From an uncultured Gammaproteobacteria bacterium (GTDB lineage: Bacteria; Pseudomonadota; Gammaproteobacteria; GCA-001735895): a stretch of 64,000 nt of DNA. Shown here piece by piece: positions 1 through 64,000 of the stretch (within the stretch, counting starts at the first letter, position 1; each line of letters starts with the position of its first letter). The stretch spans positions 105 to 64,104 of the forward strand of contig CAWVZP010000001.1 of assembly GCA_963934675.1 (NCBI GenBank), read 5' to 3'. The translations under genes were made by a program, and so were the position numbers. Under the pieces are notes generated by a model. That model was not told the origin of the DNA, did no database searches, and saw only the letters and a list, made by a program, of their open reading frames with translations.

Positions 1-1764
1 TACGCAATGACAGGCGATGTCTACTGGCATGGTATTGCTGCCCTGTCGCAAGTGCAGGGTGAACGCGCATTGCATATCGGTAAGTTTTGGAATTTTTTTG
101 AACACCTGCAACAGTGGCGAAAACGATTAACCCAACCACAAAGCTCACATGACTGGCAAACGTCACTACTGTCTTTGCTCGATGATTTTTTCCTCGAACT
201 GAGTGGCGGTGATGGGCAACTGCAACACATTCGTGATGTAATTTCGGAGCTCGGCACTAACAGCGAAATGGACATGTCCCCAGAACTGGTGAGCTTTTGG
301 ATGGAACAGCAGTTAGCCTCACAGGAAAAACCAGGGGGATTATTTTCAGGCGGCATCACTTTTTGTGGCATGCGTCCTATGCGCTGCCTACCGTTCGAAG
401 TAATCTGCTTACTCGGTATGAATGATGGTGATTTTCCTCGTCGCGACAGTCAGGTTGATTTCGATCTTATGAACAATAGCTGGAAACCGGGTGACCCGCT
501 AAAAGGTGACGAAGATCGCTACCTCATGCTGGAAACTCTACTGTGTACTCGAAAGGCGCTTTACCTCAGCTACTGTGGTCGCAGCCTAAAAGATAACGGC
601 GAATGCATGCCTTCAGTATTAGTCCATGAATTACTCGATTTTGTCGACCTTCGCTTCAAATTGGATCCTGTTGCTAAAAATCAAGCTGGCATTAGCATGA
701 GTCAACAAATCACCACGATTCATCCAATGCAGGCATTTTCCGAATCAAATTTTCAGTTGCCACTGCAAAGTTATAATCAGTATTGGTGTGATATTGCTAA
801 CCAGTTAACACAATCAAAACCGGCTAAACTGAGGCTAAACTGGTCTCAGCAACCCTTGGTTCCGGTATCGGAAGACGTGCCTTTGAGTAACCTCGATCTG
901 CTGCAACTCTGTCGTTTTTTGAGGCACCCAGTTGAATATTTTTTCCGCCAACGGCTCAAAATTTATCTTTATTCTGAAGACTTGGCTATTGATGAAGAAG
1001 TTTTTGACTTAGCTGGTTTAGAAAAATGGCATCTTAAACAACGTTTAGCCAATGATTATCTAAATCAGGTCGAAACCAATACCCACCATTTATCTGCTGA
1101 AGGCCTGTTACCCCATGGCCCTGCGGCGCATAGCTGCGTTGCTGCTATTAGCGATGCTCAGGAAAATTTGTTACTGCAACTTCGACCCTTTTATGGAGAA
1201 AAGGCTGAGCCTAAAAATATTTCGTTATCGTTTGATGCCAACATTTTATTAAATGGTTCGGTTGAAAATTATTATTCAAAACTAGGATTAATGGAATTCA
1301 CCAGTAGCAAACTGCAAGGTAAGCACTTCCTTTCTCTTTGGGTCAAACACCTTGCGATGTGCGCGACAAAACAATTTAATAAAGACGAGATGAGTTGTTT
1401 AATCTGTAGTGATCAGACAATGGTTTTTTCGCAAATAGAGGCCCAACAGGCGCAGTGCCAGCTGGCCGATTATGTCGGTTTATTTCAACAAGGTGTACAG
1501 TTGCCTCTGCCTATTTTTCCTGCGGCTAGTTATGCATTTGCTCACAATTTTTGTAAAAAAGGGGATGCTGAAAAAGCCACTAGTGCCGCTCATAAAGTCT
1601 GGCAAAGTAATAGTTGGGGAGGCTACTCAACCGGTGACGTTGATGATGCTTATATTCAATTAGCTCTACGCAACAACCTGCAAGACCCACTCGCGACAGA
1701 TCCGTTTCGCGAACACGCACAAACACTCTATGAATTGGCCTTAAGTAACGGTGAATTTTCGTGA
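1..1764 (+). CDS. recC: Exodeoxyribonuclease V gamma subunit RecC, C-terminal ~585 aa; the 5' end lies outside the window
   Basis: The reading frame is open to base 1. The stop overlaps the GTG start of the downstream UvrD-type helicase (recB) by 4 bp, and that overlaps recD in turn, giving the classic recC-recB-recD operon arrangement. The call rests on context and length rather than a recalled motif. Confidence 0.7.
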   Translation, partial: YAMTGDVYWHGIAALSQVQGERALHIGKFWNFFEHLQQWRKRLTQPQSSHDWQTSLLSLLDDFFLELSGGDGQLQHIRDVISELGTNSEMDMSPELVSFWMEQQLASQEKPGGLFSGGITFCGMRPMRCLPFEVICLLGMNDGDFPRRDSQVDFDLMNNSWKPGDPLKGDEDRYLMLETLLCTRKALYLSYCGRSLKDNGECMPSVLVHELLDFVDLRFKLDPVAKNQAGISMSQQITTIHPMQAFSESNFQLPLQSYNQYWCDIANQLTQSKPAKLRLNWSQQPLVPVSEDVPLSNLDLLQLCRFLRHPVEYFFRQRLKIYLYSEDLAIDEEVFDLAGLEKWHLKQRLANDYLNQVETNTHHLSAEGLLPHGPAAHSCVAAISDAQENLLLQLRPFYGEKAEPKNISLSFDANILLNGSVENYYSKLGLMEFTSSKLQGKHFLSLWVKHLAMCATKQFNKDEMSCLICSDQTMVFSQIEAQQAQCQLADYVGLFQQGVQLPLPIFPAASYAFAHNFCKKGDAEKATSAAHKVWQSNSWGGYSTGDVDDAYIQLALRNNLQDPLATDPFREHAQTLYELALSNGEFS

Positions 1765-4700
1765 TTCATAATCTACCCGAAATGCTTGACGCTGAGAAGA
1801 TGCTGAGTATTGATCTTAACGGCATTAAATTGATTGAAGCGAGTGCTGGTACAGGTAAAACTTATACCATTGCCAACCTTTATTTACGTTACATTTTAGA
1901 GGGTCGTACACCGTCAGAGATTTTAGTCGTGACTTTCACTAATGCGGCCACGCAAGAATTACGGGGTCGTATCCGAGCACGTTTATTTCAAACGCTTCAG
2001 TTATTCGACACATCCGTTGCATCATCCGATCAATTTTTATCTGAACTCTTTAAACAATGGCAGGGTTTTGAACAAGACCAACAGTCTTTATGGTTTGACC
2101 GATTGCAACTGGCGCTTCGTTGTATGGATGAATCATCGATCTCAACGATTCATAGTTTTTGTCAACGAGCGATGCAGGATCACGCACTACAAAGTAATCA
2201 ATTTTTTGAAACTCATTTAATGGCGGATGATCGGTTGCTTTGGGAGCAAGCATTAAAAGACTGGTGGCGTACCAATAGTTACTCATTGCAACAATCTGAT
2301 TGGGATTTATTAGAGTCATCGCTTGGCGGTATCGAAACCCTCATTAAGCTGCAACAAGAGATCCGTAACAGCCATGCGGTTAAGTGGTTTCCAGTTGTTG
2401 ATAAAACATTGGCGGAACTGTATTCAGAATGGCACGCACTAGACGATGTGGTGAAGCAGCTTGGTCAGGCATGGCAAACTGAGCGTCACTCAATATTTGA
2501 TATTTTGCTTAATTCGACGGCCTTGTCGCGTGGCGTTAAGCTACCGTATCACAAGGACAACCTTGAAGAATTCATGGCCGAGATTGATTACTGGTTTGGT
2601 TCAGATCAGCCACTCAAAATACCCAAAAGCGCCAAATATTTAGGTTCTACTGGACTGTATGAAAACTCAAAGCCGAAACAACGAGGCAAAGATGACAGCC
2701 TGGATCATTCGTTCTTTCTGGCCATGGAAGACTTTTTACAACAAGTAACGCAGATTCTATCAGCCTTTCGTTCAGTTGCTTTATTGAAAGCTTTTGAGTA
2801 TTCAACTGACAATGTCCACCAGCAAAAAAATCAAAGCAGGTCACTCGCTTATGACGATCAGTTAAACCTGCTACTCGATGCACTTCGCAAACCGCAGTCA
2901 GATAAGTTGATAGCTGATCTTCGAACCCATTTTCCAGTCGCGATGATTGACGAGTTTCAAGATACTGATGCGACCCAGTATGAAATTTTCGAACGACTGT
3001 ATTTTTCACAAGACAATCTTAGCCTAACCATGATTGGTGACCCTAAACAGGCTATCTATAGTTTTCGCGGTGGCGACATTTTTACCTACATGAAGGCACG
3101 TAATGCGCCAGAGGTTGGTCTTTGGTCGCTGAAAAAAAACTGGCGCTCACAGTCAGATTTGATAAAAGCGGTTAACGCTTTTTTCACCAGTCACAATGCC
3201 CCTTTTATCTACGATGATGCTATTAACTTTACCGAGGCACAGGCAGCGCCACAATCAACCGCTGCTGGCCTTAGTCTTAACGGCGCAATTCAGTCACCGA
3301 TCACACTTTGGCATATTCCGCTGAATGAAAAAAACAAAACTTTTTCGAAAGATTTAATCAGTCAGCGTCTAAATGAAGCAACCGCCAATGAAATAGTATC
3401 GCTTATTTTAGCCGGACAAAAAGGTAATGCTTTCTTTGGTGACCATGCCTTACGCAGTGGTGATATTGCGGTATTGGTTCGTACCTCTCTTGAGGGTGAT
3501 GAACTTCGCCGGGTGCTTTCGATCAAGGGCGTCAAGTCTGTTACGATTGGTAAAGATAAAATATTTGATAGTGAAGAAGCTCATGCCTTGTATGACTTAC
3601 TCCAAGCCGTTGGACACTATAGTGATCGACAAAGTTTACGTCAGGCCGTTGCTAGCCCACTGCTAGGCCATGACTATCAACATATCGCTTCTATCCTTGA
3701 TGATTCTGATAGCTGGCAACAGTGGATCGGAAACTTTCGTGATTTACATAAGCTTTGGATCGGCAAGGGCTTTATTGCCATGTTTCAGCCCTTACTCCAT
3801 CGCCTTGAAATTCCCCAAACACTTGCGATGTCTGAAAACGCCGAACGCCGCCTAACCAATTTGTTGCACCTTGGCGAAGTATTACAGCAGCAATCGAGGC
3901 TCTGCGCAGGCATTGATAGTCTGCTTGCCTGGTTTCAAAAACAGATGACGGAAGCAGATACCGACGAAGCTGAACTACGCCTCGAAAGTGATGCGGCATT
4001 GGTTAAAATTGTGACCATCCACAAGAGTAAAGGTCTTGAATATCCCGTCGTGTTTTTACCTTTTCTTTGGAACTGTCGAGCAGGTAGTTATAAACCGGAT
4101 GATTTAATACGCTTTCATGATGAACAATTTAATCCCGTTATCGACATGGGTAGCAACCGTCGTGAACAACACCAGTGTATCGCCGAAAAAGAAAGACTAG
4201 CTGAAGATTTACGCTTGCTCTACGTTGCACTGACCCGTGCGCGCAGCAAGGTCTATCTTGCCTGGGGTGATGTTGGTGGTGCAGCCAGTAAAGGGCAACC
4301 TTATCAGTCTGCTCTGGCTTATTTACTCCATTCTGAGCAAACACCCGAAGACTTAACAATACAACTACCCTGTGGTTTTACGGACCCATCGATTATACCT
4401 GCAGACTTGGACAAGCTGGTGGCAAGAAGTGGAGGTCGAATAGCAGTGTCAACTTTACCTGAATTAACGGACTCAGTAGCTATACAGATTAATAACAAGC
4501 GGGTTGTGTTGGTCGAGGCAACTCCGTATCGAGCCCAAAAAGTAACGGCCTGGCGTATCGCGAGTTTCTCCAGTTTGACAAGGGATGTACATCAAGCTTC
4601 GCACCGGGGGTCGAACACACTTAGTAATGACCCAGTTTTTAATTTTCCTGCTGGTAGCCATGCAGGTTTGCTGCTGCACCACTTGCTGGAAGAGCTTGAT

Positions 4701-5381
4701 TTTAGCACCAACATATCGGTCCAATGTAGCCAACTTATCCCTAGATTTGCGCCCAGATATGGACTTGATGCCCCGGAGCATTATAAAACTCTGGTACATT
4801 GGATAGAACAAGTGGTGGCAACCGAACTCAATATTAACGGATTATCGCTATCCAAACTCAATCAATCGCAGCGCTTAAACGAACTCTCGTTTGATTTTGC
4901 ATTAGATCATCTCGACATTGACCAATTAAATCGCCTGCTGGCACAAATCTTCCACTCATCTTCTATCAGTTCTGGCATCGAACCCATTTCAGCCGTAGGA
5001 TTTCAAGGCCTTATTACCGGCATAATCGATCTTATTTTTGAATTTGAAGGTAAGTTTTATGTTGCTGATTATAAGAGCAACCACTTAGGTCATAATCTCC
5101 AGGATTACGCACCTGATGCTTTAAGCCAAGCTATTATTGATAGGCGGTATGACTTACAGTATTTGATTTATTCCATAGCGCTGCATCGTTATCTAGCAAC
5201 ACGAATAACTGACTATAAATACGAAACCCATTTTGGTGGCGTTTATTATTTATTTATTCGAGCCATGCGTCCTGAATTTGGTTCTACTTACGGCGTTTTT
5301 TTTGAGCTACCCAATTATGAGCATATTTGTGCACTCGAAAAATTGTTAATACTACCGCTTGATGTAAGGTCTCGGGCATGA
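1761..5381 (+). CDS. recB: Exodeoxyribonuclease V beta subunit RecB (UvrD-like helicase plus C-terminal nuclease), 1206 aa
   Basis: N-terminal Walker A (ASAGTGKTYTI), UvrD/Rep helicase motifs (e.g. TFTNAAT, VDEFQDT, VTIHKSKGLEY) and a C-terminal nuclease domain. The GTG start overlaps the recC stop and the stop overlaps the recD start. Confidence 0.9.
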   Translation: MIHNLPEMLDAEKMLSIDLNGIKLIEASAGTGKTYTIANLYLRYILEGRTPSEILVVTFTNAATQELRGRIRARLFQTLQLFDTSVASSDQFLSELFKQWQGFEQDQQSLWFDRLQLALRCMDESSISTIHSFCQRAMQDHALQSNQFFETHLMADDRLLWEQALKDWWRTNSYSLQQSDWDLLESSLGGIETLIKLQQEIRNSHAVKWFPVVDKTLAELYSEWHALDDVVKQLGQAWQTERHSIFDILLNSTALSRGVKLPYHKDNLEEFMAEIDYWFGSDQPLKIPKSAKYLGSTGLYENSKPKQRGKDDSLDHSFFLAMEDFLQQVTQILSAFRSVALLKAFEYSTDNVHQQKNQSRSLAYDDQLNLLLDALRKPQSDKLIADLRTHFPVAMIDEFQDTDATQYEIFERLYFSQDNLSLTMIGDPKQAIYSFRGGDIFTYMKARNAPEVGLWSLKKNWRSQSDLIKAVNAFFTSHNAPFIYDDAINFTEAQAAPQSTAAGLSLNGAIQSPITLWHIPLNEKNKTFSKDLISQRLNEATANEIVSLILAGQKGNAFFGDHALRSGDIAVLVRTSLEGDELRRVLSIKGVKSVTIGKDKIFDSEEAHALYDLLQAVGHYSDRQSLRQAVASPLLGHDYQHIASILDDSDSWQQWIGNFRDLHKLWIGKGFIAMFQPLLHRLEIPQTLAMSENAERRLTNLLHLGEVLQQQSRLCAGIDSLLAWFQKQMTEADTDEAELRLESDAALVKIVTIHKSKGLEYPVVFLPFLWNCRAGSYKPDDLIRFHDEQFNPVIDMGSNRREQHQCIAEKERLAEDLRLLYVALTRARSKVYLAWGDVGGAASKGQPYQSALAYLLHSEQTPEDLTIQLPCGFTDPSIIPADLDKLVARSGGRIAVSTLPELTDSVAIQINNKRVVLVEATPYRAQKVTAWRIASFSSLTRDVHQASHRGSNTLSNDPVFNFPAGSHAGLLLHHLLEELDFSTNISVQCSQLIPRFAPRYGLDAPEHYKTLVHWIEQVVATELNINGLSLSKLNQSQRLNELSFDFALDHLDIDQLNRLLAQIFHSSSISSGIEPISAVGFQGLITGIIDLIFEFEGKFYVADYKSNHLGHNLQDYAPDALSQAIIDRRYDLQYLIYSIALHRYLATRITDYKYETHFGGVYYLFIRAMRPEFGSTYGVFFELPNYEHICALEKLLILPLDVRSRA

Positions 5382-7294
5382 GTTTAGCTTTAAAACAGCT
5401 TGCGAAAGCCGGCGATATCTCTTACTTAAGCTATTATTTTGCCGAGTTTATTGCTCAGCAGTCTGATTTCGAAATGGATGACCTTGTTGTAATTAGTGCG
5501 GCATTGGTGAGCGAGAAAAACCAGCAAGGAGATGTTTGTGTTGTTTTGGACCAGTACCTTAATCAGCCTTTGTTTTCTACTATTGTTTCGATCATACCAA
5601 CATTGCCTAAGGTTACTTCTATTTCGGCTTGGCAAAAGTTACTTGAGGATTCCCCCTGTGTCGGAAACCCCGGTGACAACTCACCTTTAATCCTAGAAGG
5701 CAAACGATTGTACTTAAACCGGTTCTGGTTTTATGAAACTCAGGTTGCTCAATCAATTTTGGCTAGATTGAGTCATCCAGTGCCGATAGATCAGGCACGA
5801 TTTCTACCTTGTTTAAGACAGTTATTCCCCGATGTAGATAAAACTAGCGATTCCGTGGGCCAAATGATTGCAGTTGCCATTGCGGCTAGCCATCGCTTTT
5901 CTGTTATTTCTGGAGGCCCTGGTACGGGTAAAACCACCACCGTCGTCAAACTACTCTCATTGCTACTGTCGCAGTCTCCCCAGATGCGCATCCAGCTCGC
6001 TGCCCCGACGGGTAAAGCCGCTATGCGCTTAGTTGACTCTATCCAAACCCAGATCAGCAACCTTTCTAAGAGCAATATCTCTGAGGACAATCTTGTCGAA
6101 GATCGTATTATCCAAAGCTTAATTCCGACAGAGGCCAGCACTATTCATCGCTTACTCGGATATGGCAATCAAAAGTATCGATATTCTCGAGATCATCCAC
6201 TGCAAATCGACTGCATTGTTGTTGATGAAGCCTCAATGATTGATCTTACCTTGATGTATCATTTAATGGATGCATTACCGCCATACGCCCGAGTTATATT
6301 ACTCGGTGATCGAGATCAACTGGCTTCGGTCGCAGCCGGTAATGTGTTGGGTGACATCACCGGTCATGGTCTTTCAATTGGCTATACGCAATTGCAGACA
6401 GATTTTATTGATTCGATTATGACTAGCCTGTTGCCAGTTGAACAACCGATTGGGCAAACCACTGAACCAACGGATGAACAACCCATTGCAAACGCAATTG
6501 CGCTTCTTAAACATAGCTATCGTTTTAAATCTGATAGTAGCATTGGCCAATTGGCGGTATTCATTAATCAGGGCTTTGGACAACAAGTGATTGATTTATT
6601 GTCGGCAGGCGGCGAAAACCTTTACTGGCAACATGATATCGGTAAAGCACTTGCAGCTGACACGCTCGACTGGATCATTAACCAATATAAAATTGTCATT
6701 TTTGCCAAAACTGTGGATGAAGCTCTTGTTGCGTTTGAAAAAATTAGAATCTTGTGCGCTATACGCTCTGGTCCGTTTGGTGTAACTGAAATAAATCGTC
6801 TAATTACAGCACGAATTTTGGCACAAGGATGGATTAAGAAAAGGCTGCTTGATTCCAATAAATTTGACCCTAAACAAAGCGACTACTACCAGGGTCAACC
6901 TCTACTTATTACTCAAAATGACTATGAATTAAATCTATTCAATGGTGATGTCGGCATGGTGTGGCCAGACGCGTTGGGGAGTTTACGTGCTTATTTTCGG
7001 GGTCCTAACAGCAGTCTACGTGAATTACATTTACAAAACCTGGCCGAACATACCACTGCCTGGGCAATGACCGTACACAAATCTCAAGGTTCAGAGTTCG
7101 ATATCGTATTACTCGTGATACCCTGTGACGAATCTAGCCATTCGCTCAGCCGAGAACTTTTATATACCGGTGCAACTAGAGCGCGACAGCAGTTATATAT
7201 TCACTCATCGACTGCTTCAATTATTTCTAGCTGTCATACAATCACTCAGCGAAACTCTGGCCTTGCTCAAAAGCTCGGATGGATGGACTGCTGA
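5378..7294 (+). CDS. recD: Exodeoxyribonuclease V alpha subunit RecD, 638 aa
   Basis: Walker A (GGPGTGKTT), a DEAS box (VVDEASMID) and a C-terminal SF1 helicase motif (MTVHKSQGSEF). The ATG overlaps the recB stop (ATGA). Confidence 0.9.
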   Translation: MSLALKQLAKAGDISYLSYYFAEFIAQQSDFEMDDLVVISAALVSEKNQQGDVCVVLDQYLNQPLFSTIVSIIPTLPKVTSISAWQKLLEDSPCVGNPGDNSPLILEGKRLYLNRFWFYETQVAQSILARLSHPVPIDQARFLPCLRQLFPDVDKTSDSVGQMIAVAIAASHRFSVISGGPGTGKTTTVVKLLSLLLSQSPQMRIQLAAPTGKAAMRLVDSIQTQISNLSKSNISEDNLVEDRIIQSLIPTEASTIHRLLGYGNQKYRYSRDHPLQIDCIVVDEASMIDLTLMYHLMDALPPYARVILLGDRDQLASVAAGNVLGDITGHGLSIGYTQLQTDFIDSIMTSLLPVEQPIGQTTEPTDEQPIANAIALLKHSYRFKSDSSIGQLAVFINQGFGQQVIDLLSAGGENLYWQHDIGKALAADTLDWIINQYKIVIFAKTVDEALVAFEKIRILCAIRSGPFGVTEINRLITARILAQGWIKKRLLDSNKFDPKQSDYYQGQPLLITQNDYELNLFNGDVGMVWPDALGSLRAYFRGPNSSLRELHLQNLAEHTTAWAMTVHKSQGSEFDIVLLVIPCDESSHSLSRELLYTGATRARQQLYIHSSTASIISSCHTITQRNSGLAQKLGWMDC

Positions 7295-7400
7295 TTTATA
7301 TGTTTTTAGCCGAAAGCTTTTATTACCGACAAAATGACCTAAATATCTATTTATGTCATTTTCTTAGGACTAAGAAGATTGAGTTCAGCATCGCCCTATT

Positions 7401-9083
7401 ATGAATAAATTTTCATTTGGTACCGCGCTCATTGTTGATGATGATCTAGCCAATCGTTTCATTCTTAAAAAGTTACTAGAGCAATACAACTATCGAATTG
7501 TAGAAGCTAGCAATGGCCAAGAAGCAATTGACCAATACCATAAAGAAAAACCCAACATTATTTTTATGGATGTCATCATGCCAATAATGGATGGATATGA
7601 TGCCACCATTCTAATCAAGGCCGCTGCCGGAAGTAATTTTGTGCCTGTGATTTTTTTGACTGTAATGAGTGATGAAAAATCAATTACCAAGTGTATCGAA
7701 GTCGGTGGCGACGACTTTATGGTCAAACCCTATGACCCATTTTTGTTAAATACCAAAATTCAGGCTATGCATCGTATTACGACTTTGAATCAAAAAATAC
7801 AAGGTATGTACCACATGATTAACCGCGAACAAGAAATTGCAGAAACATTTCTTGTTAATGCTATTCGGGGTCAAAATGTTGAAAGTGCCTTTCTTAAAAC
7901 CTCAATTCGACCTGCCAATATATTTAGTGGCGATATGGTTCTCTCTGCTTATTCTCCTTCTCGTGATTTGTTTGTATTAATTGGTGACTTTACTGGTCAT
8001 GGATTGTCGGCAGCACTTGGCGCATTACCTGTATCAGATGTATTTCGCGCAATGACTAAAAAAGGATTTGGTGCCGGTGATATATTGTTGGCGCTCAATC
8101 GCAAGTTGAATAAACTATTACCAACTGGAATTTTTTTCGGTGTTCAACTAATTGTGGTCAGCCACAGTCTGGAATTTGCCACTGTGTACAATGCTGGAAT
8201 GCCAGACGTTCTTATTGTTGACGGCAAAACTAACAAGATAAAACACACGCTTAAATCACGCGGGTTGCCGTTGGGTGTGATAGCGCACATTGATCCAAAA
8301 GAAATTGGCGAGCAGGTTGCTATATCTGGCAACAGTAAAATTTTAATGTTTAGTGATGGCCTGACTGAAGCCCGTAACACTGAGGATGAGGCCTTTGGCG
8401 AAGATCGATTGGCGTATGGCATAGCAGAAGCAGCTGAGCATAATCTGTTCGAACATATTTTTTGTTTGCTGGACTCATTTTGTGGCGATATGGTTCAAGC
8501 TGATGATGTGACCTTGGTCGAAATTTCCTGTGTACCCGGTATATTGCCATTATTTGATGCTTCTACACCTAAGAAGCTTTCAAAAGCAAAAGGCGAATGG
8601 GATTTTTCATTCAAGTTCCACGGTGAACGGTTATTAGAGACGGATCCAATTCCTATTTTGGTTGGTTATATTATGGAATTAGAAGGGATCAAGTCAGAAC
8701 GTCAATCAATATATACCATTTTGACCGAACTTTATGTTAATGCACTTGATCACGGTGTATTAGGACTTTGCTCAGGTTTAAAATCTGATTCTAATGGATT
8801 CACTCAGTATCTTACTGATCGCGAATCAAAACTGCTAAGCTTAAAAACTGGCTTTGTACAGTTTGACCTAAGCTGTCGTCAAGGTGATGGCTTTCGAGAT
8901 ATTACGATTCGCATAGAAGATAGTGGTGCCGGCTTTGATTATAAAAATTACAGACCGCCTAAAAGTAATGAATCAGCTCTTAGTGGTCGAGGTCTCGTGT
9001 TAGTCAATGCATTTTGTCAATCTCTTACCTACGAGGGCAGTGGAAACATTGCTTCTGCCGTTTTTAGATCTAAAACAGTTTAA
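7401..9083 (+). CDS. Three-domain signalling protein: CheY-like receiver, then PP2C/SpoIIE-type serine phosphatase, then RsbW/SpoIIAB-like serine kinase (HATPase_c). This is the HsbR-like architecture.
   Basis: The N-terminus has the receiver-domain acidic pocket (IVDDD ... FMDVIMP). The middle region matches a PP2C/SpoIIE phosphatase (GDMVLSAYSPSRDLFVLIGDFTGHGLSAALGALP, FSDGLTEA). The C-terminus has an N-box (ELYVNALDHG), a G1 box (IEDSGAGFD) and a G2 box (SGRGLVLV) typical of anti-sigma-factor-type kinases. Confidence 0.8.
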   Translation: MNKFSFGTALIVDDDLANRFILKKLLEQYNYRIVEASNGQEAIDQYHKEKPNIIFMDVIMPIMDGYDATILIKAAAGSNFVPVIFLTVMSDEKSITKCIEVGGDDFMVKPYDPFLLNTKIQAMHRITTLNQKIQGMYHMINREQEIAETFLVNAIRGQNVESAFLKTSIRPANIFSGDMVLSAYSPSRDLFVLIGDFTGHGLSAALGALPVSDVFRAMTKKGFGAGDILLALNRKLNKLLPTGIFFGVQLIVVSHSLEFATVYNAGMPDVLIVDGKTNKIKHTLKSRGLPLGVIAHIDPKEIGEQVAISGNSKILMFSDGLTEARNTEDEAFGEDRLAYGIAEAAEHNLFEHIFCLLDSFCGDMVQADDVTLVEISCVPGILPLFDASTPKKLSKAKGEWDFSFKFHGERLLETDPIPILVGYIMELEGIKSERQSIYTILTELYVNALDHGVLGLCSGLKSDSNGFTQYLTDRESKLLSLKTGFVQFDLSCRQGDGFRDITIRIEDSGAGFDYKNYRPPKSNESALSGRGLVLVNAFCQSLTYEGSGNIASAVFRSKTV

Positions 9084-9262
9084 GTCGATCTTTTAGGAAG
9101 TGATTTTTTATGACTGTTTTTGTGTTCTACAATTATTAGCGCTTTGTTATAATTGGTTATATTCCTATAACGATGCACCAACAATAGGTACTATAAGAGA
9201 ACCTATCTTTTAACCATATCCGTTAGCTAAATGATTAAAATAATCTAAATGGAAATTGCACC

Positions 9263-9607
9263 ATGAATGATAGCTCAGTGATTGATAGTCGTACATTAGC
9301 TGCATTGCAAGAGGCCATGGGAGAAGACTTTTCAGAATTAATATTAATATTTATTGAATCGACTGAGGATATTTTGACTAACCTTTTGAGAGCTTTTAAT
9401 CAACAAGATGTTGTATCGTTTACTCTTGAAGCCCATAGTTTAAAGTCAAGCAGCGCTAATCTTGGCGGTCTTATCCTGTCAAAAATGGGCGCTGAGCTTG
9501 AAATAGCGGGTCGTCTAGGACAGCTGCCTGAATCGGAGGCGTTTATAAATCCGCTCAAAGAAACCTTCGCACGAATGGAAAAAGAGTTGCAGCAATACCA
9601 AAACTAA
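9263..9607 (+). CDS. Single-domain histidine phosphotransfer (Hpt) protein, 114 aa
   Basis: Hpt signature HSLKSSSANLGG with the phosphorylatable His. It lies 180 bp downstream of the receiver-PP2C-kinase gene and is co-oriented with it. Confidence 0.75.
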   Translation: MNDSSVIDSRTLAALQEAMGEDFSELILIFIESTEDILTNLLRAFNQQDVVSFTLEAHSLKSSSANLGGLILSKMGAELEIAGRLGQLPESEAFINPLKETFARMEKELQQYQN

Positions 9608-9661
9608 TGGCTATCGCTGCAATTTTACTACAGGACGGTTGAAGGCCAACTGCTACTGAAT

Positions 9662-10294
9662 TTAGTTCGCTAGTTTTAACTCACTTGCAACGAGATAATC
9701 AATAATTTTAATCAAGCGATCATTACTGCCCGCCATTGATCCAGATGCCAAATACTTACCGTTGATGATTATTGCTGGAACGCCGTTGTGGCCATAGCGC
9801 TTCTCGATTTGAGAGTTTTTACGTATTTGAGTATCAACGGGAAACGAAGCGTAGCTCTCTCGAAAAAGTTTTTCATCCAAGCCCTGATCAGCGACGAAAT
9901 CAGCTAATTGGTCGATATTATTTAAGCGTTTTCGTTCTAAGTGTATTTCATCAAATAACTTCTTGTGTACCTGCCCGTGTACGCCCATTAATTTTAACGC
10001 ATAGAAGGTTCTAGCGTGGGTAGACCAGCTAGGATTCAGCACCGAAGGAACTTGTTCAAACACGACACCTGTAGGAATTGTTTTCTGCCAATGCTCAATA
10101 TAAGACTCAAGACGATAACAATGCGGACAGCCATACCAAAAAATTTCTGTAACGACTACTTTTTCAGGATGACTTGTTTTTACCATTGTTGGAATAGCTT
10201 TGTAGTCAACACCCTCTACATAGGCTTGCTGAGCTATTGCTTGTGTAGTTATCAAAAAGACGGTTATAAGGCCTAGTGCCCATTTTTTCATCAT
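9662..10294 (-). CDS. dsbA: Periplasmic thiol:disulfide oxidoreductase DsbA
   Basis: Signal peptide and a thioredoxin-fold CPHC active site (WYGCPHCY). Length 210 aa. It sits next to cytochrome c4 and engB as in many gammaproteobacteria. Confidence 0.85.
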   Translation of the reverse strand: MMKKWALGLITVFLITTQAIAQQAYVEGVDYKAIPTMVKTSHPEKVVVTEIFWYGCPHCYRLESYIEHWQKTIPTGVVFEQVPSVLNPSWSTHARTFYALKLMGVHGQVHKKLFDEIHLERKRLNNIDQLADFVADQGLDEKLFRESYASFPVDTQIRKNSQIEKRYGHNGVPAIIINGKYLASGSMAGSNDRLIKIIDYLVASELKLAN

Positions 10295-10377
10295 AAGAGA
10301 ATCTCTATTTTCATTTTAAAAAAATTAATTAATATAACTTGTGCCTTATTCACCAGACTTTAACTTTTTGGCAGACT

Positions 10378-10989
10378 TTATTTAATGCCCGCAATATAAG
10401 CAGCAACCGCCATCATTTCTGTATCCGACATACGGGCGGCAACATTGCGCATGGTTTTACCGGTATCGTTGGTTCGTGACCCTTCTCGGAATTTTTTTAA
10501 TTGAGACACAACATATTCAGGTTGTTGACCTCTCAACGAAGGCCAAGCTGCTGCTGCATTCCCTGAGCCATTAGGTCCATGGCAAGCCATACAAGCAGGT
10601 ACTGATATTTCAGTAATGCCGCCACGGAAGATACTTTCACCTTTTGCGATTAGTTTATCGTCAAATTTTATTGGCTTAAGTTCCAGACTCTGGTAATAAG
10701 CAGCGACATCTTGTATGTCGGTTTCGGTGGCAAGAATACCTGCCATACCCTGCATTGTTGCGTTGACGCGTGCACCTGATTTGTAATCGTTTAATTGTTT
10801 TGCTAGGTAAGAAGCATGTTGACCAGCTAAGCTCGGCCAAGTACCACTCATACTATTACCATCTGCACCATGACAACCAGCACAAGCGGCACTTTTTGAT
10901 TTGCCAGCTTGAATATCTGCTGCGTACGAGGTAAGTGACATTAAACTGAATAATACAATTACAAAGGCTCTGGTACAGCTCGATTTCAT
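10378..10989 (-). CDS. Diheme cytochrome c4
   Basis: Signal peptide and two CXXCH haem-binding motifs (CAGCHG, CMACHG) in two ~90-aa repeats. Total length 203 aa. Confidence 0.85.
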   Translation of the reverse strand: MKSSCTRAFVIVLFSLMSLTSYAADIQAGKSKSAACAGCHGADGNSMSGTWPSLAGQHASYLAKQLNDYKSGARVNATMQGMAGILATETDIQDVAAYYQSLELKPIKFDDKLIAKGESIFRGGITEISVPACMACHGPNGSGNAAAAWPSLRGQQPEYVVSQLKKFREGSRTNDTGKTMRNVAARMSDTEMMAVAAYIAGIK

Positions 10990-11087
10990 GACTTCTCCTA
11001 ATTATTATTGATGCGGATTCGGAATTTTGGGCAATAACCTATATCATACACTAGCTCCCCATTCAACTTGAGTATAAAGACCTATTT

Positions 11088-11678
11088 ATGAGTAATTTGT
11101 TCCAACAGGCCCAGTATTTAACCAGTGCCTTCGAATTATCCCAGATCTTGCCTGACGAGGGTAGGGAAGTTGCTTTCGCAGGGCGGTCTAATTCGGGAAA
11201 GTCTAGTGCTATTAATTGCCTGACACATCAGAAAAAATTATGTAAAACGAGCAAAACGCCTGGACGAACTCAGCTTATTAATTTTTTTGGTATTGAAGAG
11301 AGCAGACGCCTGGTTGACCTGCCTGGTTATGGCTTTGCTAAGGTTCCCACTAAGTTAAGAGAGCATTGGGGCACTGTGCTTTCTACCTTTTTGCTCGAGC
11401 GTAAGGCTCTAGAAGGTCTTGTGATCGTGGTCGATATTCGTCGAGGTATTAGTGACATAGATCAAGCCTTGATTGATTTAGCTGGACAACAAATCGATTT
11501 ACACATTCTTCTAACCAAATCCGATAAATTGTCCAAAGCGGCTATTAGTAAAACCATGTCTGCTGTTAAAAGAAGTCTTGATGATGAAAGGCACTCCGTT
11601 TCTAGTTTGTCAATTTTAAACCGCCAAGGATTAGAGCAGTTAGAAACAAAGTGTGCCGAGTGGCTTGCTTTAGGTTGA
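11088..11678 (+). CDS. engB: Ribosome biogenesis GTP-binding protein EngB/YihA
   Basis: G1 motif GRSNSGKSS, DLPGYG and TKSDK G-motifs. It is divergent from polA, the conserved polA-yihA arrangement. Confidence 0.85.
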   Translation: MSNLFQQAQYLTSAFELSQILPDEGREVAFAGRSNSGKSSAINCLTHQKKLCKTSKTPGRTQLINFFGIEESRRLVDLPGYGFAKVPTKLREHWGTVLSTFLLERKALEGLVIVVDIRRGISDIDQALIDLAGQQIDLHILLTKSDKLSKAAISKTMSAVKRSLDDERHSVSSLSILNRQGLEQLETKCAEWLALG

Positions 11679-11800
11679 TCTGCTCTTTACTTTAATACTA
11701 GAAGCTCCTTTCGGTTGGGAGTAATAAACCCTGACATACGTTTTTTATTTTCATTATTTATGATCAATCATGCAACACACCGTTACAGCTGTTCAACCTG

Positions 11801-11836
11801 AAAATAAAAAGACCCTGATAGTAAAACTATCAGGGT
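11801..11836 (-). terminator. Rho-independent terminator downstream of polA
   Basis: Perfect 10-bp inverted repeat accctgatag / ctatcagggt with a 5-nt loop. On the minus strand it is followed by a T-run (the plus strand shows aaaataaaaag just upstream). Confidence 0.5.
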
Positions 11837-12012
11837 AATTGGTTGAACCGGATGGGGTTCCGGAACTTTGTTCGTCCATAAGAGGGAGAACGAACAATAG
11901 CGCTCGGGCAATAGCGCCTTTTAATTGACACTAGGCTTTTTGCTAAGTTCCCATCGTTGTTTTTTTGTTAGCATTTATTTCCCGCGCTTTATTTTTTGTC
12001 ACCCACCGTTGA

Positions 12013-14727
12013 TTAGTGAGCTTCGTGCCAATTAACACCAACACCAGCATCTACTTCTAATCTTACCGTTAGGTCGGCAGCGCCCGTCATTAGTGTTGAG
12101 ATTTCCATTTGTGTACGCTCAATGTCGTTACTTGCTACTTCAAAAACCAGTTCGTCGTGAACCTGCATAATCATTTTAGTATTATCACCATCTGCCTCTA
12201 GCCAGCGATGCACTGAAATCATTGCTCGCTTTATAATGTCGGCAGCAGTGCCTTGCATCGGTGCGTTGATTGCAGTTCGCTCTGCGTATTGACGCAGCAT
12301 TGCTTTACTGGCGTTAATATCCGGTAGATACAAACGACGACCAAAAACAGTCTCTACAAATCCTTCATCGTGAGCGCGTTGTTTGGTTTCATCCATATAT
12401 CGGCGGACACCAGGATAACGATCAAAATAAGTATTGATATAGGCCTGAGCTTCGTTTCGTCCGATGTTAAGTTGATTACCCAATCCAAATGCTGACATGC
12501 CGTAAATCAAACCAAAGTTGATGGCTTTAGCAGCCCGGCGCTGCTCGGCATCAACTGTTTCTATTGGTGCACCAAATACTTCGGAAGCTGTTGCTCTATG
12601 AACGTCAATTCCTTTATCAAAAGCCTCAAGCAAACTTTCATCGGCTGACAGGTGGGCCATGATGCGAAGTTCTATCTGCGAATAGTCGAGTGCCAAAACA
12701 CTATTACCTGGTTTTGCTATAAAGGCTTCTCTTATTCGGCGCCCTTGCGTTGTTCGAACGGGTATATTTTGTAAATTTGGATTAGTAGAAGATAGACGAC
12801 CGGTTGATGCAATGGCCTGTTGATAAGAAGTGTGGACTCGGCCAGTCGATAGATTTATCTCTTTAGGGAGTTTGTCTATATAGGTGGTTTTTAACTTATT
12901 CAGACTACGGTGCTCGATTATCAAAGCTGGTATTTCATAGTCACGCGCTAGTTCTTCTAAAACAGATTCAGCGGTCGAAGGCTGACCCTTCGGTGTTTTG
13001 CGTAAAATAGGTAAACCTAATTTGTCATAAAGAATGACCTGTATCTGTTTTGGAGAGCTTAAGTTAAACGACTCTCCAGCCTTGTCATAAACTGAAGCTT
13101 CAATTACTGCTAACTGAGCATCAACCTCAACACCTTGTGCCTGTAATTTTTCGCGATCGATTAAAACGCCATTTTGTTCAATTTTTAGAAGTACTTCTAC
13201 CAAAGGTAATTCGATGGTTTGGTAGACATTTTTTAATCCAGTTTCGACTCGCAGTTGTTCGCTTAGGTGATTATAGAGCTGGTAAGTAATATCAGCATCT
13301 TCGGCCGCATATTTGGTGGCTTCGACTATGTCAATATTATCAAAGGTAACCTGTTTTACACCTTTACCAGCGATATCTTCAAAATGAATGGTATCGTGGT
13401 TTAGATAATATTTCGCTAGTGCATCCATGTTATGACGAGTGGCAGTTGAGTTGAGGACGTAGGATTGAAGCATCGTATCCTGCGCAATGCCTTCCATGTG
13501 AATGTCTTCACCAATAAAAATATGGCCATCATATTTTATGTTTTGACCAATTTTTCCAATATTAGGGTTTTCAAGTATTGGTTTAAGGGCAGCAAGAACG
13601 TCTTTCTTTTTAAGTTGTGATGGAACACCTTCATAGTTATGGCAAAGTGGTATGTAACAGGCCTTTCCAGCTTCGATACAAACCGAAATGCCGACCAGTT
13701 CTGCCACCATATACTCGACACTGGTGGTTTCGGTATCAATCGCAAACAGTTGACTCGCTTGCAGTAACGCCAACCATTTTTCAAAAGCATCGTTGGTTAG
13801 AACGCATTCGTATTCATCAGCTTTGTTTGATTCAACCTGAGCTACTGGTGCACCCAATTGTTCTGGCTGTGAATTAATTAAATCATCGTACCAACGATTA
13901 AAACCAAATTGTTGATAGAAGGCGGCGAGGGTACCGACGTCTGTCGCCGACTGTATTAGTTCATCTATTTCGACCTCCGTCTCGCAATCTAATTTTATTG
14001 TAGCCAATTCATAAGACATTGGCAGGAAGTCTAACGAATCTCGTAAGTATTCGCCGACCTTGCCTTTGATTTCATCGGCGTGGTCCATAACACCTTGTAA
14101 GCTATGGTATTGGGCCAGCCATTTAGCCGCTGTTTTAGGGCCAACTTTTGGGACTCCCGGAATATTGTCTGAGGTATCACCCATGAGTGCCAAATAGTCG
14201 ATTATTTGATTGGGTTTTACCTGAAATTTTTCGGGCACTGTGTCGACTGTCATTAACTGGTTGTTCATAGTATTAATGAGGCGTACGTTTTCGTTCACCA
14301 GTTGAGCCATGTCCTTGTCACCCGTTGATATTAAAACTTCATATCCAGCTTTTACTGCAGCGACTGCCATAGTGCCTATAACGTCATCCGCTTCGACTCC
14401 TCCAATACTGATTAAGGGTAAACCCTGTGCTTTAATGATTTGATGCAGGGGTTCAATTTGAACTCTGAGTTCGTCTGGCATAGGAGGGCGATTGGCTTTA
14501 TATAATTCATATATGTCATTACGAAAGGTTTTACCTTTAGCATCAAATACAACGCCAATATTGTCCGGTTTTTCGTCCATGATTAGTTTGCGTAGCATAT
14601 TCAATACGCCATAAATTGCTCCGGTCGGATGGCCATCAAAAGTTAATGGCGGCATACCGTGGAAAGCTCGGAACAAATAGGAACTTCCGTCGACTAATAC
14701 TAATTTTTTTCGATTTTCTTGATTCAT
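12013..14727 (-). CDS. polA: DNA polymerase I, 904 aa
   Basis: A 5'-3' exonuclease N-terminus, a 3'-5' exo domain and a Pol A family palm. Conserved motifs include DYSQIELRI, RRAAKAINFGLIYG and QVHDELVFE. Confidence 0.95.
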   Translation of the reverse strand: MNQENRKKLVLVDGSSYLFRAFHGMPPLTFDGHPTGAIYGVLNMLRKLIMDEKPDNIGVVFDAKGKTFRNDIYELYKANRPPMPDELRVQIEPLHQIIKAQGLPLISIGGVEADDVIGTMAVAAVKAGYEVLISTGDKDMAQLVNENVRLINTMNNQLMTVDTVPEKFQVKPNQIIDYLALMGDTSDNIPGVPKVGPKTAAKWLAQYHSLQGVMDHADEIKGKVGEYLRDSLDFLPMSYELATIKLDCETEVEIDELIQSATDVGTLAAFYQQFGFNRWYDDLINSQPEQLGAPVAQVESNKADEYECVLTNDAFEKWLALLQASQLFAIDTETTSVEYMVAELVGISVCIEAGKACYIPLCHNYEGVPSQLKKKDVLAALKPILENPNIGKIGQNIKYDGHIFIGEDIHMEGIAQDTMLQSYVLNSTATRHNMDALAKYYLNHDTIHFEDIAGKGVKQVTFDNIDIVEATKYAAEDADITYQLYNHLSEQLRVETGLKNVYQTIELPLVEVLLKIEQNGVLIDREKLQAQGVEVDAQLAVIEASVYDKAGESFNLSSPKQIQVILYDKLGLPILRKTPKGQPSTAESVLEELARDYEIPALIIEHRSLNKLKTTYIDKLPKEINLSTGRVHTSYQQAIASTGRLSSTNPNLQNIPVRTTQGRRIREAFIAKPGNSVLALDYSQIELRIMAHLSADESLLEAFDKGIDVHRATASEVFGAPIETVDAEQRRAAKAINFGLIYGMSAFGLGNQLNIGRNEAQAYINTYFDRYPGVRRYMDETKQRAHDEGFVETVFGRRLYLPDINASKAMLRQYAERTAINAPMQGTAADIIKRAMISVHRWLEADGDNTKMIMQVHDELVFEVASNDIERTQMEISTLMTGAADLTVRLEVDAGVGVNWHEAH

Positions 14728-14856
14728 ATTGATGCGCTACAATGCCGCCCCTGAAGAATGTCGTTAAAAATTTCCGAGAGCTAATTTTTTGAATTTGATC
14801 TTTAATAATATCACAGCTGTTCACCTTTATGCTGCGCTAAACTATTGGTGCCTTTG

Positions 14857-15825
14857 ATGTCTGTCTATACAAAAGTTGAGCCTGATGAGCTATTTACTTT
14901 CCTACAGCGCTACTCTATTGGCAAATTAATTCACTATGCCGGTATCAGTGCTGGGGTTACAAACACTAACTACTGGCTAGAAACAGAAATGGGTCAGTAT
15001 GTACTTACCCTATTTGAGCATCTTGATAGTGCAGGCCTTGATTACGTACTTGGCTTACAACATCACCTCGCGGACAAAGGAGTTAATTGCACAGCTCCAA
15101 TAGTCGACAATGAAGGACTGCTATTTTCGCCTTTAAATCACAAGCTGGCTACTATTGTTAATCGAATTCCAGGGTCTGTTTGTCGAAACCCTGCTGTTGA
15201 TCAGTGTCGCCAGATTGGCGCTGAACTTGCAAGATTTCATCTGGCTGGGCTCAGCTACAACAACCAAAAATCTAATAGTCGTGGCCTTAACTGGTGGAAA
15301 TCGATTTCTCAACAATTGCATGATGTATTAGATGACGCTGATCTAAACCTGATTGATCTGGTCATTGAAGATTTCGAACTGACTGATTTTGCCGACCTGC
15401 CACAAGGCGCATTACACGGCGATTTATTTCACGACAACGTGTTATTTGATGGCGATTGTTTGGGTGGTATTATTGATTTTGACTATGCCTGCTACGATTA
15501 TCTGGTCTACGATATTGCCGTTACCGCTAATGATTGGTGTATTGACAGTGAAGGTGCACTACTGCCAGAAAAAATGTCGGGTTTTATTGCGGCTTATAAT
15601 GAGATTAGGCTGTTACAAGCGTGTGAACTTACAGCGTTGCCAATAATGCTTGAAGTAGCGGCTTTACGTTTTTGGCTTTCTCGACTCTATGATTTGAATT
15701 TTCCGCTTAAAGGTGAATTGACCTTCGTTAAAGACCCGGTTGAGTTTAGAAAAATACTGTTATTGAGGAGAGAAAAGCCTATTTCATTTACCAACACAAA
15801 AACTGGAAAATATAGTTCCGAGTAA
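14857..15825 (+). CDS. thrB: Homoserine kinase type II (aminoglycoside-phosphotransferase-fold ThrB, Pseudomonas type)
   Basis: APH/choline-kinase fold with the brenner motif (HGDLFHDNVLF) and DFDYACYD. The N-terminus resembles Pseudomonas-type ThrB (..LxxFLxxYxIGxL..GIxxGxxNxNY). It is adjacent to polA, as in pseudomonads. The ORF-track start at 14845 is probably 12 nt too long. Confidence 0.6.
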   Translation: MSVYTKVEPDELFTFLQRYSIGKLIHYAGISAGVTNTNYWLETEMGQYVLTLFEHLDSAGLDYVLGLQHHLADKGVNCTAPIVDNEGLLFSPLNHKLATIVNRIPGSVCRNPAVDQCRQIGAELARFHLAGLSYNNQKSNSRGLNWWKSISQQLHDVLDDADLNLIDLVIEDFELTDFADLPQGALHGDLFHDNVLFDGDCLGGIIDFDYACYDYLVYDIAVTANDWCIDSEGALLPEKMSGFIAAYNEIRLLQACELTALPIMLEVAALRFWLSRLYDLNFPLKGELTFVKDPVEFRKILLLRREKPISFTNTKTGKYSSE

Positions 15826-17136
15826 ATCATCAGAGGTAAACTCGCCCGTTATTTCGTTGAGGTGTTGTTGGGTAATACGTAAGTCTTCTGCCATTAATTC
15901 GCCAGAATGTGTCTCTGTAAAAATTAAATGGGCTTGATTAAGGCTTGTTTGAGCGCTAATTAAAGCTTCCACGTGTCTTCGTCTGGCTAATATTGTCTGG
16001 TTATCTAGATTATAATCAGAATCTTTTCCAACGATTAAATCAATCAGGGCGTCGATTCCCTCTCCACTTTTGGTTGAGATAAAGTAATCACTAACTTTCA
16101 GTTCAATTGGTTTAGCGAGTAGATCTGACTTACTGAAAATTAAATGATAATTGGATGATACTAAGGCCTCGACTATTTTTTGATCGTCTGGCGTTAGACC
16201 AAGATTACCATCGACCAGCAGTATTATTGTGTCGGCTTTGTCAATTTCCAACCAAGCTCTTTTGATGCCTTCTTGTTCGACGAGGTTATCAGAGGCACGT
16301 AATCCAGCTGTATCGTTAATGCGAACAGGAATGCCTTTCAATGAAATATTTTCACGTAAGACGTCACGGGTTGTACCGGGTATTTCAGTTACAATAGCAG
16401 CTTCATATCCAGCCAAATAATTTAGTAGGCTTGATTTACCTGCGTTGGGCAAGCCAACAATAGCGACATTGAGGCCATCATTTAATATTCGACCACGTTC
16501 GGCTTGCTTAAGTAAGTTATCAAGGCTTGATCGACAGCTATCGAGTTTTTCTTGTATTGAACTATCAGCCAGAAAGTCTATTTCTTCTTCAGCAAAATCA
16601 AGTGCGGCTTCGACGTAGGCTCTTAAATAGATTAGTTCAGATACCAGATATTTAACTTGAGACGAAAATTGGCCCTCTAGTGATCGTATAGCGGCTTTTG
16701 CGGCGGCGCGACTGCCCGATTCAATCAGGTCAGCAACAGCCTCAGCTTGAGCAAGATCAAGTTTTCCGTTAAGGAAAGCACGTTCAGAAAATTCTCCTGC
16801 TCGCGCTAGTCGAGCGCCTAAAGAACAAATTCGTTCTAACAACATGTCTAGTAGTATTGGGCCACCGTGCCCCTGAACCTCTACAACATGCTCACCTGTA
16901 AATGAATGTGGAGCCTGGCTATAAATACAGAGACCATGATCAATTGGGTGGGAGGTTTCATCGAGAAACCTTCTAAACAGGGCACGACCTTTTTCTAAAG
17001 TCGTACCCGTTAAGACTTGAGCAATTTCAAGTGCACTTGGACCTGATATACGAATAATACCAATGCCACCAATACCTGGTGGTGTTGCAACCGCTGCGAT
17101 GGTTTCAACAACGGGTATTGATTTGTTGTTAAGCAT
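15784..17136 (-). CDS. mnmE: tRNA modification GTPase MnmE (TrmE)
   Basis: N-terminal [19 protein letters not shown]-domain [12 protein letters not shown] and a C-terminal ...FCVGK tetrapeptide. It sits at the conserved position downstream of yidC. Confidence 0.9.
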
Positions 17137-17160
17137 TAACTAAACGACTGTTGTTGGTGA

Positions 17161-18816
17161 TTATTTTCCACCAGATTCAATACGTTTAGTAATAACCCAT
17201 TGTTGAGCGATTGATAGCGAATTGTTTACAATCCAGTAAAGTACTAATCCAGCTGGAAAAAATGCAAAGAATATAGTAAAAACAAAAGGTAATGCCATCA
17301 TAACTTTTGCTTGAATTGGATCAGGTGGTGCAGGATTCAATCGCTGTTGTATGAACATGCTAATACCCATAATGACTGGCATAACGTAGTAAGGGTCCAT
17401 TACTGATAAATCTTGAATCCACAAAATAAAAGGCGCCTGTCGTAGGGCAACTGTTTCTAATAGAGCCCAATACAACGCAATAAATACTGGGATTTGAACT
17501 AGCATTGGTAGACAGCCACCCATTGGGTTTATTTTTTCGGTCTTATATAGTTCCATCATTGCTTGATTCATTTTCTGACGATCATCACCATGTCGCTCTT
17601 TCAATTTCTTTAAACGCGGTGCTACCTTGCGCATTCTAGCCATTGATCGATAACTGGCTTCAGAGAGTTTATAGAAAACAGCTTTGATGGTAAAAGTTAA
17701 CAGGATGATTGCTAAGCCCCAATTCCCAACATAACTATGATAAAACGAAAGCAACCAGTACAAAGGTTTAGACAGAAAGGTTAGTACGCCATAGTCCACA
17801 GTAAGATCTAGCCCCGGTGTAATTTCTTCCAGTCGCTCTACTAGTTTAGGGCCAACAAAAAATTGGCTGTTAAACTCCGCACTGCCGCCGTTAGTGACCG
17901 TTTTATTAGCAGATCGCATACCTATTGTGTAGGTCGCTGGATAACGATTTGTGCTAGAAATACTATAAACGAGGTTGGCGCCTTCTTGTGCGGGTATCCA
18001 AGCTGATAAAAAGTAATGTTGAATCATTGCTATCCAACCACCTGTCGAATTTATTTTTAGCTTTTCGTCTTCCATGTCATCAAAACTAAATTTGGTATAT
18101 TTATCTTCCTCGTTGTAATACACAGCACCCGTGTAGGTATTAATTAATTTTGATTCTGATAGTGGTCGAGTTCGTTGCAATTGGCGATATTCACTGCCTT
18201 GCCAATCGGATCCAGAATTATTTAAAACAGTATGTTCAACATTGACTAGATAGTCACCTTGGATGAATCGAAAAGTTTTTACGACTTCAATACCATCTTG
18301 GCGCCAGGTCAGCGGCACTAATAGCTCGTCGTCGCCCTGGGCCATAATGTAATTCTGTTTTTGTGACTCAAAAATACTGTGATGTGTAGGAGCGGTATTA
18401 GCTCTGTTGCGAAGGCCACTTTGCAAAATATGCACCGTATCCTTGCTACTATGTACAAGCTCAAGAAACTCATTGGGGTCGTCTAGTGTTAGTGGATATT
18501 TTTTTAACTTAACTGACCGAATGACGCCACCACGACTATCAATGACAACAATAATAACATCTGTTTCAACTGTTATAAGTGACGCGCTGGCCTGGAGTGT
18601 ATCATTTTGTATTTCAATATTTTTACTGCCCGATTGATCATCTATATCTGGCAGGTCTTCCATATTAACAAGGTTAGGTAGATCTTGATTGGAAACCTCA
18701 TTGTTACTTTGTTCAGCAATGACTGGCTGCGGGCCATAGTCAACTTGCCACTGTTGCCAAATTAACATTCCGACAAATGCGGTTGCTGCAAACAGAAATA
18801 GTCTTATATTGTCCAT
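17161..18816 (-). CDS. yidC: Membrane protein insertase YidC
   Basis: A large periplasmic domain plus the conserved C-terminal five-TM core (..GGCLPMLVQIPVFIALYW..). The start is taken at MDNIRLFLFAA..WQQW by homology; the ORF-track start at 18885 would overlap yidD. Member of the rpmH-rnpA-yidD-yidC-mnmE cluster. Confidence 0.9.
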   Translation of the reverse strand: MDNIRLFLFAATAFVGMLIWQQWQVDYGPQPVIAEQSNNEVSNQDLPNLVNMEDLPDIDDQSGSKNIEIQNDTLQASASLITVETDVIIVVIDSRGGVIRSVKLKKYPLTLDDPNEFLELVHSSKDTVHILQSGLRNRANTAPTHHSIFESQKQNYIMAQGDDELLVPLTWRQDGIEVVKTFRFIQGDYLVNVEHTVLNNSGSDWQGSEYRQLQRTRPLSESKLINTYTGAVYYNEEDKYTKFSFDDMEDEKLKINSTGGWIAMIQHYFLSAWIPAQEGANLVYSISSTNRYPATYTIGMRSANKTVTNGGSAEFNSQFFVGPKLVERLEEITPGLDLTVDYGVLTFLSKPLYWLLSFYHSYVGNWGLAIILLTFTIKAVFYKLSEASYRSMARMRKVAPRLKKLKERHGDDRQKMNQAMMELYKTEKINPMGGCLPMLVQIPVFIALYWALLETVALRQAPFILWIQDLSVMDPYYVMPVIMGISMFIQQRLNPAPPDPIQAKVMMALPFVFTIFFAFFPAGLVLYWIVNNSLSIAQQWVITKRIESGGK

Positions 18817-18829
18817 CAAATTACTCTGG

Positions 18830-19066
18830 TCAGATTTTGGCGTTAGTTGTTTTAGGTTGGGGCACAGGATCGTAACCACCGGCATGCCAAGGATGGCAAC
18901 ATGAAAGACGTTTAATGGTTAGAAATAGGCCTTTGAACACTCCATGTTTCGAGATGGCTTCAATGGCATAGTGAGAACAAGTAGGGACATAACGACAACT
19001 ACTAGCTAAAAATGGGCTTAGCAAATATTGGTAACTGCGTATTAATAAAATTAGAATCTTTCGCAT
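18830..19066 (-). CDS. yidD: Membrane protein insertion efficiency factor YidD
   Basis: 78 aa. Conserved LIRxYQxxLSPxL..CRYxPTCSxYAIEAI..G..KG..LTxKRxxxCHPxxxGGxDPVP signature. It lies between rnpA and yidC. Confidence 0.8.
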
Positions 19067-19111
19067 GGTTTATTGGCATCTTTTATCTGTAGCTATCAAT
19101 TACCTGAATTT

Positions 19112-19474
19112 TCAGGCACATCGACTAATAATGCTATTCCAGTGTTTGTCCAGACAAGCTTTTAATTTCGTGCTGTCATTTAGCAAAATTTGCTTTCGCA
19201 CCATCACAACTAGATCTCTTGCCGGTAAACGATGCTGATTTTTTCTAAAACTCTCTCTAAATACTCTTTTTAAGCCGTTTCTATTTACGGCTTTTTTTAT
19301 CTGTTTTTTTGCTATAGCAAAACCAATTCTAGGGTTTTCACTGGTATGTGCACTTACCAGAATTGTAATGCCTGCGTCGCCAAATCTATTATTTTTACTA
19401 AAAACATGCCGAAAATCTACAGCGGTTGTCAGTCTCAATTGCCTTGGAAACGATTCCTTGGCTTTATCTGTCAT
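19112..19474 (-). CDS. rnpA: RNase P protein component
   Basis: 120 aa basic protein with an RnpA-like N-terminus (FPRQLRLTTAVDFRHVF..). It lies immediately downstream of rpmH; its start is 3 bp after the rpmH stop. Confidence 0.85.
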   Translation of the reverse strand: MTDKAKESFPRQLRLTTAVDFRHVFSKNNRFGDAGITILVSAHTSENPRIGFAIAKKQIKKAVNRNGLKRVFRESFRKNQHRLPARDLVVMVRKQILLNDSTKLKACLDKHWNSIISRCA

Positions 19475-19476
19475 TA

Positions 19477-19611
19477 CTAGGGTGTTAGACGAGCTCTGCC
19501 TTTAGCTCTACGAGCTTTAATTACATTTTGGCCGCCGCTTGTTTGCATACGTGCGCGGAATCCGTGCGTTCTTGCACGCTTTAAATTACTTGGTTGAAAA
19601 GTACGTTTCAT
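19477..19611 (-). CDS. rpmH: 50S ribosomal protein L34 (44 aa). Below the ORF-track size cutoff; found by manual translation.
   Basis: The reverse strand translates to [44 protein letters not shown], a near-canonical L34 sequence, directly upstream of rnpA. Confidence 0.85.
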
Positions 19612-19739
19612 GTCTTATATCTCAGATAATTCTACTTGTCGGTTTCAACAAGGCGCGATAATGTACTTTGACGACGACTCTACGTCAACCCTTAATGTTA
19701 GTGTATTTATGAGCTATTGGTAATAGCTTAAGAACAAGC

Positions 19740-19790
19740 TGTGGATATTAATTTATTTAGCCTATCAGGCTTTGCTATGCCTGTGGATAA
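19740..19790. promoter_or_regulatory. DnaA boxes in the rpmH-dnaA intergenic region (dnaA promoter autoregulation / possible oriC half)
   Basis: A perfect TGTGGATAA (complement of TTATCCACA) at 19782-19790 and a 1-mismatch TGTGGATAT at 19740-19748, within 150 bp of the dnaA start. Confidence 0.5.
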
Positions 19791-19893
19791 GTATATTATT
19801 GTTATTCTTTATGTAATTTAAGAAAACTCTAATAAAAATATTTTTTTGCTTTCTTTCTAATTTAATTTACTACTAATAACAGGGTTTTCTATT

Positions 19894-21216
19894 TTGATCA
19901 CAATTTGGCAACAGTGTATTTCTCGGTTAGAAGCTGAGATTAGTGAACAGCAATTAAATACCTGGATCTTGCCGCTTCAAGCTGAACAAGAATTAAGTGT
20001 TCTTAAGTTGTTAGCACCCAACCGATTTGTTATGGATTGGGTTCGTAAACATTTCCTTGAACGTATTAACGAGCTAGTGTCAGGATTGGACGATAGCAAA
20101 TCAATTTCTGTCAACCTATCCATAGGTTCACAAACCAAACCAATTAATTCCGTCAAAAGTACAGGTGCTAATCAACCCGTCAAAAAAGTAAACAAATCAT
20201 CGACATTTAGCGAAACTCAGCTTTTTAGTAATTTTGTAGAGGGCAAGTCTAATCAATTGGCTAGAGCAGCTTCTATTCAAATCAGCAGTACTCCTGGATC
20301 TGATTATAATCCTCTGTACATTTATGGCGGTGTCGGTCTCGGAAAAACCCATCTAATGCATGCTATTGGAAATCAAATAAGACAAAGAAACCCCGAAAGC
20401 AATATCTTGTATGTTAATTGTGAACGCTTTGTATCTGACATGGTTAAAGCACTTCAGCATAGTAAAATGAATGAGTTTAAAAACTATTATCGTAGTTTGG
20501 ATGCTCTGTTAGTTGACGACATTCAGTTTTTAGCCGATAAAAATCGTTCACAAGAAGAGTTTTTTCATACCTTTAATTCTTTATACGAATCAAAGGCTCA
20601 AATGGTTATAACCTGTGATCGTTTCCCAAAAGAAATTGAAGGCCTCGAAGATAGAATTAGATCTCGCCTGGGGTGGGGTTTAGCGGTTGATATAAAACCA
20701 GCTGATCTTGAAACCAGAGTTGCCATACTCAACAGTAAAGCAGAGCAAGCCAACGTTTCTGTACCAGATGATGTTGCTTTTTTTATTGCCGAGCGTTTTA
20801 AGTCAAATATAAGAGAGTTAGAAGGTGCGCTTAAAAGAGTTATTGCACACGCTCATTTTACTGGGCAACGTATAACCCAAGATTTTGCTCGCCAAGCTTT
20901 GAAGGAACTTTTAGCCGTACAAGACAAACCAGTCACTATTGAAAAAATTCAAAAACAAGTTGCCGCTTATTACAAAATACGGGTTACTGACTTACTTTCT
21001 AGCAGAAGAACTCGTTCAATTACTCGACCCCGTCAATTAGCAATGAGTATAACTAAAGAATTAACCCGTCATAGTCTTCCCGAAATAGGCGGTGCTTTTG
21101 GTGGGCGTGATCATACGACGGTATTACATGCCTGTAGGAAAATTGTTGAATTACGTAATGTAGACAACCTGCTTGATGAAGATTATGAAAATATTGTTAG
21201 GCTTCTAACCAACTAA
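19894..21216 (+). CDS. dnaA: Chromosomal replication initiator DnaA
   Basis: N-terminus WQQCISRLEAEIS..NTWILPLQAE, AAA+ Walker A GGVGLGKTHL, Walker B LLVDDIQF, sensor and DnaA-box binding domain (..TDLLSSRRTRSITRPRQLAMSI..). The TTG start is as in the ORF track. Confidence 0.95.
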   Translation: MITIWQQCISRLEAEISEQQLNTWILPLQAEQELSVLKLLAPNRFVMDWVRKHFLERINELVSGLDDSKSISVNLSIGSQTKPINSVKSTGANQPVKKVNKSSTFSETQLFSNFVEGKSNQLARAASIQISSTPGSDYNPLYIYGGVGLGKTHLMHAIGNQIRQRNPESNILYVNCERFVSDMVKALQHSKMNEFKNYYRSLDALLVDDIQFLADKNRSQEEFFHTFNSLYESKAQMVITCDRFPKEIEGLEDRIRSRLGWGLAVDIKPADLETRVAILNSKAEQANVSVPDDVAFFIAERFKSNIRELEGALKRVIAHAHFTGQRITQDFARQALKELLAVQDKPVTIEKIQKQVAAYYKIRVTDLLSSRRTRSITRPRQLAMSITKELTRHSLPEIGGAFGGRDHTTVLHACRKIVELRNVDNLLDEDYENIVRLLTN

Positions 21217-21258
21217 TTTTTATGTTTTGAAATTTGCTAGAAAACTCAAAAATATTAT

Positions 21259-21457
21259 ATTTAAATTATAAACTTGTTACTTAGTTGTGGATAAGATTTG
21301 TAAAAAGACTTTCTAAAAGTTTTTTACCATTTTATTCACAATTTGTGCATAAATTTTAGACAGTTTTACTGAACTTTTTATCTTTATAAGCACCTGTTTT
21401 AATTAAATTTTCTTTTATTATATACAGATTTGGTAGTTCCTAATAACAGTAATAAAT
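21259..21457 (+). repeat. Tandem repeat unit 1 (conserved ~200-bp core) in the dnaA-dnaN spacer; carries two DnaA boxes
   Basis: TGTGGATAA at 21286-21294 and TTATTCACA at 21332-21340, then ttttagacag .. tatacagat .. agttcctaataacagtaataaat. This aligns to unit 2 at an offset of +431 bp. Confidence 0.7.
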
Positions 21458-21689
21458 GTTTTATAATAAAACTTATTGTTTTATGTCTACTTCCGACCTT
21501 TCAACTTAACCGTTAAAAATTTTTATTTAGAAATCATTAAATTTAGCTTTATATTTTTTACTCATTTTTAAAAAACCCCTTTAAATTCTCCATAATTGTC
21601 AAATATTTCTAACAAGTAATCTATGAATTAAGTCGGAACTTGATCCTTTTGTTACTGGGTCTATATTCCGGCTTATGTATATTTTTGTT

Positions 21690-21888
21690 ATTTAAATTAT
21701 AAACCTGTGCTTTACTTGTGGATAAGTCCTACAAAATATTTTTTAAATGTTTTTTTACAGATTTATTCACAATTTGTGCATAAATTTTAGACAGTTTTAA
21801 TATGTATTAAATTTTTATAAGTTTCTGTTTTAATTAGTTTTTATGATTTTATATACAGATAATGTAGTTCCTAATAACAGTAATAAAT
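21690..21888 (+). repeat. Tandem repeat unit 2 in the dnaA-dnaN spacer; two DnaA boxes
   Basis: TGTGGATAA at 21717-21725 and TTATTCACA at 21763-21771, with the same downstream conserved blocks as unit 1. Confidence 0.7.
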
Positions 21889-22109
21889 ATCTTATATAAA
21901 AAAAAATTGTTATATGTAAGATTTAACGTTTGAATTTAATTGCTAAAAATCGTACTTTTTAGAATTAAATCCTTCTAAAAGTTATTATTAATTGCCAACC
22001 CCTTTGTTTTTAGTATCACTTAAATACTAAAGTTTATTTTACCGGTAAGTTATTGTATTAATTGGCAGCCTAACCTCTGAGATACTAGGTCTGGACTCAA
22101 ATCCATGTT

Positions 22110-22317
22110 ATTTTAATAATAAAATTGTTGCTTACTTGTGGATAAGATTTGAATAATTTTTTTTGTTCTCTTTTTTACTTTCTTATTCACAATCTATGCA
22201 TATTTTTTAGACAGTATGCTAGCTTATTTATTTTATTTAAGTATTTGATATTATTCAACTTATTCTACTTTTATACAAATAACACAGTTACTAATAACAA
22301 CAGTAAGTAATATATAA
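22110..22317 (+). repeat. Tandem repeat unit 3; it ends directly at the dnaN start codon and carries two DnaA boxes
   Basis: TGTGGATAA at 22137-22145 and TTATTCACA at 22183-22191. The terminal block ..cagttactaataacaacagtaagtaatatataa is followed by ATG of dnaN at 22318, so the repeated unit corresponds to the dnaN upstream region. Confidence 0.7.
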
Positions 22318-23421
22318 ATGAAAACTATTATTAAAAGAGATGAACTACTGAAAGCCCTACAAAATGTAATAGGTGCAGTCGAAAGAAGACAAACCTTACC
22401 AATACTAGGAAATATTCTTTTTCGGGCCTCTGAAGGTGTTTTGTCTTTAACTGCAACAGATCTCGAAATAGAAATTGTTTGTATTGTTGGATCTGAGGAG
22501 GATATTCAAGATTTTCAGACAACAATACCTGCGCGGAAGATATTTGATATATGTAAGGCTTTAGGCGATGGTTCAGATATCAAGCTAACCATTGAGGAAA
22601 ACAAGGTAATTATTGTTTCTGAACGTAGTCAATTTACGTTAGCAACTTTACCTGCTAAGGATTTTCCAGGTCTAGATGATATAGAAGCACAACAAGAATT
22701 TTCAATTCCTCAGAATGCTCTCAAGTCTTTAATTGATAAAACTTCATTTGCCATGGCACAGCAAGATGTTAGATATTATCTTAATGGACTACTTGTAGAA
22801 TTATCTAAAGGTTTACTTAAACTTGTTGCAACGGATGGTCATCGTTTGGCTCTTAGTGAATATGAAGTTGATATTGATTTAGAGTTTGATAAACAGATTA
22901 TCATTCCTAGAAAAGGCGTAATGGAATTAGCGAGGTTTTTAGATAGCACCGATACACCAGTAAAGTTAATATTAAGTCAAAATCACATTAGAGTAGAAAC
23001 TGACAAGTTGTCTTTTATATCTAAACTTATTGATGGGAAGTTCCCAGATTATAATAGAGTAATTCCAATTGATGGTAATAAGTTAATGACTGTCAATAGA
23101 GAACTATTAAAAAAAGCATTAACTCGAATATCTATACTTTCTAACGAGAAATACCGCGGCATTCGTTTAACACTTGCTACAGGTAACTTGGCTATTCAGG
23201 CTAATAATCCAGATCAAGAAGAAGCAGAAGAAGAACTGTCAGTTGATTATGATGAGGCAGAAATTGAAATAGGGTTCAACGTTACTTATATTATTGATAT
23301 ATTAAATGTTCTTACTTCAGAAAATGTACAAGTTAAGCTTAAAGACTCTAACAGCAGTTGTATTGTTAGTAATGTGAGCGATCCCACCAGTTTGTATGTT
23401 GTTATGCCAATGCGGTTATAA
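22318..23421 (+). CDS. dnaN: DNA polymerase III beta sliding clamp
   Basis: 367 aa. Collinear with E. coli DnaN (..TLPILGN..LTATDLE.., RFPDY.RV, NNPDQEEAEE, VVMPMRL C-terminus). Confidence 0.95.
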   Translation: MKTIIKRDELLKALQNVIGAVERRQTLPILGNILFRASEGVLSLTATDLEIEIVCIVGSEEDIQDFQTTIPARKIFDICKALGDGSDIKLTIEENKVIIVSERSQFTLATLPAKDFPGLDDIEAQQEFSIPQNALKSLIDKTSFAMAQQDVRYYLNGLLVELSKGLLKLVATDGHRLALSEYEVDIDLEFDKQIIIPRKGVMELARFLDSTDTPVKLILSQNHIRVETDKLSFISKLIDGKFPDYNRVIPIDGNKLMTVNRELLKKALTRISILSNEKYRGIRLTLATGNLAIQANNPDQEEAEEELSVDYDEAEIEIGFNVTYIIDILNVLTSENVQVKLKDSNSSCIVSNVSDPTSLYVVMPMRL

Positions 23422-23448
23422 ATTCTTTGGTAAATATCAAAGTGAATT

Positions 23449-26930
<3,482 letters not shown>

Positions 26931-27927
26931 ATAGTATATTACTTAACTATTTGATTAATAAAGGTTTATTAAATATTAAACACTATGTGAATAGGGGGTT
27001 TAAGAGTTAATTGCCAAGATTTTTTAGTTTATTAATACTTTATTCAGACTTTATTGAGTGAATATTTATATTCAGTTGATAGAATAGAACAACTGTACAA
27101 AAAAGTTTGGCGAATTTTTTTCAGAATAAAAACACGATGGAATTTCTAAACTGTTTTATCGTGTTTAAACTTTTTGAATTTAATATTCAGAAATAAATTC
27201 ACTCGAATTTACAGTGAACAAAGAAATTGAGATAAATAAACTCAACCTAAATTACTACACCTGTGCTGTGTTAGTAATGATATTTTTTTATAGGCTTAAT
27301 TTTAATTTTGTCCAGATCGCTATCAAAGAAATTATAGATTTAAAGGATATAGCTACTGTCAATTTTCATTGAGAACCATAATGTTATTGGAGTTGCCTAC
27401 GTGTTTCCAATACATCATGAGTAAAATATTATTATTAAAGAACAGTTACAGTTGATTCGACAAGTGGTCAAAAGCCAAGATTTTAGTATTAATAAATTTC
27501 AAAATAATTTCGTGTGTTTACAATTTAAATCAACGAGAAATAAGTCCTTTCTACTGTCTATAAATACCGAAGAATAACACCTAGTTTCAGCGAACTTATC
27601 TACAGACATCTCATCGAATAATTGTTATTTTTTTGATAATTCATCATTACTGTACCAATGTCATTGTAAATAACGATCGTGAGCTTTGAAAATGTGTTTT
27701 CTATCACATTTATGTATTTTTCTGTGATATTTCATCAAAATAATCAATATGAATATGATGCATAATTTATCAGCTAAATTAAACTACTGCTCTGGTAAGA
27801 AAAACAAAGATTCATATAAATCGCCTTATAAAGTCAATTGACAACCTGTAGACTGAGCCATTACAAAAAATTAACAATAACATATGAATGGTGCATATTC
27901 ATTAAAGCGGGTATCTAGAGATTCCAA

Positions 27928-29967
27928 TTGAATAAATTTATAAAACTCAATGAGCAATTACCAGAATTTAGCTTAATAGCTTCAAGCTCAATAAAAAAAA
28001 GTGTTGAGGCTATTCTTAAAAGCAATAGAGAAACGATTAATCAGTTAATAGCTCAAGATGAAATAACTTGGGATAACTTTGTGATGCCTCTATCACTGCT
28101 TGAGGATACCTTAAGTAAAGAATGGTCGCCCGTGCGTCACCTTAACTCCGTTAAAAGCAGCGAAACACTACGAGAAACCTATAACAACTGTTTGCCTCTG
28201 TTGAGTGATTACGCAACTGAAATGAGCCAGAACAAAGCGTTGTATAAGGGCTTTCTTAAGATTGCAGAATCAAGTGATTTTGATCAGTTAAATATTGCTC
28301 AAAAAAAGACCATTAAAGATACGTTAAAACACTTCAAACTAGGTGGCGTAGACCTTGAAGGTAAAAACAGAGAACGCTATCAAAAATTACAAACTGAGCT
28401 ATCTGAATTACAGTCTATTTATGAAAATAATCTATTAGATGCAACTCAATCTTGGGAGCAATTAATTGACGATGAACAATCGCTGGCTGGCCTTCCAGAT
28501 TATGCAAAGAAAATGCTGGAGCAATTGGCGCAGCAAAAAGAATTGAGTGGTTATCGAGTTACTCTGGATATGCCTTGTTATATCTCGGTAATTTCCTATG
28601 CGGATAACAGAGCGTTACGTCAGCAAATATATGAAGCGTTTACTAGTCGTGCCTCTGATGTAGGCATAACAGATAAAAAGTTTGATAATGCACAAATAAT
28701 GGAAAATATTCTGGTTAAAAGGCAGGAGAAGTCCATTTTGCTTGGTTTCCTTAACTACGCAGACTATTCGTTAGAAACTAAAATGGCAGGCTCAACTGAA
28801 CAAGTTATTGTGTTCTTAAATGACTTAGCGCAACGATCTAAACTAGCCGCAATAGCTGAAGTAAAAGAACGCCAAGAATTCGCTCAATCTCTTGGATTCG
28901 ATGGTGACTTACAACCATGGGATTTTACTTATTATGGTGAAAAACTAAAGCAACACAGGTATCAAATTTCTGAACAAGATCTAAAACCTTACTTTCCTGA
29001 CGAGAGTGTCATATCGGGCCTTTTCGCAATAGTAAACAAACTTTACAACATTAGTATTGAACAAATAGAAGAGGGCATAGATCTTTGGCACCCATCCGTA
29101 CGTTTCTACCAAATTAAAGATAATGAAGATAATGTTATTGGTCAATTTTACCTCGACTTGTATGCGCGAGAAAATAAACGGGGTGGGGCCTGGATGGATG
29201 AATGTATCAATCGACATAAAATTGCTGGTCAAACTCAAATTCCAGTCGCTTATTTAACCTGCAATTTAACACCTCCGATTGGCAATGAACCGGCGCTTTT
29301 CACACACGATGAGGTTATAACTCTGTTTCATGAATTTGGTCACGGCCTGCATCATTTGTTAACCAAAATTGATGTTCCGGATGTCGCTGGAATTAATGGC
29401 GTTGAATGGGATGCGGTAGAACTTCCTAGTCAATTTATGGAAAACTATTGTTGGCAAAAAGACGCGCTTAAACTATTTGCAAAACATTATCAGACAGGTG
29501 AAGCTTTACCTGATGATCTATTCGATAAAATGACATCAGCTAAGAATTTTCAAACAGCGTTACAAATGCTGAGGCAAATCGAGTTTTCACTTTTTGACAT
29601 TAAGCTCCATCAAAGTCAAAATTTAAAATACGCATCAGAAATACAATCTATACTTGATCAAGTTCGAAACGAAGTCTCTGTAGTTCATACGCCATCCAGT
29701 AATAAATTTCAAAATGGATTTTCGCATATTTTTGCGGGTGGCTATGCGGCTGGATACTATAGTTATAAATGGGCAGAAGTTTTGTCAGCCGATGCATTCG
29801 ACGCCTTTGAAGAGGAAGGTATTTTTAATAAAGAAACTGGTCAACGTTTTTTAACCTGTATTCTTGAAAAAGGTGGCTCGAGACCTGCAATTGAATCGTT
29901 TCGATGTTTTCGGGGTAGAGAACCTAATATAGATGCCTTACTCCGTCACAGTGGGATTACATCTTAA
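27928..29967 (+). CDS. prlC: Oligopeptidase A (M3 family zinc metallopeptidase)
   Basis: 679 aa with HEFGH zinc-binding motif (HEFGHGLHH) and M3A-family collinearity. The start codon is uncertain; it is TTG in the ORF track. Confidence 0.85.
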   Translation: MNKFIKLNEQLPEFSLIASSSIKKSVEAILKSNRETINQLIAQDEITWDNFVMPLSLLEDTLSKEWSPVRHLNSVKSSETLRETYNNCLPLLSDYATEMSQNKALYKGFLKIAESSDFDQLNIAQKKTIKDTLKHFKLGGVDLEGKNRERYQKLQTELSELQSIYENNLLDATQSWEQLIDDEQSLAGLPDYAKKMLEQLAQQKELSGYRVTLDMPCYISVISYADNRALRQQIYEAFTSRASDVGITDKKFDNAQIMENILVKRQEKSILLGFLNYADYSLETKMAGSTEQVIVFLNDLAQRSKLAAIAEVKERQEFAQSLGFDGDLQPWDFTYYGEKLKQHRYQISEQDLKPYFPDESVISGLFAIVNKLYNISIEQIEEGIDLWHPSVRFYQIKDNEDNVIGQFYLDLYARENKRGGAWMDECINRHKIAGQTQIPVAYLTCNLTPPIGNEPALFTHDEVITLFHEFGHGLHHLLTKIDVPDVAGINGVEWDAVELPSQFMENYCWQKDALKLFAKHYQTGEALPDDLFDKMTSAKNFQTALQMLRQIEFSLFDIKLHQSQNLKYASEIQSILDQVRNEVSVVHTPSSNKFQNGFSHIFAGGYAAGYYSYKWAEVLSADAFDAFEEEGIFNKETGQRFLTCILEKGGSRPAIESFRCFRGREPNIDALLRHSGITS

Positions 29968-29973
29968 ATAACT

Positions 29974-30645
29974 ATGATTAAGAACCTATTTAAATTTCTA
30001 GCTTTATTAATAATAACTTTGGGTGTTGGAGCGCAGGAAGGCAAAGAAGTTGAAATTTTATACGTGACTGACCAGTTGAGCCTATCACTATACGAAATCG
30101 ATGATCAAAGAAGTAAGGTTTTACAATATCTAGACTCCGGAAATAAGCTAGAGGTTAGCGAGAATTCAGGCAATTATGCCCACGTCACAACTGAAAATGG
30201 TAACAAGGGCTGGGTTAAAAGTGCCTATTTAGTATCAGAATTACCTACTATATTATTATTCAAACAAGAAAAAGAAAAAACCAAAGCACTGATTCAAGAA
30301 CTCAACAAATTAGCCAATAGCAGTCAAATCATAAACCAGTACGAAAAGGATATGGATGCTTTAACGGATCAGTTAGATGCTATGACGAAAGCAAAGAAAG
30401 GTGTTCAAACAGTAATAGACAATATAAGACAACAACAGATCGAAAATCAAAAAAAATCTGATTTAGTGGTAGAAGCTACCCAACATGAGGCCGATCCATT
30501 GGAACTTTTGATGAAAATTATACCCGGCTATTGGCGTTACCTGATACCCATTTGCTTTGGTTTTATTTTGATTGGTTTTATTATCGCCAAGCAGTTACTA
30601 CAGGCTCGTATGAAAAAGAAATTCCAGGGCATCAAGGTTTGGTAA
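29974..30645 (+). CDS. SH3-domain membrane-anchored protein (YgiM-like): signal peptide, SH3b, coiled coil, C-terminal TM
   Basis: N-terminal signal sequence, an SH3b-like segment (..GNYAHVTTENGNKGWVKSAYL..), a long Q/K-rich coiled coil and a C-terminal hydrophobic helix followed by a basic tail. Confidence 0.6.
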   Translation: MIKNLFKFLALLIITLGVGAQEGKEVEILYVTDQLSLSLYEIDDQRSKVLQYLDSGNKLEVSENSGNYAHVTTENGNKGWVKSAYLVSELPTILLFKQEKEKTKALIQELNKLANSSQIINQYEKDMDALTDQLDAMTKAKKGVQTVIDNIRQQQIENQKKSDLVVEATQHEADPLELLMKIIPGYWRYLIPICFGFILIGFIIAKQLLQARMKKKFQGIKVW

Positions 30646-30701
30646 CTAGTTTTAGTTATTAGCAAATCATGTCCAACTAAAATTTAGCGAACTAAAGAAC
30701 T

Positions 30702-32168
30702 ATGCAATACAAAGATTTAAGAGAGTTTATACACCAGCTTGAAAAAGATGGTGATCTAAAAAGAATTAGTCAAAAAATTGACCCTAATCTTGAAATAACT
30801 GAAATAAGCGATCGAACATTACGTCAAAAGGGTCCTGCACTGTTATTTGAAAAAGCAGGTGATAGCGCAATCCCACTTTTATCAAATCTGTTCGGAACCG
30901 AACAACGCGTAGCTAAAGCAATGGGTGAAAGTCAAGTTACTGCCTTACGTGATGTTGGCAAGTTGTTAGCGTTCTTAAAAGAACCTGAACCACCTAAGGG
31001 TTTCATCGACGCAGTCAAATCGCTACCCATTTATCGAAAAATTCTTGATATGTCACCAAAAGTAGTTAGAAATCCTCTTTGCCAACAAATTCAAATGACA
31101 GGGAGTGATGTTGACTTATCAATGTTACCGATTCAAACCTGTTGGCCAGGTGATGCTGGACCATTAATAACCTGGGGATTAGTCATTACCAAAGGACCGA
31201 CTAAACAACGTCAAAATATGGGTATCTATCGTCAGCAGGTTATTGCCAAAAACAGAGTAATTATGCGTTGGTTGTCCCACCGAGGAGGGGCGCTAGATTA
31301 CAAAGAGTGGGTAGAACAAAAAGGTGATGAGCCATTTCCAGTATCGGTTACTTTAGGTTGTGATCCTGCCACTATTCTTGCCGCTGTTACCCCAGTGCCC
31401 GATACACTGTCAGAATATGCATTTGCCGGCTTGTTAAGAGGCAGTAAAACTGAAGTAGCTAAATCACTCAGTTCTGACTTGCAAGTACCCGCTAGAGCCG
31501 AAATAATACTAGAGGGTTTTATTTACCCAGATGATAGGGCAGATGAGGGTCCTTTTGGGGACCACACTGGTTATTACAACGAAATAGACAGCTTTCCTGT
31601 TTTCACCATCGAAACCATGACTATGCGTAAAGATCCAATTTATCACAGTACCTACACGGGGCGTCCACCAGATGAACCAGCGATTCTCGGTTTAGCGTTA
31701 AACGAAGTGTTTATTCCAATACTTCAAAAGCAGTATCCAGAGATTACCGACTTTTTTCTACCATCCGAAGGCTGTTCCTACCGAGTAGCAATCGTTAGCA
31801 TGAAGAAACAATACCCCGGTCACGCCAAACGAGTCATGATGGGTGTTTGGTCGTTTCTTCGTCAATTTATGTACACTAAATTTGTTATTGTCGTTGATGA
31901 TGATATCGATCCTCGTCAATGGGAAGATGTAATTTGGGCAATATCGACTCGGGTAGACCCAGCCAGAGATCTAACAATTGTAGAGAATACGCCAATAGAT
32001 TACCTTGATTTTGCATCGCCAGTGTCGGGACTTGGTTCTAAAATGGGACTCGATGCGACAAACAAACTGCCAGGTGAAACAACAAGAGAATGGGGCACTC
32101 CAATCACTATGGATCAAGCGGTCAAAGATAAAATTGATTCAATCTGGTCTGAACTAGGTATTGACTGA
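30702..32168 (+). CDS. ubiD: 4-hydroxy-3-polyprenylbenzoate decarboxylase UbiD
   Basis: 488 aa. Near-collinear identity with E. coli UbiD across the whole length (..[16 protein letters not shown].., ..[15 protein letters not shown].., ..GLDATNK..). Confidence 0.9.
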
Positions 32169-32230
32169 CCCAATTAATTAGTTCAAATCAATTAATAAAA
32201 TGAAATTTAAGTAATTACGGTAAATTAAAC

Positions 32231-33397
32231 ATGACCAAACTAGATAACGCTCTAATTTCAGAAATGCCAGGATGGCGACAGCAGTTACACAGTCAACCCG
32301 AAACTGGTTTTGATGTCCATCAAACAGCTGAGTTTGTAGCTAATCTACTCGAATCATTCGGACTTGAAGTCCATACTGGTATTGGTCAAACAGGTATTGT
32401 TGGGGTATTGCGAAATGGCACATCTAATCTCGCCATTGGATTAAGAGCTGACATGGATGCCTTACAAATTCAGGAAATGAATACGTTTGACTATCGCTCA
32501 AAACATGATGGAAAAATGCATGCTTGTGGTCATGATGGACATTCCACTATGTTATTAGGTGCGGCAAAACATCTATCCAAAAATAGAAATTTTAATGGCA
32601 CCATTTATTTCATATTCCAACCAAACGAAGAGCATGGCCTCGGAGCACAAGCAATGATAGATGACGGCTTGTTTGAGCGATTCCCAATGCAATCAGTGTT
32701 TGGGATTCATAATATGCCAGGTATGGAGGCTGGTCACTTCTCGATGCGCAGCGGGCCAGTGATGGCAAGTGAAGATAATTTTGTTATTACGATAAAAGGA
32801 CGAGGTGGTCATGCCTCACAACCACATCATCATATAGACCCATTGGTAATAGGAGCAGAAATTATACTGGCACTGCAAACTATCGTTTCAAGGACTATCA
32901 ACCCAGATCAACAAGCGGTAGTGTCTGTTACTGAAATTGATACTGATGGCGCAGTTAATGTGATACCCAGCAATGTCGTTATTAAGGGTGATTGTCGTTG
33001 TTTTGGTGACGAAGTGCGTGGCCAAATTGAAAAGCAAATGGCGCAATTGGTTAAAGGTATCTGCAGTGCGCATGGTGCAGAACATGACTTTGATTATATT
33101 CGTCTCTTTCACTCAACGATTAACGACGAAGAACAAACAAAGGCTGCCTACCAAGCGGCAGTCACATCCGTTGGTGAAAGTAGTGTTGAATACAATTGTA
33201 AACCACTCACCATATCAGAGGATTTCTCGAGCATGTTAAGAGTGAAGGCTGGTTGCTATATATTTATAGGAAATGGAATCGATAGCGTCGGTGGTTGTAT
33301 GTTGCACAATCCTAATTACGATTTCAATGACGACATATCGGCAACAGGAGTTAAGTACTGGTCAACACTGGTGGAACAGAAGTTACCGGTACTATGA
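32231..33397 (+). CDS. M20D family amidohydrolase (hippurate hydrolase / N-acyl-amino acid amidohydrolase-like)
   Basis: M20 metal-ligand pattern (HACGHDGH, ..FQPNEE.., H..ID) and the dimerisation-domain layout of the ILR1/HipO/AbgB subfamily. Confidence 0.75.
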   Translation: MTKLDNALISEMPGWRQQLHSQPETGFDVHQTAEFVANLLESFGLEVHTGIGQTGIVGVLRNGTSNLAIGLRADMDALQIQEMNTFDYRSKHDGKMHACGHDGHSTMLLGAAKHLSKNRNFNGTIYFIFQPNEEHGLGAQAMIDDGLFERFPMQSVFGIHNMPGMEAGHFSMRSGPVMASEDNFVITIKGRGGHASQPHHHIDPLVIGAEIILALQTIVSRTINPDQQAVVSVTEIDTDGAVNVIPSNVVIKGDCRCFGDEVRGQIEKQMAQLVKGICSAHGAEHDFDYIRLFHSTINDEEQTKAAYQAAVTSVGESSVEYNCKPLTISEDFSSMLRVKAGCYIFIGNGIDSVGGCMLHNPNYDFNDDISATGVKYWSTLVEQKLPVL

Positions 33398-33995
33398 TAA
33401 AACCTGTTCGAATATAAGAGAACATGGCGTTGTGAAGCGTTAACGTTGATTGTAAAAGGTATTGGTCAAATCGCAATTGAAAACAATTAAAAGTCAGCAT
33501 TGGTGGGAAGCACTTTAGGCTCATTAATTAACATGTCACGCATCAGTGACATTACGCCAATCGTATTAAACTTAAGTATTATTAAGTGCTCAGAAGAATT
33601 ATAGTTGACTCGATATTCAAGCGAAAATGCTACCTCAACGAGATTAGTAGTAAGCAATAGTGTGAAGAATATTAAAATTTGAAATAGTGTTGGTAATATT
33701 TTTAGCTGTTTAACTTAAAACAGCAGAATTACTTGAAAAGATCATAAAAAATTCTTAAGTCACAGAACACTTACTTTTTAAAAAATTGCATCACAATACC
33801 AAATTACCGAACTTCAATTAGGGTAATGAAAAAGTGATAAGGCGCTTTTGTGGTTTGATCAATTTTCACTGACTTAAACTTTGTTTTGATCGTACTTTTT
33901 TGATAGCGAAGATAGCCGATTAACCTCAGGAAATGATTGTTGAACTTCCAATTAAAAATCAGGCCGCTGTACTTAAGTGTTTATGACCGGGTGTC

Positions 33996-34023
33996 ACGGC
34001 GAAAGAAATTCACGCCGTTTTTA
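33996..34023 (+). terminator. Terminator-like hairpin (acggcg-N11-cgccg followed by TTTTT) in a 670-bp ORF-free region
   Basis: 6-bp GC-rich stem with an 11-nt loop and a 5-T run. It lies ~50 bp upstream of the annotated start of the next ORF. No upstream ORF explains it. Confidence 0.35.
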
Positions 34024-34070
34024 TATAAGTGACTTAAGGCGTAAGTTATTACTATCCATCTATTGTTGTC

Positions 34071-35093
34071 GTGCCACCGACTTTAGTTTCTTCGAGTGCC
34101 AACAACGGGTATGAGGTGTTACCACCATTATCCAACCAGGTAAGGTATTGGCCATTAATAGTTAACTGTGTTGTTAACAAATTCAGAGCACAAGTTGGAG
34201 ACAGCTTTACTATTACCGAAAACGGATACGATCAGATTAACTCGGATTTTAAAGCACTGTTAAATCTTATTTATAGCAAGTCAGGAAACAACATGTATCA
34301 ACCAGGTGAAATTGTTAGCTCTAAAACTAGGACAGTCGTACTAGATAAAGGAAAGCACTATAGAGCAAAGCTTGGCTTTATATTAATGTCGACGGATCTA
34401 GCGGCTGAATCAGATTTCATCGATATGGTTCCTGATGGTGTAGGTATTCACATTACCCGATTAAAAACAGACGATTTAACCACCAACGAAACTTTGGCTC
34501 ATCACATTGATGAAATGGCCGATGCAGCTTCTAGAATTCAACCTGATGCTAAACCTGACGTTATTTGTTACAGCTGTACCAGTGGCTCAATTGTCAATGG
34601 CGAAGAGAACGTCATGGCAGAGATTACTAAAGGCGCACCGTATGCTAAGCCAATGACCATAGCAACTGGCGTAGTAGATGCGTTAAGGGAATTAGGAGTC
34701 AAAAAAATAGTGGTTGGGACTCCCTATATAGATGAAATCAATACAGCTGAAGCCGATTTCTTAGTTGATAAAGGTTTTGAAATATTAGACATTCAGGGAC
34801 TAAACCTGACAACGGGTCTAGAATTTGGTTATGTAACGCCTGCCTATTGGAAAAAATTTGCCTTAGAAATAGACCACTCAGAAGCCGATGCAATTTTTCT
34901 TAGTTGTAGTGGTATTCGAGCATTAGAAGTCGTAGACGAAATTGAAGCAATAGTTAATAAGCCAGTTATTACCAGCAATCAAGCTCAAATGTGGAGTTGC
35001 CTTCGTCGCGCAGGCATAGACGATAAAATCATCGGTTTTGGACGTATATTTGAAAAACCCGGATTATCTCTACAGCTACCTAAATCAGAATAA
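34071..35093 (+). CDS. Asp/Glu/hydantoin racemase superfamily protein (maleate cis-trans isomerase / arylmalonate decarboxylase-like)
   Basis: The C-terminal ~260 aa show the two-lobed racemase layout with paired Cys-containing motifs (..ICYSCTSGS.. and ..IFLSCSGIRAL..). The first 74 codons have no recognisable similarity, so the true start may be the ATG at 34293. Confidence 0.6.
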   Translation: MPPTLVSSSANNGYEVLPPLSNQVRYWPLIVNCVVNKFRAQVGDSFTITENGYDQINSDFKALLNLIYSKSGNNMYQPGEIVSSKTRTVVLDKGKHYRAKLGFILMSTDLAAESDFIDMVPDGVGIHITRLKTDDLTTNETLAHHIDEMADAASRIQPDAKPDVICYSCTSGSIVNGEENVMAEITKGAPYAKPMTIATGVVDALRELGVKKIVVGTPYIDEINTAEADFLVDKGFEILDIQGLNLTTGLEFGYVTPAYWKKFALEIDHSEADAIFLSCSGIRALEVVDEIEAIVNKPVITSNQAQMWSCLRRAGIDDKIIGFGRIFEKPGLSLQLPKSE

Positions 35094-35194
35094 ATTTAAT
35101 CATTGCTGTTACTCTAGTCTTGGACATACTAAATTTAGTACTTCTGAAGAGCGGTGCAGATTTTAAGAGAAAGCAAAAATAAATTGAGACTGTT

Positions 35195-35839
35195 ATGCAA
35201 TCAATCATGATATTTAACTCAAAAGTTGGCCTAGGAAAAAACACAGTCTCAACTAACTTGGCCAGCTACTTTGCTTTGCAAGGTGAGAAAATGGTTCTCG
35301 CTGGTTTAGATTTCCAGTTTTCCAGCCTTGAAGGGTTAGCTAACAGACCCTGTGGTGGAAGCTTAATAACTGGTATTGGCGCATCGAAGGACATTTTCAG
35401 AGCCCCACGCAAAGTTGATTATATTATCTACAATACTCCTGCTGCAATCCTGACGAATGACATCACTCATTATTTAAGACGTGCTCAAAGTGTTATTATT
35501 TCGGTATTACCCGTACCAATCGATATGCGCGCTGTTACTCTTTTTATTCAAAACGTATTGGCTAATGGAGGAGTCATTCGCAAAAATTGTCGAGTAGCCC
35601 TAATCGCAAATCGATGTACAGAAAACACCAATCATTTCCAACAGTCGGCCATTTATATAAAAAAAGTGCGTAAAACACCTTTCTTAAGCGCATTGCGTAA
35701 AATCCTAAATTACAATAAAGCATCAGAAAAGAAACAAAGGATTTTCGAACTACTACCTTACCCCGTTGGTCGTGACCTAGGTCAATGGGAACCCATTATA
35801 AAATGGCTGATAAGTAAACGAAGTCAGCCAGAAAATTGA
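35195..35839 (+). CDS. ParA/MinD-superfamily protein with a degenerate deviant Walker A (KVGLGKNT instead of KGGVGKTT)
   Basis: 214 aa collinear with small ParA/Soj-type ATPases (Walker A region, ..VDYIIYNTPAA.. matching the DxxxIDTPP Walker B region, and the later ParA blocks). Both the conserved glycines and the GK[ST] hydroxyl are replaced. Confidence 0.6.
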   Translation: MQSIMIFNSKVGLGKNTVSTNLASYFALQGEKMVLAGLDFQFSSLEGLANRPCGGSLITGIGASKDIFRAPRKVDYIIYNTPAAILTNDITHYLRRAQSVIISVLPVPIDMRAVTLFIQNVLANGGVIRKNCRVALIANRCTENTNHFQQSAIYIKKVRKTPFLSALRKILNYNKASEKKQRIFELLPYPVGRDLGQWEPIIKWLISKRSQPEN

Positions 35840-36057
35840 GCAAAATCTATCAGTTTTCGCTGTATCTTTCAGTAGCCAAAACTGAATCGATTTATCAGGG
35901 TCAGGTGAAATATATAATAGTTGAAACTGAACAGGGTTTAAAACTGCAGTTACCCGCTCATAATTTCAGGCCTTTTGTGAACTCAAATGGAATTAGAGGG
36001 CGTTTTAGATTGATTACTGATGATCAAAACCAATTAAAAAAAATAGAAAAATTTTAA
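35836..36057 (+). CDS. Small hypothetical protein (73 aa), translationally coupled to the ParA-like gene
   Basis: The only possible start is a TTG overlapping the upstream TGA (aaTTGA), and there is no internal ATG. The composition is protein-like but no motif is recognised. Confidence 0.3.
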   Translation: MSKIYQFSLYLSVAKTESIYQGQVKYIIVETEQGLKLQLPAHNFRPFVNSNGIRGRFRLITDDQNQLKKIEKF

Positions 36058-36068
36058 CTCTTAACGGG

Positions 36069-37037
36069 TTATTTTCGTTTAGCTAAGTCCTTTTTAGCTT
36101 TATTTTTAGCTGCAACCTGCTTAACAGCTGAACCAATATGAGGTTCGCCTCGTTGCTTAGCTAGTTGTACTTGTTTCTCACGCTCCTTGAACCTTAAGCG
36201 CTTAACATCTGATTTCTTATTGTAGCAGCTTGGACAGCTCACACCTTGGCAATATTTTTCGCTCTTCTTATCCTCAACAGTAATGGGCAATCGGCAAGCA
36301 TGACACTGGTCATAACTACCTTTTTCCAGGGCGTGATTGACAGTAACTCGATTATCGAATACAAAACATTCTCCTTCCCAAAGCGACTCAGATTCAGGTA
36401 TATCTTCCAGATATTTTAATATGCCACCTTGCAAGTGATACACCTCTTCAAAACCCTGCTGCTTTAAATAAGCGGTTGATTTTTCACAGCGAATGCCGCC
36501 GGTACAAAACATGGCTACTTTACGTTGTTTAAAATTCGATAGTTCATTGGTCGAATAATCGGGAAATTCACGAAAGGAAGTTGTGTTGGGAATAATCGAA
36601 TTCTTAAAAGTTCCAATAGCTGACTCATAGTCATTTCGAGTATCGACTAGCACTACATCAGGATCAGATATCAAAACATTCCAGTCCTTTGGCTTAACAT
36701 AGGTACCAGAAGAATTAATAGGATCGATATTTTCCACATTCATGGAGACAATTTCCTTTTTCAATTTGACCCGGGTTCGGTAAAAAGGAATGCTATCGTC
36801 ATATGAAAACTTGGCATCTACATTAGCTAAACGAATGTCAGAACGAATCCAGCTGAGTAATTTATCAATAGATGCCTGAGTTCCTGCAACCGTACCGTTA
36901 ATACCTTCATGTGCTAACAGTAATGTGCCTTTGATATCCAGTGACAACATTGTGGCGAGCAATGGTTTTTGTAAAGATTCAAAATCATCAAGTGTAGTAA
37001 ATTGATAGAGTGCAGCGACTACATATGAATTTGACAT
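36069..37037 (-). CDS. trhO: tRNA uridine(34) hydroxylase TrhO (rhodanese-domain protein YceA)
   Basis: Rhodanese active-site block ([16 protein letters not shown]) and a C-terminal Cys-rich tail ([13 protein letters not shown]), collinear with E. coli YceA. Confidence 0.85.
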
Positions 37038-37138
37038 AAAAAACCTGTTAGCTAGCTGGAACGTAAAACCAGTGCCTGAAATTGATAAGTAAGACTAACG
37101 CTCTGTAATTAAAAATATATAGTTAGAAACGAATAACA

Positions 37139-37372
37139 TTAACTGGATTTCAAAGTAACGTTGATAGACTGACCGTCAAAAATAATTCTATCACCCGGTA
37201 TTATTTTTTTACGTTTTTGAGTTTCAATTTCACCGTTCACACGTACAAGGCCATCCGCAATAACTTGTTTCGCAAATCCACCACTGTGTGCCAGTCCTTC
37301 AAATTTAAGAACTTTGTAAAGCTCAACAAATTCAGATTCAAGTTCGGTAATAATATTAGCAGAGTTGGTCAT
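37139..37372 (-). CDS. S4-domain RNA-binding protein (YbcJ-like ribosome-associated protein)
   Basis: 77 aa. Resembles E. coli YbcJ (..LKFEGLAHSGGFAKQVIADGLVRVNGEIETQKRKKI..). Confidence 0.65.
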   Translation of the reverse strand: MTNSANIITELESEFVELYKVLKFEGLAHSGGFAKQVIADGLVRVNGEIETQKRKKIIPGDRIIFDGQSINVTLKSS

Positions 37373-37755
37373 TATTTTGTCTCTGTTGATGCTGATGGAG
37401 GATTAACCGCTGTTAAAGCATGGCCTTCAAAAACAACGCCGTTCCAACCGTGTAATATAAACTGTCGAATATTTTGATGATCGTCACCCTCTGGTGACGC
37501 TAAGACGTCCCTATAAAAACTACCAAAACAAGTCAATGTCTGTTGCACATTCAGTTTTTGTATCAGGCCAAAACTGAGTATTTTACAGGAACCATGATTT
37601 TGTGTTGCAGAGCTTGAGGCACTGCCATTACGAAAAGCGGTCGGTGTAAAATGATACAGTGATTCAATTAATGTAATTGAGTCGGTAAACTCAACTAGAC
37701 TGGATGAGTCGTTTAGTAATTCTAAAAACCGAGATAAATTCAAAATATCTTCCAA
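37372..37755 (-). CDS. HopJ-family protein (annotated 'type III effector HopJ'-like; function unknown, widespread in marine gammaproteobacteria)
   Basis: 127 aa containing ..NYHFTPTAF.NG....NGSCKI..FGL......TL.CFG.FYR..L..PEG.DHQNIR.F...GW.G..FEG.AL, the conserved HopJ domain pattern. Confidence 0.7.
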   Translation of the reverse strand: MEDILNLSRFLELLNDSSSLVEFTDSITLIESLYHFTPTAFRNGSASSSATQNHGSCKILSFGLIQKLNVQQTLTCFGSFYRDVLASPEGDDHQNIRQFILHGWNGVVFEGHALTAVNPPSASTETK

Positions 37756-38361
37756 TGGTGAGAGTCATTGTTCCTAAAGGCGCTCAATATGATAAAGAAT
37801 CAAATGACTCAAAACATAGCACAATATGAGAAAATTTAGAGTGGTATAAAAAATGTAATAATAAACCTAATGATTGGTATTTTCCAACGTCTATAGTGAA
37901 TAGAACCGTTAATTAATCACATTTTGGCGATTATTAAGTGAGCTGTTAGTTGTTTAGTAAGTGTGTTTAAGATTGCTGATATAAGGTGATAATAAAAGTA
38001 CAGGAGTAGGCATTTGAAAATCTTAAAAATAGTCAACACTCCCTGCTAGTTCGATACGAGAAACCAGACTATTGGGAGCAGGGTATTACTACCTGCGCTG
38101 CTAATCAGTAGTTGAACCACTTTCTATCGAAAGACATCATAAAATCATTTAATCTGATTCTAATTGATGGCAAATTGCCGGCATTAAAAGACTCAGGGTA
38201 AGGGTTTGAAATCGATTTAAGCGACGTCTAATAAGCTGCAAAGTTTTATTAACGCTATAATAATGCATGATCTTGTTTTGAATCTTGCTTTTGATGATAA
38301 AACTGATGGGAATATGGGAGAATAACGAGAACTAGCCAATAGCAACAATAGTAGAAGAATT

Positions 38362-39273
38362 ATGATCCAGTGGTACCCAGGTCACATGCACAAGGCGAAT
38401 AAGGAATTTAAAAAAATTCTGCCTCAAGTTGATATCGTGATTGAAGTTCTCGATGCACGTATCCCCTTCTCAAGTCAAAATCCAATGTTGGCAAGTATTC
38501 GTAAATACAAGCCAACCATAAAAATTCTTAATAAAAGTGACTTAAGTGACGATCATTTATTAGCGCTTTGGCAAACCGAGCTTGAGAAAGACAGTACGGT
38601 AAAAACTCTCACCTGCAATAATTTGGGAACGGCTTATGATAAAATTCGCGGCCTGTGTCGTTCACTCATACCCGAACGTAACAATCGATCGTCAATGGTT
38701 TACGCCATGATAGCGGGCATACCCAATGTTGGTAAATCTACCATTATCAATTCTCTGGCCGGACGCGCAATCGCTAAAACAGGCAACGAAGCAGCAGTTA
38801 CGAAAATGCAGCAACGGATCGAAATTTCACCCCATCTGACATTGATCGATACGCCCGGCGTACTTTGGCCTAATATCGAAAATAAAAACAGCGGCTATCG
38901 ATTAGCTGCGACTGGTGCCATAAAAGATACCGCGATTGATTTACAGGACATTGCCTGTTTTGTAGCTGAATTCATGCTTGAAAAATACCCATCTAACATC
39001 CAATCTCGATATGGGTTAGAACAATTGCCAAAAACTGAAATAGAATTATTAGAAACCATTGCGCGAAAACGCGGGTGTATTGTTTCAGGCGGCGTGGTTG
39101 ATTTCGAAAAAGTATCACGCATTGTAGTGTCTGACTTACGCAGCGGTGGTTTTGATGGCATTTGCATGGAAACCCCCGACCAGATACTAGAAGAGCTTTC
39201 CCAGCTTGAAGCTTTGCGTGCACTCAAGTTAGAAAAAGCGCAGGCAAAAAAATCTAAAAGAAAAGGCAGATAA
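38362..39273 (+). CDS. rbgA: Ribosome biogenesis GTPase A (YlqF/RbgA, circularly permuted GTPase)
   Basis: Permuted G-motif order: G4 NKSDL precedes G1 GIPNVGKST and DTPG. The N-terminus MIQWYPGHMHKA is diagnostic of YlqF/RbgA. Confidence 0.75.
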   Translation: MIQWYPGHMHKANKEFKKILPQVDIVIEVLDARIPFSSQNPMLASIRKYKPTIKILNKSDLSDDHLLALWQTELEKDSTVKTLTCNNLGTAYDKIRGLCRSLIPERNNRSSMVYAMIAGIPNVGKSTIINSLAGRAIAKTGNEAAVTKMQQRIEISPHLTLIDTPGVLWPNIENKNSGYRLAATGAIKDTAIDLQDIACFVAEFMLEKYPSNIQSRYGLEQLPKTEIELLETIARKRGCIVSGGVVDFEKVSRIVVSDLRSGGFDGICMETPDQILEELSQLEALRALKLEKAQAKKSKRKGR

Positions 39274-39312
39274 AGTAGCCAAGCTAAGCCAAACAGATAA
39301 GAGATACAGAGT

Positions 39313-39777
39313 ATGATAATCCGACAAGCAACCATAACCGATACAGCCGCAATCGCAGATTTCAACATTAAAATGGCGAAAGAAACAGAAGATATGGATC
39401 TAATACCCGATGTCATCAATGCCGGTGTACGCAACATGATCGAAAATCCGCCAATGGGCTTCTATCTGGTGGCCGAAGAAGACGACGTTATTCAGGCGTC
39501 TCTTATGGTTACCACTGAATGGAGCGACTGGCGTAATGGTCTGTTTTGGTGGATACAGAGTGTTTATGTGCAACCACAATATCGTCGAATGGGGCTGTAC
39601 AGTAAACTCTATGAAAAAGTAAAAAAACTAGCTCAGGATGAGGAAAACGTGTGTGGCTTCAGGCTCTATGTAGAACACGAAAATTTAACTGCGCAAAAAA
39701 CTTACCGCTCCTTAGGTATGGAAAAAACAGATTATCAAATGTTTGAAGAAATGAAATCTGTAATCAAAATATCCTAA
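39313..39777 (+). CDS. GNAT family N-acetyltransferase
   Basis: 154 aa with an acetyl-CoA binding motif region (..VQPQYRRMGLYSKLYE..). Confidence 0.7.
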   Translation: MIIRQATITDTAAIADFNIKMAKETEDMDLIPDVINAGVRNMIENPPMGFYLVAEEDDVIQASLMVTTEWSDWRNGLFWWIQSVYVQPQYRRMGLYSKLYEKVKKLAQDEENVCGFRLYVEHENLTAQKTYRSLGMEKTDYQMFEEMKSVIKIS

Positions 39778-40305
39778 TAACTAGGCATCAAAGCTGTTGT
39801 TCTAAACGTTTAATTTAGGTTATGAAAAAGGGGTATTAGAAAAACTAAACCCAGGTAAGGTCTCACCCAATAGGGACAAGGTCTATCCAAATAATATAAA
39901 GGACAATGCCTTCAATATCATATAAAAAATCAAGTTTAGCACTTCAGTTAAAAGGAGTATTACAGCGCTAGCAGCTATTTCTTACCTAATAAACCTCTGT
40001 TTTGTAACAATCTAATGTAATCATTCAAATATAGATGATGCTCTATCGTATATACTTGAATTAAGCAAAATATTCCAAACATAGTCTTATACAAATGAAA
40101 TCTAGTCACAATGACAAATATGGCATTGTATTTATAATCAGCCATGTTCAGTCAGTTGAATTTAAGGTATTCATCGTATAATTTTTGTGAGTAATATTAT
40201 GAAAACATTTGTTATTTTGACATCTAGGCACGAAGCTCCAACAATATCGATTAATAAAGTAGTAATGGAGTGTTATCAAACGTTATTAACGAAAAAGTGG
40301 GTACT

Positions 40306-41808
40306 ATGACCAACAAAAAATCTGATATTGGCTTGATTGGCCTGGCAGTAATGGGCCAAAACCTAGCATTAAATATTGCGGATCACGGTTTTCAAATATC
40401 TGTATACAATCGGACTGAGAGTAAAACTAAACAGTTTGCAGCCAATAATGGCAATACGCCCGGTGGAATGGTTGCTACGTCAACACTAGGAAAGCTTGTT
40501 GACTCACTATCAAAGCCAAGAAAAATTATCATTATGGTTAAGGCTGGCGCTGCTACTGATGCTGTAATTGAAGAAATTGCCGAGTTACTAGATGCTGGCG
40601 ATATAGTAATCGATGGTGGTAACGCAAAATGGACCGATACCATTCGTCGCGAACAAGCTTTATCGGTTAGAGGATTACGGTTTATCGGAAGTGGTGTTAG
40701 CGGCGGTGAAGAAGGCGCACGCTTTGGGCCTAGTTTAATGCCTGGCGGTACGCGAGAGGCCTGGGAGCATTTAAAACCTATTTGGGAAGCCATCGCTGCA
40801 AAAGTGGATATAGATACCGGGCAAGAAATACAGGGAGCCTCTCCCGGTAAACCCATTGTAGGAGGACTGCCCTGCACTGCATATATTGGACCCAATGGTG
40901 CCGGCCACTATGTAAAAATGGTGCACAATGGTATTGAATACGGTGATATGCAAATGATTTGTGAGGCCTACGATTTAATGCGTTCAGTGCTAGGACTCAG
41001 TCCAGCCGAAATGGGTGAGATATTCGAACATTGGAACAAAGGTCGTTTAAATAGTTTTTTAATTGAAATTACAGCGGATATATTAAAACAAATAGACCCT
41101 GAAACTGGTGCTCCATTTGTCGATATAGTACTCGATGCTGCGGGACAAAAAGGTACGGGGAAATGGACTAGCACCGACGCCTTAGAAATGGGAGTGCCTG
41201 CTCCCACTATTGCAGAAGCTGTTTTTGCCCGTTGCTTAAGCGCAATCAAAACAGAGCGCGTGGCTGCTTCTAGCCTATTTGCACAGCGCAAAATTGTATT
41301 TGATGGTGATAGGCAAGCTTTTATCGATGCCATAGAAGACGCACTTTATTGTTCAAAAGTTTGTTCTTATGCGCAAGGTTTTCAACAAATGCGATATGCA
41401 CAAGAAGAATACAACTGGTCACTTAATTTTGCTGAAATTGCTCAGCTATTTAGAGGGGGTTGTATTATTCGTGCAGGTTTCTTGCAGAAAATTGTTGAAG
41501 CCTATGAGCGCGAACCCACGCTAGCCAATTTGTTGTTGGATCCTTATTTCACTAAGGCTATTGAAGCTGCCGATAGTAGCTGGCGCAATGTGGTTTCAAC
41601 AGCGGTACTAAATGGTGTTGCTACTCCTACTTTCAGCTCTAGTTTGGCGTACTTTGATAGTTATAGAACGGCTCTACTACCGCAAAATTTGTTACAAGCT
41701 CAGCGAGACTATTTTGGTGCGCATACTTACGAACGCATTGATAAACCACGCGGCGAGTTTTTTCATATAGATTGGCCAGAAGAAGGCCGACCACAGATTA
41801 AGTTGTAA
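40306..41808 (+). CDS. gnd: 6-phosphogluconate dehydrogenase (decarboxylating)
   Basis: N-terminal Rossmann [15 protein letters not shown] and the Gnd signature region (..IDGGN.., ..GTGKWT..). Start set at MTNKKSDIG by homology; the ORF track begins 36 nt earlier. Confidence 0.9.
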
Positions 41809-42054
41809 GGATTTAAGGCTATTGATTGAAAGGGTCCGGACGCTATTTCTTAATGTTGGACTCTATTAGAGTTTTATCCGATCACTAAGCGTCACCATTA
41901 CCAAAACAGGTTTCATTAGGGTGATTTAGCTTTCAATCTATTACCGGCTGTTTGGTCTAGAATAAGTGCCGTTTTTATTAATTATCTATACTTTAAAACA
42001 GCTTGATAGGGTGCTATAGCTCAGATTGAAAAAAGGTCATGTGTATAAAATATT

Positions 42055-43107
42055 ATGAATCCTAATCAAAACAAATTCATAACCGAAGAAGCCATGGTTT
42101 CCTTTGTTCGTTGCCCTTTGATTGTTGTGCTGTTTTTAGTAGCCGCTTTTAGCACGGTATTTAGCGGTGTGAATTTCGCAAGTAATGACGATCAGGTGTT
42201 AAAAAAACGGGAATTTAATTCCATGCTGGATGGTAGATGGATAGGTAATGGAATTTCTTATGGAGCCTATCGTGATGGTGAGAGTCCTGATCAAAATTTG
42301 ACTTCTAAAGACAATATTCTAGAAGACTTGCTGATTATTGCAAAACATTGGCATTTAATCAGGCTATATGGTTCTGATTCACAGTCAAAAAACATTTTAG
42401 AAGTGATCGAAGATAATAATTTGCCGATACGAGTTATGCTGGGTGCCTGGCTGGATGGCCACAAGTCTGAACAGGAAAATGATGAGCAGATAAGATTAGC
42501 AATAGAATTTGCTAATCGTTTTAAGCAGATTGTTGTAGCTGTCAATGTCGGTAATGAGATTTTTGTTGACTGGTCATGGCATCGCGTCAACGATATGGAT
42601 AAAGTGATCGATCAGATCCGGCAAGTCCGAGTGGCTATCAAGCAGCCAGTGACCGTTAGCGATGATTATAATTTCTGGAACAAGCTCAACGCAAAGAAGC
42701 TAGCCGATGAACTCGACTTTATTTGTCTCCACGGTTACGCGCTATGGAACAGCCAGCATCTAGAACAGGGTTTGGAATGGACGAAGTCAATTTATCAGGA
42801 TATAAAAAGTCGCTACCCTGATCACAAAATAGCCTTTTGCGAAACCGGCTGGGCTACCAGTAAAGTGAGTACAGGTAATAACGATGAAGCCAGGCTTATG
42901 GTCGGTAAGGTAGGTGAAAATGAACAAGCGTTTTTCTTTAATCAATACAATAATTGGGTGAATCAAAATAAGCTGGTTTCATTTTATTTTTCATCTTTCG
43001 ATGAAAACTGGAAAGGTGGTTTTGACGGTGAAAACCCGATGGCAAAAGCGGAGAAGCACTGGGGTCTTTATAAATCAGACCGCAGCCCAAAGAAGTCTAT
43101 GCGTTGA
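42055..43107 (+). CDS. Glycoside hydrolase family 17-like protein (beta-1,3-glucanase/transglycosylase fold) with an N-terminal membrane anchor
   Basis: Both GH17 catalytic-Glu contexts are present in the correct order (..VAVNVGNEIF.. and ..AFCETGWAT..), plus an N-terminal hydrophobic segment. Confidence 0.6.
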   Translation: MNPNQNKFITEEAMVSFVRCPLIVVLFLVAAFSTVFSGVNFASNDDQVLKKREFNSMLDGRWIGNGISYGAYRDGESPDQNLTSKDNILEDLLIIAKHWHLIRLYGSDSQSKNILEVIEDNNLPIRVMLGAWLDGHKSEQENDEQIRLAIEFANRFKQIVVAVNVGNEIFVDWSWHRVNDMDKVIDQIRQVRVAIKQPVTVSDDYNFWNKLNAKKLADELDFICLHGYALWNSQHLEQGLEWTKSIYQDIKSRYPDHKIAFCETGWATSKVSTGNNDEARLMVGKVGENEQAFFFNQYNNWVNQNKLVSFYFSSFDENWKGGFDGENPMAKAEKHWGLYKSDRSPKKSMR

Positions 43108-43384
43108 ACGACCAGAGTGTGAATATAATGCATGTTGACTTACCTTATTTAGAAAATTTCTATAAGGATAAAATATATCAGCGTTAGGCTGATTAATTTG
43201 GATAAGCAATCAGGCTAGGATTTGCTCAATTCAAAATCTGAAAAATACAACAACCCCAAGGGTTACCTCCATCAACAGGACTGAAACGTTATTTGGGGAA
43301 CACAATATATTTTGAATAAAGCAATCTGGTTGCTGAATATTCCATCCTTGCACTACCAGCCGCCACCTACTATAGTTATTCATC

Positions 43385-43485
43385 CTCAACGGGGTGCTCT
43401 TCAACCAGCGATTGCTGGCCAAAGCTGAGAGGTTTAAACACCAACCCGATGAACCTGATCCAGTTAGTACTGGTGTAGGGATGTG
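43385..43485 (+). promoter_or_regulatory. TPP (thiamine pyrophosphate) riboswitch, THI element, in the leader of thiB
   Basis: Canonical conserved blocks in order: GGGGUGC .. CUGAGA .. ACCC .. GAACCUGAUC .. GUAGGGA (ggggtgctcttcaaccagcg..gctgagagg..accc..gaacctgatccagttagtactggtgtaggga). It lies ~50 bp upstream of the thiB start. Confidence 0.85.
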
Positions 43486-43532
43486 AGCGAATCTAGTGTT
43501 GATTTCTCCCCATCTCTCTATTTATATACCTA

Positions 43533-44552
43533 ATGGAGACTTTAATGTCCATCACATCAAAAATAGCTGCGGCACTAGTGCTTAGCGCTTTTGTTTTTAG
43601 TACCGGCTTTGCTGCAAAGCCAACACTCACCGTTTATACCTATGATTCGTTTACGAGCGATTGGGGCCCTGGCCCGCAGATTAAAAAAGCATTCGAAGAA
43701 ACCTGCAATTGCACCCTGGCACTGGTTGGTTTAGAGGATGGTGTTTCATTACTAAACCGTCTAAAATTGGAAGGAAAAAATACCAATGCTGATGTTGTTT
43801 TAGGTATCGATACCAACCTGACGGCTGATGCTAGAGCGAGTGGTCTATTTACAAAACACCAGCTGCCAATGACAAAGTCTACTCTCCCACAGGTATGGAA
43901 AGACGATACTTTTCTACCTTATGATTATGGTTATTTCGCATTTGTTTATAATTCAGAGCTATTGAAAAATCCACCTACAAGTCTGAAAGATTTAGTAGAA
44001 AATGACAACGGGCCGACGGTCTTAATTCAAGACCCACGCACCAGCACGCCAGGTTTGGGCTTGTTGCTTTGGATCAAAAAAGTCTATGGAGATAAGTCCG
44101 ATGAGGCTTGGAAGAAACTATCTCCACGAATCGTAACCGTCAGCAAAGGCTGGAGTGAAGCTTATGGTCTTTTCCTCAAGGAAGAAGCCGAGATGGTTTT
44201 AAGCTACACCACATCACCGGCCTATCACATTATTGCCGAAGACGATAAACGCTTTGCTGCAGCAGAATTCTCCGAAGGCCATTATCAACAAATTGAAGTA
44301 GCCGGACTAGTGGAAGCCAGCCAACAGAAGGCATTAGGTCGTCAGTTTTTATCGTTTATGCAAGATGAAAAATTTCAGGCAATCATTCCTACGACTAACT
44401 GGATGTACCCCGCCGCTTTAGCCAAAACAAGCTTGCCTGAAGGTTTCAACGAATTGGTTCAACCAGCAACAACGCTTATTTTCACTGAAGATAGTATCGA
44501 AAAGAACCGAAAAAAATGGGTCAATGAGTGGTTAGAGGTCATGTCTGAGTAA
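43533..44552 (+). CDS. thiB: Thiamine ABC transporter periplasmic binding protein
   Basis: Near-collinear with E. coli ThiB/TbpA (KPTLTVYTYDSFTSDWGPGP.., ..DPRTSTPGLGLLLW.., ..SYTTSPAYHI..). It follows a TPP riboswitch. The start is possibly MSITSK, 12 nt later. Confidence 0.9.
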   Translation: METLMSITSKIAAALVLSAFVFSTGFAAKPTLTVYTYDSFTSDWGPGPQIKKAFEETCNCTLALVGLEDGVSLLNRLKLEGKNTNADVVLGIDTNLTADARASGLFTKHQLPMTKSTLPQVWKDDTFLPYDYGYFAFVYNSELLKNPPTSLKDLVENDNGPTVLIQDPRTSTPGLGLLLWIKKVYGDKSDEAWKKLSPRIVTVSKGWSEAYGLFLKEEAEMVLSYTTSPAYHIIAEDDKRFAAAEFSEGHYQQIEVAGLVEASQQKALGRQFLSFMQDEKFQAIIPTTNWMYPAALAKTSLPEGFNELVQPATTLIFTEDSIEKNRKKWVNEWLEVMSE

Positions 44553-44612
44553 ACTTCCTAAGTTATTTATCAAAGTAATTTGCCAAATTAATACGGCTAT
44601 ATAATTTCTGCC

Positions 44613-46190
44613 ATGCACCTAACCTATCCAACCAGAACAGGCTATTGGGTACTCGCGATATTGGCGTTGGCTGTGCTGACGCCAATGTTGGGTTTGTTAG
44701 TTCAAACTAGTCTAATAGGGGATAATTCTAACAACCTACCGTTTTGGCAAAGTAGTTTTATTCAACGAGTTATATTCTTTAGTTTATGGCAAGCACTTCT
44801 GTCGGCTGGTCTCAGTATCCTACTCGCTTTGCTGGTTGCAAGAGCGTTGGCACACTTCGGCGAATTTCCATTCAGAGGGTTGCTGCTAAGACTATTTGGC
44901 TTACCGTTGGTGGTCCCCTCGATAGTTGCCGTGATGGGCGTTGTCTCTGTCTATGGCAGTAATGGCTGGATCCCACTGGGCCGATCTCTATATGGACTGA
45001 ATGGCATTTTGCTGGCACATGTATTTTTTAACATGCCGTTAGCAGTACGATTACTACTTCCCGTCTGGCAATCAATACCAACCCATCATTGGCAAATGAG
45101 TGAGCAATTGGGGCTCACTCGTTGGCAGCAGTGGCGGCACCTGGAATGGCAGGCATTACGAGAAAGTTTACCCGGTGTATCACTGCTAATTTTCATGCTG
45201 TGCCTGACAAGCTTTGCGGTGGTGCTAACACTAGGCGGTGGTCCAAAAAGTACAACACTCGAAGTCGCCATATACCAATCACTTCGATTTGATTTCGATC
45301 CCCCTCGCGCGGTGGCGCTCGCATTATTGCAACTAGGCTTATGTGTGCTGGTTGCCTGGGCCAGTTCACTATTTCATAAGCTGCCGGATGTAGAAATAAC
45401 GTTACCTAATGCGCAAACTAACACCCAATCAACAAACCGAGTATTGAACAGCATGATCATACTTGTTGCGGTCATATTTGTGAGTATGCCCTTAGTCGCG
45501 ATGCTTATCGATTCAATCAATGGATCGATAATCGACGTCATTAAGCAGCCAAAACTATGGTTATCAGCGAGTCTAACGCTATTAATTGGTCTGGGTGCTT
45601 CCAGCCTTGCGGTGATTGCTGGTTGGCTATTGCTGGATACCAGCTCCGATCTTGCTGTTCTAGGTCGAAAAAGAAAAGCCAGCCTAATAGAAATGTTAGG
45701 TTCAATCGTTTATGTCGTGCCGCCACTGGTGATTGGTACGGGACTTTTCGTATTGATGGCGCCATATCTCAATGTTTTTGACTGGGCCATTCCAGTCGTC
45801 ATTGTTATCAATGCGATGATGGGTTTGCCCTTTGTTATTCGGACGCTTGGTCCAGCCATGCGCCAAAATAAAATGCGTTACCAAAATTTATGCGCAAGCC
45901 TGGCATTAACAAAATGGCAGCGTTTTAAAACTGTCGAATGGCCTCTGCTACGAAAACCCGTCGGTTTGTCTAGCGCGCTGGTCGCAGCGATGGCAATGGG
46001 CGACTTGGGCGTTATTGCTTTATTCGGCACACCAGAAATTACGACATTGCCACTCATGTTATACCATCAGCTATCGGCCTATCTGATACCGAATGCAGCC
46101 GTTACCGCTGTTTTTTTACTGACATTTTGTTTATTGATTTTCTGGTTGCTAGAAAAATTAATTGGAGGCAAATCAAATGTTGAGTATTGA
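44613..46190 (+). CDS. thiP: Thiamine ABC transporter permease
   Basis: 525 aa with ~12 TM segments and a duplicated ABC TMD signature, positioned between thiB and thiQ. Confidence 0.85.
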   Translation: MHLTYPTRTGYWVLAILALAVLTPMLGLLVQTSLIGDNSNNLPFWQSSFIQRVIFFSLWQALLSAGLSILLALLVARALAHFGEFPFRGLLLRLFGLPLVVPSIVAVMGVVSVYGSNGWIPLGRSLYGLNGILLAHVFFNMPLAVRLLLPVWQSIPTHHWQMSEQLGLTRWQQWRHLEWQALRESLPGVSLLIFMLCLTSFAVVLTLGGGPKSTTLEVAIYQSLRFDFDPPRAVALALLQLGLCVLVAWASSLFHKLPDVEITLPNAQTNTQSTNRVLNSMIILVAVIFVSMPLVAMLIDSINGSIIDVIKQPKLWLSASLTLLIGLGASSLAVIAGWLLLDTSSDLAVLGRKRKASLIEMLGSIVYVVPPLVIGTGLFVLMAPYLNVFDWAIPVVIVINAMMGLPFVIRTLGPAMRQNKMRYQNLCASLALTKWQRFKTVEWPLLRKPVGLSSALVAAMAMGDLGVIALFGTPEITTLPLMLYHQLSAYLIPNAAVTAVFLLTFCLLIFWLLEKLIGGKSNVEY

Positions 46191-46968
46191 GCAATTACAA
46201 TTTTGTTATTTACCGCATAGCACAGCGCAAAACCTAAAATCAAAAAGAAGTAATGAAACAAGCAAGATAAAAGGTAATACAAAAGATGCATTAGCGATGT
46301 GTTTCGATCTCTCTGTTAATTCAGGCGAAGTGCTAAGTCTGATTGGTCCCAGTGGCTCAGGCAAAAGCACACTACTCAAACTCATTGCAGGATTTTTACC
46401 GGCCAGTAATGGAAAAGTTGAAATTGAAATAAAAAACCAAAAAAAACCTCAGTCAATTCAATCATTGCGACCAGCCAAACGTCCGGTGACGATGTTATTT
46501 CAGGAACATAACCTGTTCCCCCATTTAGACATTTACACCAATATAGCATTGGGTATCAACCCATCCCTGAAGCTGACAGCACAACAAAATGTATTGATAG
46601 ATCAAGCACTTGAAAGTCTGGGCTTGCAAGACATGCAAAAGCGCAGTCCTGGAAGTTTATCTGGCGGCCAAAGACAACGCGTAGCACTCGCCAGAGCACT
46701 GGTGCGGCAACATCCCATTTTATTACTCGATGAACCCTTTGCCGCACTAGGCCCGGCGCAGCGCGAGGAAATGATCAGCTTAGTCAAAGCAATGGTCGAA
46801 GATAAAAATATGTGTGCACTGCTAGTAAGTCATCAACCTAGCGATGCACTGTTAGCATCAAGGCGAACCGCATTCATTAATAATGGCCAAGTTATTAAAA
46901 TTGATGAAACAAAAAAGTTACTCAGTCAGTCGGGCCTCGCTGAAATTAATCAATACTTAGGGACATAG
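46177..46968 (+). CDS. thiQ: Thiamine ABC transporter ATP-binding protein
   Basis: Walker A GPSGSGKST, ABC signature LSGGQRQRVALAR and Walker B ILLLDEP. The ATG overlaps the thiP stop. It carries a ~25-aa Lys-rich insertion N-terminal to the Walker A motif relative to E. coli ThiQ. Confidence 0.85.
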   Translation: MLSIEQLQFCYLPHSTAQNLKSKRSNETSKIKGNTKDALAMCFDLSVNSGEVLSLIGPSGSGKSTLLKLIAGFLPASNGKVEIEIKNQKKPQSIQSLRPAKRPVTMLFQEHNLFPHLDIYTNIALGINPSLKLTAQQNVLIDQALESLGLQDMQKRSPGSLSGGQRQRVALARALVRQHPILLLDEPFAALGPAQREEMISLVKAMVEDKNMCALLVSHQPSDALLASRRTAFINNGQVIKIDETKKLLSQSGLAEINQYLGT

Positions 46969-47780
46969 TGAATAGCGAGACTATAAAATTACTGGAAATC
47001 AGCTTCAAACGGGTTCCAGAATTATCGGTCTACACAATCAATGACTTCGACATTAACCCACTATCAGGTTACACAAACCTAAACTTCCACTTAAAAAGTA
47101 CAATACACGATTGGGTTTTACGAATCCCAAAAGACAAAACAAATGGCTATATCAACCGAGTTGAGGAAGCCCATAATGCTAAAATCGCATTTAATCTTGG
47201 TCTGGCGCCAAAGTGTTTGTGGCGTGATGGTAGCGGATACAGTTTAAGTAGTACTATTAGGCAATCTCGTTCTGCAGAAGTGTCTGACCTTAGTAACCCT
47301 GATCAACTAAAGCCGCTAGTCGCAGCCTTGCAACAGTTACACCAAAGCAATCAGGCTTTTCAAGGTACAGTTGATATAAATCAACTACTTACGCGTTACT
47401 ATATGTTGATGCCAAACTCTAAACGGCAGCTACTGCTCAATCGCTATCACGATGCAACAATAAAAGTAAAAAACGTCTTGCAGCAAGTGCACAGGCTCGT
47501 ACCATCACATAACGATCTGGTACTCGAAAATATATTAATCGACAGTCATAACCATACTCATCGGGTGTGGATAATCGACTGGGAATACGCCACGATGGGA
47601 TCGCCCTACTGGGATCTCGCAACATTGTGCAACCAAGGTAAGCTTACGACGATTCAGGCAGAAAACTTGCTGAGTCTTTATCAAAATAAGAGTCAGGCGC
47701 TTAATTTAAAAACACTGAGTGACTATCGTGACATTTTAAACGCGCTTTCAACTTTCTGGATGGCAGCGCTTGCTAGTTAA
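46968..47780 (+). CDS. Thiamine kinase-like phosphotransferase (ThiK/choline-kinase fold)
   Basis: The APH/ChoK catalytic pattern HNDLVLENILID..WIIDWEYATMGSPYWDLA parallels E. coli ThiK (HMDVHAGNLVH..LIDWEYAGDGD). Length 270 aa versus 274 aa for ThiK. The start overlaps the thiQ stop. Confidence 0.55.
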   Translation: MNSETIKLLEISFKRVPELSVYTINDFDINPLSGYTNLNFHLKSTIHDWVLRIPKDKTNGYINRVEEAHNAKIAFNLGLAPKCLWRDGSGYSLSSTIRQSRSAEVSDLSNPDQLKPLVAALQQLHQSNQAFQGTVDINQLLTRYYMLMPNSKRQLLLNRYHDATIKVKNVLQQVHRLVPSHNDLVLENILIDSHNHTHRVWIIDWEYATMGSPYWDLATLCNQGKLTTIQAENLLSLYQNKSQALNLKTLSDYRDILNALSTFWMAALAS

Positions 47781-47803
47781 AATCCAAAGCTAGAAAACAA
47801 TCT

Positions 47804-48712
47804 ATGAGCTCTACAAATTTATATCTATCAGCCGTATTGATCTGGGGCTCCACTTGGTATGCCATAAAATTTCAACTCGGTATTGTCGATCCAGAGGTCT
47901 CGCTAGTGTATCGATTTGCGCTGGCTGCCATTATCTTGTTAGGTTTTTGTTTATGGCGAAAAAAGAATCTACGCTTTAGCCTGTCCGAGCATCGCTTTAT
48001 GGCGTTACAAGGTTTGTTTTTGTTTTCAAGTAATTATCTTGTTTTCTACTGGGCAACCGAATTACTCACATCTGGCATCGTCGCACTTCTTTTCTCCACG
48101 GTGATCTTGATGAACATTGTCAACAGCGCTATTTTTCTCGGAAAGCGCGTTAACGCAAGAGTCATCGTCGGCGCCATGTTTGGCATAGCGGGCATCGCCG
48201 CTGTATTCTGGTCAGAGCTATCTATCGTCGAACACAATGCTGAAAGCTGGCATGGATTATGGCTTTGCCTCATCGCCACATTCTTTGCCTCAATCGGCAA
48301 CATCATTTCGGCTCGAAATCAAACAAACAACTTGCCAGTGCTGCAAACAAACGCCTGGGGCATGACCTATGGCACAATCATCATGACCCTATTTGCATTG
48401 TTCAATGGTGCCGATTTCAACTACGACACGTCAATCAGCTATAGCCTGTCGTTGGTTTATCTCAGTGTATTCGGATCAATCTTCGCATTCGGTTGCTATC
48501 TAACCCTAATCGGACGAATCGGAGCAGACAAAGCAGCCTACACGGCCGTATTGTTTCCGATCATAGCACTCGGCCTGTCGACATTATTTGAGGGCTATCA
48601 ATGGAGTATTGAGGCGTTGTTTGGATTTTGTCTGGTACTGTTTGGTAACTATGTGGTGCTCACGAAGACTGCTGTGAAGAATATGGGCAGGCTCTGGGGA
48701 AAAGCTGAATAG
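47804..48712 (+). CDS. DMT superfamily transporter (EamA-like, 10 TM)
   Basis: 302 aa with two EamA-type 5-TM halves. It is co-oriented with the thiBPQ-thiK cluster. Confidence 0.75.
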   Translation: MSSTNLYLSAVLIWGSTWYAIKFQLGIVDPEVSLVYRFALAAIILLGFCLWRKKNLRFSLSEHRFMALQGLFLFSSNYLVFYWATELLTSGIVALLFSTVILMNIVNSAIFLGKRVNARVIVGAMFGIAGIAAVFWSELSIVEHNAESWHGLWLCLIATFFASIGNIISARNQTNNLPVLQTNAWGMTYGTIIMTLFALFNGADFNYDTSISYSLSLVYLSVFGSIFAFGCYLTLIGRIGADKAAYTAVLFPIIALGLSTLFEGYQWSIEALFGFCLVLFGNYVVLTKTAVKNMGRLWGKAE

Positions 48713-48740
48713 TGATTGAGTTAAGAGCACTACTTAACAG
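48565..48740 (+). repeat. Direct repeat copy A (3' end of the DMT transporter gene plus ~30 bp downstream)
   Basis: Aligns with 50365-50540 at an offset of exactly 1800 bp. Identity is ~87% over the best 60 bp (atggagtattga..tttgg..tctggtactg..atgtggtgct) and ~80% overall. Confidence 0.6.
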
Positions 48741-48873
48741 CGGTTAGCTGCTTTACACTTTCTATACTTAAAGGTCGTTCGAAACTATTTATGGCCAATT
48801 CTTAGCCTTACGTGTTTTAGTCAAACCTGTATGCCATGCAATACTTACTAATGAAAAAAAGGTTACGATCTTT

Positions 48874-50055
48874 ATGCATTTCAATAAAATTATTTTTCTT
48901 GCTGTAACTTCACTATTTTTTTCTACTTTTAATGCAACAGCAGCGACTGATGCCATTGAAGGTATGGTCTATTGGCAGGAAGATGCCAAAGGCAAGGTAA
49001 GGTTTATTGGTGATAATCCTCATCCAGTTCCTTATACAGTTGAAGTGAAGTTTAGTCACCTCGAAAATATGCGACCATCTAAACAAGCTCCGTTTATCTT
49101 TACGTTAAAAGCTAACAGCTATGAAAATAATCTCTTAACTTTAACTCGGGTCAAAAATAACAGCTATCGCTTTGGCGTGACAACGCGGGTTGTGCCAGGT
49201 CTAGGCGCCAATACTCGTCATCAAGACGATTTTTTATACCTGTTACCTTTCGAACACGGCAAAAAATATCAAGTTGACCAGGGTTATTTTGGCTCGGCAA
49301 CCCATAAAGATCCGAATCCGTACGCTATCGATTTTAGTATGGATACTGGCACCGTGGTCTGTGCTGCTCGTGGCGGTATCGTGGTGGAGGTAAAAGAAGA
49401 TTCAAACATTGGTGGCCTAGGTTATAAATATGCAAAATATGCTAATTTTGTCACTATTTTTCATAAAGATGGTTCATTTGGCAATTATGCCCATCTCAAA
49501 AAAGGCGGTGCACTGGTTAAAAAGGGACAAGTCGTCAAGGCTGGCCAACCCATTGGATTAAGTGGCAATACCGGGCAATCATCTGGTCCCCATTTGCATT
49601 TTGAAATATTTTCTTATAACACAAAGGGTGAATCGAGAAATCTGTCGGTTAAATTTATCAGCCATCAACAAAGCGATTTGACGAAATTAAAAAAAGGTCG
49701 GTTTTATTATGCCCTACACCCCAATCAACCGGATTTCAAGGTGTTGTTAGGGGCCGATATGAATAATGATGATGTTAAAAAGGTCCATCCACTAGATTTT
49801 AACGATCAGTTTGAAATCACTACCGAATCAGTTGATGATACTATAATTGTCTATGCCAGCAATGGTACATATTCGACAATGGATATTGAGTTAGAGTTTG
49901 AACTTCAAAACCTCACTAGCAGCCGTTTGTCTCCTATCAAAGTATCAGTGCCACCTTTAAGCAAGCAGTTCATCACGCTGCTAAAACCGGTTAGCCACAA
50001 CATATCCAGCCAATATTCGTATTCACTAAAACAGAAAATAAAGGGCTTGAAATAG
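48874..50055 (+). CDS. Secreted M23 family (LytM-type) metallopeptidase with an N-terminal beta-rich domain
   Basis: Signal peptide. M23 zinc ligands are present in context (..HxxxD-like DFSMDTG.. and SGPHLHFEI). Confidence 0.8.
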   Translation: MHFNKIIFLAVTSLFFSTFNATAATDAIEGMVYWQEDAKGKVRFIGDNPHPVPYTVEVKFSHLENMRPSKQAPFIFTLKANSYENNLLTLTRVKNNSYRFGVTTRVVPGLGANTRHQDDFLYLLPFEHGKKYQVDQGYFGSATHKDPNPYAIDFSMDTGTVVCAARGGIVVEVKEDSNIGGLGYKYAKYANFVTIFHKDGSFGNYAHLKKGGALVKKGQVVKAGQPIGLSGNTGQSSGPHLHFEIFSYNTKGESRNLSVKFISHQQSDLTKLKKGRFYYALHPNQPDFKVLLGADMNNDDVKKVHPLDFNDQFEITTESVDDTIIVYASNGTYSTMDIELEFELQNLTSSRLSPIKVSVPPLSKQFITLLKPVSHNISSQYSYSLKQKIKGLK

Positions 50056-50364
50056 ATAGTAACAAACATAAACAAGCTATAGCACTTAATAGAACTATTA
50101 AAGGCAAGCCAATAAAAGTCCGTGGTCTAGGAGCCTGTCGGACTTAGGATAAATCTACTGCGGAAAAGCCATTTTGGCCAAATTTCTCGATCCAATCCGT
50201 TGAATAGAACCACTATTCGCCTCTTTCGATCAAAAAATTTAACTCAAATGACTTTCCCTCGCTAGGATTACCTAAGTCCGACAGACTCCTTTTAGCTAAG
50301 TCTCTTACCATACATTTAATAGCTTTGACCGAAATGAGGATTTCGCCATCCTGTTTCGAGTAAC

Positions 50365-50540
50365 AGCACTTTGTTTGTCGACATTGTTCAGAATTCATCA
50401 ATGGAGTATTGAAACGCGGTTTGGATGTTGTCTAGTACTGCTTGGAAACTATGTGGTGCTAACTTAGGCAGCAGTGAAAAACATAGGCAGGTCTGGGATA
50501 AAGCAGAATAGCGATATCAGTTAAGAGCATTAGTTAAGCC
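50365..50540 (+). repeat. Direct repeat copy B: diverged, non-coding duplicate of the DMT gene 3' end
   Basis: See copy A. The frame is broken (stop codons) so it is not translated as a transporter C-terminus. Confidence 0.6.
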
Positions 50541-50772
50541 GCAAGTATGGTTAATCAGTATTTAACAAGCTAAGCAGTCTTGGATGAATGCAAATCAAAT
50601 CCACCATAGGATTTCATGCTGAACTCCTTCGCTAAGCGGTTTGGTTTTTGAGGTTGGAACTACTGACCTTAACGCTAGTTCAAATGAGATTTGAATCTCA
50701 TTATTAGGGTTTCAAAATTGTATTTAAATGTGACTGATATGTCCTGAAAAGGCCTAACCCTAAGACCTTAAG

Positions 50773-51513
50773 TTAATGATTTTCATCTGCTTGCATTCGT
50801 CGTTCGAGCCAACGCACACCTGCTGAAACAATTAGTATCAAAACCAGATATTCGAGGACTAGTATGGTGTAAATTTCGAGTGGTCGGTATTCCGTGACTA
50901 CTAGTTCGTTGGCGCGGCGGGGAAGTTCCTGAAGACCGATAATCGAAACAAGTGACGACATTTTCATCATATAGACCAGCTGATTGCCTAGAGCCGGTAA
51001 AATTCGCTTAATCGCTTGTGGAAGAATGACATAACGCATGGTGTCAGAATAACTCAGCGATATCGAATGTGCAGCTTCGTATTGGCCCTTGTCGATAGAC
51101 TGAATACCTGCACGAAAAATCTCAGCTTCAAAAGCGCTGTCTGATAAAGCCAGGGCCAACACACCCGCCCAGAATACGGTAATAGAAATGCCCGCCAGTT
51201 GTGGCAAGCCGTAATAAACCCAGAGGATTAAAACCAGAATCGGAACTGCGCGTACCAGTTCGACATAGGTTCGATTGATGCCGCGAATACCACGTTTTTT
51301 CGATAACCCTGGCAAAGCTATTAGTAGGCCAAGTATTACTGAAATAAATATTGAACAGACTGACAATAGAATCGTGTAATAAAAACCATCAAACAAAAAC
51401 TTCAAGTTAGATAAGCCATTCGCCTGCATCGGGTTGACCACATACCAACCCCAGTCACCGGAGCAGCCACTGATCAATAATAGAAGTACAAACAGTGTTA
51501 CGATTTTTTTCAT
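50773..51513 (-). CDS. Polar amino-acid ABC transporter permease (HisM/GlnP family)
   Basis: 246 aa with ~5 TM segments and an EAA-type loop (..SLSYSDTMRYVILPQA..). It lies downstream of the ATPase gene. Confidence 0.8.
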   Translation of the reverse strand: MKKIVTLFVLLLLISGCSGDWGWYVVNPMQANGLSNLKFLFDGFYYTILLSVCSIFISVILGLLIALPGLSKKRGIRGINRTYVELVRAVPILVLILWVYYGLPQLAGISITVFWAGVLALALSDSAFEAEIFRAGIQSIDKGQYEAAHSISLSYSDTMRYVILPQAIKRILPALGNQLVYMMKMSSLVSIIGLQELPRRANELVVTEYRPLEIYTILVLEYLVLILIVSAGVRWLERRMQADENH

Positions 51514-51526
51514 TCTTGAATTCCAA

Positions 51527-52276
51527 TCAATGATGCAGAATTTTTTGGAGAAAGTCCTTGCAGCGAAGGCTTGTGGGGTTGCTAAAGAATTGATCGGGCG
51601 CTGCGACTTCGACTATTTCACCGTGATCCATAAACACCATTTTATCAGCCACTCGCCGTGCAAAACCCATTTCATGAGTGACGCATATCATTGTCATACC
51701 ACTGTCGGCAAGTTCGACCATTACTTCGAGTACCTCGTTGATCATCTCAGGATCAAGTGCGGAGGTAGGCTCGTCAAACAAAATAATTTCGGGTTCCATG
51801 CACAATGAACGTGCAATCGCCACTCGCTGTTGTTGACCGCCCGACAATTGGCGTGGATATTTATCAGCTTGTTCTGGAATGTGCACGCGATCAAGATAAG
51901 ACATTGCCAGTGCATTGGCTTTGTTTTTATCTATCTTCAAAGCGTGCAATGGCCCGAGAGTGATATTCTCGAGCACGGTTAAATGCGGAAACAGATTAAA
52001 CTGTTGAAAAACCATACCAACCCGCGACAATGTTTTCTTTTGGTCTTTCAGCTGATCGTTAAGTTCAGTGCCTTCTATAAAAATTTGACCACTTTCAGGT
52101 TTTTCTAGCTGGTTGATGCAGCGTATCAATGTCGATTTGCCCGAACCTGAAGGTCCACAGACAACGATACGTTGTTTAGCTTCGATATCGAGCGACACGT
52201 TTTTTAAAGCCTGAAATTCTCCAAAGGATTTGTTAACCTTTTGAATCGAAATAAACGGTTGGGAGGTTGACTGCAT
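51527..52276 (-). CDS. Polar amino-acid ABC transporter ATP-binding protein
   Basis: Walker A GPSGSGKST, signature LSGGQQQRVAIAR, Walker B ILFDEPTSALD and an H-loop. Confidence 0.85.
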   Translation of the reverse strand: MQSTSQPFISIQKVNKSFGEFQALKNVSLDIEAKQRIVVCGPSGSGKSTLIRCINQLEKPESGQIFIEGTELNDQLKDQKKTLSRVGMVFQQFNLFPHLTVLENITLGPLHALKIDKNKANALAMSYLDRVHIPEQADKYPRQLSGGQQQRVAIARSLCMEPEIILFDEPTSALDPEMINEVLEVMVELADSGMTMICVTHEMGFARRVADKMVFMDHGEIVEVAAPDQFFSNPTSLRCKDFLQKILHH

Positions 52277-52423
52277 TCTGGCTCTCGCAAAGGAACAACT
52301 TTGATTGAACCACGCTGTTGAAGTTGATGCAAAATATTTTACGAAAGTTGCATAATTTACAGCTACGTGAAATTATACAGTTAGTTGAAATTAAACAGCT
52401 ATAACGACAACATAGAGATTATT

Positions 52424-53200
52424 ATGAATTTTATAAAAGCGATTACACTGGCTTTAGTATTAGTCTGCGGCGTCAGTCAGGCACATGACCAGTCTGCATT
52501 AAAAGATATTTTAAGCAGTGGTGTGTTAAAAGTCGGCACAACTGGCGACTGGAACCCGATAACGATGATAGATCCGGCTACCAATGGCTATAAAGGTTAC
52601 GACATCGATGTCATGACTGAGCTCGCCAAAGATATGGGCGTCACCCTTGAATTTGTTCCAGCCGATTGGAAAACACTGGTTAGTGGTGTGACCTCGGGTA
52701 AGTATCACATGACTGGTTCTGCCTCTGTTTCGCCTTCAAGGGCAAAGGCAACGGGTTACTCTAACAGCTATTTTTCGTTGGCAACCGTGCCTTTAATCCT
52801 TGCAAAAAATTCGGACAAGTATAACGACTGGGCTGATCTTGATAAAGCTGATGTGACAATTGCCGCAACGCTGGGAACCACTCAGGAAAAACAGGTCAAA
52901 AACTATTTTCCAAATGCTCAACATAAAATAGTTGAAGCACCAGCACGAGATTTTCAGGAAGTGCTTTCGGGCAGAGCTGACGCACACATTACATCGAATG
53001 TAGAAGCCAATAAATTAGTGGTTCAGTATCCTCAAATGATGATTGTGCCGGTTTCTGCGCCTAAATCACCCACACCAATTGCGATGTTGTTACCTCAGGC
53101 AGATCAGGTTTGGATTAATTATGTTAACACTTGGATTCGATTAAAACAGGAACGTGGTTTTTTTATTGAGTTAGGTGCTAAGTGGAATTTAAATAATTAA
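52424..53200 (+). CDS. Family-3 periplasmic solute-binding protein (amino-acid ABC transporter SBP / cyclohexadienyl-dehydratase-like)
   Basis: Signal peptide MNFIKAITLALVLVCGVSQA and the type-II SBP fold pattern. It is divergent from the ATPase-permease pair. The ORF-track start is 39 nt too long. Confidence 0.7.
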   Translation: MNFIKAITLALVLVCGVSQAHDQSALKDILSSGVLKVGTTGDWNPITMIDPATNGYKGYDIDVMTELAKDMGVTLEFVPADWKTLVSGVTSGKYHMTGSASVSPSRAKATGYSNSYFSLATVPLILAKNSDKYNDWADLDKADVTIAATLGTTQEKQVKNYFPNAQHKIVEAPARDFQEVLSGRADAHITSNVEANKLVVQYPQMMIVPVSAPKSPTPIAMLLPQADQVWINYVNTWIRLKQERGFFIELGAKWNLNN

Positions 53201-53245
53201 TCAAAAGTACTTAAAAGGTGGGGTGAAACAGCCCCATCTAATTTT

Positions 53246-53896
53246 ATGCTAAAAATATACTCAACAACAGAAAGCCTCTATTGCGCAAAGCTACGCATTT
53301 TACTACAGCACAAGCAAGCACAGTGGTTGGAAATTAGTCCTGAAGGAGGCTGTGGTTCAGAGGCTTACAGTGCCCTAATTCCTTCTGGTACTATGCCTGC
53401 GATGATCAATGGTGATCTTATTATTGCAGACTCTGAAGCCATCGCCGAATATCTAAATGAGACCATAGTTGACCCCGCGATGTTACCTTCAACAGTACAG
53501 GCACGGGCTAAATGTCGCGAGCGTTCTCGTTTTCACGATACGCGTATGGAACCAGAAGTACGTGCGTTATTTCCTCATATTTCAACCGGCATGCAGGGAT
53601 CAGATTTTTCCATTGCCCAGTCGAACAAAATCAACCAGCGCTTGCATGAGTTTTCTCGTTTACTATCAACGGACACAACCCTAGATTTAAATTTTCTCAG
53701 CCTAGGTGACTGCGGCTTTCCAGTTAGTTTTGCTTGGCTAGATGCTTTTACGCCGGTGATGGGTCTTGAACTCGAATGGCCGGAAGCAGTGCTGAATTAC
53801 CGTCATAAAATTGAATTACATAATGCTGTGAACACCGTGCTTGATAACTATGCGCAACATGTTACGCAGTGGGTTGAATCAAAAGTAACAGGGTAG
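53246..53896 (+). CDS. Glutathione S-transferase family protein
   Basis: N-terminal thioredoxin-like GST domain (..SLYCAKLRILL.., ..GTMPAMINGDLIIADSEAIAEYL..) with a C-terminal helical domain. Confidence 0.6.
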   Translation: MLKIYSTTESLYCAKLRILLQHKQAQWLEISPEGGCGSEAYSALIPSGTMPAMINGDLIIADSEAIAEYLNETIVDPAMLPSTVQARAKCRERSRFHDTRMEPEVRALFPHISTGMQGSDFSIAQSNKINQRLHEFSRLLSTDTTLDLNFLSLGDCGFPVSFAWLDAFTPVMGLELEWPEAVLNYRHKIELHNAVNTVLDNYAQHVTQWVESKVTG

Positions 53897-54214
53897 ATTC
53901 ATAGTCGAGAATCACAGATTGCTGGTAAACTAAATGCAATAGTGGTTAATTAATTTTAACTAATTAACAATTAAGTCGCCAGCAGATCCCGAGCGCATTA
54001 CTTTTTTTGAATGATAGATTTGTTTATAGGGTAATTCTTCGATTATTTAAATGGCGCTTGCATTAATACAAGGAAGCACAGCAGCCTTAATTACTTCATC
54101 CAACACAGTACGTTTTACAAATTAAACCATTCGAGCTCAAATTTCCCGAAATTGAGCTTTAATATGTGTAATCTTGATTAAGTTGTAAATTCAAAATTAT
54201 TTTAAGGTAGCTGA

Positions 54215-54487
54215 GTGAATCAATTTACATGTCCACATTGTGCTGAAAAGGGGATTTCTCTTTGGGCGAAAATGTGGCTAGGGCCTGGCGTACTAGCCAC
54301 TTGCACCGGTTGTGAAAAGAAAGTGAGTGTGCCGAATAAAGCAATGCTTGCAATCATTCCTATGTTGCTTGCTATCCTTATTGCGCAGGAATCAGATGGC
54401 GTGTTGGTCGAAGTTGGATTTTTTATATTGGGTCTGTTGGTTTCTTTAGCGTTACACATCATAGTGACGCCTTTAATAGCGAAATGA
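54215..54487 (+). CDS. Small membrane protein with an N-terminal zinc-ribbon (CPHC ... CTGC) and two TM helices
   Basis: GTG start 4 nt after an AAGGTAG Shine-Dalgarno. Four Cys in a CxxC-N17-CxxC arrangement, then two hydrophobic helices. Preferred over the fully overlapping antisense ORF 54220-54498. Confidence 0.45.
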   Translation: MNQFTCPHCAEKGISLWAKMWLGPGVLATCTGCEKKVSVPNKAMLAIIPMLLAILIAQESDGVLVEVGFFILGLLVSLALHIIVTPLIAK

Positions 54488-54763
54488 AGGGTCGTCACTA
54501 AATGAAAAGTTAGTGTTAATAAGTTAACTTTTTTGCAATACTAGTTAGCGGTTGTCGACAACTAACGTTAGATTAAAACTCGAATTACTTGTTATCCCTC
54601 GTGATGAATTAGCCATGAAAAGACACTTTGTTATCCATTACGCTGAATAATTATTGTTTCTCGAATTTCATGGCTTTTATTTTTAACCCTATTGTTAATA
54701 GGCATCACATCTTTTACTTTAGCATGATGGTGTCAAAAACAGCTTAATTTTCTATGTTTTGCC

Positions 54764-56098
54764 TTATGTATGACTACTTAAAAGTGCACTTAAAACAGCA
54801 TAACAATCATACTCATCGGTATCCACAACCTCGACCTGATGAAACTCACCTAAAGCTAATACCTGATCCGTTTCAATATAAACTAGTCCGTCAATTTCTG
54901 GCGCATCGGCATAAGATCGTCCAACATAACCTTCGTCCGTTTCTTCTTCTACCAGCACTTTCATGGTTTGTCCTATGCGCTGCTTTAACTTTGCGGTACT
55001 AATGACTTGTTGGGCTTGCATGAAAATATCGTATCGTTCTTGTTTGATTTCTTCCGGTACGTGATCTGGCAGTTCGTTTGCAGCAGCGCCCTTAACCGGG
55101 CTGTACATAAAACAGCCAACGCGATCGAGTTGTGCCTCTGCGATGAAATCTAATAGTTGCTGGAAGTCGTCTTCAGTTTCGCCGGGGAAGCCGACAATAA
55201 AAGTACTGCGAATGACCAATTCTGGACAAACTTCACGCCAGGCATGGATTCTTTCGAGTACTCGTTCGCGGTTGCCGGGGCGCTTCATCAGCTTTAATAT
55301 TTTTGGACTGGCATGTTGGAACGGAATATCGAGATAGGGCAGTATCAGTCCCTGTGCCATCAGTGGTATGACGTCATCGACATGAGGGTAGGGGTAAACA
55401 TAGTGCATTCGCACCCAAACACCTAGTTGGCCGAGCGCTTTAGCAAGGTCGATAAATTTTGTTTTAAGTGGCTGTCCTTCCCAAAAGTGGGTAGCGTATT
55501 TAACGTCGACGCCATAGGCGCTGGTGTCCTGTGAAATAACCAGTATTTCTTTTACCCCAGCATTTGCTAAATGGGCGGCTTCCTGCATTACCTTGTTAAT
55601 GGGACGGCTGACAAGGTCACCCCGAAATGAGGGGATGATGCAAAAGCTACACCGATGATTGCAGCCCTCTGAAATTTTCAAATAGGCATAGTGTCGTGGT
55701 GTTAGTTTGATGCCCTGCTTAGGGACTAAATCAAAAAATGGATCATGCGGTGCAGGAAAATTTTTATGCACGGCCTGCATTACTTCGTCCTTTGCATGAG
55801 GGCCGGTGACTGCGAGCAAAGTGGGAAATTTTTCTTTGATCATTTCTGATCGAGCCCCAAGACAGCCGGTGACTACCACCTTGCCGTTTGCGTGAAGGGC
55901 TTCGCCGATAGTGTCGAGCGATTCTTCCACTGCCGAGTCTATAAAACCACAGGTATTAATGATGACCATATCGGCTTCGTCGTAGCTAGGAACAATGTCA
56001 TAACCCTCGGCTTTTAGTTGGGTGATGACTTGCTCTGAATCGACAGTTGCTTTCGGGCAACCGAGGCTGACGAATCCAATTTTATGTGGTGTATTCAT
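54764..56098 (-). CDS. rimO: Ribosomal protein S12 methylthiotransferase RimO
   Basis: Near-collinear with E. coli RimO: MTTase N-domain ([11 protein letters not shown]), radical-SAM CNHRCSFC and a C-terminal TRAM domain. 444 aa. Confidence 0.9.
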
Positions 56099-56693
56099 AT
56101 TTTCTCAATTTTTGGGTCGAGGCTTTTTGATTAAACTTTTCTGTTTCAAATAAAACTGGCAGGAAAAATTCGCTGACCAGTAATGACTTTTTGCCCATCG
56201 TAAATAGCGAGCGTCTGCCCCATAACTGATCACAGTGTTGCTCGGCGTCTGGCAGGGCGATTCCGAATAGCGGATCTTTCCTAATGATACGTGCAATATG
56301 CTGGTTACTGCGTTTTAAATTGGACTGAGCGAACAAATATCCGCCTAAAGGCTTGTTGGCAAGTCGCTTTAAGCGTTGATGCTTCCCTTTAAGTGTGGTG
56401 AGCGGAATAATCGAGCGTGCATAGACGCAGACGGTGTCATCGCATAACAACTGAACTTGCCTTAATAAAGCCTTCTGATGGCGAGGTACGGCTAACAATT
56501 CTGCTTCTTCCGCCTGTGGCCTTATCCACTGCTGGCTCAACAATCGAACAGAAAATCGCCCTGGGCAATAATCCATTAAACGTTTGGTTAACGAACCCTG
56601 ATCATTTAGCCACGAGATAACCACAGGGTGGATATTTCTGGCGGATAAATGAGTATGGTCGAACCAACGGGAAGCACGAGGGTGTTTCAACAA
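56082..56693 (-). CDS. ubiC: Chorismate pyruvate-lyase (UbiC)-like protein
   Basis: The C-terminal half aligns with E. coli UbiC (..[11 protein letters not shown].. vs LGKTPLGRYLF; ..[23 protein letters not shown].. vs [23 protein letters not shown]). The stop overlaps the rimO start by 17 bp. Confidence 0.65.
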
Positions 56694-56834
56694 AAGGCTA
56701 TCAATAAAAAAGTTGATCTATTATCCTCGAAAAATGGACCTAGCGCAAAATTACCGTGACCGGTCGAGACTGCAACTGGATGAAATTGGCTAGACGTGAT
56801 TTAATCTGAACATAGCAACGGATAGGGAAACTCT

Positions 56835-57578
56835 ATGACAAGCAATAAGATTGCATTGATACTACTTTGCACCTTTTGCGGCCTGATATCGTCATTCAGC
56901 GGCCGCGCTGAACTACTTGATCAGGGGTTGAACTCGATCATGGTTATTATTGATAGAGCACTGACTGATATCAATCAAGTCGAAGACGCCTCAAGTGATT
57001 CACCTGATGCGGAAGCCAATCTCACTGTAAAAATAGCCGCCAATAATACGATTGTTAACTTATCGAGAACGCTGGGTTCGTTGAGTTATTCTCGCTTGCA
57101 ATGTGGTGAAGCAGACGTACTGGCTGAGTTTACGAACCGCGTACAACGCATGCCTGTCGAATCCCAAGATGCTATGCGAGGTGCTTTTCAGGAAGGTTTC
57201 GATAATAGTAAAAGCGGGGCTACACTTCGGTCAGAGGCTGAATGTAAGTCCCTGACCCAATCACGAAAACATGTCGCGGTGGTGGACCAAACCAATGTGA
57301 TTGAAGAGGATAAACCAAAGAAGAGCGAAAAGGCCGTGGTGGAAGTAGAAAAACCAGCTGAAGACCCTAAGCTGCGTCATATGCGTATTGCTGAGCTCAC
57401 CGGTCAACTCGCTTATAAACGCCATTTTTGTTCTGACAAAAAAGTATTTAACCGCGACTTCAATACGTTTATTAAATTGGTGCCAGAAGAGTTTCAAAAA
57501 GATGTGAAAACGTCTTATTGGAAGGGGTTTAAACACGGTAAAAGATTAAATGTGACCTTAACCACTGAGCAGTGCTAA
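56835..57578 (+). CDS. Secreted hypothetical protein with an internally duplicated Cys-containing motif
   Basis: Signal peptide. Two related ~40-aa segments (LQCGEADVLAEFTNRVQRMPVESQDAMRGAFQEGFDNSK / HFCSDKKVFNRDFNTFIKLVPEEFQKDVKTSYWKGFKHGK) are separated by a KPKKSEK-rich linker. No family is recognised. Confidence 0.5.
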   Translation: MTSNKIALILLCTFCGLISSFSGRAELLDQGLNSIMVIIDRALTDINQVEDASSDSPDAEANLTVKIAANNTIVNLSRTLGSLSYSRLQCGEADVLAEFTNRVQRMPVESQDAMRGAFQEGFDNSKSGATLRSEAECKSLTQSRKHVAVVDQTNVIEEDKPKKSEKAVVEVEKPAEDPKLRHMRIAELTGQLAYKRHFCSDKKVFNRDFNTFIKLVPEEFQKDVKTSYWKGFKHGKRLNVTLTTEQC

Positions 57579-57752
57579 TTAAGGTATCTTTGAGAAATCA
57601 TAGGGAGATTCTCAATCGGTGAATGGTTATTAAATAAGATCAATATTCACGTTTTGAAATATTAAGCTTGAGTCGATTTGATCGGGTGTTGTATTAGCGG
57701 TAGGAGACTTGATAAATAGAGTTTGAAAGTTAGCCAAATACCAAGGTAAGTC

Positions 57753-58883
57753 ATGAATAATATTGTTGCTGGTCTGAAAATATTGCTTTTCCTTTTGGCT
57801 GTACTAATTGGTTCGGCACAAGCAGCCAATATAACAATCATTCCTCAGAAAAATTCCGCTTTCATTCTTGAACAGTTAACTCAAGGGTTGGGTGTGCCCT
57901 GGGGGATGGCTTTCCTCAATCGCGATGAACTCATCTTCACCGAACGTAGCGGTGATATAAAACTGCTTAATCTGAACAGTTTAAAGATCACAACAGTAGT
58001 AGGTGCACCAATCGTTGCCACTAATGGTCAGGGTGGCATGCTTGATGTTGCTATTGGCCCAAACTACACGCAGTCTGGCTGGATTTATTTTACCTATAGC
58101 AAGCCCACGCCTGACGGTGCGGCCACAACTTTAGCTAGAGCGAAGCTCACTACCAATCAGCTTACTGATTGGCAGGATTTACTGGTGAGTCTATCCGCTA
58201 CGGGTAAGGGTCAACATTTTGGAAGTCGCATTGCTTTTGATCAGAACAATCATATTTACTTCGGTGTTGGCGATCGGGGTGAGCGCGAGCAGGCGCAAAA
58301 CCTAGACAATCATATGGGTAGTATTGTGCGGATCAATCTAGATGGAAGTGTGCCGGACGATAATCCATTCTCGACCAATAAAAAAGCGCGTGATGAAATA
58401 TGGAGTTATGGTCATCGGAATCCTCAGGGACTGCAATTTGACCAAGGTAAAAAAGTGCTTTGGTCGATAGAGCATGGCCCCCGTGGAGGTGATGAAATCA
58501 ACTTGATTCAAAAAGGCAAAAATTATGGCTGGCCAGTGGTTAGCCACGGCAAAGAATATTGGGGACCATTTGATATAGGTGAGGGCCAAACAAAACAAGG
58601 AGTCGCGCCGCCAGTCAAAGTTTATATTCCATCCATCGCACCAGGCAGTTTGTTGTTGTACAGCGGAGATGCCTTTCCTCAATGGCAAGGCAATCTTTTT
58701 GCTGGTGCATTAAAACTCCAGCATCTCAACCGTATATCAATCTCGTCCGATAATCAGGCAACGAATGAAGAACGTTTACTGGGTGATTTAAACCAGCGTA
58801 TTCGAGCGTTGGCACAAAGCCCGCAGGGATGGATTTATTTATCAACGGACAACGGCAATATCTTTCGATTAAAGCCGCGTTAG
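57753..58883 (+). CDS. PQQ-dependent soluble aldose sugar dehydrogenase (YliI/Asd family beta-propeller)
   Basis: Signal peptide plus the YliI-family pattern (..GLGVPWGMAFL.., ..GGMLDVA.., ..HFGSRIAFD.., ..HGPRGGDEIN..). It neighbours rimO (yliG), as yliI does in E. coli. Confidence 0.8.
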   Translation: MNNIVAGLKILLFLLAVLIGSAQAANITIIPQKNSAFILEQLTQGLGVPWGMAFLNRDELIFTERSGDIKLLNLNSLKITTVVGAPIVATNGQGGMLDVAIGPNYTQSGWIYFTYSKPTPDGAATTLARAKLTTNQLTDWQDLLVSLSATGKGQHFGSRIAFDQNNHIYFGVGDRGEREQAQNLDNHMGSIVRINLDGSVPDDNPFSTNKKARDEIWSYGHRNPQGLQFDQGKKVLWSIEHGPRGGDEINLIQKGKNYGWPVVSHGKEYWGPFDIGEGQTKQGVAPPVKVYIPSIAPGSLLLYSGDAFPQWQGNLFAGALKLQHLNRISISSDNQATNEERLLGDLNQRIRALAQSPQGWIYLSTDNGNIFRLKPR

Positions 58884-58890
58884 TTTTTGG

Positions 58891-59973
58891 TTAGTTGTTG
58901 AAAGTTAAGTCACGTGTCCAAGGTACACAAAACTGACTACCCGGCACCACAATACCACCACGGTTACCTACTTCGACAGAGCCAAAGCGCGTGGCGAATT
59001 CAGCGGGTAAAGGTCGGTCTCCTGGTATTGAAAGCCACAGTCGAAGTAAATGTCGTTTAAGTTCGAATTCGGGCGAGTCTTCAAATGCTGTTCTGTCGTG
59101 TAAAAGTGCATGGTTGTAAACAAATTGCATGTCACCCTTTTCGAGCTGCATCGGCAAATTTAGGTCGGGCTGGTTTGCTAGACCGTCAAAATAATCCAAA
59201 GCTTCCGAATGCTTTTCAGTGAGCCGAGGTGCGTCTTTGAACCTCTGAGCCGAATCAATATATTGCCGTTGATAGAATGGTGTCAGGTAGTCCTCAAGCC
59301 AGCTAAAAACTGGAATCAGTAAATAGGGCAGCATGCCATCAGGGACCTCACCACGACGATCAGTGGCTATGGGATCAAGTAAGGGTGTGAGTAAATCGGG
59401 ACGATTGTCGAATATTTCATTGTAGATAGTTTGAGCGCTAACCAACTGCGACAGTCCACCAGACTTCCCTGGCTGAAGACAAATCAAACCAACCACATCG
59501 GCCGAATCAGTATGGAAGGTTTGGCGTTCGGTGGTCTGATAAATACGCACGTTAGGATTATTGCTCGAACCACCCAAATTGCGAACATGGCCTAATACAT
59601 GCCCCGCTGCGTTTTGTGATCGAGCTAAACCTAGATGAATGCCGATGCCGTAAAAAATGGTGGCAGCTTCGCGTTCGCTATAACCGGCAACAGGAAGTCC
59701 TCGCAGCAACGAAAAACCACGGCCCGCAATGAGTTCGTTGCGCAATGTTGTTAACTTGTGGCTAAATTTCGGCAGTACAAATTGCGCTTGTGTCATTGTG
59801 CCGATGTTGAATGAGTCCGAGATCAATGGTTCAGCTGCGCGCTCTAGTTCAATAATGTCAGCAGGTGACAAATGCGTTAACCACTCATTGTCGCGTTTAG
59901 CCAGATCACTTCCAATCCAGGCGCCTGCACCCGTTTGTTTAGGCGGTAATGTTGAATTTCTGTTCGGCATCAT
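58891..59973 (-). CDS. TauD/TfdA-family Fe(II)/2-oxoglutarate-dependent dioxygenase
   Basis: HxD facial-triad context (FHTDSADVV), a distal His and an Arg (..LLHDRTAF..). 360 aa. It lies 16 bp downstream of the radical-SAM gene on the same strand. Confidence 0.7.
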   Translation of the reverse strand: MMPNRNSTLPPKQTGAGAWIGSDLAKRDNEWLTHLSPADIIELERAAEPLISDSFNIGTMTQAQFVLPKFSHKLTTLRNELIAGRGFSLLRGLPVAGYSEREAATIFYGIGIHLGLARSQNAAGHVLGHVRNLGGSSNNPNVRIYQTTERQTFHTDSADVVGLICLQPGKSGGLSQLVSAQTIYNEIFDNRPDLLTPLLDPIATDRRGEVPDGMLPYLLIPVFSWLEDYLTPFYQRQYIDSAQRFKDAPRLTEKHSEALDYFDGLANQPDLNLPMQLEKGDMQFVYNHALLHDRTAFEDSPEFELKRHLLRLWLSIPGDRPLPAEFATRFGSVEVGNRGGIVVPGSQFCVPWTRDLTFNN

Positions 59974-59989
59974 TTGGCAGAGTTATTGA

Positions 59990-61501
59990 TTACAGGTGCT
60001 GTTGTTGTCGCTTATTGGCTCTACCTGTTTTGGGTATGATCTCTAACGATGGCCCACCCAGGTCGAGGGCTGATTTCTGTCCAGCACGTTGATAATCGAG
60101 TAGCAGTGACTGCTTGACTAGATTGGCGTCCTCACCTAAGCCGTCTACCAAACCAAGATAGAGTAATTCAAATATGCGCTTCAGTGATATCTTCCAGGTG
60201 CTGCCCGCTTTTTCATATAAGTGATCACTGAGTATGAGGAAGCGCTGGAACGGAGTATCACCCAAAATTAGTGGCAGAGTTTCTCGAAATCGACCCGAGT
60301 TGCCAATCATGTCCCAAAACCGAGCGAATCGATTAACCCGTTGCATTGTCGTAAAACTAATGTCCCGGGTGCTGAGTATATTGTACGGGGGGTTGGGGTT
60401 GTAACGCAATTGGTACCAGTCGCTATGGCGATTGATCGGTGCACCACGCAATCGCTTTAATATGCCAAGCTGGATTTCCTGCGGTTTAAGTGAAACCAGT
60501 TGATCGAAGCTATTGGCGAAATTATCGAGACTATCTTCTGGTAGGCCGAAAATTAAGTCTGCGTGGATATGTGCGCCCGTATTTTCACGCAACCAGCGTA
60601 GGTTGTCGTGAGTTTTCTGGTTGTCCTGTTTGCGGCTGATGAGTTGCTGAATAACTGGATCGAAGGTCTGTACGCCGATTTCAAACTGTAATGAGTTTTT
60701 TGGGAATCTAACCAGCGCTGCTTTCAATTTCTGAGGTAGATTATCGGGAATGACCTCAAAGTGAAGATAGAGATCATCCGACATTCGTTCCAGAAAAAAC
60801 TCCAAAATAGCGACGCTGGTAGCGACCTTCAAATTAAAAGTGCGGTCAATGAACTTGAAGTTACGTGCACCGCGCTGATGTAACTTGTCCATCTCGCTTA
60901 AAAATGTCTCAATATTGAAGGGTACAGACGTCTTATCGAGAGACGAAAGACAAAACTCACATTTAAACGGGCAGCCTCTTGATGCTTCGACATAGATAAG
61001 ACGGTTACGAATATCTTCATCGTTGTAGTATTCATAAGGTAGATTTAGATCGCTGAGGTTGAGTGCTTCACCGGTGACTATTTTTTGTTCGGGTGGTAGT
61101 CCTATGAGGAGTTGAAAGCATAAGGTCGTGAAGCTCTTTTCGCCTGGACCCGTAATTATATAGTTGGCCAAATCAGCCAGTGGGGGTAAGTCTTTTGTAA
61201 AGCTAACCTCAGGTCCACCGAGCACAATTTTTACTTTGGGTGAAACTTGCTTAATGAGCGCGACTACTTCGCCAATTTCTTTAACATTCCAGATGTAGAC
61301 ACTAAGACCAATGATTTTGGGTTCATAGCTCAGTAGCTTTTCGACAATATCCATCGGACGCTGACTAATGGTGAATTCAACTATCTGCGCTTGGGCTTGT
61401 AGTTCACCTAGGTTGGCATAAAGATAACGCAGACCAAACGCAGAATGCATATATCTGGCATTCAGAGTTGTCAAAACAATATTAGTGGTTGTATCACTCA
61501 C
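59990..61501 (-). CDS. B12-binding-domain radical SAM protein (class B rSAM-like, DUF4080-type)
   Basis: N-terminal Rossmann-like cobalamin-binding domain (..IIGLSVYIWN..VKIVLGGPEVSF..) followed by the radical-SAM CxxxCxxC motif (RGCPFKCEFC). 503 aa. Confidence 0.75.
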   Translation of the reverse strand: MSDTTTNIVLTTLNARYMHSAFGLRYLYANLGELQAQAQIVEFTISQRPMDIVEKLLSYEPKIIGLSVYIWNVKEIGEVVALIKQVSPKVKIVLGGPEVSFTKDLPPLADLANYIITGPGEKSFTTLCFQLLIGLPPEQKIVTGEALNLSDLNLPYEYYNDEDIRNRLIYVEASRGCPFKCEFCLSSLDKTSVPFNIETFLSEMDKLHQRGARNFKFIDRTFNLKVATSVAILEFFLERMSDDLYLHFEVIPDNLPQKLKAALVRFPKNSLQFEIGVQTFDPVIQQLISRKQDNQKTHDNLRWLRENTGAHIHADLIFGLPEDSLDNFANSFDQLVSLKPQEIQLGILKRLRGAPINRHSDWYQLRYNPNPPYNILSTRDISFTTMQRVNRFARFWDMIGNSGRFRETLPLILGDTPFQRFLILSDHLYEKAGSTWKISLKRIFELLYLGLVDGLGEDANLVKQSLLLDYQRAGQKSALDLGGPSLEIIPKTGRANKRQQQHL

Positions 61502-62234
61502 ATTAAATGCCAGATAAGAAAATTTTGGTTCGAATGTTCCTAGGGTAGTTCCGATCCAAACAGTCGACTAAAACATCGACAGTTTGATTACAAATGCTGG
61601 ATATTAACTATAAATGCTTAATACCCTTGCTAATTGTCATGCCCAAGCTCTTTCTACCGGAAATGGTAATATTAGCAAACATTAGATATACCGTCTCGGT
61701 TCGTCAGCAAGGTAGGTCCAATTAAGTATGATTCAATAGTCAGGTTTTGAATTAAGGCATCTTTAAAGATACGAATAAACTGATTCTAACTTATTTGGGC
61801 TGAAGGACCTCAATCGCCCAGCTTACTGTGACCTATGTTTCAACAACTTTCATCTATCTCAACTCTAGTCTATTGTTACATCCGCTTTCAGTATAAACAG
61901 AGTACGCACCAAAAAAATAAAATTGAGATGGCTAATTTTTAAGCCTTTTATGCGACTCTTAACATTGCCATAACTATTGAAGAATGCTTATTTAAACTCG
62001 TCATTTCGTTATATGATCAATTGCCTGTTGAGATGAGTGGTTTATTTTCATCCCTTTCGGGCAGAGTTTTGTCGAGAGGCAGCAACAACTTTTAATGTGA
62101 TTTATCTGGAACATTTGCAGAATCGATTGCTCACTTGGTTGTTGCTTTCAGGCGGCGCAAAACGCTCCGCTGTTGACGGCCTTCGGATGGTATTATTTGG
62201 CTTATTATTGTCAGATATATATTCGCAGTAGAGA

Positions 62235-62266
62235 AAGACGCCTTTCGTTATGCGAAAAGGCGTCTT
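62235..62266 (-). terminator. Putative intrinsic terminator downstream of gabD
   Basis: 11-bp perfect inverted repeat aagacgccttt / aaaggcgtctt with a 10-nt loop, 50 bp after the gabD stop. On the minus strand it is followed by a T/C-rich tract (ttctctac). Confidence 0.45.
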
Positions 62267-62315
62267 AATGTAAGTCTAAACAGCTAGGGGTAACTCGATA
62301 AGTGACCCGCCGGCC

Positions 62316-63779
62316 TTACTTATCGATTCCACCCATGCACATGTACTTTAATTCCATATAATCATCCATACCGTATTTGGAGCCTTCACGGCCTTGCCCC
62401 GATTCTTTGACGCCACCAAATGGCGCGGCTTCGTTAGAAATAATGCCTTCATTAATACCGACCATGCCGTATTCAAGCGCTTCGGCGACTCGCCAAATTC
62501 GACCAATATCTCGTGAGTAAAAATAGCTGGCTAGTCCAAACTCGGTATCGTTAGCCATTTTAATGGCTTCTTCTTCCGTTTTAAATTTGAATAGAGGCGC
62601 GACTGGACCAAAAATTTCTTCTCGGAAAACGCGCATGTCATCAGTCACATTCGTCAAAATGGTCGGTTCGATAAAGTTGGCACCCAACGTTGATCGTTTT
62701 CCACCTGCAACGGCTGTTGCGCCTCTGCTCACGGCATCTTCAATGAATGACATAACGTCGTTGGCTGCTTTTTCAGTAATAAGTGGTCCAACCGTTGTAC
62801 CGTCAATAATACCGTCTCCCATTTTAAGTTTGCTAACGGCCTCGACCAGTTTCGCTGCAAATGCATCATAACAACTCTCTTGAACCAATATTCGGTTGGC
62901 ACAAACACAGGTTTGACCCGCATTGCGATACTTGCTGATCATTGCACCCGCGACGGCGGCATCGAGATCAGCATCGTCAAATACGATAAAAGGGGCGTTA
63001 CCGCCCAGTTCCATTGATGTACGCTTCACGGTTTGAGCACATTCGGCCATCAATTGTTTGCCAACCGGTGTCGAGCCGGTAAAGGTGAGCTTTCTGACGG
63101 TTGGGTTAGAGGTTAGTTCTGCACCGATAGCACTTGTCTCCCCGGTAACAACGTTGATAACGCCGGCAGGAATGCCAGCGCGTTCTGCTAGTTCGACGAA
63201 TGCATAAGCCGATAGAGGCGTCGCATTGGCCGGTTTGCAAACAACGGTACAACCAGCAGCAAGTGCGGGTGCGATTTTTCGTGTCAGCATGGCATTCGGA
63301 AAATTCCACGGTGTAATACAAGCGACAACACCAACCGGCTGTCTGATACAGACAACCCGTTTGTCGTTGGATGGTGCGGGCATCGTGTCGCCATAAACAC
63401 GCTTACCTTCTTCTGCAAACCATTCGATATAACTAGCGCCATAGGCGATTTCACCCCGAGCCTCGGCTAAAGGCTTACCTTGTTCGGTAGTAAGGATGAT
63501 CGCGAGGTCTTCTTGCGCTTCCATCATTAAGTTAAACCATTTACGTAGGTGGCCTGCACGCTCTTTGGCCGTTTTTTGACGCCAAGCGGGTAGTGCGTTA
63601 TCGGCTGCTTCGATAGCGCGCCGTGTTTCCGCGGTGCTACATTTCGCAACTTGTGCGATCACTTCACCATTGGCCGGGTTAGTAACGGCTAGTTTTTCTC
63701 CACTGTCGGCATCAACCCACTGTCCATTAATATAAGCCTGTGTACGAAGCAGGGCCTGATCAGAAACTTGAATGCTCAT
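62316..63779 (-). CDS. gabD: NADP-dependent succinate-semialdehyde dehydrogenase
   Basis: Near-collinear with E. coli GabD (..AYINGQWVDADSGE..VTNPANGE.., catalytic Glu ELGGNAPFIVFDDADLD and Cys ..GQTCVCANR..). Start set at MSIQVSD; the ORF track adds 21 upstream codons. Confidence 0.9.
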   Translation of the reverse strand: MSIQVSDQALLRTQAYINGQWVDADSGEKLAVTNPANGEVIAQVAKCSTAETRRAIEAADNALPAWRQKTAKERAGHLRKWFNLMMEAQEDLAIILTTEQGKPLAEARGEIAYGASYIEWFAEEGKRVYGDTMPAPSNDKRVVCIRQPVGVVACITPWNFPNAMLTRKIAPALAAGCTVVCKPANATPLSAYAFVELAERAGIPAGVINVVTGETSAIGAELTSNPTVRKLTFTGSTPVGKQLMAECAQTVKRTSMELGGNAPFIVFDDADLDAAVAGAMISKYRNAGQTCVCANRILVQESCYDAFAAKLVEAVSKLKMGDGIIDGTTVGPLITEKAANDVMSFIEDAVSRGATAVAGGKRSTLGANFIEPTILTNVTDDMRVFREEIFGPVAPLFKFKTEEEAIKMANDTEFGLASYFYSRDIGRIWRVAEALEYGMVGINEGIISNEAAPFGGVKESGQGREGSKYGMDDYMELKYMCMGGIDK

Positions 63780-64000
63780 AAATTTTGAACTCCAGGGTTG
63801 TTTGAGTGAATAGCGATGGATAATACTAATGCGAAGCAGCAAAGACCAGCGTCAATGCGAAGAAAAGAGCTTTCGGGCCCTATTGTCTGATTGGCATGAG
63901 GGTAGGAAAAAGCGCTAGTTCTTCTAGAATTCTGGAGATAATCGAGAGTAAACAGCCTTTTAATTGAGGCGATGCAAAGACGTCTTGAATATCGATAACA

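Follow-up and report, generated by a model that had tools for sequence, protein, structure and literature searches.

The 1.1-kb spacer that separates dnaA from dnaN (21217-22317) in the 64-kb stretch of DNA analyzed here (the window) is a tandem array built from the lineage's own dnaA-dnaN intergenic region. This compact DnaA-box region is of origin type by prediction in related bacteria, and in one marine lineage it has been multiplied from one to three units. The spacer itself is ordinary for the clade; only its multiplication is unusual.

A tandem array between dnaA and dnaN

A repeat search returned one family with three 229-nt copies (21258-21486, 21689-21917, and 22109-22337), the second and third being 78% and 65% identical to the first and spaced by 431 and 420 bp. 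Tandem Repeats Finder did not report the array because its copies are too diverged. The initial annotation had described three tandem units of about 425 bp. The repeats themselves were recovered at nearly exact coordinates, but the real make-up is two full units, each consisting of a core and an inter-core segment of ~190 bp, plus one core (Table 1). As the initial annotation noted, the spacer is AT-rich (GC 22%, 78% AT), and its only open reading frame of at least 40 aa is a spurious 53-aa frame with a TTG start.

The 64 kb contain 12 perfect TTATNCACA boxes, whereas 3.6 would be expected and none of 100 shuffles gave more than 7; 8 of the 12 fall in the spacer. Together with three one-mismatch boxes, this gives three to four DnaA boxes per unit. 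The pair of boxes previously recognized in each unit is real: box1 and box2 are perfect in all three units and start 46 bp apart, with 37 nt between them. An inverted box absent from the earlier list matches the consensus perfectly in units 1 and 2 and is degenerate in unit 3, and units 1 and 2 hold six of the eight perfect boxes of the array. A further box with one mismatch, box3, lies 86 bp past box2 in each unit. The conserved blocks reported after the boxes, TTAGACAG and AGTT(C/A)CTAATAACA..., are likewise present in every unit, whereas unit 3 is the only one in the array with a perfect IHF consensus. Multiplication of the region upstream of dnaN was also confirmed, as homology in both upstream units extends ~18 nt into the dnaN coding sequence, where the ATG is destroyed. 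The duplicated segment ran from ~25 bp past the stop codon of dnaA into the coding sequence of dnaN, taking in 18 nt of it or more; the ~190 bp that follow have since decayed.

Table 1. Position and content of the features in and around the dnaA-dnaN spacer.
Feature	Position	Strand	Description
rpmH-dnaA gap	19612..19893	.	282 bp; divergent rpmH and dnaA promoters
dnaA	19894..21216	+	440 aa, TTG start; Pfam DnaA_N, Bac_DnaA, and Bac_DnaA_C on 91-99% identical orthologues
Unit 1 core	21217..21465	+	repeat, box, block, and alignment evidence
Unit 1 box1	21286-21294		TGTGGATAA
Unit 1 box2	21332-21340		TTATTCACA
Unit 1 inverted box	21344-21352		TGTGCATAA, perfect
Unit 1 block	21356-21363		TTAGACAG
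Unit 1 IHF position	21387-21399		TAAGCACCTGTTT, degenerate
Unit 1 box3	21418-21426		TTATATACA, one mismatch
Unit 1 second block	21440-21456		CTAATAACAGTAATAAA
Unit 1 dnaN remnant			decayed copy of first ~18 nt of dnaN
Inter-core segment 1	21466..21653	.	~188 bp, AT-rich, no boxes, fast-evolving; nhmmer profile match 21465-21652
Unit 2 core	21654..21896	+	repeat, box, block, and alignment evidence
Unit 2 box1	21717-21725		TGTGGATAA
Unit 2 box2	21763-21771		TTATTCACA
Unit 2 inverted box	21775-21783		TGTGCATAA, perfect
Unit 2 block	21787-21794		TTAGACAG
Unit 2 IHF position	21818-21830		TAAGTTTCTGTTT, degenerate
Unit 2 box3	21849-21857		TTATATACA, one mismatch
Unit 2 second block	21871-21887		CTAATAACAGTAATAAA
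Inter-core segment 2	21897..22083	.	~187 bp, homologous to segment 1; profile match 21896-22082
Unit 3 core	22084..22317	+	orthologue of relatives' single-copy spacer
Unit 3 box1	22137-22145		TGTGGATAA
Unit 3 box2	22183-22191		TTATTCACA
Unit 3 inverted box	22195-22203		TATGCATAT, degenerate
Unit 3 block	22207-22214		TTAGACAG
Unit 3 IHF site	22238-22250		TAAGTATTTGATA, perfect consensus
Unit 3 box3	22269-22277		TTTTATACA, one mismatch
Unit 3 second block	22291-22307		CTAATAACAACAGTAAG
Unit 3 tail			AT-rich, running into dnaN start
dnaN	22318..23421	+	367 aa; first ~18 nt within duplicated segment

It is barely credible that the array is a repeat mis-expanded during assembly, a possibility raised when it was first described. 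In the lineage with 96% DnaN identity, all six contigs read stop within the array, 15-858 bp upstream of dnaN, showing that short-read assemblers struggle at this place. However, the units diverge by 19-35% from one another, which lets reads be placed uniquely, and the two-unit form was found again in several independent contigs. In addition, two independent metagenome assemblies from different samples (L087 and L088, 97% DnaN identity) carry the same three-unit spacer of 1142 bp with two positions differing.

The inter-core segments are most simply guessed to be a decayed 5' fragment of dnaN. Local and semi-global alignment to the dnaN 5' and dnaA 3' ends found nothing past the first ~18 nt of dnaN, and nhmmer profiles built on the 3' ends of dnaA and on positions +18 to +318 of dnaN gave no match to them. 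A likeness to the dnaA 3' end seen by eye returned p = 0.05-0.98 in a focused test. A profile of the segments themselves matches only the same segments, in the window and in its 96-97% relatives, and neither anything else in the window nor the segment of the two-unit lineage L089; a dispersed mobile element was rejected on these grounds. No tRNA was found in the window, and the spacer had no Rfam match at E ≤1.

Relatives with one, two, and three units

The initial annotation took dnaA and dnaN to be normally adjacent, which is true only of Pseudomonas- and Halomonas-type genomes. Among 164 gammaproteobacterial dnaA-dnaN loci surveyed, 66 have a long spacer (at least 150 bp), and DnaA boxes are present in most of these. 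Where the spacer is long (median 222 bp, two perfect boxes), the median rpmH-dnaA gap is 293 bp, with one box; for the 98 short spacers (median 46 bp, no boxes) it is 546 bp, with two boxes. Lineages with a long spacer have a short rpmH-dnaA gap with two promoters, and in Pseudomonas-type genomes the arrangement is reversed.

Many Gammaproteobacteria share a fixed layout, in which a reverse DnaA box is followed by a forward box 46 bp on, an IHF consensus and a third box respectively 55 bp and 86-100 bp past that forward box, the TAATAACAACAG block, an AT-rich tail, and dnaN. The IHF consensus is perfect in 27 of 56 distinct long spacers, mostly in this same register. In the clade of the window, the single-copy spacer has in addition a weak box adjoining the forward box and an inverted box 3 bp after it, and its third box is forward, 86 bp past the forward box, with the TAATAACAACAG block 14 nt further. 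Box3 is a perfect TTATCCACA in distant relatives and has one mismatch in the clade of the window. Since the TAATAACAACAG block keeps a constant 14 nt to box3 and a variable 15-55 nt to the dnaN ATG across relatives, it belongs to the box module and not to the translation start.

A single unit makes up the entire dnaA-dnaN intergenic region of relatives (249-260 bp). The comparison with related genomes that had been proposed as a check did reveal single units, within a nested series: one unit in six lineages with DnaN 79-83% identical to that of the window, two units in a lineage at 84% (771-bp spacer), at least two in a lineage at 88%, and three in the lineages at 96-97% and in the window. These close relatives came from exact-protein look-ups; a scan of metagenome contigs found no relative above 73% DnaN identity. 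The multi-unit lineages cluster together in a neighbor-joining tree of DnaA and DnaN, which carries no support values. The series arose by two successive tandem duplications, which gave first two and then three units. Units 1 and 2 share derived states such as GTAGTTCCTAATAACAGTAA with the upstream unit of the two-unit lineage L089, and the CAGTTACTAATAACAACAGTAAG variant is common to all terminal and single units, unit 3 included. It follows that the first duplication is an old one and that the upstream copies have not been overwritten by the terminal copy.

DnaA boxes and conserved blocks persist in the extra cores, and the DNA between the cores has been randomized. Between the window and L089, identity at the four-fold degenerate sites of dnaA is down to 0.48, with synonymous sites near saturation. 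At this distance the upstream cores still align at z = 6-8, against z = 0.2-1.8 for the inter-core segments. Named elements of the upstream cores are 85% identical vs. 58% for the sequence between elements, and orthologous terminal units give 86% vs. 62%; there is some circularity in this contrast, as part of the elements were themselves delimited on this alignment. The DnaA boxes had been fixed in advance, and all three are retained at 86-100% identity. It is distinctly unlikely that units 1 and 2 are no more than leftovers of duplication without a function, alike through recent origin or gene conversion and not through selection, and that only unit 3 matters. Such leftovers would fit the loss of the IHF consensus from units 1 and 2, the destroyed ATG of the copied dnaN start, and the identity of the cores to those of a 97% relative (81-87%), which is about that of the dnaA four-fold sites (0.81). 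They would not be expected to keep all three boxes, nor to match the upstream core of L089 when inter-core DNA of the same age can no longer be aligned and four-fold sites are 48% identical. Homogenization by unit 3 is also at odds with upstream-specific derived states that cross lineages, and with the inverted box, which matches the consensus perfectly in both upstream units and is degenerate in unit 3.

Candidate origin function and its alternatives

On balance, the array is probably one enlarged, iterated candidate origin region. Of the functions put forward initially, an origin is the best supported, as a prediction, by the conserved architecture of the unit, its complementarity with the rpmH-dnaA gap, the origin predicted in Thioalkalivibrio, and an rpmH-dnaA gap filled with promoters. 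In Thioalkalivibrio sulfidiphilus, oriC was predicted in the 251-bp dnaA-dnaN spacer, the rpmH-dnaA gap being 193 bp (Weigel 2025, bioRxiv 10.1101/2025.08.05.668638). The gene order rpmH-dnaA-dnaN-recF-gyrB and a short rpmH-dnaA gap (193 vs. 282 bp) are common to this species and the window, and its box-bearing spacer of ~250 bp corresponds to one window unit and to the 187-315-bp spacers of many surveyed loci. However, T. sulfidiphilus has a single copy that is itself only a predicted origin, the window has three copies in 1.1 kb, and we infer the match of individual elements from other relatives.

The rpmH-dnaA gap is taken up by divergent promoters in the window and in all long-spacer relatives. 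It does hold two boxes, as first described, one of them perfect (19782-19790) and the other with a single mismatch (TGTGGATAT, 19741-19749). The perfect box lies between a -35-like TTTGCT and a -10-like TATATT of the dnaA promoter, which is predicted to be autoregulated, and this layout, a single TGTGGATAA followed by gTATAnTAT, is kept in 16 relatives. With 282 bp and one perfect box, the gap does not have the features of a Pseudomonas-type oriC1 (~520-600 bp, a box array, and an unwinding element by rpmH). An Escherichia coli-type oriC, with a GATC cluster and 13-mers by R1, was not found either: the 1.1-kb spacer contains one GATC (21642), and Dam/SeqA-type control was rejected for this reason.

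Several properties listed as origin criteria (Weigel 2025, section 2.2.12, bioRxiv 10.1101/2025.08.05.668638) are found in the array, starting with three to four DnaA boxes per unit. The criteria ask for an R1-oriented consensus box some two helical turns away from the unwinding element, and box3 (TTWTNTACA, one mismatch) takes this place: in every unit it precedes the TAATAACAACAG block by 14 nt and the AT-rich tail by ~25-35 bp. After unit 3, the gene beside the predicted unwinding element, dnaN (+), points away from it; on the tail side of units 1 and 2 there is no gene, only the decayed dnaN start. The basal unwinding pattern (Pelliciari et al. 2021, PMC8287927; a box with at most two mismatches, 0-16 bp, at least three NAN, box strand TGTGNATAA) is formally present but near-uninformative at 78% AT. 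On the minus strand it reads TAT TAG TAA (unit 3) or TAT TAG GAA (units 1 and 2), 10 nt, and then TGTATAAAA or TGTATATAA; AAT-NAT-AAA, 13 nt, and then box1 likewise fits the NAN test, and the distant relative L043 misfits on the same strand.

The same criteria describe the unwinding element as 20-50 bp of AT-rich DNA that superhelical stress destabilizes. Ease of opening was estimated by a rough calculation, a home-made single-bubble approximation of superhelical-stress destabilization and not the published SIDD program. It placed the easiest-opening DNA of the 19-24 kb region at 21734-21931, and also pointed to 21513-21575, both inside the array. Five of six single-unit relatives (L093, L096, L179, L002, and L016) opened at the 3' end of the spacer and the dnaN start, and the distant single-unit relative L043 between the second and third boxes. 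The criteria also place an origin at the minimum of cumulative GC skew. Skew was rejected as evidence for or against an origin because within the window it tracks gene orientation. GC and AT skew at four-fold sites follow the coding strand, and windowed total skew is flat before ~22 kb and rises from there. Moreover, the two candidate gaps are 1.3 kb apart, so GC skew cannot separate them.

In the proposed mechanism, the single unit would be the chromosomal origin of the clade, of dnaA-dnaN type, in which DnaA would assemble on the boxes, IHF would bend the DNA, and the AT-rich tail beside dnaN would open. Unit 3 may represent the complete ancestral module, as it is the sole unit keeping the IHF site. 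Units 1 and 2 would then be selected auxiliary modules for DnaA assembly. Their tails are AT-rich and appear at least as easily unwound, so that these units could raise local DnaA occupancy or be opening sites themselves. Having lost the IHF consensus, they may be incomplete origin modules.

It is rather doubtful, although conceivable, that the array is instead a tandem set of three origin modules under long selection, in which units 1 and 2 are alternative DnaA-dependent opening sites or a built-in DnaA buffer by which a slow-growing marine bacterium times initiation. For alternative opening, the AT-rich tails of units 1 and 2 would have been freed from encoding dnaN. We regard as unlikely a reading in which the spacer multiplies a control region of dnaN (a promoter/operator repressed or timed by DnaA and IHF, of which duplication would have stacked further copies), with replication starting elsewhere. 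The unit does lie directly upstream of dnaN, the duplication takes in the dnaN start, and the CTAATAACA block is also present 13 nt upstream of the dnaA start. The box between -35 and -10 of the dnaA promoter means that DnaA-dependent control of transcription exists in this genome, and mnmG lies outside the 64-kb window, so the true origin could lie elsewhere, e.g., beside that gene. Against this reading, the TAATAACAACAG block keeps its distance to box3 and not to the dnaN ATG. No convincing conserved sigma-70 promoter was found (15 promoter-like matches vs. 14.2 expected); counts in the promoter and terminator scans were at chance level, and the dnaN promoter was not placed. Three boxes in rigid register, an IHF site, and an easily unwound terminal tail are origin architecture, and complementarity with a long rpmH-dnaA origin gap would be unexpected for a mere promoter.

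A specialization of the upstream units as an origin-side DnaA buffer, by datA-like titration or inactivation or by DARS-like nucleotide exchange in place of unwinding, seems very unlikely. To our knowledge, datA and DARS systems have been characterized only in E. coli. Like datA, DARS1, and DARS2, the units are non-coding clusters of three to four DnaA boxes near the (candidate) origin, and the divergence from unit 3 at the IHF position is common to four upstream units. There are three or four strong boxes in units 1 and 2, including an opposed perfect pair, and such a pair is the hallmark of DARS cores (PMC6868365). In these cores, however, opposed boxes I and II have a 5-bp space between them and box III is adjacent in the direction of box II (PMC6868365), whereas the opposed pair here is 3 bp apart, with 86 bp to the next box; a DARS-like role, as once suggested, fails on this arrangement. 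The datA locus combines a single IHF site with three or more DnaA boxes at defined distances and stimulates DnaA-ATP hydrolysis (PMC10380432). The suggested likeness to datA is partial: unit 3 fits, with the only box-flanked IHF consensus (also a conserved part of the single-copy spacer), but units 1 and 2 lack the required site. An IHF site is present in datA and DARS2 and absent from DARS1. Both datA and DARS are defined by biochemical activities.

Comparison with known origins

The enlarged candidate origin region proposed here resembles the Bacillus subtilis oriC (incC), which also places an origin-type region between dnaA and dnaN (PMC6669920, PMC8287927). Both have boxes, a short spacer, NAN repeats, and an AT-rich region by a dnaN transcribed away from it, although the trio match in the window is formal only. 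In B. subtilis, additional upstream box clusters assist the core, as proposed for the window. Those clusters are located upstream of dnaA and do not duplicate the core, whereas the auxiliary modules of the window are core paralogues, and the window array has an IHF site, unlike the B. subtilis oriC. We know of no Streptomyces origin made of recognizable tandem copies of a complete module. The Streptomyces oriC occupies about 0.9-1 kb between dnaA and dnaN and has about 19-30 DnaA boxes (quoted in bioRxiv 10.1101/2025.08.05.668638). It is like the window in the unusual length of this region and its many boxes, but the array has about 11 strong boxes in three clear paralogous units, and Streptomyces DNA is GC-rich.

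Bacterial chromosomes are taken to have a single replicator, Pseudomonas aeruginosa being the only documented exception with oriC1 (rpmH-dnaA) and oriC2 (upstream of mnmG), which are not duplicates of each other (bioRxiv 10.1101/2025.08.05.668638). Pseudomonas and Halomonas carry this second origin type next to mnmG. In P. aeruginosa, as in the window, more than one origin-type module of boxes and unwinding element is found on one chromosome, close together (~5 kb). There, genes lie between the two, whereas the window modules, paralogues of recent date, follow one another at 420-431 bp without an intervening gene, and the rpmH-dnaA gap of the window is not origin-like, unlike oriC1. A tandem duplication that gives two oriC copies per chromosome is DU1 of Mycobacterium bovis BCG Pasteur (PMC2448323). 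DU1 covers about 30 kb with many genes and arose recently in laboratory passage; the multiplication in the window involves only the ~430-bp origin-type spacer, is old, spans several natural lineages, and has conserved boxes.

The array suggests a different route to a complex origin, in which a complete compact origin-type module is copied in tandem. Were all three modules selected as origins, a bacterial chromosome replicator would have evolved by copying itself. Related lineages still have the stages with one, two, and three units, and conservation extends to the DnaA boxes of the added copies. Such a series offers a natural experiment on the number of DnaA-box modules that an origin requires or can tolerate. 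It could show how long many-box origins arise, and whether a duplicated module keeps initiation or becomes a DnaA-buffering element. For annotation of uncultured Gammaproteobacteria, a rule can be proposed by which a dnaA-dnaN spacer of ~190-315 bp (median 222) with the order box-46 bp-box-IHF-box goes with a short, promoter-only rpmH-dnaA gap.

Low GC at the four-fold sites of dnaN, recF, and gyrB was considered as a consequence of the triplication and rejected, because single-unit relatives are low in dnaN too (0.19-0.21), with recF and gyrB less low.

Organization of the dnaA-dnaN array

A repeat search of the window returned three 229-nt copies between dnaA and dnaN, at spacings of 431 and 420 bp; the second shares 78% identity with the first, and the third 65%. 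The initial annotation had described three tandem units of about 425 bp. Three copies at such spacing are indeed present, but the array is made of a core plus about 190 bp, twice, and then one core continuing into dnaN, and therefore of two full units and a single core. The window contains 12 matches to TTATNCACA (3.6 expected), eight of them inside the spacer. The reported pair of consensus DnaA boxes was recovered in every unit as TGTGGATAA followed at 46 bp by TTATTCACA, and all three units have a one-mismatch box 86 bp past the second box. Units 1 and 2 carry an inverted TGTGCATAA 3 bp beyond TTATTCACA. Homology of these upstream units to unit 3 extends about 18 nt inside dnaN, the ATG being lost in the upstream copies, which agrees with the proposal that the region upstream of dnaN was multiplied. 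The end of unit 3 is a micro-tandem repeat with 2.5 copies of the 16-mer TACTAATAACAACAGT (TRF, 83% matches); units 1 and 2 carry a version 3 nt shorter.

Assembly artefact had been raised as a concern, and the array proved to be real. The units diverge pairwise by 19-35%, and a relative whose DnaN is 97% identical shows the same three-unit architecture, in a 1142-bp spacer, in two metagenome assemblies made independently (L087, L088). Contigs of the 96% lineage stop within the array, yet include two cores and two inter-core segments; all six contigs read (L081-L086) stop 15-858 bp upstream of dnaN. Short-read assemblies evidently break inside the array, and unit number may thus be under-reported in MAGs.

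Coordinates of features in and around the dnaA-dnaN region
Feature	Position	Strand	Remark
mnmE, yidC, yidD, rnpA, rpmH	15784-19611	minus	
dnaA promoter	19741-19800		-35-like TTTGCT, -10-like TATATT
Perfect DnaA box	19782-19790		between -35-like and -10-like elements
CTAATAACA	19873-19881		13 nt upstream of dnaA TTG start
dnaA	19894-21216	plus	
AsdA match (Rfam)	20323-20404	minus	within dnaA coding region
dnaA-dnaN spacer	21217-22317		non-coding, 1101 bp
Unit 1, unit 2, unit 3 (cores)	21217-21465, 21654-21896, 22084-22317		
Repeat copies, 229 nt	from 21258, 21689, 22109		
Micro-tandem repeat	22274-22312		unit 3 end
dnaN	22318-23421	plus	followed by recF, gyrB (plus)
AT-rich segment	26931-27927		about 1 kb, no ORF; gyrB to M3 peptidase gene
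TPP riboswitch (RF00059)	43380-43499		upstream of ORF
ORF	43533-44552		

Single-unit relatives and duplication history

Comparison with related genomes, as the initial annotation had advised, revealed a single unit where DnaN is 79-83% identical: the whole spacer is 249-260 bp and aligns end to end with unit 3. It consists of a reverse consensus box, a T-tract with a weak box inside, a forward box 46 bp past the reverse box, TTAGACAG, the IHF consensus YAANNNNTTGATW 55 bp past the forward box, a third forward box 86 bp past the forward box, CTAATAACAACAG 14 nt after the third box, and an AT-rich tail ending at the dnaN ATG. Far more distant Gammaproteobacteria (Thiohalobacter, a Thiotrichaceae MAG and the Olavius Gamma 3 symbiont group) keep this register, with a perfect TTATCCACA as third box. 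A perfect IHF consensus occurs in 27 of 56 distinct long spacers (150 bp or more), mostly in the 55-bp register and in one orientation. In distant long-spacer relatives (L043, L048, L064, L031, L166) the reverse box begins 1-12 nt past the dnaA stop; here it is preceded by an added stretch of roughly 65 nt, specific to this clade, that contains the conserved ACTAGGTCTG...CATGTTATTTTAAT.

One unit is found in six lineages. The 84% lineage has two (771 bp) and the 88% lineage two or more, while the window has three, as do the 96-97% lineages. Multi-unit lineages cluster in a neighbour-joining tree of DnaA and DnaN (computed without support values), and among 66 long-spacer loci tandem multiplication is confined to this clade. 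In the two-unit lineage (L089), the upstream unit has derived states in common with window units 1 and 2, the other state being present in all terminal or single units; the first duplication thus predates their split. The increase to three units came from a second duplication, which copied a core along with an inter-core segment.

The extra copies appear to be constrained, because their cores can still be aligned when the window is compared with the two-unit lineage (z = 6-8, versus 0.2-1.8 for inter-core segments) and their named elements are conserved, despite just 48% identity at dnaA four-fold sites. A profile search with the inter-core segments did not recover that of L089. Upstream cores are 85% identical in named elements and 58% between them, and orthologous terminal units give a like contrast (86% versus 62%). 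In the three-unit lineage the IHF consensus was lost from the extra copies (TTGAT to CTGTT, four upstream units). These copies keep a perfect inverted box, which unit 3 does not have.

Location and nature of the putative origin

The 164 loci compared fall into two classes. Long-spacer loci (66) have medians of 222 bp and two perfect boxes in the spacer, and 293 bp and one perfect box in the rpmH-dnaA gap; in the 98 short-spacer loci, which include Pseudomonas, Halomonas, Cellvibrio and others, the medians are 46 bp and no box, and 546 bp and two boxes. The short-spacer arrangement matches the rpmH-dnaA origin known from Pseudomonas. The rpmH and dnaA promoters fill that gap in the window and in its relatives, and the dnaA promoter has its single DnaA box between the -35 and -10 elements. 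In T. sulfidiphilus, oriC was predicted in the 251-bp dnaA-dnaN spacer, the rpmH-dnaA gap being 193 bp (Weigel, bioRxiv 10.1101/2025.08.05.668638). Of the five prediction criteria used there, box, orientation, array and, formally, trio are recognizable in the unit. The unwinding element was assessed by our own single-bubble approximation, which, for five of the six single-unit relatives, placed opening at the end of the spacer next to dnaN. For the window it placed opening inside the array, most strongly within unit 2, in its 3' half. Skew at four-fold sites of the window tracks the coding strand and is uninformative on the origin. The origin could instead adjoin mnmG, a gene outside the window, beside which Pseudomonas and Halomonas have another origin type.

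Judging from sequence, it is moderately likely that the array is an origin region of the dnaA-dnaN type that has been enlarged. On this reading unit 3 would be the ancestral module in complete form, with units 1 and 2 as selected modules for DnaA assembly. We infer from these patterns both origin function and the binding of DnaA and IHF, as well as the role of units 1 and 2. Of the other readings offered initially, a DARS-like locus does not fit the box arrangement, and a datA-like locus fits unit 3 but not units 1 and 2. The nearest precedents each differ in kind from the array: the Thioalkalivibrio origin is predicted and single-copy, B. subtilis has a dnaA-dnaN core with auxiliary boxes, Streptomyces has an origin of about 1 kb, the two Pseudomonas origins are unrelated to each other, and the two oriC copies of BCG stem from a recent 30-kb duplication.

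The dnaA promoter and genomic surroundings

The position of its DnaA box suggests an autoregulated dnaA promoter, whose cTTTGCtatgccTGTGGATAAgTATAnTAT arrangement is kept in relatives down to 50% DnaN identity. CTAATAACA, the first part of the conserved unit-end block, has four of its five window occurrences at unit ends or upstream of dnaA; in L089 a perfect DnaA box takes its place upstream of dnaA. The match to AsdA, an antisense RNA of dnaA mRNA in Salmonella, is sub-threshold (33.6 bits, gathering score 52, E = 2.4e-4) and may merely reflect dnaA sequence conservation.

The DnaN homologues belong to uncultured marine Gammaproteobacteria; among those with a name the nearest, at 80% identity, is labelled Candidatus Azotimanducaceae (order Pseudomonadales). 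Four-fold-site GC is 0.20-0.24 in dnaN, recF and gyrB (22318-26930), versus 0.31-0.51 in most other window genes. It is equally low for dnaN in single-unit relatives (0.19-0.22; L089, L093 and L096 also examined), and is therefore not due to triplication. The AT-rich segment after gyrB may represent decayed genes or another non-coding element; its position is taken by LemA and GIDE-domain genes in the single-unit relative L093, by only about 78 bp in another (L096), and by a gap of about 1.5 kb in L089. The TPP riboswitch scores 62.1 bits, above its gathering score.
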